From Octopus vulgaris (taxonomy: Eukaryota), in contig OX597823.1 of assembly GCA_951406725.2 (NCBI GenBank), forward strand, positions 56,420,001 to 56,484,000: DNA of 64,000 nucleotides. The letters run 5' to 3'. Under the pieces are notes generated by a model. It was given only the letters and a program-made list of their open reading frames with translations, had not been told where the DNA came from and ran no database searches. The translations under genes were made by a program, and so were the position numbers. Below are positions 1-64,000 of the stretch, piece after piece. How positions within the stretch are numbered: the stretch's first letter is position 1; the number at the start of each line of letters is the position of its first letter.

Positions 1-683
1 TTCTATGGCTGGATGCCCTTCCTAACGCCAACCACTCCGTGAGTGTAGTGGGTGCTTTTTACGTGATATATATGTGTGTCTGTGTGTTTTATTGCCTCCT
101 TCCCTGATTTCACTTGATAGCTGTAATTAAATATCACCATCATGCATGCAGTGTTCTTTGTTTCCATTCTGCCATGATAACATATCTGGTCATGGGGAAA
201 TTTTACTTTATTTGGAAATAGGTGAGGATTGGTGATAGGAAGAGCATCCAGCAGTAGAAAATCTGCCTCAACAAATTCCATTCAACACATGCAAGCATGG
301 GAAAAGTGGACATTAAATGATGATGACATGTTACTTAATAATATAAATATATATATATGATCTATTCTTTTACACTTTGCAGTCGTTTGACTGCAGACAT
401 GCTGGAGTACAGCCTTATAAAGGGTTTTAGTCAAACAAATCGCCTCCAGGACTTATTCTTTGTAAGCCTAGTACTTATTCTATCAGTCTCTTTTGCCAAA
501 CTGGTAAGTTACAGGAACCATCAATTGTCAAGTGATGGTGGGCAGACAAATAGATACAATGACATACACACATAAACATATATATATATGATTATATGTA
601 TATATACATACATATATATATATGATTATATGTATACATACATATATATATGTATATATATATACATATATGTGATTATATGT

Positions 684-740
<57 letters not shown>

Positions 741-2481
741 TGATTATATGTATATATACATAGATACATGCATATACATATATATATATATACACACACA
801 TATACATATACCAAATCCACTCACAAGTCTTTGGTCAGCTCAAGGTTATAGTTGAAGACACTATATATATATTACATATATTTCCAAGTTTTGGATGGCA
901 AATGAGATTACGTGAAGTTAATACTTTTCTCAAATTATGTGAGTTGGATGCACTTGAGGGGTTACAATTTTGATAATGTGGAAGCTGGTGTGTGTGTGGT
1001 GGGGCTTGAACATTAAAAGGAACTGTGGTAATCTTGATATGGTGTGGTGGTGTTCATGAAAAATGCTGGAAGTGTGATCATTGTAACACAAATTGTGTGG
1101 TTGTTAACAGAGCTGTAACTAATAACAAAAGCTGGTGACTTACTAATCAAGATCTGGCTTTATGCGGAGGCTAGGGGTTTAAAACCTTTTAAGCATTAAG
1201 ATATATTTTGCACTTGTAGTTTGCATGAGCTGTTTCATGATTAGAGTTTAAAGAATTTAGAAGCTAACAAGTTAAGATGTTGGGCAATCAAACCAAATGT
1301 TTATATTTTGACCTGAGCTAAGACGGTGTTTATTTGCTCATTCTTGCTGAAAATAGTGCCTTTTACTTCAGGTTTGTGATTTTAAAAATGTGCTCCCAGC
1401 TGTGTTAATAATAATAATAATAGTAAACAGAAAAAATAGAAACAGCCTACTCAAACATTTAATGTAATTTATGTAGAACAATCCGAACCAAGTTAGTATG
1501 AATGAATAACTATAAAACCATATCAGAAAACTGCTAGACCTCAATAAAAGCTATTTTCTTGATGTTCTGAAAAGTAAAATATTTGAGTTAACATGCTATA
1601 AATCACTTACAACCCTGTAGATAGTAGCATATCATGTGGGTTTTAGAACAGAGACAAATAGTGTAAATAAGCTACCAGGTGTATACCATACAATTTATTG
1701 TCTAATATATATATACATACATACACACACACACACAAAGAATTCTTTCAGTTTCTGTCTACCAAATCTCACTCAAAAAGTAAATTTGGCCTGCATTTAT
1801 AGTGGGAAGTATTTACCCATGGTGCTACACAGTAGGACTGAACCCAGAACCATGTGGTTTAAGGAGCAAACTTCTCACCACACTTCCACACCTGCAAATG
1901 GTGCAGAAAATATGAAGTAAATAAAAATTGCTGCTGTTGAAGTCCTACCCCATGTCAGCCCTGATTGAGCAGTTTTATTATGATCAAGGATTATTTATGC
2001 TATAACCACCCTGTTTTTTTTTTTTTAAAGTCAGTGTACATCAAGTCATCCTTACTGAAATAATGTCCATTGCCCTTTCAAGGAACTGTCGTTATATGAA
2101 CCATTGAGGAGGCTGTGGTCACTCAGCCTGCTAGATATAACAGTCAAATTTACTTGGACCATCTTAGAAAAGTACATGCTGGAGAATGAGATTTTAAGAT
2201 CCCTGAACATGAAAAAGACAGTATGGTCACAAGTGGCATGTGTCATGGAAACCTGCTGCTAGTTACCATGTAATTCATTACTCTCATGGTTGAGTGGTCA
2301 GCAACTAAGTTGGGTCCTATTAAAACTTGCTGTGAGTGTTGGGTGTGTGGGCATCTAGCAGGATTCGGGAAAAAGTATAAAAGTAACTGCTAGAAATGTG
2401 TTCCCTGGGAACCAACAGTTCCACTTAGAGATGGGTGCTATGGTGCCACTAAGGATTAATAAGCACAATATTTACACCAAT

Positions 2482-2959
2482 TTCGTTTTTGTATTTGGTT
2501 CGCAAGATTCTTTATGTGAATTCGTGTTTTGAAGCAGATTTTGTGTCTAGGGAGAGTCATTATGCTAATATAATTAACACGTACACTGGTTCAATTCTTC
2601 TCATTTATTAACTATCCGATTTTTCTTTTTTTTTTTGGTCAAAGTTCTTTCTTTGCTTTTTTGCAACCTCTCAGTGACCATTGACTCTGTCCGTTATAGA
2701 GGGCACTTTTGTTTGTCTGTTTGAGATTTTGCTGTGTTTCAATTTTTAGAGACACACACACATGCAACAAAATCTCAAACAGACAAACAAATGCACCCTC
2801 TATAAATGGACAGAGCCTATGGTCACTAAGAAGGTTGCAAAAAAGCAATGAAAGAACTTTGACAATAAAAAAATGATTATTTAATAAATGAGTGGAATTG
2901 AACCAGTTTGTGTGTGTGTTAATTATATTGGCATGGTGACCCTCCCTAGACACAACAAA
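2482..2959. mobile_element. Hairpin-plus-tail insertion with 12-bp TSD
   Basis: ~200-bp inverted arms (2538-2737 vs 2763-2960) preceded by a ~55-bp unpaired tail; TSD ATTTACACCAAT at 2470-2481 and 2960-2971. Confidence 0.8.
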
Positions 2960-3129
2960 ATTTACACCAATGTTAAAATCCATATAAGATTAGCCAGGGC
3001 CTGGGTAGAGAAAGTCCAAGACAGGTGAAAAAGCTAAGTTTAAAAAGGAAATGAATTCAGGTTTTCCAGTGGCAGAAATGATTTTACTTGGCATCCAAGA
3101 CCATACTCAGTCAATCCTTTTCCTTTTAT

Positions 3130-3337
3130 CCCTTTAGCATTTCAACCTGCCATATCCAGCCCAAATATTTTTCCTGTTTTAAGTTCAAACCGGTCTCTCA
3201 TGCTTACCATACAATGTCATTCTAAAATTAGACAATTGCATCATTCGAATTTTGAAGCTATTAGATAATGCATAATTAATTCAAAACAATATGAATAAAT
3301 AAGTGTTTTGTTTGACAGAAATCTGGACGCTAAAAGG
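3130..3337. mobile_element. piggyBac-like MITE, degenerate
   Basis: TTAT|CCCTTTAGCAT ... ACGCTAAAAGG|TTAA. Confidence 0.6.
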
Positions 3338-3593
3338 TTAACACAGTAGAGTGTAATATGAGGGATTTGGTTGCTATTTATAGCAAATGAAGCAACTCCT
3401 ATATATATATATATATATATAGGAGTGGCTGTGTGATAAGTAGCTTGCTAACGAACCACATAGTTCCGGGTTCAGTCCCACTGCGTGGGCAAGTGTCTTT
3501 TACTATAGCCTCATGCCTTGTGAGTGGATTTGATAGACGGAAACTAAAAGAAGCCTGTCGTATATATGCAAACACAGACACACAAACATATAT

Positions 3594-3626
<33 letters not shown>

Positions 3627-3627
3627 G

Positions 3628-3822
3628 TTAATCCAAACATGAAAACACAACAACGCGAGGACGTGGAACAAGTATAGTGTTATTGGACGCTCAGGAAGGA
3701 AAGAAAGGAGGAGGATTTAACGTTTCAAGTGGAGCTCTCCGTCAGAAACATAGGAAAAGGAAAGATCCAAGGAAGGGAAGACGGGGGTAAAAAATCGCCA
3801 ACGATGCACATGCAGTCACATA
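3628..3822 (-). mobile_element. PLE pseudo-LTR-like repeat with degenerate minimal hammerhead motif
   Basis: Minus strand reads TTCTGACGGAGAGCTCCACTTGAAACGTTAA. Reverse-complement homologue of 6986-7172; related partial copies at 6183-6265, 8576-8765 and 37855-38030. Confidence 0.65.
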
Positions 3823-3844
3823 TTGAATGACCGTTTTTTTCTTT

Positions 3845-4010
3845 AAAATTCGTCGCAGTAGAACATGTGAGGCATGAAGCAGAGTCCTCTACTGAGGAGT
3901 GAGTGCTCGGCAGTGGAGAGGGGGAGGTTGGGTGGTATAGTGACAACAGTGTGAGGGAGCAGAGTGGTGGGGGTCAGGAAAAGGGGGTGCAGAGGTGTGG
4001 GGAGGAGGGT
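3845..4010 (-). mobile_element. PLE ORF N-terminal fragment
   Basis: Minus frame VVTIPPNLPLSTAEHSLLSRGLCFMP fits the PLE N-terminal motif LSxxExxLLxKGLxFxP. It lies next to a PLE-type terminal repeat. Confidence 0.7.
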
Positions 4011-5104
4011 TATATATGTATGTGTGTGTCTGTGTTTGCCCCCCCCCCACATCACTTGACAACTGATGCTGGTGTGTTTACGTCCACGTAACTTAGCGGT
4101 TTGGCAAAAGCGACCAATAGAATAAGTACTAGGCTTACAAAGAATAAGTCCTGGTGTCGATTTGCTCGACTAAAGGCAGTGCTCCAGCATGACCGCAGTC
4201 AAATGACTGAAACAAGTAAAAGAGTATATATATATTATATATGTATGTATATAAGCTGGCTGGTGTTAGGAAGGGCATCTAGCTGTAAAAATCCTGCCAA
4301 AACAGACAGTGAAGCCAGGGGCAGTCTTCTTCCTGGTCAGCCCCTGTCAAATCGTTTAACCCATGCTAGCATGGAAAACAGACATTAAATGATGATGATG
4401 ATGTATACAAATCCTGCTAAGTTCTTGGTTATTTCCAACTAAACTGAAGCCATGGAAGAGCCTTTCTGTAGAATTCTGATCATGAAAAGGTTGTTTTCCC
4501 AATGAGGCTAACTTTTAGTAAGAACCTGATTTAGTACATCTGTCAGCTATTCTCCAAAGACTATAAAATTATCCTTTAGTGTGCTGTATGCTGCTGAAAT
4601 CACCATATTTTTCGTTATGGTTTTAGCTCCTGTTGGCAGATTTGATCATTGGGGAAAATCTGATTTAAAGTGTCTCCTTGTGTAGCTAGTATTTATAAAA
4701 TCCATGTTGATTCAAGTACTCACTACAATTGCAGAACAGATGTGAAAACAATATGTTGTTGTTGGCATAAGCATGTTGTTGCTGTGATGTTATGTTATGC
4801 TGTATATGACTCTGAGACTGCGTGTTAAAGGATAAATAAGTAAGATTATATTTTTCTGAGTATGTATTTATATATATATATATATATGTTGTGTGGTATG
4901 ATTTTTAGCAAGTAGTATAACACTTGATCTGTTGAGTAAGGATACTGTAACCAAAAGCATGAGGCTTTGCATGCTTTTTTATTATAAAATATAGGTAACC
5001 TTTGACTTTTTCTATGCAAAAGAGTTTTTCAACCCAATATCTACATGCTATTGTTTATAGCCTTATGTGCTTTGAGATCCACTTTTCTGAATATATATAT
5101 ATAT

Positions 5105-5439
5105 TTCAGTCCCACTGCGTGGCACCTTGGGCAAGTGTCTTCTACTATAGCCTTAGGCCGACCAAAGCCTTGTGAGTGGATTTGGTAGACGGAAACTGAA
5201 AGAAGCTCGTATATATGTATATATATATATGTTTGTGTGTCTGTGTTTGTCCCCACAACATCGCTTGACAACCGATGCTGGTGTGTTTATGTCCCCGTAA
5301 CTTAGCAGTTCAGCAAAAGAGACCGATAGAATAAGTACTAGACTTACAAAGAATAAGTCTTGGGGTCGATTTGCTCGACTAAAGGCGGTGCTCCAGCACA
5401 GTCACAGTCAAATGACTGAAACACATAAAAGAGTAAAGA

Positions 5440-5440
<1 letters not shown>
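5105..5440 (+). mobile_element. Family-A SINE, 5' truncated
   Basis: Collinear with the family-A consensus. Confidence 0.85.
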
Positions 5441-5479
<39 letters not shown>

Positions 5480-5629
5480 ATTATTATTATTCAAAACAGT
5501 TTGATTCATATTCCCTCTCTCCTTCAAGCATGGAATCTGAATCAAACTCTTTTGAATAGTACATGTAACTCCCAATAAATGCAGTGAGTGCTCTTTATTT
5601 TGTTTGTCCATTCACACATATATACATGC

Positions 5630-5663
<34 letters not shown>

Positions 5664-5829
5664 ATAAAGAAATCTACATTTGTTGTTTTAGAAGCGTTGA
5701 ATGTGGATCATATGATACAAACAAAAAAAGTGATATTTTGAACACACTATCGCCGTTAAAACAGCAGAAAAAATGGGTATTATTACACTTACAAGGCAGA
5801 AAAAGTTGTCACACACACACACACATATA

Positions 5830-6022
5830 TGGGGGGATGCTTAAAAGTTCCTAGCTTTGGGTAAAGGATCAGATAATTATGATTTTATTTAATGTATTCC
5901 TCTCTCAGATTCACATAATTATAGCAGCAGTCTTTCAGTTTTTCTAAGCCCTGTAAAAATAACTCGGTAAGTTGGTCCTTTTGTGATACCCTTAAAGCTA
6001 GGAACTTTTCAGCACCCCCTCA
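5830..6022. mobile_element. mariner-type MITE
   Basis: GGGGGGATGCTTAAAAGTTCCTAGCTTT at left; AAAGCTAGGAACTTTTCAGCACCCCCT at right. Confidence 0.7.
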
Positions 6023-6985
6023 CATTTATATATATATGTGTGTGTATGTAACCGTGTCTTGCCATGGTGAAAATATTACTTTGCTTGGAAACAAGTGACA
6101 GGAAGGGTATCTGGCTGTAGAACAATTTGCTTCAATGTATTCCATCTGACTTGTGCAAACATGGAAAATTGGACATTAAAACAGTACGAGCGTTAAACTA
6201 GTACATCTGTTTGTTGTCTACTCCACCAGTCTTCGTCTTTTGTTTTTTTTGTGAATTCTCCCTATATATATATATATAGACATATATCTACTGTAGTGTT
6301 GAGATTATTTTGTTACTGCTCCAACTTTTAGGAATGTCTATTGTCGATCATGAAAGTGAATTCTGAAACAGAATAGACCGTATTTATGACAAAGATAATT
6401 TGTGAGGGTATATGTATCTTTTAATATTACAATATATAATTACCCTCTAGTTCTGTTTTTTCCTTCTCTGTCAATTCTAATGTATGCACATACACACATG
6501 CATCATCATCATCATCACCACTTAATGTCCATTTTCCATGCTGTCATGAGTTGCATGGTTTAGCAAGGTCTGGCAAACCAGAGAACTGTACTAGTTTCTG
6601 CTGTCCACTTTGGTATGGCTTCTGTGGCTGGATACACTTCTTAACACCTAGACATGTATAAAATTTAGTTATATAACTACACGTTTCTGTGTGTATATAT
6701 GTATACAAGTGTTGCCATGGCTGTGTGATAAGAAGCTTGCTTCCCAACCACATGGTTCCAGGTTGAGTCCCACTGTGTGGCACATTGGGGCAAAATGAAA
6801 ACTGAAAGAAGCCCATCATATATATTTGGGGTGGGTGGTGTTAGGAAGGGCATACAGTCGTAAAAGCCATACCAAAACAGACACTGAAGTCTGGTGCTTT
6901 CTTCTGCCTGGCCAGCTCCTGTCAAACCATCCAACCCTTGCAGACATTAAACAATTTTGCTGATGATATATATGTATATATATAA

Positions 6986-7167
6986 AATGTCACCTCGTGT
7001 GTACCGTTGGTGATTTTTTTTCCCTTTGTCTTCCCTTCTCGTATGTTTCCGACGAAGAGCTCCGCTCGAAACATTAAACCCTCCTTCTTTCCTGAGCGTC
7101 CAATAATACTATATTTGTTCCACGTCCTCACGTTGTTGTGTTTTTTCGTGTTTTCTTGTTTGGATTA

Positions 7168-7172
<5 letters not shown>
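6986..7172 (+). mobile_element. PLE pseudo-LTR-like repeat with degenerate minimal hammerhead motif
   Basis: TTCCGACGAAGAGCTCCGCTCGAAACATTAA (CUGAnGA-stemII-GAAAC pattern with one core change), embedded in (TA)n. Confidence 0.65.
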
Positions 7173-7216
<44 letters not shown>

Positions 7217-8001
7217 GTCTGTATGTGCCTGCATTTGTTTCTGGTGTTTGTCCCCTACCGCTGCTTGACAACTGGTATTGGTGTTTTTGCATCCCTGTAA
7301 CTTAGCAGTTTGGCAAAAGAGACCAATAGAATAAATACCAGACTTTAAAACAAAATATATAAATACTGGGATCGATTCATTCTAGTAAAAATTCTTCAAG
7401 GTGGTGCACCAGCATGGCCGCAGTCTAATGATTGAAACAAGTAGAAGATAAAAGATTTGTGCATGTGTTTATATTTCAGGTCGATAAATTAAGTACCAGT
7501 TGCATAATTGGGTTGATCTAATCGACTGGATCCCTCCCCTAAAATTTCGGACCTTGTGCCTAGAGTAGAAAAGAATATATATATTTATATATATATAGTG
7601 TGTGTGTGTGTCTGCTACTATAGTTTAACCAAAGCCTTGTGAGTGAATGGAGTAGACAGAAACTGTGTAGATGTTTGTTATGTGTGTGTGTTTGTTGATT
7701 ACCACATGATAAAATATGTTTGTTTGGTTTTGTTCCTGTCCCTTAGCAGTTTCACAAAAGAAACTGGCATGATGAGTATCAAATGTTAAAAAATAAATAC
7801 TAGAGTTTTTTTTGCTTCACTAAATCCTTCAAGCCAGTATGCAGCATGGCCACAGTCCAAAAACTGAAACAAATAAAAAAATGGATACATATGTGTGTGT
7901 GTGTGTCTCAGTATGTACATACACTGATAGAGCAAATCATAAGCCTATAATGATGAAATGGAGACATTTTATTGCATTATATATATATATATATATATAT
8001 A

Positions 8002-8221
8002 TCATCATCATCATCATCATTGTTTAACATCCGTTTTCCATGCTAGCATGGGTTGGACGGTTTGACCGGGTTCTGGGAAGCCAGGAGGCTGCACCAGGAT
8101 CCAGTCTGATCTGGCAGTGTTTCTATGGCTGGATTCCCTTCCTAACGCCAACCACTCCGTGAGTGTAGTGGGTGCTTTTTACGTGCCACCGGAGGCTGGC
8201 AATGGCTACGATCGGTTGGTG

Positions 8222-8225
<4 letters not shown>
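8002..8225 (-). mobile_element. Family-C retroposon 3' part with (GAT)n tail
   Basis: (CAT)n..TTTAACATCCGTTTTCCATGCTAGCATGGGTTGGACGG...CTTCCTAACGCCAACCACTCCG. Other copies at 1-65, 180-330, 4255-4403, 9881-10132, 39585-39725 and 60375-60752. Confidence 0.8.
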
Positions 8226-8270
<45 letters not shown>

Positions 8271-8331
8271 TTATATATATAAGAGAATAAGGTGTACGTA
8301 CGCCGCAATAATATATATATATATATATAAA

Positions 8332-8556
8332 AATACAAAATGGGACAAGAACGCAAAACATTCAAATAGACGATACAAAAAACTGGACGGGTCATTTGAA
8401 GCCTCTAATCTTCAGTCAATTTTGGCTGATTAATCTTGAGATTACTCCGATCTGGCCAGCCCAAGGAATTGACTGAAGATTAGAGGCTTCGAATGACCTG
8501 TCCAGTTTTTTGTATCGTCTATTTGAATGTTTTGCATTCTTGTCCCATTTTGTATT
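8332..8556. repeat. Fold-back with ~90-bp arms in (TA)n
   Basis: 8332-8421 is the reverse complement of 8467-8556; the arm and loop sequence also occurs unpaired from 51346. Confidence 0.85.
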
Positions 8557-8781
8557 GTTATATATATATATATATTCGCCATGATAGATCGGTAGCCACT
8601 ATACACATTTTTTTCTCTCCTTGTTTCTTTCTTTGTTCCTTTCTGTAGAAGAGTGTAGGCTCAAAACATTAAAGACTTTTTCAATTCCTGAGCATTATAC
8701 TAATACATCTGTTTGCTTTCTACACCACCTGTCTTCGTCTTTTGTTTTTTTCGTGAATTCTCCCTATATATATATAAAGGC

Positions 8782-9165
8782 ATTGGTGTGGCCGTATGAT
8801 AAGCTTGCTTCCAACATGGTTCTGGGTTCAGTCACTTTGGGCTAGTGACTTCTACTATAGCCTCAGGCCAACTAATGCCTTGAGTGGATTTGGTAAACAG
8901 AAACTGAAAGAAGCTTGTGGTACATACATATATATATATATATGAGTGTGTTTGTGTCTGTGTTTGTCCCCCCTGTCACTGCTTGACAGCTGGTATTGGT
9001 GTGTTTACGTCCCTATAATTTAGCAGTTCAGTAAAAGAGACTGATAGAATAAGTACTTGGACTTAAAAATAAGTCCTGGGGTTGATTTGTTCCACTAAAA
9101 CCCCTTAAGGTGGTACTCCAGCATGGCTGCAGTCAAATGACTGAAACAAGTAAAAGAATAAAAAG
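8782..9165 (+). mobile_element. Family-A SINE, CpG-decayed
   Basis: Collinear with the family-A consensus; CG positions mostly read TG or CA. Confidence 0.8.
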
Positions 9166-10132
9166 AATATATATGCACATATATATATATATATATGTAC
9201 ATGTGTAGATGCTCACTTTCTCTCATATATGTACAGGTATACATACAGACAGACTATATTTTTATTATACTGGGCAAAATAGCTAAATCAAATCAAATTA
9301 TTTTTTTTACATTTCATTCTCTTTTGTATGAAATACAACAAAATTTGTAAACTGTCTGCTCGGTTCTATTAACTCTTTTCAGTTACAAAACAAAACTGTT
9401 TAATTTATTGTTACTATCTACAGCAAGAATCTTTATTGTGAATTCAGTCCCCGGTGAAATAACTCTTTTTATCTACCGCTTTGAAAATGATAATAAATGA
9501 CTTGTAACTTAAGTGCAAAGAAGAGGTAGTTAGTGATGGGGTGTGGTCAGTTATATTGATCTTCAGTATTTGATTGGTAAGTTTATTTATCTGGAAAGAT
9601 GAAAGTTAAAGTTGTCCTCGGCAACATTTGAATACAGAATGTAAAAGGGATGTAACTAAATATCACAATGTATTTACCCAGTACTGTATTGATTCAGCTA
9701 GTTGTCACCTTGATGACGATGACAACGACGCCAACGCCGCTGCCGCCGATCCTTTCTACTAAAGGAACAAGGCCTGAAATTTTGTGGGAGGAGTAAGTTG
9801 ATCACATCAACTCCAGTGCTCAACTGGTACTTATTTCATCAACCTTGAAAGGATGAAAGGCAAAATTGACCTAAGCAAATCATCATCATCATTATCGTTT
9901 AACGTCCGCTTTCCATGCTAGCATGGGTTGGACAATTTTGACTGAGGGCTGGCAAACCAGATGGCTGCACCAGGCTCCAATCTTGATTTGGCAGAGTTTC
10001 TGCAGCTGGATGCTCTTCCTAACGCCAACCACTCCGAGAGTGTAGTGGGTGCTTTTTACATGCCACCAGCACGAGGGCCAGTCAGGCGGTACTGGCAACG
10101 ACCTCGCTCAAATTTTTTTACACATGCCACCA

Positions 10133-10133
10133 G

Positions 10134-10195
<62 letters not shown>

Positions 10196-10221
10196 ATAAT
10201 AATAATAATAATAATAATAAT
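10133..10221 (+). repeat. Compound (ACT)n(AAT)n microsatellite
   Basis: Direct reading. Confidence 0.95.
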
Positions 10222-10244
10222 CAGTTGCTTGATTATAACCAGTT

Positions 10245-10630
10245 GAGAATATCCCTTAGTGGCTGACGATATGTGCATCTCTGATTATCAGTAGGAGTAG
10301 TTGAGCATCATTAACCATGTGTTGAGAGGGATTATTTGAGGTTTGAATAATTACTCTTGGAAACATGGGTGTTTCATTCATCGTCCTTAAGGAACTCTTA
10401 TTCAGGGACTTTTGAGTGGGATGAGTACTTGACCTGAAGAAAATTCTAACTGCCCCCCCCCCCCACCTGCAAGGTCATGTGCTGTTTCTCTTGATATAAG
10501 ATCATGATGTCATGCACATATGGTTGTGGTGCATGTCCCTGATGTGCCCTTATCAGATAGGTAGTCATGATGGGTATATTGGGCTTCATATATTTGTACC
10601 CCAGCTTCACTTTGATGGCATGTGCTGCTC
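10245..10630. mobile_element. Family-F dispersed repeat; reverse-complement copy at 44783-45085
   Basis: CTTATTCAGGGACTTTTGAGTGGGATGAGTACTTGACCTGAAGAAAATTCTAACTG matches the complement of ~44940-44999. Confidence 0.7.
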
Positions 10631-11357
10631 TCAGAACATAAATATAGATTAAATGCTGCTAAGCATTTTGCCTGGTGTGGTAATGGTTCTACCAGCTTGC
10701 TGCCTTACAAATAATAATAATAATCCTTTCAACTAGAGGCACAAGGCCTGAAATTTGGACTGGTACTTATTCCATCGACCCTGAAAGGATGAAAGGCAAA
10801 GTCAACCACTGCAGAATTTGAACTCAGAAAAGATGGATGAAATACCACTAAACATTTTGCTTGACGTGCTAATGATTCTGCCAGCTTGCCTTCTTAGATA
10901 ATAATAGTAATGCTAATTTTTACTATAGGCACAAAGCCTGAAATTTTGAGGGAAGGGGACTAGTCAATTACATCGACCCCAGTGTTTCACTGGTACTTAA
11001 TTCATCAACCCTGAAAGGATGAAAGGCAAAATTGACCTCGGTGGAATTTGAACTCAGACCATAAAAACAGATGAAATGCTACTAAGCATTTTGCCTGGCG
11101 TGCTAATGATTCTGCCTGCTGTGCTTTTAAATAGTTATCATCATCGTCATTGTTTTAACATTCACTTTTGCACATTGCATGGGTCAGATGATAACTTTGT
11201 TGCAGCAGATTTTTTTCTACATTCAATAAAATTTGGTCGACTGAAACAGGAAGGAAGCCCATCATATTTATATGTGGGTAAGTGCGAAATAGTGAGAGAA
11301 GGCGCATGGTTTAGTGGTTAGGGTATTCAGCTCATGATGGTGGAACATTGTGTCCTT

Positions 11358-11577
11358 ATTTCTTTACTGCCCACAAGGGGCTACACACAGAGGGGACAAA
11401 AGGATTAAGTCAATTACATCTACCCCAGTACATAACTGGTACTTAATTTATCGACCCCGAAAGGATGAAAGGCAAAGTCGACCTTGGCGGAATTTGAACT
11501 CAGATCGTTAACACAGACGAAATACCGCTAAGCATTTCACCCTGCGTGCTAACGTTTCTGCCAGCTTGCCGCCTTGG
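11358..11577 (-). mobile_element. Family-B SINE nested in a family-D SINE
   Basis: Full reverse-complement copy flanked by ATTGTGTCCTT / ATTGTGTTCTT; host D pieces at 11300-11357 and 11580-11800. Confidence 0.8.
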
Positions 11578-12113
11578 CAAATTGTGTTCTTGAACAGGAA
11601 CTTACATTGCTCCGACAAAAATGAGTTGCACCTGTATTTCAAAGGGCCAGCGTTGTCACATTTCATGTCACACCGAATCTCCCTGAGAACTACATTAAGA
11701 GTACACTTGTCTGCAGAGTGCTCAGCTACTTGCACGTAGCTTTGATGAACAGGCTGTTCCTTTGATCAGATGAACTGGAACCCTTGTCATCACAACCAAC
11801 AGTGCTAGTTTTAATGGAAATACTACTCTGCTTAGAAACAAGTGAGAGTTGGTGACAGGAAGAGCACCTGGCTGTAGAAGAATCTGCCTCAACAAGGTCA
11901 TCATTTCCCTGCTTCTTCATCCTCAGTGACTTCATTGTGGGGATGAGGTGAGGAGCCCCACCGGAAGAGGAAGAGGGAGCGATGAAGTGAGTTTTGGTGA
12001 ATGGATGCATGAGTGAGATGTTCCCTCATACTACATTTGTAAGAGGTCATAAACACTGTCATTTCTTCTCTTACTATATAAACCGTATAAAAATAATAAT
12101 TCTAAATCCTCAG

Positions 12114-12550
12114 CAGCAGGCGTGGTAAGAAGGTTGTTTCCCAATCACATGGTTCTGGGTTCAGTCCCACTGCGTGGCACCTTGGACAAGTGTTTTCTAC
12201 TATAGCTTTGGGCCAACCAAAGCCTTGTGAGTGGATTTGGTTGACAAACTGAAAGAAGCCTGTTGTGTGTGTGTGTGTATATATGTGTATATATATATAT
12301 ATGCATACATGTGTTTGTATATGTTTGTAAGTATGTATTTATGTGCTTCTGTGTTTGTCCCCCCCCCCCTGCCATCACTTGACAACTGATGTTAGTGTGT
12401 TTGTCTCTGTAACTTAGCAGTTCAGTGAAAGAGAGTGATAGAATAAGTACTAGGCTTACAGAGAATAAGTCCTGGGGTCGATTTCTTCAACTAAAACACT
12501 TTAAGATGGTGCTCCAGTATGGCCGCAATCAAATGATTGAAAGAAGTAAA
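12114..12550 (+). mobile_element. Family-A SINE
   Basis: Collinear with the family-A consensus. Confidence 0.8.
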
Positions 12551-12563
12551 GGGTTAAACGAAA

Positions 12564-12792
12564 ACGCCTTTAGTCAAGCAAATCGACCCCAGGACTTATT
12601 CTTTGTAAGCCTAGTACTTATTCTATCGGTTTCTTTTGCTGAACCACTAAGTTACAGGGACATAAGCACACCGACATCGGATGTCAAACGATGTTGGGGG
12701 GACAAACACAAACAAATATATACACATACACACACATATCTATAAATACACACATACATATATACGACAGGCTTCTTTCAGTTTCTGTCTAC
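12564..12792 (-). mobile_element. Family-A SINE fragment, inverted against the preceding copy
   Basis: CGCCTTTAGTCAAGCAAATCGACCCCAGGACTTATTCTTTGTAAGCCTAG is the reverse complement of the family-A 3' half. Confidence 0.8.
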
Positions 12793-14262
12793 TAGCTTAA
12801 ATTAAATAAATTTCCCTGCACCATACTGACCACTTTAAAAACCTTCTATTAACCTTTGACCACACATGAAAGCAAGCAGCTACCCATCATTTTTCTGAAA
12901 TATTTCAGCCTTTATCAATTTGAACTACCTGTCACTCAACCAAGCCAGTGACGGGGCATCAATGTGTTCATTTGATTTGTTGGAAATAGCAGCCAAATTT
13001 CCAAATTATACTCTTTTTATTTTTATGAGAAAACAAGAAATATCATGTTGGACATTGTAGGTTTAGATGTACTAGATTTGCCACGAGGTTGGGGTAGAGT
13101 GGGAGACAAATTGATCATAGCTGTAGTGCCTTAGATCAAAGGTCTGCTGAATCAGAGCTGATCTAAGTCTAAAGTTCAACAGCATGTCACTCTAATTCTA
13201 TGCTCTGGATTGTCTGTTGTTTATGTTTAAAACCTAGATAGGAATTAAAAGAAAAAAAATAAACAGAACTAATTTCTACAGCTGGATGCCCTTCCTGTCA
13301 CCAACTCTCACCTGTTCCCAAGTAAGGTAATATTTCCCATTGCCAGGTATATTTTCCAAAGAAAAAAGGAAATGAACTGCCTTGCTTATATGATGGTGAT
13401 TCTCATTTATGATCATCACATGATGTCAAGATAAGGATACATGCACACACTCACACACACATATAGTTTCCATCTACTAAATCCATTCACAAGGCTGTGA
13501 CCAGCCTGAAGCTATAGTAAAAGACACTTGCCCAAAGTGTCGCTCAGTAGGACTGAACCCTAGATCACATGATTGGGAAGCAAGCTTCTTAATTACAGAG
13601 CCACACCTGTACCTCTACCATCATCATCATATCCATTTCTCACCATCACTATCATCATAACTATTCATTATTTACCATCATTATCATCACATCTTTTCCT
13701 TATAATCATATCCATCTATTTCTTACCATCATCTTCATATTCGTTCATACATTACCATCATCATATCTGTTCATTCTTTATTATCATATCTACCCATTCC
13801 TTACTATTGTTACCATACCTTTCTATTTTGTTTTTATCACCTCCGTCTTCATAATCATCATCATTATCATCATCTCTATCCATTCCATAACCAGTGTCAG
13901 TTATTCTGGGAATTCCAGCCTTCTTCTCCCTCACATCTTTTCATTCCTCTTTAATGGTAACAAGATCTATCTACATTTAAATGTATTTACCAATACACAA
14001 AGACCGGGTTATAAAAATGAAAAACTAAAAAATAACTTATCTCTCACAGTAAGAATATTTGTGTATAACTGTTAACATAGAGGTGCATGTATAGTAAGAA
14101 GCTTGCTTCCAAACCACTTGGTTGCGAGTTCCATTCCACTATGTAACACCTTGAGCAAGTGTCTTCCATAGCCTCAGGGTGACCAAAGCCTTGTGAGTGT
14201 ATTTAGCAGACAGAAACTGAAAGAAGCCCATCATATATATATATATATATTTATTATATATA

Positions 14263-14472
14263 TATATTATATAGAGGGCATTACTATACATTAATGCCAC
14301 ATGCTAGGAGGGAGTCTTCCCTCCTAGCGTGTGGCATTTATGTATAGTAATGCCCTCTATATAATATAAATAAATATATTTAAGTGAAAAAATTGGTGGA
14401 TCTTTTTCTCTTATGAGGTTTTTCACTCTAACTACTTGATAAATTCTTATAAAGATTTTATCTTATTTTTAA

Positions 14473-14477
<5 letters not shown>
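14263..14477. repeat. Near-perfect 51-bp-arm hairpin (4-nt loop) plus ~105-bp tail in (TA)n
   Basis: 14263-14313 pairs with 14318-14368 with one mismatch and one G-U; loop GTCT. Confidence 0.85.
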
Positions 14478-14513
<36 letters not shown>

Positions 14514-14516
<3 letters not shown>

Positions 14517-14899
14517 GCACGTGCCATCAGTAATTAGTCAGGGTAGGCAGTTGGTAACCTTTATATAGTAAAACACATAAAAAATGTGACTGAGTTGAAG
14601 GCAGATTTACTTCTATCTTTATAGCACATAAAAAAAATGGTGTTGTATGAGTGTACACAGCAGGTGTACTACAGCAGTACTATGTGTAGCTTGAATAATG
14701 AGATTGAAAGGCAGGGGTGAATTATGCCTACCTAATCTAAAAAAGAATTAAATATTTTGCATTTTATGCATAGTAATCAGAGTAATCTTCATAATTTTAT
14801 TGAATTAGGCACATATTTTGCCGTAAAAAGAAAATATTGCTATCAATTGATTTTATTCAATGTAGGCACTGCCTACCTTGCCTACCTAGGCGGCATGTC

Positions 14900-14902
<3 letters not shown>
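14514..14902. mobile_element. Degenerate TIR element
   Basis: Left CAGGCACGTGCC...AGGGTAGGCAGT; right ACTGCCTACCTTGCCTACCT..GGCATGTCCCA; sits in (TA)n. Confidence 0.45.
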
Positions 14903-14945
<43 letters not shown>

Positions 14946-15611
14946 ATATTGATGTGTGTTTGTCTCTGTAACTTAGCAGTTTGGCAAAAGAGACCAATAG
15001 AATAAGTATTAGGCTTAGAAAGATTAAGTCCTTGGGCCAATTTCTTTGACTAAAAACCTTTTAAGGCGGTGCTCCAGCATAGCCGCAGTCAGATAACTGA
15101 AGCAAGTAAAAAAAATATCACTATTACTTTAGTCTGCAATTGAACATACAAATAAATAGACTCAGCTATATTGGATTGTGTATGTATGTGTGAGTATTTG
15201 AAATGATGTGTCTGTTGTTTATTTATTCTTCAAGGCGATGAGCTGGCAGAATTGTTAACTCACTGGACAAAATGCTTAGCAGCATTTCGTCTGTCTTTAT
15301 GTTCTGGGTTCAAATTCTGCTAAGGTTGCCCTTGACTTTTATCCTTTTTGGGGGTCAATAAAATAAGTACCAGTTGAGCACTGGAGTTGATATAAGCAAC
15401 TAGCCCTCTCGCCTTAAAATTTTTAGGCCTTGTGCCTTGTATTAGAAAGAATTTTTATTTATTCTCTGACTGGTTTCAGTCATGGAACTGTGGTAATGCT
15501 GGGGTACCACCTTCAAGGGAGTAGTTGATTATATCAGCCATAATACTTGACACATACTATTTTGTCTGTTTTAGAAGAATGCAAATTGATCTGGATGGGA
15601 TTTAGATTTAA

Positions 15612-15832
15612 CCCTTTCGTTACTGTATTTATTTTGAGATGCACTGTATTTCTTTCAATTACTTTAAATATAACAAAGAATTTAGTAAAATAACATTGTT
15701 ATCATTCAGTTAGTGTTAGGAACATAAATTGTGACTAAGGTTTGGTGGAAGATTTTAATTCAAAACTTATGAAAACAAGACATTTGTACTACAGAGCCAG
15801 AGCCGGTTTCAGCCAGGTTGGTAATGAAAGGG
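15612..15832. mobile_element. piggyBac-like MITE
   Basis: TTAA|CCCTTTCGTTAC ... GTAATGAAAGGG|TTAA. Confidence 0.8.
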
Positions 15833-15907
15833 TTAAAATGTAAAGACACATAACAAAATTACCACTAGGTGTTTTGTCAAGTGCTCTACTGACTCTGCCA
15901 TTCACGA

Positions 15908-16347
15908 GTTTGTTCTTTCTTGTTTTTCTTCCAGGTCTTCATACATTTTACTGTTATTACTTGAGTAAAGCTTTAGAGCTTTGGTTCTCAATTAGGGTCA
16001 GTATGACCCCTAAGGCGGTCCATATAAGGATTCTGGGGGTCCCTGTGAATAAAATTTGCTTTAGATGCACTTATTGTGAGAAACAGTTAATTTTTACATA
16101 GTTTATTATGTTTCTGGTCACTGAAGGCGGTTTGTTCTTTCTTGTTTTTCTTCCAGGTCTTCATACATTTTACTGTTATTACTTGAGTAAAGCTTTAGAG
16201 CTTTGGTTCTCAATTAGGGTCAGTATGACCCCTAAGGCGGTCCATATAAGGATTCTGGGGGTCCCTGTGAATAAAATTTGCTTTAGATGCACTTATTGTG
16301 AGAAACAGTTAATTTTTACATAGTTTATTATGTTTCTGGTCACTGAA
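15908..16347 (+). repeat. Exact 218-bp tandem duplication with a 4-nt junction insert
   Basis: 15908-16125 equals 16130-16347, separated by GGCG. Confidence 0.95.
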
Positions 16348-16571
16348 ACCTGTTCCCTCAGAGAGGGCTACTGCAAACCTGCGCAAGTATGTGTTGTCCC
16401 AGCATGGCTATGGCCTTAAAGTTGAAATGTGTGCATGAATAAAAGAATAAAGTGTATGCGTGAGAAACAAAATGGAAATTTTGAAAGAAGTATCCATAGA
16501 ACTAGTTTTTAAACACTGAATGGAAATAGAGCTCAACAAGAATAAAATAATAATCAAAAGGGGTCCAAAGA

Positions 16572-16733
16572 TAGGTGCAGTCGTAGCTGTGTGATAAGAA
16601 ACTTGCCTCTCAACCATATGATTCCAGGTTCAGCCCCACAGCATAGCACCTTCTACTATAGCCTCAGATCAACCAAAGCCTTGTGAGTGGATCTGATAGA
16701 TGGAAACTGAGAGAAGCCTGTCATATGTATGTG

Positions 16734-16764
<31 letters not shown>

Positions 16765-16950
16765 CTGTGTACATGTGTCTTTGCGTCTTGTCCTCCCTCC
16801 TTGTTTGACAACCAGTTCAACAAAGAGATCGATAGAATAAGTACCAGGCTTTAAAAATAAAATAAGTACAGGGGTTAATTCATTCAACTAAAAATTCCTT
16901 CAAAGCAGTGCTCCAGCATGGCTGCAGTCTAATGATTGAAACAAATAAAA
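16572..16950 (+). mobile_element. Family-A SINE, diverged
   Basis: Collinear with the family-A consensus; poly(A) tail. Confidence 0.75.
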
Positions 16951-19020
16951 AAAAAAAAAAAAAAGGCACAGCTTTAGAGTGTCAGATGAAAGAAAAAAAC
17001 TGTGCCTTGCAGTATTTATTCTGGTTCCTTGCATTCTGAGGTTAGACCCCCCCCCCCCCGAGGTCAGCTTTGTTTTTCATCAAGTGTGGCTAAGCACCCA
17101 ACTTGTTCTGGGATGTATGGCCCATCTGATTCCTCTCCTTCCATATTTCTCTGCTTTACTTCTCCCCCTTCTTTTTTTTGTTTTTTTTTTTTGCTTTGTT
17201 TCCTTTCTTATCTCTTTTCTTTAGGGTTTCTTTGTTTGAAAACTGTTTTGGTTTTATTGATAAAAGGACTTCAGAATTTGAATATTAGTTTCTAGACAAA
17301 CCCAATAAAGAAATACAATTAGATAAACGAATTTGTAGAGAGCAAGTTGCTACACTGTCGTATGAAATCCAAAAACCATGTGGCCCCAAAACAAATTTAG
17401 TAAATACATAGCCATGCCTATCTGAATTAAACAGGATTGTCATATTTGGCATGGATGTATTCAATCCATAAGTCTGCTCAGTCAAGGGCTGGGCTTGGTT
17501 GGGCTAGCCTAGGGCTAAACAATAACAACATTGACTAGTATTGCAGAGTCCATTTTATTTTATTGAAATCTTAAGAATAGGCAGTGTTTTTTTTTTTCTC
17601 TCTCTCTCTCTCTCAGTCCTTCCTCTTTCACTCCAAAGTATTTAGAGGCAGGTGCCTGTTCACAGAAACCTCTATTTGTTTATTACCACTGAATGAGCTG
17701 ACAGCTAGTAAAGACATCACTTTAATTGTGCTGTGAATACACAAAACTTAACTCCTTTCCTCCCTTTTTTTTTTTTTTTTTTTCCTTTCCTTTAACTCCA
17801 GTGAAGTGAATGTGTATGACCACCTCCCACTCCTTTTAAAATTTATTTTTGATTTAATTTATTTTTAATGAGCTATCTAATGCACTAAATGCCTCCTCAT
17901 ATAACATCTCACCTTAATTTGTTTGAGAGAGAGCGAGAGAGAAAGAGAGTGTGTGTGTCTTATATTTCTGCTATCACTTCTCTTTTGCTCTGCTACATCA
18001 GCCATTCCTGGCTATGGAAAACAGACCAATTCTCTTTCATTCATTCTTTCTGCTGCTGTTGCCTTAATTTTAGATGTAAAGATAGCAATAGAGTGTGCAT
18101 ATGAGAGAGGCAGTGGGTGGGAGTGGGGGTGGTAAAGGAGTCTTCAGTTCTCGTATCCTTTCTACTCAAGTTATGGTATTAAAGAGATAAAAATAAATAA
18201 GATCTTGTTCTTGGTGTGCAGCCTTCAAACAAATCGTTTTGTTTCGTTTTTGTTACATTTTCAGAGATGTGTGGTGGAAACAATTTAATTGCCCCAATAA
18301 TTATCTTCGGTTATTACTGTGAACATCAAGAATGGATGTTCCTTCCTTTATTTATTTAATATTTTATTTTGTACTTTGATTCAAAGTCTTTTGTTTCTTA
18401 TATTATTTTGTTTTATTGAAGTTTTTTTCTTTCTTTTTTTTTTTTTTTTCAATGTTGTTGGCTCAATATGCAAGGAGATAGGAAACAACAACAACAACAA
18501 AAAATCCTCTGCTATTTTGGCATGTGGAAGTTGATGAAAGCTTTTAAATTATCCTTTTAGAAACCAATAATCAATATATATAAAATGCCACATTTGCCTG
18601 TCTGACTGTAGCTTTTGTACATGTGTAAACTCTTCTTATACAATCTCCACCTTTATAACCTATTAAGGCAAGTGGAATATGACATCATATCTAGTGTTTA
18701 AAGATAGTATTTGATTTCATTCCTTTTTTTTTTTTTTTAGCATGCAAATTCTTTTAATGAACTTCAACTAAATACGATTATTAAAATATAAGAATTTAAT
18801 AACAATTATTGCATTTTATCTTTACTTTATATATTTGACATTCTCTCTTAGCAGTTATGAAAAGTGTTGATTAAATAAGCCAAATCTTTGCTTGAAAATT
18901 TTGTTCTAAGTAAAATTCCTTTAATCTTTGCATATCTTATTTTTATTGAAATGCACCACCTATGTGTTTCAATTAATTTAGAAAATAATGAGGTCGGAGG
19001 AACTTAATAAAATCACAGCA

Positions 19021-19600
19021 GTTACATTGTGGGAGAGCAATTTAAAAACATGCAAAATCCAGTTGCATTAATTTTTTATTTTATTTCTTGAGGTTTCAAA
19101 ATTTTCATTTCACAACTGTAGCTTGGGCTCTGATATAGTTTCCCTGCAACACAATTCCTATGAATTACCATGGAATCAGAGTCTCTGCAGGTTGTGCTGC
19201 TACTTCTCTCTCTGCATTGAGAGGTCACGGCTCAGGTACTATGGACATGTGATTCCAATGTCACAGGAAAGAATTGCAAGATGGATTCTTCAAGTTAAAT
19301 CAGCCGACAGGAGACTTAGAGGTAGAGCAAGAACAAGGTGGTTGGATAACATCGATAGTCTCAGCTGGTCATGCTTGGCAATCTAGCCAGAAAGTCTTAT
19401 GTTGGTTGCTTGTGATTGGACCTTGTGGAAGAGGTCCTTGAGGACTCTACCTCCACAACCCTCTCAGAAATAGTGGGGGGAAAGATGGATGGATTGATGG
19501 ACATGTCAGTGATAAGGTCGCAGTTGTGCGACAGAAATTTTAACACCTCAAAGAATAAATGGAAACTGGATTTTGTCTGTTTTTAAATGGCTAATGTGAC
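19021..19600. mobile_element. TIR element (~100-bp arms) enclosing the RTE fragment
   Basis: 19021-19124 (..TTTAAAAACATGCAAAATCCAGTT..TTGAGGT..AAAATTT..CACAACTG) is the reverse complement of 19515-19600. Confidence 0.6.
19195..19500 (+). mobile_element. RTE-like LINE 3' fragment
   Basis: ERSRLRYYGHVIPMSQERIARWILQ...RRLRGRARTRWLDNI matches the RTE-type C-terminal LRWxGHV...RxRGRPxxRWxD motif. Ends in a (GATG)n tail. Confidence 0.85.
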
Positions 19601-20302
19601 TCTTCTACAATATAATAATTACTTCATGTATAATACTCAGTCTCAAATCAAAATCACTTACAAGACAAGTGCAACTACTTCATAAAATAGCTTTTTCATC
19701 ATTAAGTTGGCATTCGAAATATAACTTATCAAAAAAGATACTTTATAAAATTAGAATGGGCATTTTTTTTTTTAGATATGAACTCTTAAAAAGTGGATTT
19801 TGTATCAAAGAACTAGGGACTATCACTGGGAGATTGTTGTCAAAATGGTTTTAAAGGATACTCTTAAAATTGGAATCAACTTTAAACAGAAGCATTCTAG
19901 AAAAATATGAATTTTACTGATTTTTCAAAATTTAAATCAGATTCGATAAATTTTCTTTCTTCCATTTCTAAAATGTTCCTATGTTTTCTTGTTTAGAGTT
20001 TGGTTATTTATTGGTAAATGATTGGGTTAATTCTTCAAAAGTGCACTTTGTGTACTTGTGTATATGTGTCTGTGTGTGGTTGTCATTGTTTAATTGTTTC
20101 AACCTTTAATCTCTGACCTTTGAATGACTTGTGTCCTGTCCACTTAGCTTCTTACAATGACCTCACTTTTCTCTTGAACATACCAACTCTACATCATTCT
20201 CACTGCACACTGTATTGTTTCTTATATCACTCAAATACTTTAGCTCAAAATCTAGTGAACACTTTTGTCTTCTCTGATGTTCATTATATATATATATATT
20301 TA

Positions 20303-20541
20303 TGGGGTTGGCCAAAAGTCACCTGACAGTAAATCAAAATTCCATAAATATTTAATATTCAATTTTATTTATTCATTCCAATTATGGATGTTTAATAATT
20401 GAATGTTGTTAGTTAAAATCACCATCTTTTTTTTCAACATTTGTCTATTTATTAGTGAGGTTACATATAAAATAATTTTTTGTTTTAATCTTGGAATTAA
20501 ATGGTTTTGATGTACTGGCAGGTGACTTTTGGCCAACCCTG
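20303..20541. mobile_element. Tc1/mariner-type MITE
   Basis: TIR GGGTTGGCCAAAAGTCACCTGACAGTA with its complement at the right end, TA flanks. Confidence 0.8.
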
Positions 20542-20563
20542 TATATATGTATACACACACACA

Positions 20564-21920
20564 CAGGGTGGGCCATAGTGATTGGACTCATTTTAAATGC
20601 TAGTATCTTGGATTATAAAAATGACGTAGAGTACCAAATACATTTATTACATGACTGAGCTACAGGAGTTCAACATATTATCTAAAATTTGAATATTACA
20701 TCCTAGAGATGGTCACCACCATAAAGAGAACATTCACAAGCTCACTTTCTCATATCAGGCACACTGCAGTGTAGTATATCAACTGGAATGGCTGCAATCT
20801 CTCTACAAATGCTTTGTTTTAGTACTGCTGTTGTGTAGGGTCTTGTGTATACTCTATCATTGAAGTGACCCCATAGAAAGCAGTCCACTTGGATTAGATC
20901 TAGTGGTTTGGATGGCCAGTGGATATCATCAAATCTCAAAATGAAATGTCTGGGAAATTGTTCTCAAAGAGTTGTCCTTGACAGTTGTGCTGTATGACAA
21001 GTGACACCATCTTGTTGTATCCAGATCTGTGTCAGGGCATGCCATATGGTTGTAGCACCCAGCAGTTACCATTACAGCTGCACCATGTTCATCTTCAAAA
21101 AAGTAAGGACCAATCACACATGCACACCACACTAATCCTCTCATTGTGCAAAGGCCTTTAATACATGATTTGAGGACTTTCACAACCTCAAAACCTACAA
21201 TTTTGTTTATTAACATGCCCAGAAAGGCTAAAATGAGCTTCAGCTGATGTGATCAAGTGATGGATAAAATCCTTGTCCCCACTGCACATATTGACAAACC
21301 AATCATTAAAAGTCTGCACTATCTGTACCTTATATGGACACAAGTTTAGGTCTTGTTTTAAAATATTTTTGACATTGGGTCGTGAAATATTCAACTGCTC
21401 AGCCAATCAGCGAGGTTGACCTGGGGAGTTTTTCTTCTTTGTACTGCCTGCTTCACAGGCGTTTGTAATAGCACATAAGATCACCTTTCGGGATGATGCC
21501 TATCGTTTTCCAACATGCTTCGGAATTTTCTTTGGGCTACAACAATGGATCTTTAGATGGTGAAGTATGCTTCGACCATGTATGCAATTTCTTTTGGAGT
21601 CCATGACATTATGAGGGTCACCGACACCAACTACCTGTAAAAAATATTCAAATCTTAGATGATATGTTGAACTCCTAACAAGAACTCACTACTTGAACAA
21701 AACTGGATACAACTCACCCAACAAGAACTCACTACTTGAACAAAACTTGACTTAAACAGGATTCGAATAATCCTATCAGGTGGTGCTATTAAGTTAGACA
21801 TGGCCTGGACCAATCTTTGGTCGAAACATATCTAAGTTTATCTAAGTCTAAGTTTTATGTCATTTGTATAATGCCAGATACTAGCATTTAAAATGTCTCC
21901 TGTCATTATAGCCCACCCTG
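20564..21920 (-). mobile_element. Tc1/mariner-superfamily transposon relic (DDxD transposase pseudogene, maT/DD37D-like motifs)
   Basis: TIRs CAGGGTGGGCCATAGTGA..CATTTTAAATGCTAGTATCT at left and the complement ending GCCCACCCTG|TA at right. Broken frames give LNLCPYKVQIVQ, SAEAHFSLSGHVNKQNCR, VIGPYFFEDE, WIQQDG and WPSKPLDLIQVDCFLWGHFNDRVY. Confidence 0.9.
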
Positions 21921-22415
21921 TATATCTATTTATTTATCTATCTATCTATCTATCTGTATGTGTGTGTGTATAAACACTCACACACATATAAAGGTTACAC
22001 TAAGTAGTGAAGATTAAAATAATGCTGTAAACATATTTGTACATGTTTGGTACATCTGTGTCTACTGAAATTTGGAAAAAACCTTCACTGCGGTAACTGT
22101 CACTAGAAAAAAAATTTTCCTAATAGATGATATTTGCAAAAAACACTCCAAGTTGAACCAAAATGACATCGTCAGACTGTAGAAAACATGTTTCTGCTTC
22201 ATTATACTTCATCAGCTACAGACAGTGAATCTGTTGTTTAAAGCCCACTAAAAACTGCTTTTCTTATATGTAAACAACAAATAATAGATTTACTGGCATG
22301 TGTAAAGTGTTATCAAAGCTAGAATTAATTAATAAAAGGCTCACTAAGCAGCAATAATTAAAATAAAGCTATGTACATTTATTGTTCTCAGCTCTCCTTC
22401 TTTCTCTACATATAT

Positions 22416-22470
<55 letters not shown>

Positions 22471-23327
22471 TATAGATAGATATATCTATATATATATATA
22501 TATGTATGTATATATATATATATAGATAGATAGATAGAGAGAGAACCACATGGTTGGAGTTTTCCCTTACTGCATAGATGTAGTTGGCTACTTGTGAATG
22601 AAATTTGGCAGATGGAAACTGGGAGTATATTATATATACATACATGTGTTTGTGTGCTTATGCATGACTGAGTTTGTATTACTTTTGTTTCAACATGTGT
22701 ATGCTGATTGTAGACAAAACCTCATCAGCCTTACATAGTGCACTCAGAGCTGAGTGCTTATGCAATTGTTTCTTCAGAGTAGTTAAAACGAAGTGCATTA
22801 ATTAATATTTCACTCTGTACTTTCCTAAAACATGAATATATTGAGTTCTAACAACTGGTTATTAAGATTGCTATGCCTAGGCAAAATCATAAAATATACT
22901 TGTATGTAATCAGTCACACATACATAATGTATGTGTTTTCTTTATACACCACACATGCTGCAGTATAGCGTCCAGGAAATACTCCCTACACAACACCAAG
23001 TGTTAAAGAACACCTGAATTTCACAGACTAGGCAAGATAACTTGCCTTGGATGGCTGAGAATGGTAGATACTGATATTTCACTATTATTGTGGCTTATCA
23101 ATTACCACAAACTCGGATCATCTCGAAATAAAGTGAACAGGTGGTGTGGGGCTTATATGCAAACAGATAGAAGTCTATTTGCTGATGTGCTGGGGCGTAG
23201 CACATGTGGAAGTAGTAAATAAAATTATGGATTAAAAGCAGCTCTAGTTATGTTAAACATTATCAGTCACACATGCATAATATCTGTTTTTATAATAGTT
23301 CCACCTGTGACTAATGAGCAGTGAGCT

Positions 23328-23377
<50 letters not shown>

Positions 23378-23590
23378 CAGGGTTGGCCAAAATTCCATAA
23401 ATACTATCTGTAATTCTGTATTGACTTGAATGGAAAAATGTGTTGCTCAAGAAGGATTTCAGTTTGAACAATCTTTATGATGTTTCATATTTAGATGCTT
23501 TTATTAAATTCATTCAGTTGTTAAACATAAATAAATCTTGGAAATAAATGGTTTTGATTTACTGTCAGGTGATTTTTTTGGCCAACCCTG
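23378..23590. mobile_element. Tc1/mariner-type MITE, same family as 20303-20541
   Basis: TA|CAGGGTTGGCCAAAA ... TTTTGGCCAACCCTG|TA. Confidence 0.8.
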
Positions 23591-23630
23591 TACATGTGTG
23601 CATGTACACATACACACATGTTGGATTTCT

Positions 23631-24011
23631 TGGAAGCACTCCGTCGGTTACGACGACGAGGGTTCCGGTTGATCCGATCAACGGAACAGCCTGCTCGTGA
23701 AATTAAAGTGTAAGTGGCTGAGCACTCCACAGACACGTGTACCCTTAACGTAGTTCTCGGGGATATTCAGCGTGACACAGAGAGTGACTAGGCCGGCCCT
23801 TTGAAATACAGGTACAACAGAAACAGGAAGTAAGAGTGAGAGAAAGTTGTGGTGAAAGAGTACAGCAGAGATCACCACCATCCCTGCTGGAGCCTCATGG
23901 AGCTTTAGGTGTTTTCGCTCAATAAACACTCACAACGCCCGGTCTGGGAATCGAAACCGCGATCCTACGACCGCGAGTCCGCTGCCCTAACCACTGGGCC
24001 ATTGCGCCTCC
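23631..24011 (-). mobile_element. Family-D tRNA-derived SINE, full length, with 12-bp TSD
   Basis: Minus head GGAGGCGCAATGGCCCAGTGGTTAGGGCAGCGGACTCGCGGTCGTAGGATCGCGGTTTCGATTCCC (A and B boxes); TSD TGTTGGATTTCT at 23619-23630 and 24012-24023; CpGs intact. Confidence 0.92.
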
Positions 24012-24933
24012 TGTTGGATTTCTAAACAGTTATTGTCAAGCAAATTCCACTCAAGGCAATAGTATGTTTACTTGAGTTTATAGTAGAAGACACCTGCCCA
24101 AAATGCCATGCGGTGGGACTGAACTCCAAACCACATGCTCATCAAGTGAACTTCTTAACAACAGTCATGGCCCTACTCCTCTCTCTTTCTAACCCACACA
24201 CATCTTTCCTCTTTTAATTGTTTCAGTCATTAGACTGTGGCCATGCTGGGGCACCACCTTGAAAAATTTTTAGTTGAATTTTTAGTCAACCAACCCCAAT
24301 ACTTGTTTAAGCCTGGTACTTATTCTATAGGTCTCCCTAGCTGAACTGCTAAGTTATGGGGACATAAACACAACAGGCTTCTTTCTATTTCTGTCTACCA
24401 AATCCTTTCACAAGGGCTTTTGTCAGCCCAAGTCTAATAAAGAAGACACTAGCTGAAGGTGCCATGCTGTGACACTGAACTCTGAACCATGTGGTTGAGA
24501 AGCAAGTTTCTTGCCGCACAGCCATGCCTGCACCTGCAAGCTTACATACATTGATTAATTAATCATGTATTTTATTTTGGTCCAGTAAGTCTCATGCTAT
24601 TCTGAGATTTTGACTGTGTGCACAGGGTTTTCACTCCTACCGAAGCAAAGCACACTCTTCCTTTCCTCTTCTTCTCTTTTCCACTTTTCTTTTTCTTCCT
24701 TCTTTTCCCCTTTCAGCACATTTTCTCTCCACCATCATACTCCTAGGACTGGAACCCTATATTCTATTTATATGTGCAAAATCCATCATTCTTTTCCACT
24801 TGTAAAATTGCCTGAAGACCCTCGCAGGAGACTAACTCTACCAAAATAAAATACATTATGTAATCTTTACTATGATATTGAATACTCTCCCCCGTCCCTG
24901 ACATGCACCACTGAACTACAACATACACCTACA

Positions 24934-25106
24934 TCTCTCTATATATAAATGGCAGTTTGTCTGTGTGTGTTTCTGTGTGTCTGTTAGGTTGTACCCTCAC
25001 CCTGACCACGGCTTTCAACCGATTCTGATGAAACTTGACACACACATAAAAATGCTTTATAGTTATTTCCCTTACAAACCCGAGCAACGCCGGGCGATAC
25101 TGCTAG
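24934..25106 (+). mobile_element. Non-autonomous Helitron
   Basis: A|TC 5' end, subterminal GC hairpin CCCGAGC-AAC-GCCGGG, CTAG|T 3' end and no TSD: canonical Helitron hallmarks. Confidence 0.8.
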
Positions 25107-25351
25107 TACATATATATATATATACATACATGTAATATATTTAGTAATAGCTGGAGAAAGGAAATATTCTTTTTGTCTATTAAAATGCACAATATCTAGA
25201 ATTAGGATTTATTTTATTTAGGCCTTTTGTCTTTATTATTGAATGTGAAAAATATTTTGAATTTTATTGCGACACAACCCCATACATTCATGCAACAGAT
25301 TGTACTGGATTCCAATATTACCAGTATCGTTCATGAGAAACCTTGTAAATG

Positions 25352-25575
25352 ACCTATCGTGGCCGATGCCGGACCCCCCTGGCACCTGTGCAGGTGGCAC
25401 GTAAAAAGCACCCACTACACTCGCGGAGTGGTTGGCGTTAGGAAGGGCATCCAGCTGTAGAAACTCTGCCAGATCAGACTGGAGCCTGGTGCAGCCCCTG
25501 GCTTCCCAGACCCCAGTCGAACCGTCCAACCCATGCTAGCGCGGAAAACGGACGTTAAACGATGATGATGATGAT
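25352..25575 (+). mobile_element. Family-C retroposon
   Basis: GGTGGCACGTAAAAAGCACCCACTACACTC..GGCGTTAGGAAGGGCATCCAGCTGTAGAAA...GGACGTTAAACGATGATGATG. Confidence 0.85.
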
Positions 25576-26035
25576 GTACTTTCAGTTTCCGTCCAACAAA
25601 TGTACTCATAAAACTTGGGGCTATAGTATTCGATATTTGCCCAAGATGCCACCCAGTCGGACTAAACCTGGTACCAAGTGATTGACAAGCAAGCATCTTA
25701 ACCACACAACCGTGCGGGAAAAGAAAAAAGAAGTGTGTACCAGTGTAAAATATCCATGCTGTTGTATTGAACTCAGCACTTCACGCTAACTACACTAGTT
25801 AATTACTCATTACTGCTCTTCCAGTGGTGAGCTTTACCTGCTCCACATGGTACCTATTAACAGCTACACAGAAAGAGCCATCCAGTATGTAACGTCTTGA
25901 ACGTATACAGACATACGCGTTATCCACCTACACTCATGTATACTATATCCATTGCCTATTTGGGGGGGGGGGGTGTATATGTGTGTGTGTGTGTATATAT
26001 ACATGCATTGAGGGATATATATGTGTATATACATA

Positions 26036-26357
26036 CTTTTACTTGTTTCAGTCATTCGACTGTGGCCATGCTGGAGCACTGTCTTTAGTCGAGCAAATCG
26101 ACCTCAGGACTTATTCTTTGTAAGCCTCGTACTTATTCTATCGGTTTCTTTTGCCGAACCGCTAAGTTATGGAGTCGTAAACACACCAGCATCGTTTGTC
26201 AAGCGATATTGGGGGGGACAAACACTGACACACAAACATATATATATATATATATATACATATATACGACGGGCTTCTTTCAGTTTCCGTCTACCAAATC
26301 CACTCACAAGGGTTTGGTCGGCCCGAGGCTATAGTAGAAGGCACTTGCCCAAGGTGC
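26036..26357 (-). mobile_element. Family-A SINE, 5' truncated
   Basis: Reverse complement of the family-A consensus. Confidence 0.85.
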
Positions 26358-26506
26358 ATACATACATACATGCATTGAGGGTATATGTGTATGTTGTATG
26401 TATGCATGTATATATATATATATATATATATATACATACATACATACATACATACATACATACATACATACATACATACATACACACACATATATATTAA
26501 TATTTA

Positions 26507-26670
26507 AGAGAAGTTACAGTGACTCGATGGCCAAAAGTTTCATGTTGTACCAACGTACGAAACTCTCGAACCGTGAGTCACTCTGTTGCTTCTGTTAAAT
26601 ATTAATAAAAATATAAATATACTCATATTTTGAGTTCTGTTTTTCTTGCTTGCATCACCATACCTATGTC
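26507..26670. repeat. Imperfect hairpin plus tail
   Basis: AGAAGTTACAGTGACTCGATGG..AGTTTCATG / CGTACGAAACTCTCGAACCGTGAGTCACTCTGTTGCTTCT, followed by AATAAA and a tail resembling the reverse of the 49716 tail. Confidence 0.55.
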
Positions 26671-27688
26671 TTTATATTATTTATATTCATATATATGCAT
26701 GCGTTGAGGGAATATATATTATTTATATAATAATATATATGCTTGCGTTGAGGGAGTATATATTTGAGTGTGTGTGTGTGCATATATGTATTTATATAAA
26801 TTTTATATTTATATATGTATATATAACGGTAGAATTTCAATTGATTAAAAATTAGTTCTGATTCACCGCCGTTTAAGTACAAATACACACACGTGTAAAA
26901 GGTCGAGCTCGTATTTTCGTTTAGACATGTTGGCCATTTATGAAATACTCGCGCCATTGACTTCATTGGTTTACACACATACACACAGATACGCTATTTT
27001 ATTATTTTTCATTCAGTGTTCTTCATATACCAACGGCATCCTCATTGATGCTGCATGTCTTTTATTCCTCAACAAAACTGCAGTTTCCATTCGAAATATA
27101 TTTTATGTGTTTGATTTACGAGCCCTTTGGAAATACATAAATTTTATAATGATAATAATAATAATAATATTTCCATTTACCCTATTCCTTGTGTGTGAAT
27201 ATGTGGAGACTTGATGCTTACTTTCTTGTACTACACTCGCATTTTATACACGCGCTCACATACGCATTACATACATACATACATACATGCATGCATGCAC
27301 ACGAACAGAACATTGATTGAGCCGCCCTACTTGCTGGTAATAGCAGTTCAGTTCCCTCATTTACGTAAAACAAGGACATACTGAAAACTAGTCTTGGATA
27401 CAAACACAAACACACAGACGGAATGGTCACGGCCGGAATGCTTTTGATCTTAGATTTGCTCAGTTAGAGCTGACCTAGTGCTAAACAGCAACGAAAGTGT
27501 GTACGTGCCTGTATGCCGACTATATATGTATGTGTGTGTATGCATTTATATTTCTACACACGCACATATGTGATTATAAACACACATATATATTTAAACA
27601 TTTTTTTATTAAATTTTAATATTAAACTATCAACCGGCTAAGTACACGAGGGAACAATTAGCGAAGGAAATATTTTATTTTCCATGTG

Positions 27689-27722
<34 letters not shown>

Positions 27723-29319
27723 CACATGCACACATGTACTGTTATTATTGTTGTTAGTTGTTAGGCGATTATCTAGCATCTTCCGAGTTCATTGTCATTG
27801 TTCTTATAATAAAAACTCCTACCACGTAGGTGGTATGGCTTCACTGTGAATCAATTCATAAAAAAAAAATAGATAGAGAGAGAGAGAGGGAGAAATTAAA
27901 AATACGTGTTATAATAATATGTAAGTGAATGATGTGTTACTGCTGTGAACATATATATAACATCCCTGTGATGGAGTATCTTTCGCTTAGATCTCCCTTC
28001 CTTATCACGACACACATCAACCAACACTACATACATGCCAACAAAGCAGCCAACCCTTCAATGTGCTCGGTGCACCTGCTGCTAGAAATAGCAGCCAAAT
28101 GTCTATCGCGTTGCATCCTTCCGTCTTAAATAAGGAAACGACATTCTAGAAAATGTAGTCCTTTCATAGTTCTATGGAGCTAAACAGCAACAACAACCAA
28201 CGAATAATAACAACTTGGCCATGCATTTCTCTTTCGATATTCAAAGCAGTCCTTTCATGCTTTCACGAGTAATTTAAATACAAAAGCATGATTTTTTTTT
28301 TATACGCGATACACACAAAATATCTCAAAAATAAAGCTCAAATTGAGATCATGAAAGTCGCTGGAAAATTTTTTAACATGCTTGAATATGAAGATAAGGT
28401 GTGCTTTGTAACGATTTCTGTTCAAATTCTATCCTTGTTGGCTTTGTCTCTCATCCTTCTGGGGCCATAATATTAGTTATAAGATTTTGCTGTTACTGTT
28501 TAGCCTCAGGTCAAGCCTCACCGAGCAGAACCTGTGATCAGAGGTAATTGTAGGAGTGATTAACATGCATAATAATGTTTTTGTTGTTTATATTTTTATT
28601 TTGTCATGGACATAATTGACTAGTTTTTTTCTGTTATCGATCCCGGAAGTAATCGAACTCCGGTCGCAAGGAAATGTAACTGAATACTTTTACGAGCTAG
28701 CTACTGAAACCTCTTGGTGCTTGCTCGGTTGCTAGACATAACAGCCAAAGCTTCATTATATTTACACCCTGCTGTCTTAAAATGTGAAAAAAAAAAAAAA
28801 AAAAGATGGCGTGTATGTGTGGTTAGAAGATTGCTTCCCAACCACATGGTTCCGGGTTCAGTCGTATTGCGTGGTACCTTGGGTTAAAGTGCCATTACCA
28901 TAGCCCCCGGGCCGACCAAAGCATTGTAAGTGGTTTTGGTAGACGGAAACTGAAAGAAGCCTATCGCAAATGTATATGTGTGTTTGTGTTTGTTACTCAT
29001 CACCGCTTGACAACCGGTGTTGATTCGTTTATGTCCCCTTAACTTAGCGATTCGGCAAAGGAGACCGGTAGATGGCCGCCGTCTATTGACTGGGAAGAAG
29101 ACGTGATGGTCACAGCTAGAATGTTTTTGATCATAGGTCTACTTGATATAGGTTGACCTGGGATTAAATAAATAAATACGGTAAGACTGTCGTTTCTGCT
29201 GCGCACTGCCGTTTTATTTATTGATTTTCAACAGAGGCACAAGGCCGCATAGTTTGAGGGAGGGTGCATAGAGGAATAAATCGATCCTAATTTTTGACTA
29301 ATATTTATCGTGCCAATCA

Positions 29320-29545
29320 AGGAGAAACCTCTATGTGGTCACTCAACTTGTTAGAAATAGCAGCGAAATTACTATCGGATCACAACTCATCATTAAAAAA
29401 AAAAAATCCTATTGATAAAATAGAATTTAAGCATGAATATATAATATCTGAATAAAAGACAGAGTTGTTAGGGTTAGAATATAGAATGCGTTTGGTCATA
29501 CATCTGATTGGTCATGGCTGACCTAGGGCTAAACAGCAGCAAACA
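29320..29545 (+). mobile_element. Family-E old dispersed repeat
   Basis: GGTCACTCAACTTGTTAGAAATAGCAGC...GCTGACCTAGGGCTAAACAGCAGC. Relatives at ~2107, 12960, 27420, 28060, 28710/29100, 55420 (minus) and 63475. Confidence 0.6.
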
Positions 29546-30275
29546 CAATCTGGTAACTATTATCGGTCTTAGAATGATGAAATAGAAGATTGGCAACAGT
29601 AATATTTGAAATTAGAACGTAAAGGGAAGTAACTAAACCTAAACCCTGCAAGGCATTAAATCCTACACTTTATTGACTCTGCCAACTGCAGATGAAAACC
29701 TTTTATCCGAAATACCCAAATCCGTGACACTTCCGGTCCAGGGACTCAGGACCAAGGATTTTCATCTGTACTAATGATGAGATGGTTTCTGATTTTAACA
29801 CAAGACCAGGAATTTTGAGAGGAGTAGGAGTAGCTAATAATAATAATATATGATTGGAACTTGATCGAGCTCGATAAAATATGAAAGCCGAACTCGGGCA
29901 TAATTTGAATTTTGAACGCAAGGTGCCAGAACAAATGGGCCCTTTTTGCCGACGCTCTAACGATCCTGCCCTTTAATGATTTTAGGTTTGGGTACAGGAG
30001 ACAGCGATTTACTCACCACGTAAATGACCGGAAGAAATACTTCCGAGTATTTTGTGCTACGCTTTAACAATGACAACAAAATGGTACTACTTGCTGTGGT
30101 GAAAACACACCAGCACCAGTTGTTAAGCGGTGTGGTGAACAAGCATGAGCGCGTGCGTGTGTATGGCAGCTTCCATCTACCAAATTCATTTACAAGGCAT
30201 CAGTTGACCTTGGGTCTATATGAGAAGATACTTGTCCAAGGTACCCGAAACTAAATGGTAGCACAACGAGGTTCT

Positions 30276-30630
30276 TAACCACACAGCCATATATATATAT
30301 ATATATACCACATGGTTCCGGGTTCAGTCCCACTGCATGGCACCTTAGGCAAGTGTCTTCTACCATAGCCTTGTGAGTGGATTTGGCAGACGGAAACTGA
30401 AAAAGAAGCCCGTCGTGTATATATATATGTTTGTGTGTCTGTTTGTTCCCCCAACATCGCTTGACAACTGATGCTGTTGTGCTTACGTCCCAGTAACTTA
30501 GCGGTTCGGCAAAAGAGACCGATAGAATAAGTACTAGGCTTACAAAGAATAAGTCCTGGGGTCGATTTGCTCGACTAAAGGAGGTGCTTCAGCATGGCCG
30601 CATTCAAATGACTGAAACAAGTAAAAGAGT
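30276..30630 (+). mobile_element. Family-A SINE
   Basis: Collinear with consensus from 30308; an inverted head piece lies at 30276-30290. Confidence 0.8.
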
Positions 30631-31226
30631 ATATATATATATATATAATGTAAATAATAATAATGATTTTAAGCTTATAATTACTATTTACGGAATTTCC
30701 ACTGGCCACCATTTCTTTGTTTAATGCAGACCACACACACAAACGCATTATATTTTAAAGTCTGGTACTTATTACTTATTCTATCAGTCACTTTTGCCGA
30801 ACCGGTTGCCAAGCGGTTGGGTGGAGGTCAAACACAGGTTACACACATGCGCGCACGTGTTATATACGACGAGCTTCTTTTCAGTTTCCATCTAGCAATA
30901 TTCTTTCAGAAGGCTTCGGCCAGCCCAGGGTTGCAGTAGAAGACACTTGCCCACGTGGTAGGAAAACAAACTTCTTGCCACACCTACGCCCATATGGAAA
31001 TCGCTACACTTGTTCTATGGAAAATAGCAATGAGTTCTGTATAAACTCTGATTTTTTGTGTCAGTATCTTTGCGTCTGGATGCGATTTATTTTTATGTAG
31101 ATGTAGGACTATGGTAATCGAAGCTTAATGCAACAGTAAACTGCCTCCTTTACATGTCTAGGTTATTCATTCACAGTATAGAAATATTTCTCATGGCCTC
31201 AGCAGAACAAATGGAAAAGGCGTTGC

Positions 31227-31929
31227 CCCGGACGCGAAATTTTTTTCCCACGAGAGTTCCGGACCCCAGTAATTAACTCATTTCCATACAGCCAATCAGA
31301 GCTCACGTTGACCTTGTCAAGTTAGCAAACACTCTCTACCAAGTAAACTGAAGACGAAGAACGGTGTTGTAAGTCGAGCGACGCCAAGTTAGGCCGTTAC
31401 GTTCTGAGTTCAAATTCCGCCGAGGTCGACTATGCCTTTCATCCTTCCGGGGTCGATAAATTAAGTACCAGTTACGCACTGGGGTCGACGTAATCGGCTT
31501 AATCCCTTTATCTGTCCTTGTTTGTCCCCTCTATGTCTAGCCCCTTGTGAGCAATAAAGAAATAAGTTATGCCTGATTTTAGAAGGACATAAGTAATTAG
31601 ATAGATTTGCATCTATATTTATTATCAGATTTTGTTAGGGCCCCATATGGTAAATATGTGGATGGGAAAAATGTGGGTAGAGGGTGATGTGCTAGTAACC
31701 CTCTCCACTTACTGGTTTACAAAGTAAACAACACAAATAACTATGCAGAGGCAGCCATGGTTGAAACAAGAACAAGCATGGTCATTCCTTACCCAAGTGA
31801 CCTTATCTTAACGCCCATCACTTGTTATGCGCTCATAAGTTAGATTGATACTTGAGCTCTGATTGGCTGTATGCAAATGAGTTCATAACGGGTCCGGAAC
31901 TCTCGTGGGAAAAAAATTCGTGAACTGGG
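31227..31929. mobile_element. MITE with ~85-bp TIRs, interrupted by a family-B SINE (31394-31565)
   Basis: CGCGAAATTTTTTTCCCACGAGAGTTCCGGACCC..AACTCATTTCCATACAGCCAATCAGAGCTCA and its reverse complement at 31853-31922. Confidence 0.8.
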
Positions 31930-32334
31930 AAGGGGGCTGAGGAGCATGTACCACTCTCTCCTCAAGAAAAGAAGTGCGCTGTCCTAAGTATTGTTGTTCG
32001 CCCTTTTCTCCTGGAATTGTATTCCCTTGTGGCCTCGTGACCTCCCTACGAAAAATTCCTGGGATCGCGCCTGCTGGATGATAGCGAGAGCGATGCGCTG
32101 GAACAGCTACTCTGACTCGCGGAGCTCTGTATAAACCGAAATCAACTCTGTTTAGCCATTTTCTTTATTTACTTTTTTCCCTCTGAGGTTGTTGTAAGGT
32201 GTTGGCTGTTCTCGCACATTTCCATTTAGTCGGCGAATGTAAAGAATACTTTCTATGGGTAAGCAAACAGGAAATAACAGTTACTACCCAAAGACAAAAA
32301 TCCTATTACACAGTGTAATCGAAGCTGCACGATA

Positions 32335-32631
32335 TTTCGTTATTGTATTTGGTTTGCAAGATTTTTGATGTGAACTCGTGTTGAAACAAACCTTTTGTCT
32401 TGAGAAGGTCATTATGCCAACAATAATAAACATGCGTTCGTTCAATATTTCTTTATTGTTAGTCTAACCAAGTAGCTGATCGACCGTTTGTTTAACCAAC
32501 ACATTAACAAACAGCCCATTCGTTAGTTGGTTAGATATGTAACCGATTGACTGGCGATAAGGAAGTGATGTTGAACCAGTGCCTGTGTTTATTATTATTG
32601 ACATAATGACCCTCCCAAGACCCAACAAAAT
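32335..32631. mobile_element. Hairpin-plus-tail insertion related to 2482-2959
   Basis: Same tail (TTTCGTTATTGTATTTGGTTTGCAAGATT) and outer arms (..TGACCCTCCCAAGACCCAACAAAA), but a different inner hairpin. Confidence 0.7.
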
Positions 32632-33141
32632 ATAATTTTCTTATTTTATTGTAACTTTTGGCATTTTTGTTTACACCCTAATATCATGTACATTTTTCAT
32701 CAACACTTCCAGTTGAAAAAAATCGAATAAGTCATACATCCAGGCCAAAATGATGTCATTATCGAAAGGTTTAGTAAAATATTCGTCGTCGAAACAAATG
32801 GTGTGTAAACTCTTAAATAAAAATTTAAAAAAAAACATATAGGCATACCTACACAATTGTACCCCAAAATTTGTTTCCTCGTTACTTCCAGAAAAATAGA
32901 TATTTTTAAATGAAATTTCCTACAGACACACTGCAGATGATGTAGATTCAGATTATATCGGAATTATCTGGGTAAAAAAAAGAATTTGGAATGGAGTTTC
33001 GGAAAATTCACATGAGTCAGCTTTGTTTCCTCATAACATTCAGAAAAATGGGTATTTTGACGAAATTTTTTATAAATGCTTTCCAGAATGTGTAGGTTAC
33101 GATTATATCGGAATTATATATAATATATATATATATATATA

Positions 33142-33535
33142 TAGGTGCAGGCGTGGCTGTGTGGTAAGAAACTTGTTTCCCTACCTCATGGTTTCTAGTT
33201 CAGTTCCACTGCGTTGCACCTTGGGCAGGAGTCTTCTCTAGTTTCGAGTCGACCAAAGCCTTGTGAATGGATTTGATTTGGTAGACGGAAACTGAAAGAA
33301 GCTCGTCGTATATGTAAATGTGTGTCTTTTTATTTTTGTCCCCCTCCACCACTTGACAACCCGTGTCGGTGTGTTTATGTCCCCGTAACTTAGTGGTTTG
33401 GATAAAGGAGACCGACAGAATAAGTACCAGGCTTAAGAAATAAGTCCTGGAGCCGATTCATTCTACTTAAAATTCAAGGCTGTGCCCCATCATGGCCGCA
33501 GTCTAATGACTGAAAGAAGTAAAAGATAAAAGATA
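33142..33535 (+). mobile_element. Family-A SINE inserted in a fold-back element
   Basis: Full head-to-tail match; both flanks belong to the 39863-type family. Confidence 0.8.
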
Positions 33536-33569
33536 TGTATGTATATATATATGTGTGTGTGTGGATGAA

Positions 33570-33601
<32 letters not shown>

Positions 33602-34216
33602 TGGATGGATAGATTGGTGGGCTTGCACACATACGTACTGACATACATTACATGCATCTACAAAATGAAATTTCGAAAAAAAAAAAATTGTGATGTGTGT
33701 GGGTGTTCACTGTTTTCCTTTCAGCATCAAATTCCGATATAATCATAATTTACGCATTCTGAACGGTATTTTTTAGAAAATTTCATAATTTCATCTCCCA
33801 CCCACCAATTTTTTGCTTTTGTTTTTTTTTTCAACAGATTCCTATATTGTTTGAATCTACAGTATCTGAAACGTGTTTGTAGAAAATTTCATTTTGAAAT
33901 ATCCATTTTCCTGGAAGTTATGGGAAAACGAAGTCACTGTGACACACTTGCGTAGTTCCAATACGTGTGTGTGTGTTTACGCCCTCCCTCACTACCGTTT
34001 CACAATCTGTATTGTTTTGTTTACACCCCCGTAACTTATCAGTTCAGCGAAGGATAAAGTACTAACTAGGCTTAAAAAATATAAAGTGAGGTCGATTTGT
34101 TTGACTAAAACTCTTCAAGGCGGTGCCCCTGTATGACCGTAGTCCAATGGCTGAAAAAAAGTTTTTAAAAAACTCAAAACAGTGTATGTTATAAATATAT
34201 GAATACACAGACGTAT

Positions 34217-34248
<32 letters not shown>

Positions 34249-34281
34249 TACATACATACATACACACACACACACATACAT

Positions 34282-34332
<51 letters not shown>

Positions 34333-34939
34333 CATGTATGTATATTTCTTTACTACCCACAAGGGGCTAAACACAGAGGGGACAAACAAGGATAGACAAA
34401 CGGATTAAGTCGATTATATCGACCCTAGTGCGTAACTGGTACTTAATTTATCGACCCCGAAAGGATGAAAGGCAAAGTCGACCTCGGCGGAATTTGAACA
34501 TATATATATATATATATATGTCTCGCTTTCTTTCTTTCTTTCTCTCTCTTTCTCTCTCTCTCTCTCTCTTTCACGCGCACAGAACACTCGTGCATAATAA
34601 CAATAGAATTGTTGAACGTTTTAAAAGCTCGCTGATAAACCCAACTGGCTCGAGAGAGAGGGAGGGCGGAAGAGCGAGTGAGGAATTAATTGTTATGCAA
34701 ACATCACAAGGATTCGACTGAAGATTAAACGACAAGAGTTTTGTAAGAAGTGTGTCAAAAGTCTTCGATACTCTCGAGCTGACACTTAAAAGAATGAAGG
34801 AGCAAATAAGAACCACGCAATCAGTGCGTCTGTTTATTTACACTGTAAAGGTGACTGACTCTTCTAAAACGCATCAGCAACAAACTTCTTCTATTATGGA
34901 GGGAGATAGATGCAAGATGTCTTGTTCATTTATTTATAA

Positions 34940-35780
<841 letters not shown>

Positions 35781-36082
35781 ATTTATATATTTATTGTAAT
35801 CCTTCGTGGCCACCTGCAACGAAGTGCGAAATGTTCTGAACGTTGTTTCCTCTATCTCCCCTGCCCACGTTTGACATTGAGAGCGTTATAAAGAGCATTA
35901 TAAAATTACTGCGCGCTCTCTCTCTCTCCTCTCTCTCTGGTTCTATCTCCCCTTCTCTCTGTCTTCCCCTCTCTGGGGCACCGCACTCCGTTTCTCTTCT
36001 CCAGGACTCATACTTTCAGAGAAATCATGTATGTATGTATGTGTGTGTGTGTGTGTGTGTGTGTTTTTAGGCCAAGTTCTAT

Positions 36083-36450
36083 ACTCTTATTTGTTTCAGT
36101 CATTTGACTGCGACCATGCTGGAGCACCGCCTTTAGTCGAACAAATCGACGCCAGGACTTATTCTTTGTAAGCCTAGTACTTATTCTATCGGTTTCTTTT
36201 GCCGAACTGCTAAGTTACGGAGACATATACACACCAGCATCGGTTGTCAAGAGATGGCGGGGTAGATAAACACACACACACACACACACACGACGGGCTT
36301 CTTTCAGTTTCCGTCTACCAAATCCACTCACAACGCTTTGGCCGGCCCGAAGTTATAGTAGAAGACACTTGCCCAAGGTGCCAGGCAGTGAACCCGGAAC
36401 CATATGGTTGGTAAGCAAGTTACTTACCACGCAGCAACTCCTGCGCTTAT
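36083..36450 (-). mobile_element. Family-A SINE, full length
   Basis: Reverse complement of the consensus. Confidence 0.85.
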
Positions 36451-36587
36451 ATAAAATAATTCGACATTTAACTGAAGGATTATTCAATACTATTTTTTAA
36501 AAATAGAATACAATTATATTTACTAACTTTTACAGGGGATAAAGTTGACACTGATTTGCTTATACACACACACACACACACATACAT

Positions 36588-37275
36588 GCACTCCAACATT
36601 TCCTTGATCATCGACCCAACCCCAAGCTGACACATCCACACTCCTTCGTCTGGCCGAACTTGTCCTCTCACTTAAGTGCTTCTCGTTCGCGGGTGACCTT
36701 TTACCAGCAAGTCTCGGGAGTGGCCATGGGAATGAGAATGGGCCTCAACTATGCGAACCTATTCGTTGGCTACGTTGTGGCCCAAATATTCTCAAGTTTC
36801 ACTGGTCCCACTTCTGAACTATACGGTCGTTATATTGACGGCTGTATCGCTGCGACCTCACTCTCCTGCGATCATCTAGACTCTTTCCTCATCATCATCT
36901 AGACTCTTTCCTCATCTTTGTCAAATCTTTCCATTCTGCCCTCCACTTCTCCAGCACTATTTCCGACACCTCAGTCGCCTTTCTCGACATTTCGGTCAGC
37001 ATTCATCACTCTACTCTCACCACCTCCATCCACTACAAACATACAGACTCACACTCATACCTCAACTCCTCCTCTCACCCTAAACACACCAAACTCTCCA
37101 TCCCCTATTCCCAATTATTCCGTCTACGTAGGCTCTGCAGTGACAACCATGACTTTGAGACTCAGTCTCAACTCATGGCTCGCCACTTCATCCTACGTGG
37201 ATATCCCCTCACCACTATCCACACTGCCCTTCCCAGAGCACGTTCCATGGACTGTGCATCTGCTCTCTTTTCAAG
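36588..37275 (+). mobile_element. Penelope-like element (PLE) reverse transcriptase fragment, inactivated
   Basis: Translates to YQQVSGVAMGMRMGLNYANLFVG...YGRYIDGCI...VAFLDISV...TSIHYKHTDSHSYLNSSSHPKHTKLSIPYSQLFRLRRLCS...RGYP, the typical PLE RT core and thumb. Catalytic YIDD reads YIDG. A 23-bp tandem duplication (36871-36893/36894-36916) frameshifts it. Confidence 0.92.
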
Positions 37276-37277
37276 TC

Positions 37278-37565
37278 CAGGCAGGCTCATGGGCCCGATT
37301 TTCCCGATTTCTATGGCGTGTTTGTTCCCCCCTGCTGGACGGGACGCCAGTCCATCGTAGCGTTACTCAAGAACCAGGAACAAAAAGTGAGAGAAAATTG
37401 GGACGAAAGCGTACAACAGGGGTCTCCACCACCCACTACCAGATCCTTGTAGAGCTTTAGGTGTTTTCGCTCAATAAACACACACAACTCCCGGTCTGGG
37501 AATCGAAAACGCGATCTTCCGACTGCGAGTCCGCTGCCCTAACCATTGGGCCATTGCGCCTCCAC
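37278..37565 (-). mobile_element. SINE with family-D head and a different 3' body
   Basis: 37450-37563 matches 23899-24011; the remainder differs and resembles 50860-50930. Confidence 0.75.
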
Positions 37566-37601
37566 ACACACATAAATATATATTATACAAATCACAGTAT
37601 G

Positions 37602-37828
37602 CAGTATTATAGATGCATTACAGCCGATGTTACCAATCGATTTCGTACTGGATATTAGATAACTGGGCGGCTATCTAATATACGTGCTCTATAGGAATGG
37701 CAGGTATGGAAAAATAAATATGGCGACTGCCATTTCTGAAGAGCATGTGTATTGAATAACTGCCCGTTTATTTAATATCCAGTACGAAATCGATTGATAA
37801 GATCGGCTGTAATGGATCTGTAATACTG
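37602..37828. mobile_element. Almost fully palindromic MITE
   Basis: CAGTATTATAGATGCATTACAGCCGATGTTACCAATCGATTTCGTACTGGATATTA... pairs with the right arm ending ATCGGCTGTAATGGATCTGTAATACTG|TA; ~100-bp arms. Confidence 0.85.
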
Positions 37829-38349
37829 TATATGATATGGATTCTTAAACGACCTTTACACACACACACAAAATCCAAACACGTTTTCTTCCCTCTCTCC
37901 ATCTGTTTTCTGTCCTTATTCCTTTCTGTAAAATGGCATAGGCTCGAAACGTCGCAGGCTCTTCCATTTTCCCTGAGCGTCAAACTAGTACACCTTGTTT
38001 GTTGCTCCCTTACCTATTTCTATCTTTTGTTAGTCAAGTTCGGCTTTAGCTAGCAGCTAAAAGCGTTGTTGAGTGAGCCCTTGGTCTTTATTCTCATCAG
38101 AAATTGACAATGTGCTGTTGTTTTTTTTTATGGCGGTTTATTGAGCAGGCAAATTTATGCGTGCTTACCTTGCGTGCGTGTGCACGCCCGCTTAGTTTGT
38201 ATGTAAGCCTGCGTATATATGTAATGTATCATTGTGTCTACCAGACTATCGATTGTTCCTATACACCGCTAGTCACAATGCGTTTCCAATACTTTTTTGA
38301 TTGCACCCTTCTTTTCCATCTTGGCCCAAATATTTTAACTAAATTGACT

Positions 38350-38565
38350 TCCTATTGTTGTGGAGGCCTTCTAAGTGACCTTTTTCAGATCTCTTGGATA
38401 ACACTCAGCAACTGCTGTCTGTGAACTTTGCAACATGTCCGACGCAGTAGAAATTGTGTTTTCAGAACTCTGTGTTCACGTCGTTCACTCCGCTCCCTTC
38501 CCGAATCATCTTGTTTCGGATATGATATCCATTCAGAGCATGGATTTTTTCCATGTCCCTTTGTG
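38350..38565 (-). mobile_element. Decayed RTE-like LINE 3' fragment
   Basis: Minus frames with shifts give HIRNKMIREGSGVNDV, CVGHVAKFTDS and CYPRDLKRSLRRPP, collinear with RTE motifs IRNExIR, WAGHVAR and WxPRxxKRxRGRP. Confidence 0.7.
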
Positions 38566-38659
38566 GCGAAGAGGGAAGATAACGATAAGAATGAATATAT
38601 GATATATAGATAAATTTGTATACGGATTCAGATTCCTATTTATTCATATGTATATATAT

Positions 38660-38886
38660 TCTTTTATTCTTATACTTGTTTCAGTCATGTGACTCTGGCC
38701 ATGCTGGAGCACCGCCTTTAGTCGAACAAATCGACCCCAGAACTTATTCTTTGTAAGCCTAGTACTTATTCTTTGTAAGCCTAGTACTTACTCTATCGGT
38801 TTCTTTTGCGGAACCACTAATTACGGGGACTTAAACACACCACCATCGGTTGTCAAGCGATGCCGTGGGGTGACACATACATATAT

Positions 38887-38930
<44 letters not shown>

Positions 38931-39057
38931 CGGGCTTCTTTCACTTTCCGTCTACCAAATCCACACACAAGGCTTTGGTCGGCCTAAGGCTATAGTAGAA
39001 GACACTTGCCCAAGGTGTCACGTGGTTGGTAAGCTAGCTATTTACCACACAGCCACT
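38660..39057 (-). mobile_element. Family-A SINE
   Basis: Reverse complement of the consensus, with an internal ~23-bp duplication at about 38742-38790. Confidence 0.85.
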
Positions 39058-39176
39058 CAAAAGTTGTGTGTGTTACTGTCATTGCCTTTGCATCACGTGA
39101 CATTTATAAATGAGTGTTACCCACCATTTCCAATATTCTGTAAAATTTTATACTCCATTGTGGGGAAATGGCAATA

Positions 39177-39575
39177 TTTCGTCTCTAGTAGACCTTTCCG
39201 TCGATTTCCGTAAAATTTTTTTTTTTTTTTACATATGGGCTTGCGGGAACTTTTGAAATAATGAGAGCGAAAGAGACTAAGAGAAAGCGATTGTATGACG
39301 AGGGAAGTTCTTTTGAAGTTACCGTGCATGGGAAGCATTGATGTACATGTGTGTGTGTGTGTGTGTGTGTGTTTGATGGGGTGTGGGAGACAGACAGTAT
39401 GTTGTGTAAGTGAAGTGCTTCTGTTAGTGTGTGTGAAAGAAAGAGATAATTGAAATTTTTTACTCGGTGTATTTGTATATGTATGTATATTACTTCAAAA
39501 GTTCCCGCAAGCCCATATGTAAAAAAAAAAAAAATTTTTTACGGAAATCGACGGAAAGGTCTACTAGAGACGAAA
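39177..39575. mobile_element. Young TIR element with ~85-bp near-perfect arms
   Basis: TTTCGTCTCTAGTAGACCTTTCCGTCGATTTCCGTAAAA(T)nACATATGGGCTTGCGGGAACTTTTGAA and its reverse complement at 39490-39575. Confidence 0.85.
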
Positions 39576-39862
39576 GATCGCCGGGGAAATATTACTTTAC
39601 TTGGGAAGCGATGAGGCTTGGCAACAGGAAGGGAATCCGAGCGTAGTTAATCCGCCTCAGCAAATTCCTTCCAACCCATGCGAGCATGGAAAAGTGAACG
39701 TTAAAACCACGACGACTACGACGATGTATTACAACGTAAACAAGGTTGCGTGAACGTTAGACGGTTGAAGGCCCGTCGGTTAAGTATCAGTGTACTAATA
39801 ATACAATGTGAGGCTATAAATATATATCGTGTTTTATTTACACTACGCCACAAAATAATTTC

Positions 39863-40244
39863 GCATACATACACAAGTGTGCCCCCCCACCTCTTAACTT
39901 TCTGAGAAATGGATATTTCGTAATGAAATTTTCTACAAGTACTTTTTAGATTATTCAGATTCCAAGTATATCAGAATTTAATGTGGAAAATAAAAATAAT
40001 AATAATAATAAACACGTCACATATATATTTACAAAATGAAACTTGAAATTTCGAAAAAGTTTTGTATTGTATGACAGAATGTAGATGTGCGCAACTACTA
40101 GTTTTGTCTGGGGTTAGGACGGGACTCCGCATTAAATTCCGATATAGTCACAATCTATACCGTCTTGCAGGTGTTTGTAGAAAAATTTCATTTAAAAATA
40201 CCCACTTTTCTGAAAGTTACGAGGGCACACTTGTGTAGGTATGC
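39863..40244. mobile_element. Fold-back/MITE family member; related copies at ~32842-33955 (split by a SINE) and ~42215-42835
   Basis: GCATACATACACAAGTGTGCCC...TAACTTTCTGAGAAATGGATATTT..AATGAAATTTTCTACAA with the complement ending GGGCACACTTGTGTAGGTATGC. Confidence 0.75.
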
Positions 40245-41036
40245 CAATAGTTAAGTAAAAGGAGAAAAAAAATTTATTAAGCTTAACGTAAAGAAATTTA
40301 GGCATTACTTAAATACAGAGGACTCTTGGATTACGTAGAGGCGTCGAGACCTCTATTTGTTTTAACATTGCTTCTAAATCATTGTTTTATATTAAAAAAA
40401 AAAACCCCATTAAAATATCAACGTAAACTTAACATTTAAAAATATATATTTTACTACGCTCCAATAGGAAGTCAGCAATTAGGCTGCTATTTCTAGCAGG
40501 GTTGCTCACTGCTGGAAGCACTTTCTCGTTTTACTACAATTTGCTTCTATTTATATTCCTCTTTCCTCGCCTGTCTATACCAGACCTAATCTGTCTGTTT
40601 ACTCGATGCGTATATGTGTGTGTTTGTGTGTACTGAATTCCTAACTTTCTATTTTATATAGCTTTTATCTACAATTGTAATGAATTTCTTCGCACTTAAA
40701 TGTCGAGGCGTTACTTTTTCTTTACGCCTCCGCCAACAACCACCTTCACACTCAGCTTTTATTTTGAATTTTGACAATAAATACTCGATTGTATTGTTTG
40801 CGATTTACCGGGTTTATTTTTTTTTAGAGCAAGCGGAATCGTTAGCATTTTCGGACAAAGTGTTAAGCGGCGTTTCTTCCTGGTTTACTTTCTGAGGTCG
40901 ACTTCGTGATATTGAAACTAGTGCGTGGTCGACTTTGCCATCCAATCTGTCGGAGTCGATAAAATAAGTGTCAACTGAGTACTGGGGTCGGTCAATGTAG
41001 TTGACTACCCCCCCACCCTGCTAAAATTGTTGTTAA

Positions 41037-41600
41037 GGCGGCGAACTGGCATAAACGTTAGCACGCCGGGTGAAATGCGTGGACGTATTTCGTCTGCCGT
41101 TACGTTCTGAGTTCAAATTCCGCCGAGGTTGACTTTGCCTTTTCATCCTTCCGGGGTCGATAAATTAAGTACCAGTTATGCACTGGTGGTCGATGTAATC
41201 GACTTAATCCGTTTGTCTGTCCTTATTTGTCCCCTCTGTGTTTAGCCCCTTGTGGGTAGTAAAGAAATAGGTATTTCGTCTGCCGCTACGTTCTGAGTTC
41301 AAATTCCGCCGAGGTTGACTTTGCCTTTTCATCCTTCCGAGGTCGATAAATTAAGTACCAGTTATGCACTGGTGGTCGATGTAATCGACTTAATCCGTTT
41401 GTCTGTCCTTATTTGTCCCCTCTGTGTTTAGCCCCTTGTGGGTAGTAAAGAAATAGGTATTTCGTCTGTCTCCATGTTCTGAGTTCAAATGCTTGCCGGG
41501 GTCGATAAATTAAGTACCAGTTATGCACTGGGGTTGATGTATTCGATTAGACCCCTCCCTCAAAATTTTAGGCCTTATACCTATAGTAGAAAGGATTATT
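41037..41600 (+). mobile_element. Family-B SINE head followed by a 186-bp-period tandem array of its body
   Basis: Units start at 41085, 41271 and 41457. Each complete unit has B-box-like GAGTTCAAATTCC and GCCTTTCATCCTTCCGGGGTCGATAAATTAAGTACCAG, which resembles the Deu/Nin SINE domain (recalled, not aligned). Confidence 0.85.
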
Positions 41601-41872
41601 ATTGTTGTTAGTTGACAGAATCGTTGGTACGCGGGGTAAATGCTAAGCGGCATTTCTTCTTTATCATTATTTTTTTTTTGCTCGAATCCCGCAGTAGTCA
41701 ACTTAGCCTTTCATCCTTTCGGGGTCAATGAAATAAAAAGTACCAGACGATTACTGGGGTTTATCTAATCGACTAGCCCACTTCCGCAAATTTCAGGATT
41801 AAGAATAATTTATAATTGTTATAAATTTGTGTTGATACTAGTGCCTGTTTGAATTCAACATGCTGCTATTTT

Positions 41873-42090
41873 CGGCGAGCTGGCAGAATAGTTAGCACGC
41901 CGGACGAAATGCTTAGCGGTATTTCGTCTGTCGCTACGTTCTGAGTTCAAATTCCACCGAGGTCGACTTTGCCTTTCATCCTTTCGGGGGCCGATTAAAT
42001 AAGTACCAGTTACGCACTGGGGTCGATGTAATCGACTTAATCCGTTTGTCTGCCTCCTCTATGTTTAGCCCCTTGTGGGCAATAAAGAAA
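41873..42090 (+). mobile_element. Family-B SINE
   Basis: GGCGAGCTGGCAGAA..TTAGCACGCCGG head through GCCCCTTGTGGGCAATAAAGAAATA tail. Other copies at ~10630-11110, 15232-15450, 34343-34498, 42946-43140, 44538-44757, 55935-56090 and 57288-57737. Confidence 0.85.
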
Positions 42091-43541
42091 TATATTTTCT
42101 TCAGCAATTGTCTCTGTGTAAGAGAGACAGACTGACAGACGCAGACTTCGTCGTAACTTTATTTCTTTTTTTTTTTTTTACATTAAACAAGCGGGGGAAA
42201 AAAATAATTCCTCCACAAACGCACCCTTTTTGACTTTGTTTCCTCATAGCTACCAGAAAAATTGATTTTTTTTTTCTTTGCAAATATGCTTCAGGTTGTG
42301 CAGATTCTGATTATCTTGGAATTTAGTGTGATTTTTGTTTTGTTTTCGAAGGTGGGGAGAGGAGTATCTGAAAATTCACAAAAGTCGGCTTTGTTTCTTC
42401 ATAACTTTGAGAAAAATGAATATTCTTTTAATGAAATTTTCTATAAATACCATTCAGATATATATTACGATTATATCGAAATTTGATATGATAAAAAAAA
42501 AAAAATGGTGGGCTCACACTCATATATACTGACATATCACACTTTTTTTCTTTTTCTTTTTTTTTTCATTTTAAATTTCGACAGTGTCGTATCTGAAAGG
42601 TATATATAGAGAAAATTTCATCGAAAAATACCCAGTTTTCGGAAAGCTAACTAATGTGAATTTTCCGAAACTTCTCTCCCGATACTCCTAATAACTTTTT
42701 TTCACATATTACCAATGTAATCGGAATTTACACCATCTGAAGCATAAATATATAGAAAATTTCCTTTAAGTTATTCATTTTTCTAGAAGTTATGAAGAAA
42801 GAAAATCAAGGCGGGGGCACATTTGTGTAGTTATACCTTTATTATTATTTTATTTATTTATATTATACTACTTTCAGTATCAGCGTTGTAAATTGTGTGA
42901 TTATAGAAATATGTTTATCAGAAATTAATATTAAGATAGCTTTTAGGCGGCGAGGTGGCAGAATCGCTAGCACGCCGGGCAAAATACTTAGCGACATTTC
43001 ACCTGTCTTTACATTCTGAGTTCAAATTCCGCCGAGGCCCTCTTTGCCTTTTAGGGTCGTACCAGTTCAGCAATAATGTCGATGTAATTGACTTACCCAC
43101 TCACCAAAAATTGCTGGCCTTGTGCCAGAATTTGAAACCAATTATTAAGACAACTTTTCCAATATGATGTATTTCTTCTTCGCTACTTCTTAATATAAAT
43201 CTGCGTCCATGCGTGTGTGTATGTTTATCTGTACATGCACAATCGCACACACAATATATATATATATGCATGTATTTTATTCTTTCCCTTGTGTCAGTCA
43301 TTGAAGTGTGTCCATGCTGAGGCACTGGACCGAAGAGTTTTAGTCGATCAGAAACCCACCCCCCGTACTTATTCTAATGGCTCCCCATTTTCCCGAACTG
43401 CTATGTAATGTAGAGGTAAACAAACTTACATAATTGTCAAGAAGTGAAGTACAACACACGCGCGCGCACACACACACACATTTAATGAGTTTCCGACAGT
43501 TTCCATTAAACCTAATTCACCCGTAAAACATTGATCGACCC

Positions 43542-43659
43542 TGCGAAGGTAAAGAATACGCACACCACCCGTTTTCGGCGGTTAGATTTAGGTTTAGGGC
43601 TAGGTTTGGGGTTAAGGTTACGCCGAGAACGGGTGGTGTTCGTATTCTTTACCTCCGCC
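43542..43659. mobile_element. Mini TIR element with telomere-like loop, inserted in a family-A SINE
   Basis: ~38-bp arms GCGAAGGTAAAGAATACGCACACCACCCGTTTTCGGCG / CGCCGAGAACGGGTGGTGTTCGTATTCTTTACCTCCGC around a TTAGGG-like loop; imperfect 8-bp flanks ATCGACCC/GTCAACCC. Confidence 0.8.
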
Positions 43660-43779
43660 GTCAACCCAAGCTTATATTAAAAGACACTTGTCTAAGTTAC
43701 TCTGCCAAGTGAGGACCGAACCCCAAGCTATGTAGTTGTGATGCAAAATCACTTTTTAACTACCCAGCGATACTTTCAG

Positions 43780-43894
43780 ATTTCCGGAATGATGGATTAA
43801 TTATGGAGGAAGTTAATGAATTGAGATACATAAAAATAACTAATGTCAATAACCTAGATTCCTTAACAATTAACACACTCTCTCCTGGCCTTAG
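43780..43894 (+). CDS. Candidate coding exon of an unknown gene
   Basis: TACTTTCAG| acceptor, open frame DFRNDGLIMEEVNELRYIKITNVNNLDSLTINTLSPGL, AG|GTATAA donor; phase-compatible with 44349. Confidence 0.3.
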
Positions 43895-44348
43895 GTATAA
43901 TTTTAATGTTTTAATTTGTGTAGGTTGTTTATACTTCGATTGAAGTTTGTAGCGCAGGATTGACGATTCACATCAAATCGTACTTTTCAACGGCTTTCAA
44001 ATGTTCTTAAATTTACTTGTTTTTCTGGGTGTGCTTGCTTACCTTACGAGGTAGTAAAGATTAGAACTGATTCCAGAAAGATTTGGTAATTTTCTTTCAC
44101 GTAAATAAATGTTTGTGTTAATTTAAGAATTTACCAGCAAAATCTTACAAAATGACGATGTTCTAAAATAATGTTTCATTTAGATGGAAATAAAATTGAA
44201 TTAAAACTTGCTATTACAAACAACATTGCTTTAGACTGCTATAATCGTAGTTAACGTTTCTATTAAATGAATATATGAGTAACTTTACTTCCTCTGTAAG
44301 TTTTGCACAATTATTGTAAATTTTTTCTTTATTCTTTCAATCTTTCAG

Positions 44349-44469
44349 GACAGGAGTCGTAACAGTTTCGTGTGTGTGTGAAATAAAACTGTTTTTTATT
44401 CAAATTTCTTCCAGAGCAATTAATGCGGTCTATAGTTCCAAGGGACGCAACCCTATTGATGTTTCGTGA
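44349..44469 (+). CDS. Candidate terminal coding exon of an unknown gene
   Basis: Strong polypyrimidine acceptor TTTTTTCTTTATTCTTTCAATCTTTCAG|, open frame (R)TGVVTVSCVCEIKLFFIQISSRAINAVYSSKGRNPIDVS*, ATTAAA ~30 nt downstream. Confidence 0.3.
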
Positions 44470-45085
44470 TGTTTCAATTTTGCTTCGTCTTTGATAATTA
44501 AATTAAATCTACCTAAATATTTGGTTATTGTTTATTATGAGCTGCCAGAATCGTTAGCACGCTGGGCAAAATGCTTAGCGGCATTTCGTCCATTTTTACA
44601 TTCTGAGTTCAAATTCCGTCGAGGTCGACCTTACCTTTCATCCTTTCAGAGTCGATAAAATAAGTACAAGTACCAGTTGAGTACTGGCGTCGATGTAATT
44701 GGCTATCCGCCTACCGTCTCCCACCCAAATTCAGGTCTTGTGCCTTTAGTAGAAAGTATTATTATTATTATTATTATTATTGAGTGAGAAGGAAGTGCAT
44801 GCCATCAAAGTAAGCCCAGTATACTCATCATGACAACCTGTCTGATAAGGGTACACCAGTGACATGCATCACAACCATACATGTGCTATATGGTGATCTC
44901 ATATCAAGAAAGACAGCGCATGCCCTTGCAGGTGGGGGCCCAGTTAGAATTTTCATCAGGTCGAGTATCCCATCCCACTCAAAAGATCCCTGAATAAGGG
45001 TTGTTTAAGGATGTTAAACAAAACACCATGTTTCCAGAGGTGAGTTATCCAAGCCCCAAAGAATTCCTCTCAATACGTGGCTATG

Positions 45086-45118
<33 letters not shown>

Positions 45119-45379
45119 ATCATCATCATCATCATTATTATTATATAAAGATGAATATATATTTAATATATTAATTTGTTTGTTTTTATCATTATTATTT
45201 TTATTATTATCATCATTATTATTATTATTATCATTATTATTATTATTATCATTACCATTATTATTATTATTATATAAGGATGAATATATATTTAATGTAT
45301 TAATTTGTTTTGTTTTTTTCTTTGCAGTTTCTTCAACAAATGACACTTGACTCTTAAAAAAAATCTCTATTTGAATTTA

Positions 45380-45420
<41 letters not shown>

Positions 45421-46994
45421 TAGGATTTCGACTTCCTTTAAGAGTTGAGAACTATATTAGTTGCAGTGCCATTTGCTTATATGGTGCCTGTAAAAGTTGG
45501 CTCAGGTACGAAATGTCCTGTCAGTATTCTCAGGTGGAATTCTGTAAAAAGAAAAAAAAAAAATTAAAAAAAAAAGAAAGAAAAACCATAACAATTAAAA
45601 ACCAGCAACTGCAGGAATCTAAATTAAGTAAGTATATAACTAATGACGGACAAGAAAGAAGAAAAAAAAAACAAAGAAAAATATGTAAAGAGAAATGACT
45701 GAAAAACAACAGACAATAATCTTGTCAACAAAGAAATTACTTTCATTCCCTTTCATTCGGGTGGGGTGGGAAAACTTTATAAAAATGATATCATTCATTC
45801 AAATATTCAGACATCATTTTAAGAACTATTCAGTGATTAAAGCTGTCCAAGGTGAATTTCCAGCACACTCCTGTACTTATTCAATACCTTACATTACATA
45901 CATACATGCTCATTCACTGTATGTTATATACATTCTGATACAATGTATTATGCATACATACATACATGCATACATACATAATACATACATGCATACATAC
46001 AACTATTAAAACAAAGAATTTTAACCTTCTTGAATTAGGAGAATGAACATGGAAATGCTTGGACTTATTCCAAAGATAAGGTTTATTTCTTTTTCTTGTA
46101 TCATTATTATTATTGTTATTATTATTATCATTATCATTATTATTATTATTATCATTATTATTATTATTATTATGCATTCTTCTTATATGCAATATATAAC
46201 TGATTGATGTTACATCTGTGACAAGAGAAGGAGGTGAGGAGAAGAAGGCAAAAAATGGTTAAGTACAACACGGACAGTTGAGGGGAAGGACAAAGTGTTG
46301 GCATATGTGAGAAGAGCACCAAACTAAATACCTTACAGCATTTAAGTCTCGTGTATCAATAATCTGTGTCCAAATCCTGCTTGGATTAAGTGAGCACCAG
46401 TGGGAGGGAATCATCATCGACTCAGTCAAATCCTTCTCTTCTGCACAGCACAGTTGCTCTTGTCCTTTATATGAAGAATCAACATCAGTGTTTTAAAATT
46501 ACCAAAAAAAGCAAACTCAAAAAAGAAAAAAATTATATCCCCACAATAAGACTTTATTGTTTTGCAGATGTAATAATAACAACAATAATAATAATAATAA
46601 TAATAATGATAATAACAATAAGGATAATAATATCTGATTGTTTGTTCGGGGAGGGGATGGATGGAGAAAAGTTGAAGTGTTGTTTTAAACGAGAGATTTA
46701 ATTACAGGTTTTGGTGTTTTCTCATTTTTGTTTCTCAATAATGCAGACTGATGTGTAAAAAAAAAAACAACAAAAGACCCCAGAAAAACAAAAAAAACCT
46801 ACCAAAACATTGGCTATATGACCGTTCTTTTTTTTTTTCTCAATTTTTTTTTGTTTTGTTTTGTTTTTTCCACTGATCTCTGTCTTACTGTAATATCTCA
46901 CTAAATACGTATCTATTGCATATTCTCTCTTTCACTCTCTCTTTTACAGCCCTTCCTTGTATGAGCTTAAAAACACATCTGTTAATATATGAGG

Positions 46995-47025
<31 letters not shown>

Positions 47026-47676
47026 AAATGAATGGCTTTAAATATCACAACATTAGACATTGGATGTTGAAAAGAAGAACAACAATATTAAAAAAAAATA
47101 ATAAAAGGATGTTTTTCAGGATCATTGCAATGCCTACTAAATTCAGTGTTGAACATTTGAAATAAATGAAAAAAGAAAAAAAATCAAACCAACTAAATAT
47201 GAAATTTCTTCTGTTACAAGAAAGCATCAAATGAAAGGGAATCTTGCCAGCTAGTATTCAAGCAAACATCATCATTCTTGTTCTCCAGAAACGATGGGGA
47301 AAAGAAACAAAAAAAAAAAAAAAAACACAAAAAACAACAAAATAAAATAAAATAATAAATAAGCAAACAAATATAAAATAAAAAGATATGTACAGAAAGA
47401 CTCATTAATTATACAGTGCTAATTATTTTTCTATATGTAACTTGGTTGATGAAGATTCACATCAACTGACATTTGAGTGATTTTGTCAAATGTTTGATAA
47501 AAAAAAATGAAGTGTTTTTCCAGCAAAAATGATAATAATAATAATAATTGCTTCTATTGATGTAGTTTCATGTCTCACCATTTCTTCTTCTTTTCTTGTT
47601 CTTCATTTACTTTAGTATACTATGTGTGTATATAGATATGTATATATATATATGTATATATATATATATGTATATA

Positions 47677-47730
<54 letters not shown>

Positions 47731-48735
47731 CATACACACCATACATACATGCACACACACACGCACATATATATATACATACATGCACACATATATATAC
47801 ATACACATGTGATTGTGAGGTATTTTAAAATCTCAAGGGTCTCAGTTTGCATCTTACTAACAGTTTACTCTTAGAATCTTGCAAAAACCATTCTCAATAG
47901 CCCAGTCATCCTAGCTGTATATGGCCATCATAAGGATTTATAGAAGCATAAAACAACACACACAAAAAAAAACTGCAAGACTAATCAGTTCATTAATTTT
48001 GGATTCAGCTCTATATTTAAATACTGTCTGTTTAACGAATACACTTAATTTCCATGCCCTGTCCCCTCACCCCATTTCAGTTGACCATTTAGAATAGGTA
48101 CCGAATGTTACCTTCATTGAACTAATACACTGTCCAGTTAATTTTGTCTTTCATTCACCTAAACACTGTGCAACTTAGAGCTAAGCTTTCTGTCTTTAAA
48201 TAGACACTTTTGGGGGTTTATTGAAGAGGCCTTATATTTAATAAGGTTTTTTTTCATTGCTTGTAATGTCCCCACCACCTCACCCTCACTTTTATTAGTT
48301 ACATGGATAATCCAACACGTTACGAAGGTTAATCGCATATCGAAGGCTAGTCTGATAAATGAAGATTGTGTGTTTTCAACAAGCTTTTCTCCTTTTTTAA
48401 ACAAGATTTCATCTCTCGCTTGACTGAGACAGCTCAAGTGCTGGCTGATCAACTAGCATAATTGTTTGACAGGTGGAATCACAGGTATGCATTGATATTT
48501 GTGTTTGTGTGTGTGTGTGCATGCAGCAAAACACACACATACACACACAAACACATATTATAATGCACCTATTTATTTGCATATTAATAAATTTTAGTCT
48601 TTTAAAATCTCTCACCTACATTTACACAGCCCTTCCACTCAATTCATAGATTCACCGTAGATGTGTGCATGTCTTCTTTTTATATACATATATATAAACA
48701 CACACACATATATGTATATATATATGTATATATAT

Positions 48736-48780
<45 letters not shown>

Positions 48781-49715
48781 TATATATATATGCATGTATG
48801 TATGGATATTATGTGTGTATGTGTATATATATGTATGTATGGATATTATGTGTGTGTGTATATATATATATAAATATAAGCATATGTATATGTATATATA
48901 TATATTCACAAAGTTATTAATTTATTTAAAAATATATACAAATGATATTTTATATTTTGATTTTTACAAAAAATTTTTTTCATCTATTTAATTAAGATTT
49001 TAATTAAAGCCCTGTTTTTATTTTATTTCATTTTTTTTTTATTTCTCTTCCTTCCATCATCGCATTATTTTTATAATAATCAGCAATAGTAGATCTTAAG
49101 TAGTTTTAGACCATTTAAAAGACTTTTTTAAAAAAATATATATATAAATAAAATTACAAAAAAAAAAACTCCCACAAAAAACTAAATTAAAAAAGTAAAA
49201 ACAGAACAAAGCAATTACCCAGAGAAATTAAAAGTTATTTATTCAGATATATAACAGAAATCTATCAAAAAAATATATATATGTATAATTTAAAAAAACA
49301 TTTTTTTTAATCCACACATGTCCCCAATATTGCAAATCCAGTGGCAGTTAAGTTGGCAGAAGTGGTACCAGGCATCACCCAGATTTGATGACACTTTGTG
49401 TGTGTGTGTGTGTGTGTTTCTAATTTTTAGTTCTTGTCGTGGATTGTTTGAAAATGCAAGTTTTGCGTGTTTGTTGTCCGTCATTCAAGATCAGTGAAAT
49501 GTATATTTAGTTTTATACTGGGTTGGTGGGGATGGGTGGGGGAGCTCAGTTTAGCTTAGTATATTATTACATTTACTTGACCCCCTTCAGAAATTGGTCT
49601 CATGACAGCTTGGGAGAAAAGGGAAAAAGAATAAAAATCAACACACAACATATAAGATGATTCAAAAGTCCTCTGAGCATGCATGAATACATACAGTCAT
49701 ATATATATATACATA

Positions 49716-49922
49716 CCGGAGTTAGCACATAAATGTGAAACAAGGTGGAAAAAAGAGTACTCAAATACCAGAGGTAGAGTAATATGCTTTATTTAAAAGC
49801 AGCAGAAATATAACAAAATATAACAAAAGCTGTTACTCAGAGTTTCATGTCCCCGTTCGTTGGGAACGTGAAACTCTGAGTAACAGCTTTAGTTATATTT
49901 CTGCTGCTTTTAAATAAAGTAT
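49716..49922. repeat. Tail plus ~60-bp-arm hairpin in (TA)n
   Basis: CTTTATTTAAAAGCAGCAGAAATATAAC..AAAGCTGTTACTCAGAGTTTCA and its complement. The tail is homologous to 52376-52480. Confidence 0.8.
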
Positions 49923-50181
49923 GTATATATATATATATATCTTAGGTCTTGGTAGGTTGTTGCAAACCTATGGTATTTCCAGGACCTCTCAACCCGAATA
50001 CAGGGCTTTCAACACTGTCAGGTTCCAGACCAATGCAGGAATTCTTCAGGTGTAGAAAATCCTTGTTTCCCAACAGTCACACTGTAATGTGGGTTTGGTG
50101 AAAAGTTAACTGTAATCCAAATAATAATAAGACAAAGAAATTCTTTAACATATCTTTGTCATATTATTTGGATTATATATA

Positions 50182-50582
50182 TAGGCGCAGGAGTGGCTGT
50201 GTGGTAAGTAGCTTGCTAACCAACCACATGGTTCCGGGTTCAGTCCCACTGCGTGGCATCTTGGGCAAGTGTCTTCTGCTATAGCCCCGGGCCGACCAAT
50301 GCCTTGTGAGTGGATTTGGTAGACGGAAACTGAAAGAAGCCTGTCGTATATATGTATATATATATATATATAAGTGTGTGTGTTTGTGTGTCTGTCCCCC
50401 TAGCATTGCTTGACAACCGATGCTGGTGTGTTTACGTCCCCGTCACTTAGCGGTTCGGCAAAAGAGACCGATAGAATAAGTACTGGGCTTACAAAGAATA
50501 AGTCCCGGGGTCGATTTGCTCGACTAAAGGCGGTGCTCCAGCATGGCCGCAGTCAAATGACTGAAACAAGTAAAAAAAAAAA
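50182..50582 (+). mobile_element. Family-A tRNA-derived SINE, full length, young
   Basis: A-box-like TGGCTGTGTGG, B-box-like GGTTCAGTCCC, CORE-like CTTGGGCAAGT, internal (TA)n(TG)n, 3' ACTGAAACAAGTAAAA. Confidence 0.88.
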
Positions 50583-51345
50583 AGAGATATGTGTGTGTGT
50601 GTTACATAATTGTTAAAGAGGATAACAAACGTTAAGGCAAGGCAAACATCTCAAGTCATATGCATTATTATTATTATTGGAAGAAAAAAAGTCTTACAGC
50701 TGTTTCTGAGATATTCCAGAGTATAGGATATTCCGTCATCAGAGATAAACAGAGAAAAGGAAAAGGATATATATTAATTAAACGATGACATAGAGGAAGG
50801 GAGTAAAGGAATAAGGAGATGAAGAGAGAGAAGAAATGGCATATAAGTGACCATGACTGCAACAGTCTCCCTAAATGGAATGCCAGCTCATCACAGGGTT
50901 ATCCACGTACAGCTGAGTTGGCTGGAGTCACATGAAAATAAAGTGCTTTGCTCAAGAGCAAAATACACTGCTTGATCTTGGAATTGAAACCATGATCTTG
51001 AGTGCAACACCCTAACTACTAGGCCATGCACCTTCACACACACACACACACACACATATATATTCTCACATGATCAGTAGCTTGTGGATTCATTTCCTGA
51101 GCCAGGTAATGTGTTGTGTACTTCATTTCTTATTGTTCCAATGTACTCAAATGAAATGAATACCAACCAGGGTATTCTGCTGTAAGAAGCATGCAAAGAT
51201 TAAGAAGGTGTCTATGTGCCTGCTCACAGTTTCATGGGATTAAAAAAACAATTGCTGTCAGCATAATAAATACTAGCAAGTCATCCTTGCATGTTATACA
51301 TGCACGTTGTTCCCTGTGTATATACATATATATATATATATAATG

Positions 51346-51625
51346 AAATACAAAATGGGACAAGAACGCAAAACATCCGGACAACTAGGTGATACAAAAA
51401 AACACGGACGGGTCATTCCAAGCCTTTTATCTTCAGTCAAGAACCGGATCATCCTCGCAATTTCGGCTGTTTAATCTTGAGATTGCTCCAATCTGGCCAG
51501 ACCCAAGGAAAAAACTACGTTAAGAGCATTAGATTCTTTGGAAAAAAGCATCGAATGTATATGAAACAAGGACGGAAAAACGGACGATGTTACACGAATA
51601 TAAATACAAAAATAATACAAAAAAC

Positions 51626-51656
<31 letters not shown>

Positions 51657-51742
51657 GGACACAACAACAGGCGTCTTTCGACTGGGGACGAATTGAATTC
51701 AGCTGGCGTGTTGGGAATTAAGCCTTACAGCAGAGGGAAGAA
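51346..51742 (-). mobile_element. PLE-like terminal repeat of a second family
   Basis: Shares AATACAAAATGGGACAAGAACGCAAAACAT...GGACGGGTCATT..AAGCCT..ATCTTCAGTCAA with the fold-back at 8332-8556; flanked by (TA)n. PLE assignment is inference. Confidence 0.5.
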
Positions 51743-53812
51743 TATATATATATATATATATAAAAAACAACATGATCTGTTATGACTGCCAAATTAATTA
51801 ACATGTTCAAAATGCTACAAGGTATATATTTCAAAAGATAATCATAATAGATAAAAAAAAAAAATTAAAAAGATTGTATTAAAAATGTATAAAAACAAGT
51901 TTGTAACAAATATATTATTTAAATGCTTAAGGGGTTTCTGAATCACCTTGTATTTAGGACAAAATTGTAAAATGTAGGTAAAACTCTATCAGACTACTGT
52001 ATTTTGTAAGTTCTTCTAGGCATATATGTGTGTATGTATATATGTGTGTGTATGTATGTATGTGTATATATGTATGTATGTATGTATATACCCAGTCTAA
52101 GGTTTATTAAGCAAAATACTCATTTTTATTGTAGGGACCACTTTACACATTTTAACTCACTACCAGCTCTCCCTGTGGAAAAATGGCTGTGTGCCTAGTC
52201 TAAAAGTTTGTATTGAAATAGAAATTAGAGTAGCAAAATGACTTATTAACATGACTTAACTTCTAACCTCTATGTCCTGAGTTCAATTGTGTGCCTGTGT
52301 GTGTGTATATATTTATATATCATCATCATATATATATATATATGTATGTATGTATATATATACACAAACACATGAGTAGGCACATAAATGCATAACAAGG
52401 TCGAAAAAATAGTACTCGAATACCAAAGGTAGAGTTATGTACCCTTTTATTAAAGGTGCAGAAATGTCACACAAAACTATATATATATATATGCTTTGAA
52501 TATACAGTTGTATTTCTTCTGTTTGTACCACCAAACATACACACACACACACATCAATAAATAGGGCATTGATTGGAATAAAAGTTGCCTTATCATATTT
52601 AGGTTTATGCCCCCTGTGTTTTGTGATGGAAATCACAGCAAGGTGGAGTTACCAGTAAATTTTTGCCCTCAAAAAAAATTGCTATATCTAAAAACTGAAT
52701 GTGTAAGAGTGAGGTGAATGTAGTGATCCATTCAACTGGTTACCTTGTCCTTCTCCTCATAACTGATTTGCTTTTAACTTTCTTTTGTGCCTGGTCAAAA
52801 AGAAGAAACTCCCCTAAGTTATGGTGAGTTTATCAAAATAATTAAATATATCTATAAATGGGAAAAAAAAAAACAACCTGTCAAGTGTTGGATTAAATAC
52901 CTGGGCCACGTTTAGTTTTCTTCCTATTGTGTTGTGAGGTCGAATCCAATAATTGACTTTACCTTCAGTTCTGTGTTTTTTTTTTTCATCTATGAAGAGT
53001 TGGGGTTTGGTATTGAGATTATATCAGTCACATTACTGGGAGGTAATGTGTGGGGTGGAAGGGAATACTTTCTTACAGGACAGTTATTAACCTCACTCAC
53101 CTCTCGCTCAATTTTGATAGAAATTAGACTTATATGTCTAGCGTTAAAAAAAAACCAAATCAATATTGAAAATAAGGGGATGCTAAAAGGGTTAAAAGAC
53201 CACCATCTCCTACACACACATACACACTCACACTCACACACAAAATATCTCCTCCCCATCCAAAGAAAAAACAACAAAATATAAAAATATTACCTTCTTG
53301 AAAAGAAAGAAAGTATTGTGTTTATTTATTTAATTTTCTAATACCGATCTCAGACACTGTAATAATAATAACAATAATGATAATAATAATAATAATAGCA
53401 ACAACAACAATAAATGTGTATATCAAACCACAGGGTCCTAATACTCTAAGATTGATACATCCCAGAGTGAGTTTGAATTTTTTTTTTTTTTTGAGTTTTT
53501 TTATCTCCTCACTTAACATGTTGCTTTGTGTGAAGAAAAAAAATTATAAAAAAAAAAGATAAAACCGAAAAAAAAAAGACACCGAGGAAGATATTCCTTG
53601 TAATGAAAATGTTTTCAAATGGTTGGCCACTGTTTAAAATATGATTAATATAACAACAGTAATTTAAAAAAAACAAAACAAAACAAAACAATATATTAAC
53701 AATAATAATAATAATAATAATAACAATAATTCACTAAGGCAGTGGTTGTTGATTGGAGACATTAAAGAAAGCAGAAAAACAGCAACTATAAAATATTTAT
53801 ATATATATATAC

Positions 53813-53857
<45 letters not shown>

Positions 53858-54085
53858 GTGTATATATATAATTTATGTGTGTGTATATATATATATGTAT
53901 ATATATTTATATATATATATATATATAAAGCCTTGAATAAATTTCTTTATGAACAGACTTGAACCTGTATTAAACTTCTTTTCATTTAAATGGCTTGCTA
54001 ATGCATTGAGATGTAAGAAATATAAACAACTTGTTTTGTGTCAATATATGCAGGTGTGTGTGCATGTGTATGTGTATATGTGTAT

Positions 54086-54138
<53 letters not shown>

Positions 54139-54320
54139 TACACATATATGTATATAACTTAAGTAAAGTACTTACATAAACAGGACTAATTTAGCTGTTT
54201 CTCTGTAGATTGGAAAAAAAAATGATCAACAACTTTAATTGATTTTTAGAAATTTATGGAATTCTCATCAGAGGTGTCTGCATCAATTTTGACCAATCCC
54301 AGTGAAACAAGCAGCCGTAT

Positions 54321-54470
<150 letters not shown>

Positions 54471-54570
54471 AAAATATATGAGTTTATCATATACACATGA
54501 TGACACATATTTTTATGCAAGTTTAATAGAATTTTATTGTTTACATGTGTATATTATCATATGTGTGTGC

Positions 54571-54602
<32 letters not shown>

Positions 54603-55597
54603 GTATGTTAGTGTGTATATATGTGTGCTTATATCTGTACACACATTTGTTTATATATACATATGTATATAATGTTTCTATTTATTATTGAGTCATTTTA
54701 TTTATTTGTTTGTTTGTTTACAAGTTGTTCTTTTGTTTGTTTATTGTTTTGTTTTCTTTCAGGACACAGCTGCAAAACAATATGAAAAATTCTACATATA
54801 TACATGTGTGTGTGTGTGTGTGTGTATGTGTGCATGTTTGTATGTACGTCTGTGTGTATATGTTTATGTATGTGCACGTATAGGTGTGTGTCTATATATA
54901 TATACATATATATGTATATATGTATGTATGTATATATAATGTCTGTGTATGTACATTTGTATGTGTATTTGTTTGTCTAAGAAAGTTAAGTGCAACATTG
55001 AAATTAAAAGACCTTCAACATCCATTGCTGTATGATTATAAATTGCTTCTATAAAAAGATAATTTTAAAAATAATAATAATAAAATATAATTAATAAAAA
55101 AATATATATATAAATAAAAAAAGTCTCTTGTTTTGATATCTTCTCCTTTTTTTATTAACAACTTTGAAGTGTGTAAATTCAACTGCTGATAATTTGTGAG
55201 TAAAACATGATACTCATCAACATCATCATCATGAACAACAAGACTGTTGTCATTATTGGCTTGTCTTTTTTTTTCTCAACCCATGCCAGCATGGCAGATA
55301 GACATCAAATAATGACGACAACGACGATTTCCTAACATTTTGCTTCCAATTCAGCACTGATTGAGTGAGTAGCCACAAATGATCAAACATATTCCAATCA
55401 TTACAGTCGATGTCTTTTCTTCCAGCAAAGTGTAACTAGGGCTACATTAATAAATGTGCCATTCTTCTTTTCTTTTAAGACAGCAGGGTGTGAATTGAGG
55501 AGGAGTTGACTATGATTTCTAGCAATCTGAGCAACTGCATTGAAGCTATTGCATGATAAAAGTGATGCAGTTAAAAAGAAAAACTTTCCATACATAC

Positions 55598-55694
55598 ACA
55601 CAGCCAGGCAAGAATTTGGACCTGGAGATCTCCATTTCCAGCGACTTCGAGGGCCACCTCCCAGTGGTGTCGGGTGTCAACGAAGAGCCCTCAA
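55598..55694 (-). CDS. Candidate exon, reading frame unresolved
   Basis: GC-rich, CpG-retaining island in a CpG-poor region, bounded on the minus strand by TTGTCTTGTTGTAG| and |GTATGT. Confidence 0.35.
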
Positions 55695-56486
55695 CTACAA
55701 CAAGACAACCAAAGTTTTTTTTTTTTTTTTTTCCAAGGTCTTGGGTCTCCCGCCCCTAAGCCCTAGACCATCACCTAATCACCCTTACCCATCTTGTTGC
55801 TTAACAACAACAACAACAACAACAACTACATACACACAAATACAAAATGACAATTTCCTCATAGGGAAAAAGAAAATAGCAGCATACATATGGGTAGTTA
55901 ACATTTTCCATTAAGCCACTGATGTGTGTACCTCATCTGTCTTTACATTCTGAGTTCAAATTCCACTGAGGTTGACTTTGCCTTTCATCCTTTTGAGGTT
56001 GATAAATTAAGTACCAGTTGCATACTGGGGTCAATGTAATCGACTGGCCCCCCACTCTCCAAAAATTTCGGGCTTTGTGCCTAGAGTAGAAAAAAAAAAA
56101 AAAAAAAGAAGTGAAGTTTCCTAGTTCAAATCCAGCCTGGCTCAGTGTACATATTCAAGGATTAAGACACCTCATGATGAGAACTGAACCAATCAAAATG
56201 CAGCCATTGTTGTCATCATGTATCATATGCAGCACATTGATGACACTATGATAAAAGTGTTCCCGATTAATTACAAGTTCTCCTATCAGATCAAGCTATA
56301 GTGTTACTTCGTTCTGACTTTCTCATAGTGTTTTCTTGGCAGAGATATTGAGGTGGTGTGTCATTGCCTTCCTCAATCTGATGGCTGTTGGCCCACAAGG
56401 AGCTCATCTAGCCTTCGGACTAGTCTTGTTTTTCAGTCCTGTTGAGTGTCCAGAAACCCTTCTCTCAAGACTAGCTGATTTTGTCC

Positions 56487-57116
56487 CGTTTATACTACAT
56501 TTTGTATAGTCAGATCAGGATCTCATATTGGCTTTCGGTGCAAAATGTACACTTGCTTATATTGCTAGAGGGAAAGATAAATCCCCACCACCTCCAGATT
56601 TCAGCCTCCCTTGGCTTTGTCAATGATGGATGCTCAAAAACTAGAGATAGCAGCAACTTATTTCTCTGCCAGTAACATATAGAATAACAGTGCACAAAAG
56701 GCGCTGGCATCACAATTAACCACTGACTATGGAACAGGCAGTACTTGTTCACATGGCACCAGTAGCAGGTCTTTTCAGCCTGTGATGAGATCCTGATCTG
56801 ACTATACAAAATGTAATATAAACGCGAAAACTCTAAATATCAGGCACAGGTAACCTTTTCCAAGAAGCACACAGGGATTTATCTCCCCTCTAGTGATATA
56901 AATGAGTGCATTTTGCATCAAAGGCCAATATCAGTTTTTCTCATGGTAACTACCATAGTGTAGTTTGTTCTTACAGAACATCCATGTTTAAGTGGGGATA
57001 AATATTACCGCTTGGTATTAATACTACCTCTCATGCTAATATATATTATTTCACAAGCACAGTGGTCAATTATGATGCCAGCACCTTTTTTGCACTGATA
57101 TTCTATATGTTACTGG
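56487..57116. repeat. Interleaved inverted repeats A-B-C...A'-B'-C'
   Basis: A 56487-56526 / A' 56785-56824; B 56525-56585 / B' 56874-56931; C 56669-56725 / C' 57060-57116. Confidence 0.9.
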
Positions 57117-58325
57117 TAGGGTAATGAAGCAGCTGAAAATGGGGTTTTAGTAGCTTCTATGATACATAAGATATTCCAGCTATCCAGATTACTAAAAACA
57201 CTCTGTAAAACTGACAATTCGTCTTTTGTTGAAGTCTTAAATCCATCTGACCTTAGGGATTATAATCAAAGAGTTGGAGTAATAAAGATGGTTTCAAATT
57301 TGAGTACAGGACCAGTAATTTTAGGAGAAGTGGTACGCCAATATCGTTGACCCCAGTGCTTGACTGGTACTTATTTTATCATTCCAAAATGATGAAAGAC
57401 AAAGTTGACCTTGGCAGCATTTGAACTCAGAATGTAAAGCCAGAAGAAATGCTGCTAAGCATTTTAACTGGAGCAGTAAAAATTCTGCCAGCTTGCCGCC
57501 TTAGTTGACGTCATAATAATGCTTCCAAATTTTGGCTCAAGGCCAGCAATTTTTGGGGGAATGGGCTAAATCAATTACAATAACCCATGTGCTCAATTGG
57601 TGCCTATTTTATTGATCCTGAAATGAAGAAAAGCAAAGTTGATCATGGCAGAATTTGAACTCAGAGTGCAAGGATGGATGAAATGCCACTAAGCATTTTG
57701 CCCAGCATGCTAATGATTCTGCCAGTTTGCTGTCTTAGTTGAAGACATAATAAAAAAAAAACACACAAAAAAAAAATGATGATCAAGAAAGTGGTTTCAC
57801 TAGAAAGGATCAGAAACTGTGAGCAGACTGTCTATTCTTCTGAGATTCCGTGAAATGTACTACACTTATAACCATTGAGCTTGTTGGTATTTAAGGTTTT
57901 CAATTTATTAGCATTTCCATTTGTATGCTTTGTACATAGAACTTCACTTAAGCTATGACACAATGTGAGAACTGAAAACCTCAGAAGAGGAAACCAGCCT
58001 TGTTGATGTAGGTTTTATTTTCCATTCTTTATACTTGAGCATTTAAGATGGCAATTGGAAATGCACTGTTGATTTTATTTAAGACTAAGCATTAAGAAGT
58101 GCTTACACTAGAAAGCTTCACATTAGAGGCTCTGCAAAGGCTAAGGCTACTGGCCTTCCTTCTGTTACCAAACCATTAAAATTACATCTTTATAAGCACA
58201 GGCATGGCTATGTGGTAAGAAGTTTGCTTCCCAACCACATAGTTTTTAAGTGTTTTCCACTATAGCCTTGGGCTAACCAAAGCCTTGTGAGAATATTTGG
58301 TAGACAGAAGCTGAAAGAAACCCAG

Positions 58326-58391
<66 letters not shown>

Positions 58392-58536
58392 TTTATATGT
58401 AGGAGTGGCTGTGTGATAAGTAGCTTAACAAATGCGCAACTGGTAAAAAGAACTTTCACCTAATTAAATTACTTAATTTATTTTGTCAGCATTTTCTTCA
58501 TTTCCTTTATATCACAACTCGTGTTCCACATCTCCT

Positions 58537-58608
<72 letters not shown>

Positions 58609-58609
<1 letters not shown>

Positions 58610-58985
58610 GGAGTGGCTGTGTGGTAAGTAGCTTGCTAACCAACCACATGGTTCCGGGTTCAGTCCCACTGCGTGGCATCTTGGGCAAGTGTCTTCTGCT
58701 ATAGCCCCGGGCTGACCAATGCCTTGTGAGTGGATTTGGTAGAGGGAAACTGAAAGAAGCCTGTTGTATATATATGTATATATATATGTGTGTGTTTGTC
58801 CCCCTAGCATTGCTTGACAACCAATGCTGGTGTGTTTACGTCCCCGTCACTTAGCGGTTCGGCAAAAGAGACTGATAGAATAAGTCCTGGGCTTACAAAG
58901 AATAAGTCCCAGGGTCGATTTGCTCGACTAAAGGCGGTGCTCCAGCATGGCCACAGTCAAAATGACTGAAACAAGTAAAAGAGTA
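58609..58985 (+). mobile_element. Family-A SINE, same young subfamily
   Basis: Shares diagnostic CATCTTGGG, CTGCTATAGCCCCGGG, CCAATGCC and CCTAGCATTGC with the 50182 and 59872 copies. Confidence 0.85.
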
Positions 58986-59537
58986 ATATATATATGGATG
59001 TATGTATGTACGTATGTATGTGTATGTGAGTGTGTTTGTGTATGTGTATGCAAGTGTGTGTGCATCTTTTTGTCTGTGTTTATTTTCTCCACCCTTCATT
59101 GCTAGACAACCAGCATTGGTGTGTTTACATTTTGGTAACTTAGCAGTTTGGCAAAAGAGGCCGATAGAATAAGTACAAGCTTCAAAAAATAGTACTGGGG
59201 TCGATTTGTTCGACTAAAATTCTTCACAGCAGTGTACCAGTATGGCTGCAGTCCAATGACTTACACAAGTAAAAGATGAAAGATAAAAAAATGATTTTTT
59301 TTTGTTTTTCTCATTGAAATTTATGCCACTGGGCACTCTGGATTATTTCTCTACATTCATTTTTGTTTTAATTATGTAAATTACTCAAGACCATGTTTTC
59401 TACTATTTTTATAAATGTCTAAGTCCTTTGGCTGCTGCAGTCAAGGTGGGGCAACTGTTGTGTTCATGATGCTCTTTGAAGCAGAAATATTCGTTCAGTC
59501 CTGTAATTTAGTCATAGCCAAGAAAAATAAAACACCT

Positions 59538-59766
59538 ATTTCTTTACTACCCACAAGGGGCTAAACAAAGAGAGGACAAACAAGGACAGACAAACGGGTT
59601 AAGTCAATTACATCGCCAACCCCCAACCCCACCCCCAGTGCGTAACTGGTACTTAATTTATCGACCTCGATAGGATGAAAAGCAAAGTCGACCTCGGCGG
59701 AATTTGAACTCAGAACGTAAAGGCAGACGAAATACGGCTACGCATTTCGCCCGGTGTGCTAACGTT
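59538..59766 (-). mobile_element. Family-B SINE, 5' truncated, with 12-bp TSD
   Basis: TSD AATAAAACACCT at 59526-59537 and 59767-59778. Confidence 0.88.
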
Positions 59767-59871
59767 AATAAAACACCTTATGACAAACAGTGATCAAAGT
59801 GATATACTGTGACATGTAAACACTAAAACATTAGTAATCTCAAAAGAAGAGATTTTAAGTAATAATACACA

Positions 59872-60047
59872 TAGGCGCAGGAGTGGCTGTGTGGTAAGTA
59901 GCTTGCTAACCAACCACATGGTTCCGGGTTCAGTCCCACTGCGTGGCATCTTGGGCAAGTGTCTTCTGCTATAGCCCCGGGCCGACCAATGCCTTGTGAG
60001 TGGATTTGGTAGATGGAAACTGAAAGAAGCCTGTCGTATATATGTAC

Positions 60048-60091
<44 letters not shown>

Positions 60092-60311
60092 GTGTGTGTT
60101 TGTGTGTCTGTGTTTGTCCCCCTAGCATTGCTTGACAACCGATGCTGGTGTGTTTACGTCCCCGTTACTTAGCGGTTCGGCAAAAGAGACCGATAGAATA
60201 AGTACTGGGCTTACAAAGAATAAGTCCCGGGGTCGATTTGCTCGACTAAAGGCGATGCTCCAGCATGGCCGCAGTCAAATGACTGAAACAAGTAAAAGAG
60301 TAAAAAAGAGT
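59872..60311 (+). mobile_element. Family-A SINE, full length, young
   Basis: Near identical to 50182-50582; AATACAC repeated on both flanks. Confidence 0.88.
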
Positions 60312-60384
60312 ATTCAATACACCTTCTGTAAGTTTTAACACAATTTCAAAAATTATACCATGTATAAACTGTGGATGCTGGTGC

Positions 60385-60605
60385 CATGTAAAAAGCACTG
60401 GTGTTAGTGTTATGTAAAAAAGCAATGGTGTTAGTGTTATGTAAAAAGCACTGGTGTTAGTGTTATGTAAAAAGCACTGGTGTTAGTGTTATGTAAAAAG
60501 CACTGGTGTTAGTGTTATCTAAAAAGCACTGGTGTTAGTGTTATGTAAAAAGCACTGGTTTTAGTGTTATGTAAAAAAGTAATGGTGTTGGTGCTATGTA
60601 AAAAG
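60385..60605 (+). repeat. ~26-bp minisatellite (about 8 units) inside a family-C repeat
   Basis: Unit ATGTAAAAAGCACTGGTGTTAGTGTT, followed by the family-C AGGAAGGGCATCCAGCTGTAGAAA segment and (GAT)n tail. Confidence 0.9.
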
Positions 60606-61250
60606 CTCCCAGTACATTCTATAAAATGATTGATGTCAGGAAGGGCATCCAGCTGTAGAAATCATGCCAAAATAGACAATGGAACCTGGTGTGGCTACTC
60701 TCAAACCACCGAACCCATGCTAACATGGAAACAGACGTTAAATGATGATGATTTGTTTCAAAAGAAATACAATTTCAAAAGAAACAAATAACGAATAAGG
60801 GGATAAAAATGAGGAAAAGGTACAGTGTGGATTTTAATTTTTTCATTGGTAGTTCACAAGTCTGAGTTGGCTGCTTGAAAAAAAAAACGATTCCCCAAAT
60901 CCTTTCTTTGAGTTTCATATATTTTATTTAACCTGCATCGGTTATATTTACGTAACCCTATATAAATAATTTAATGGAAGAACATTAATGAAACAACGAA
61001 CATAATAGCCAGACAATATTATGAAAATTGCTCGTAGTTACTGAAGATCAAGTTTATAAAAAGAATTAAACTATCGAATATTAAGCAATGTGCGCATTAT
61101 TCGACACTACCATTCAAAGTTGCTACCTTTTGTTGAACATGACATAAGCCTGTCAAGAAACGTGAATGAGAGCGAGAGACCAACTCACTAAACAAAGTGA
61201 CAAGATTTCGTGCATAATGCTGCGTGGCTTTAGTCTGAGGTTGAATTCAC

Positions 61251-61443
61251 CAACTTTTTATAACTGTAAGCCAAATTTCCCAGAACTTTTGTTCGCTCTC
61301 TTTGGCGGGAAAACTCGCACACTTTCTTTGAAGTTTGCCACATCAACCATAACAAGCCAGCCAGTGGTGACTGGACAAGCCATATCCACATGTCTATTAT
61401 GGCAACACACTGTCTGTTTATATGGTTGGTCATGGGCCTGAGC
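61251..61443 (-). CDS. Candidate exon; one frame has a SUEL/Gal_lectin-like C-x8-CP...G..V.V..ANF pattern
   Basis: Acceptor TTTTCTCTCAAATTTTCCTAG|, possible donor TTG|GTGAAT, unique non-repeat sequence with two long open frames. Confidence 0.3.
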
Positions 61444-61759
61444 TAGGAAAATTTGAGAGAAAAGGTTCAAAACTCAGCAGAAGGCTGCCTCACTACAAAG
61501 AGGATGCAAACAAAAGAAAAAAGGGAATAAAAAAATGAGAAGATGTAAATGAAACGAAGAAGAAACACGAAAATAACATTAATAAGGAAAAAATACTCAG
61601 TAAATCATCATAGAAACACATTTACATGATAAGAACGAAGAAATATGACACAGAACCTTTTCATTCAATGAAACAGCATTAAATTTCTGTGATACTTCTG
61701 TACATCCATAAACCGCAAAAGTACATCCAGTCGATTCTATAAAAAGAACGCCTAAACAA

Positions 61760-61808
61760 TACAATTACGCATGCGTCAAGTTTCATTTCGTTTGCTCGAC
61801 ATGGCGTT
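61760..61808. promoter_or_regulatory. Putative, possibly bidirectional, promoter
   Basis: NRF1-like palindrome ACGCATGCGT (~61767-61776) and YY1-like ACATGGCG (~61799-61806), near the start of a CpG-retaining domain. Confidence 0.35.
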
Positions 61809-61857
61809 GTTACTGCAGTTCAGCAATGGGACCCGCAACCTTTTATTTAAGCAGTTG
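61801..61857 (+). CDS. Candidate first coding exon (MALLLQFSNGTRNLLFKQL)
   Basis: GACATGGCG start context, consensus donor TTG|GTAAGG, located in a CpG-retaining region. Confidence 0.35.
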
Positions 61858-63033
61858 GTAAGGAGCATGTAAATTTATTATATTTGTAATTTATTTCTGT
61901 ACCTTCTTTGCTGTGTTCTTTTTCTTTAGTTCTAGCATTGCAACTGCGTACAAAGGTTTTAATTTTTATGAGGAAGGGTGGCATGGTGATTCCAATAACA
62001 TCTTTCGTCTGAGAATCTGGGCATCTTTTACTCGAGTAGCTTCTTGTCAACAAGCACTTGCATATATGTTGATAGATAAATAAATAGAAAGATAGATCGA
62101 TAATTATACAGTAGCCCTTTGTTTTATTTATCTATATATTCTGCAAACATCATCTTGTGGTGCACCTGGACACCTCTTCATTGATGTATTTATTTACGTA
62201 ACCGGACAACGATTAAAAACGTCGACCTTCGTTTGGGTTAAACCCCAGAACATTGCAGGACGCACATACCTTTTAGATATTTACTACATAACCAACGATG
62301 CACTTATTATACCACCATCCTTTCGAGATTAGTTTTTATATTCTCCTATTAAATATAAAATTAAATTTTCGCAACAGAATGGCATCTAGTTGCTATCATG
62401 TTTTCTGAAGGGCATTAGTTACGTAAATGAAATGTTGACTAATAATACTAAGGAATCGAAATCAGCGACTGAGTTTTGTTTAGGAACTTAGCTTGACCTG
62501 TTTGTAACAGGAAATTGTGATATTCAATTTGTTTCTTAAGGGCCATTATCCGTAATTGGAAGTCAACACTGAGTTGCACCATTCATTGTTTTGGTCTACG
62601 TATTATGTATGACCATCGAAATGTAATTCAAATTGATTTCGTTGGTAGTAGAGAAAGAGGTTAATATTAACCGAGAAAGATATATGTGGCATTCATGCCT
62701 TTCCGAAGGGAAGTACTGACATAAACGAAGATAATATGACGATCTTTCATTATGAAGAAAAAATCGCCACTTTCCCTTGGAGTATCCGATTAATTTTGGT
62801 ATTATTTATTATTACACTCGTCTTGTGTAATGAATATAACCTCTGATCCGTGAATTTTCGTAATAGCTAACTACTTCATGGAGAAAGAAAAGGGCAAGGA
62901 ATTTAGGGACGGTTTCCATATGTAAAATAATTGCTTAATGTTTGTTCCCCCCCCCCCATTTTTGCACTTCCGTTCCGTTCCGTGCCCATCTCCGGCGTAA
63001 AAAAAATCTACCAGAAACCGCTATCCATTTTCT

Positions 63034-63179
63034 GCGGAGGTAAAGAATACGCACACCACCCGTTTTCTGCGTAACCCTAACCCGGCGAAAGTAAAGAATA
63101 CGGGTGGTGGTGTACGTATTTTTTTTTACCTCCGTTCCCTAACCCTAAACACCGGGTGGTCATATTCTTTACCTTCGCC
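63034..63179. mobile_element. Second, compound copy of the telomere-loop TIR element
   Basis: GCGGAGGTAAAGAATACGCACACCACCCG...TAACCCTAACCC...ATTCTTTACCTTCGCC; direct flanks CCATTTTCT at 63025-63033 and 63180-63188. Confidence 0.8.
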
Positions 63180-64000
63180 CCATTTTCTTGCATTTCCTCT
63201 TCTCCATGAGGTAGTGGCAACTATTTCGAAGGTCCACCGAGATTACACCCGTCTCACGAAACGGGTGCAATAGCAAAAATGTACCATAATCAACACGTTG
63301 CTAATTCATAAATATCAATATTGATACTTTCCGAGTGTGTAAATGATTTTTTTTTTTTTGCTCGTTCATAAAATTTCTTACATTCATCGATCGTTCTCGC
63401 ACTGTTCGAACATTGCTATTAGCTGTTAGACCAACACCGCCTTGCTTCAAGAGTAAAGGGAGTCTCATCGTGCCTCCCGGCCTGCTAGAAATAGCAGTTA
63501 AATCTTTAACTGGCTCCTTATAGATGTGACGGCGAAGTGCCTTCGGGTTAAGACGAAAGATTGCCGATGTGACTTCAGATAATGCCGGTAAAGGTGACTT
63601 TAGATAAGGACGAGATTGTCATAGCTGGAATGCCTTGTGATTCTGAGGACAAACGGCATTTCTTCTTTGTGTGTATTGATAAAATTACTAGCTTCCACAA
63701 GGCAAACTAACAATATTTATGAATTTACTGCACGTCGGTAACATTTGTGGATTACTCACAAAAAGACAGTATCAATAAAATTATTTATCAAATATATCAG
63801 CTTAGAAAAGTGTGATCAAAAGAATGAGCCCTTAGCTGCCTTGTACGAAATTTGTTTCAGTCTTATCTTGATAACAAATCATTTAGTTTAATACATTATT
63901 CCACCCTTCCTGATAATTCTCTGCATAAGAAAAGGAATTGTTTTCTTTTCGCACCGAACGCAAGTGACATTCCGATGTCTCTGTTATATAAAAACTGTTA

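Follow-up and report, generated by a model that had tools for sequence, protein, structure and literature searches.

Crossing inverted repeats in Octopus vulgaris DNA: probably a multi-template repair scar in transposon debris

The window analyzed here, a stretch of 64,000 nucleotides of Octopus vulgaris DNA, is rich in microsatellites and SINEs, and 47% of it is masked by self-match or simple repeats. A blastn comparison of the window with itself revealed three pairs of inverted repeats close to one another: pair A (56481-56526/56785-56830, 93.5% over 46 positions, E 4e-15), pair B (56522-56585/56874-56934, 79.7% over 64, E 1e-9) and pair C (56651-56725/57060-57135, 85.5% over 76, E 2e-19). 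Read along the sequence, their segments run A B C A' B' C'. None of 1000 dinucleotide shuffles reached the local scores, 77 for A, 56 for B and 93 for C, the maximum of this null being 29. Crossing was seen only for A, B and C among the 19 inverted pairs of the whole window (at least 30 nt, arms less than 1 kb apart). The self-comparison confirms, far above the shuffle null, the three long segments with downstream reverse complements described in the initial annotation, together with their interleaved, non-nested order, and the matches given there for the cores of A and C (39 of 40 and 52 of 57) are correct. A fourth pair, D, had also been proposed; its score of 15 was reached by 995 of 1000 shuffles (p 0.45 in another test), so that it stands at chance level and was discarded as a real repeat pair. 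An internal dimer structure joining B and C had no significance either (p 0.79-0.93).

The whole locus is enclosed by an ordinary nested inverted repeat, formed by a SINE at 55933-56081 that is inverted with respect to two tandem copies at 57272-57753 (68-77%). Elsewhere in the window, two small hairpin-like element copies at 43538-43658 and 63032-63178 match in both orientations (92-95% over 40-50 nt) and hold telomere-like words centrally. Two tandems, a perfect 222-bp duplication at 15908-16347 and a 186-bp SINE tandem at 41085-41490 (97%), are recent events or assembly duplicates, and 61000-63700 shows by eye visibly more CpG than its surroundings, a possible promoter region. Frameshifted frames at 36555-37360 resemble by eye what we take to be a decayed Penelope-type reverse transcriptase, and broken frames at 20700-21600 on the minus strand what is presumably a Tc1/mariner transposase remnant; neither had a Pfam match. 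By resemblance, 19190-19480 is presumably, and probably, the decayed 3' end of an RTE-type LINE. No tRNA was found in the window.

The locus was compared with contigs of runs X1 and X16 (organism A), X5 (organism B) and X11 (organism E). These four come from 24 runs, 20 of them with part of the stretch, in five coded organisms; organisms C and D were left out of the comparison. The comparison covers the rows listed for these runs; a further 122 variant rows, 159 joints, 1310 loose ends and 6722 pieces lie outside it, and a compensatory change or a second copy of the arrangement may be among them. Divergence from the window is about 2.2% for organism B and about 4.9% for organism E. From left to right, the features of the locus are:

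56228 to 56475, minus strand: left-hand part, up to the break, of a decayed 5'UTR-like repeat of the RTE clade (BovB-type), putative host of the insertion, recognized by depth and motif
56476 to 56722, no strand assigned: apparently inserted patchwork block of 247 bp (A + B-X-D + C), without counterpart in organism E and spanned by record 27 of X5
56487 to 56526, plus strand: A, apparent inverted copy of the local single-copy A' (39/40), whose left limit may reach about 56477
56521 to 56695, plus strand: B, X, D and proximal C, internal fragment of a high-copy family by depth and family letters, likely derived from another copy
56669 to 56725, plus strand: C core, inverted match to C' (52/57), the distal 30 nt probably a local copy
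56723 to 56790, minus strand: putative 5' remainder of the RTE-type repeat, right of the break, with five same-strand paralog joints and starting with the CTG microhomology
56785 to 56824, plus strand: A', putative single-copy template of A, covered by record 9 of X11, depth 58-109
56872 to 57045, plus strand: resident high-copy family fragment made up of B', D' and spacers, with loose ends and a summed depth reaching 85,775
57060 to 57119, plus strand: C', probable template of C, in record 31 of X5 and tied to the same repeat family in some paralogs

In organism B, a single contig of X5 runs over 56328-56990 with 9 differences and 1 gap and includes the left block, while the left and right junctions are each spanned by a contig of another organism A run (2 contigs). 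Since contigs of both organisms span it, the arrangement is not an assembly error, and the nested order that the initial annotation had offered as a possible refutation is not what these contigs hold. Organism E has A' yet no left block, as seen in one contig of one run. This 576-nt contig (record 9 of X11) lies on 56130-56475 and 56723-56887, with flanks of 340 and 165 letters on either side of 19 other letters, and the depth of X11 is 0 at 56481-56519, within A. The block is thus restricted to a lineage, organism E being without it. The empty site is present in this record, the only outgroup contig, and in five paralog joints. These five, of 15 joints listed, connect 56314-56417 with 56723-56752 without a change of strand; one of them has its end precisely at 56723, and each consists of one X1 contig plus one X5 contig, with none listed for X11. 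Because the joints skip the block, the block-free state is the family state of the host repeat.

The two flanks, 56228-56475 and 56723-56790, are parts of one high-copy repeat, with high contig depth over 56208-56441. An RTE 5'UTR motif gives one match with 2 mismatches in the window, on the minus strand, where 0 were expected, and the majority letters at 56351, 56358 and 56361 bring the repeat closer to it; words of the motif occur 36-40 times in the supplement of PMC5786205, as far as that file was used here. Judged by the conserved RTE 5'UTR motif, the host element appears to be an RTE-clade 5'UTR-derived repeat (a SINE or LINE remnant). Since the flanks are pieces of one repeat and its paralogs skip the block, the left block would be an insertion into a dead RTE-type repeat, in which up to 19 bp may have been lost.

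Segments A and C resemble nearby sequence in inverted orientation, at 39/40 and 52/57, and more closely still once their differences are polarised: wherever a relative's letter is listed for an A or C mismatch, five sites in all, that letter restores the Watson-Crick pair (56816 in organism E and the other four in organism B). A' lies 62 bases right of the break, and both A and A' are at near single-copy depth. The sole mismatch of the A core, at 56816, is Watson-Crick in organism E, so A is an exact copy at that site, whereas the other listed changes in A', at 56823 in organism B and 56824 in organism E, depart from Watson-Crick; in organism B, A also has a 1-nt bulge. On these letters, A appears to be a near-exact inverted copy of the sequence 62 bases right of the break. 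Concerning C, its partner lies 337 bases right of the break, and positions 57067, 57072, 57083 and 57117 of C' (the last just outside the core) are Watson-Crick to C in organism B. Organism E or paralogs support 57067 and 57072 and not 57083, which is ambiguous as organism E has the window letter there and gene conversion in organism B is possible; 57117 has no organism E cover. The remaining C mismatches, 56687 and 56695, lie close to where the additional cover by family contigs stops, at about 56694. That C came wholly from a distant donor has P 0.08 on window letters and 0.003-0.01 after polarising, and C is probably a near-exact inverted copy of the sequence 337 bases right of the break. 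A paralog, record 7 of X1, runs over 56951-57086 and joins the resident fragment to C'.

The middle of the block was traced to a repeat family rather than to one donor locus. Over 56521-56695 the depth reaches thousands in each of the three DNA runs, and so also in that of organism E, which is without the block. Between B and B' there are 10 substitutions over 61 columns, more than a copy younger than the split from organism E should have (P 7e-4 at 4.9%), and at 56923 and 56932 B, unlike B', agrees with the family letter. The contrast in divergence between B and A plus C has p 0.056 on window letters alone and p 0.001-0.005 after polarising with relatives. No significant local source was found for 56586-56668. 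Taken together, the family letters, the B/B' divergence and this missing local source make 56521 to about 56695 best read as an internal fragment likely copied from another family member and not from the local B'. In family contigs B-X and D-proximal C are contiguous, and the family continues past B, with loose ends before 56521. Many of its copies end near 57008-57031, in AT-rich sequence, and same-strand joints connect 56555-56567 to 56904-56933. The family of 56872-57045 is common to organisms A, B and E at very high copy, and in several of its contigs the reverse complement of B comes after B itself, which points to a family of fold-back or MITE-like type. A listing-level literature search found no specific published octopus description of this family, which we do not claim to be undescribed. 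Metagenomes gave 0 matches to its members, and one genome-contig match to the family query was confined to a 20-mer and set aside as chance.

The inner and right junctions of the block show microhomologies of 3-6 nt. At the right junction, CTG at 56723-56725 is common to the old flank and the end of C (3 nt). At the junction of A and B, 6 nt (56521-56526) are compatible with A' as well as with B in its family form, against 2 offered by the local B'. The switch from C to the donor falls in homologous sequence, and the left junction was placed within 56476-56487. The block has no tail, and despite a 4-nt repeat present at its two ends, the 19 extra letters in organism E argue against a target-site duplication.

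From the observed presence and absence of the block, its repeat content, the identities and the microhomologies, we consider it quite probable that the block is one compound microhomology-mediated templated insertion, made by fold-back and template-switch repair in transposon debris and now decaying. We infer the direction and order of copying, read on the minus strand, as follows. A break inside the decayed RTE-type repeat would have removed up to 19 bp, and the right end would have been resected. The 3' end of this right end may then have folded back onto the 3-nt match at 57060-57062 and copied C'. A switch by homology to another member of the C'-related repeat family would have added some 150-175 nt (D, X and B), and a return switch through the 6-nt match at 56521-56526 to the nearer local template A' a further 40-50 nt, before the new end was joined to the left end. 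As the far template would be copied first and the near one last, the copies stand in template order, and so the repeats cross instead of nesting. The enzyme class would be Pol theta end joining or an MMBIR-like process. A serial template-switch scar was among the origins listed in the initial annotation and is the one that survives; it is supported by the lineage-restricted block, the 19 replaced letters, the interrupted older repeat and the junction microhomologies, while the non-autonomous element and the functional pseudoknot listed with it were not supported.

Alternatively, a family fragment of about 204 bp (C-D-X-B in one piece) could have been inserted by a transposon-driven event, such as abortive transposition, gap repair after excision or reverse-transcriptase template jumping, with only A copied locally at the junction. 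The contiguity of B-X and of D-proximal C in family contigs fits such an event, as do the paralogs that join the resident fragment to C', and on window letters C versus C' is compatible with a distant donor (P 0.08). However, the fragment is internal, the family extending beyond B; it has no tail or target-site duplication and replaces 19 letters; and the polarised C is nearer to C' than family divergence predicts (P 0.003-0.03). We regard this route as unlikely.

The crossing repeats could instead be a selected RNA structure whose three duplexes, competing or pseudoknotted, affect splicing or ADAR editing and were possibly exapted after insertion. Each duplex would be very stable on either strand (-59 to -92 kcal/mol, fold z -6.1 and -7.6), the block is retained in organisms A and B, and four of five derived mismatches are still G-U-compatible on the minus strand (p 0.375). 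Against selection, organism E, at about 5% divergence, has none of the left partners; none of the 7 arm variants listed forms a compensatory pair; A of organism B has its 1-nt bulge; and C', with 4 of the 12 differences of organism B's contig over 56980-57290, shows no stronger conservation than its flanks. As for B, the six G-U-compatible differences reported on the plus strand are real but hold no strand signal: over the three pairs, wobble-compatible differences split 7 plus to 7 minus and so indicate no strand, as expected for plain transitions. No Rfam family was found at the locus, and at gathering score the whole window gave 0 matches. No host exon was found either: 167 frames (165 non-repeat frames of at least 40 aa and GC of at least 0.36, plus 2 added by hand, scanned as 78 and 89) gave 3 weak Pfam matches and none at the cut-off, a search that short or AT-rich exons would escape. 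A match to mir-958 in 56000-57400 (E 0.22, 20.5 bits against a cut-off of 78) was taken as chance. Run X16 of organism A, whose RNA status is guessed, gave a single contig (256 nt, depth 2.1) over 56605-56815, which is evidence of neither transcription nor editing.

With left partners absent in a relative at about 5% and the listed differences uncompensated, we did not retain the functional pseudoknot, or splicing or ADAR switch, and we hold selection on this RNA to be very unlikely. The initial annotation had named a single-copy locus with neither conservation nor compensatory changes as the mark of a one-off rearrangement, and this is largely what was found: A and A' are single-copy, the block is absent in organism E and the listed variants are uncompensated. 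It is just as improbable that a three-helix crossing (ABCABC) RNA, made ready from transposon debris by one repair event, has since been co-opted by the lineage as a minus-strand editing or splicing switch; were this true, a single locus would show a complex pseudoknotted regulatory RNA born in one mutational step. We assign the block no function, and in any RNA made through it long duplexes would arise as a by-product.

A yet smaller chance is given to an older arrangement that organism E lost by a deletion with a 19-nt filler: although only one outgroup contig was seen, the block is skipped in paralogs of the host repeat, and at the informative site 56816 A agrees with the A' of organism E, which implies recent copying. 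Even if organism E had lost it, the block would stay a templated patchwork. Hardly credible is a non-autonomous element of an undescribed type, whether DIRS-like or not, that uses its interleaved repeats to replicate: A..C may resemble a C'-to-A' circle junction read in reverse complement, as the DIRS ICR does, but A and A' are at single-copy depth, the stretch taken as ICR has a gap of about 140 nt and falls outside the supposed element, the order differs from lITR-lICR-rICR-rITR-rE, the two halves differ in age, and no second A-B-C..A'-B'-C' unit was found in the window by self-comparison or among the contig rows listed. The local frames tested had no Pfam match to a reverse transcriptase or tyrosine recombinase. 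The whole unit was also rejected as a MITE on its crossing order, which is not that of nested TIRs, its 19 replaced letters and its single-copy arms.

The feature is real, and probably an ordinary mutation scar rather than a functional knotted RNA. If it is a scar, it is a neat case, open to dating, of germline repair in an invertebrate that drew on several templates and apparently jumped from a local one to a distant repeat copy before returning. Genome scans can take a caution from it: a single mutation can produce long inverted repeats that cross and have high folding z-scores, and an outgroup check is needed before a functional RNA is proposed from such repeats. The locus brings no new biology unless expression and editing are shown.

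Among known systems, DIRS1-like elements, as defined in the part of PMC3266345 used here, have the order lITR-lICR-rICR-rITR-rE, with ICRs overlapping on a 3-bp junction. The locus is like them in its crossing inverted repeats and in having one segment complementary to two separate places, but its order is another one, as the initial annotation had stated and this definition confirms; besides, it is non-contiguous, single-copy and without coding frames. Closer are the complex MMB-TI described in PMC8421209, germline insertions built from 3 to 5 templates, with inverted nearby copies and short junction microhomologies as here. Unlike those, the present insert has 247 bp and templates 62 and 337 bp away, whereas that study, by its own account, searched within 100 bp; moreover, one segment probably comes from a distant repeat copy, and the event is fixed in an invertebrate lineage. 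The block also resembles the snap-back delins of Pol theta end joining or SD-MMEJ (PMC5728401, which gives the snap-back model, and PMC5068794, which describes reiterated priming from one flank) and the fold-back inverted insertions of yeast, up to about 150 bp (PMC11724301): a small deletion with an insertion, reverse-complement copies from one side of the break, and reiterated priming. In the sections of those papers drawn on, inserts are typically below 30 bp and within about 20 bp, against 247 bp here, where the enzyme class is a putative assignment. The distances of 62 and 337 bp and the 247-bp insert exceed the typical sizes, mostly within 20-100 bp, given in the corresponding parts of PMC8421209, PMC11724301, PMC5068794 and PMC5728401. 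Finally, the four-point short template switches of PMC5453318, found by comparing close species, likewise create new inverted repeats able to form RNA structure; the model, in the form outlined there, covers a single switch pair, whereas at least three templates would be needed here.
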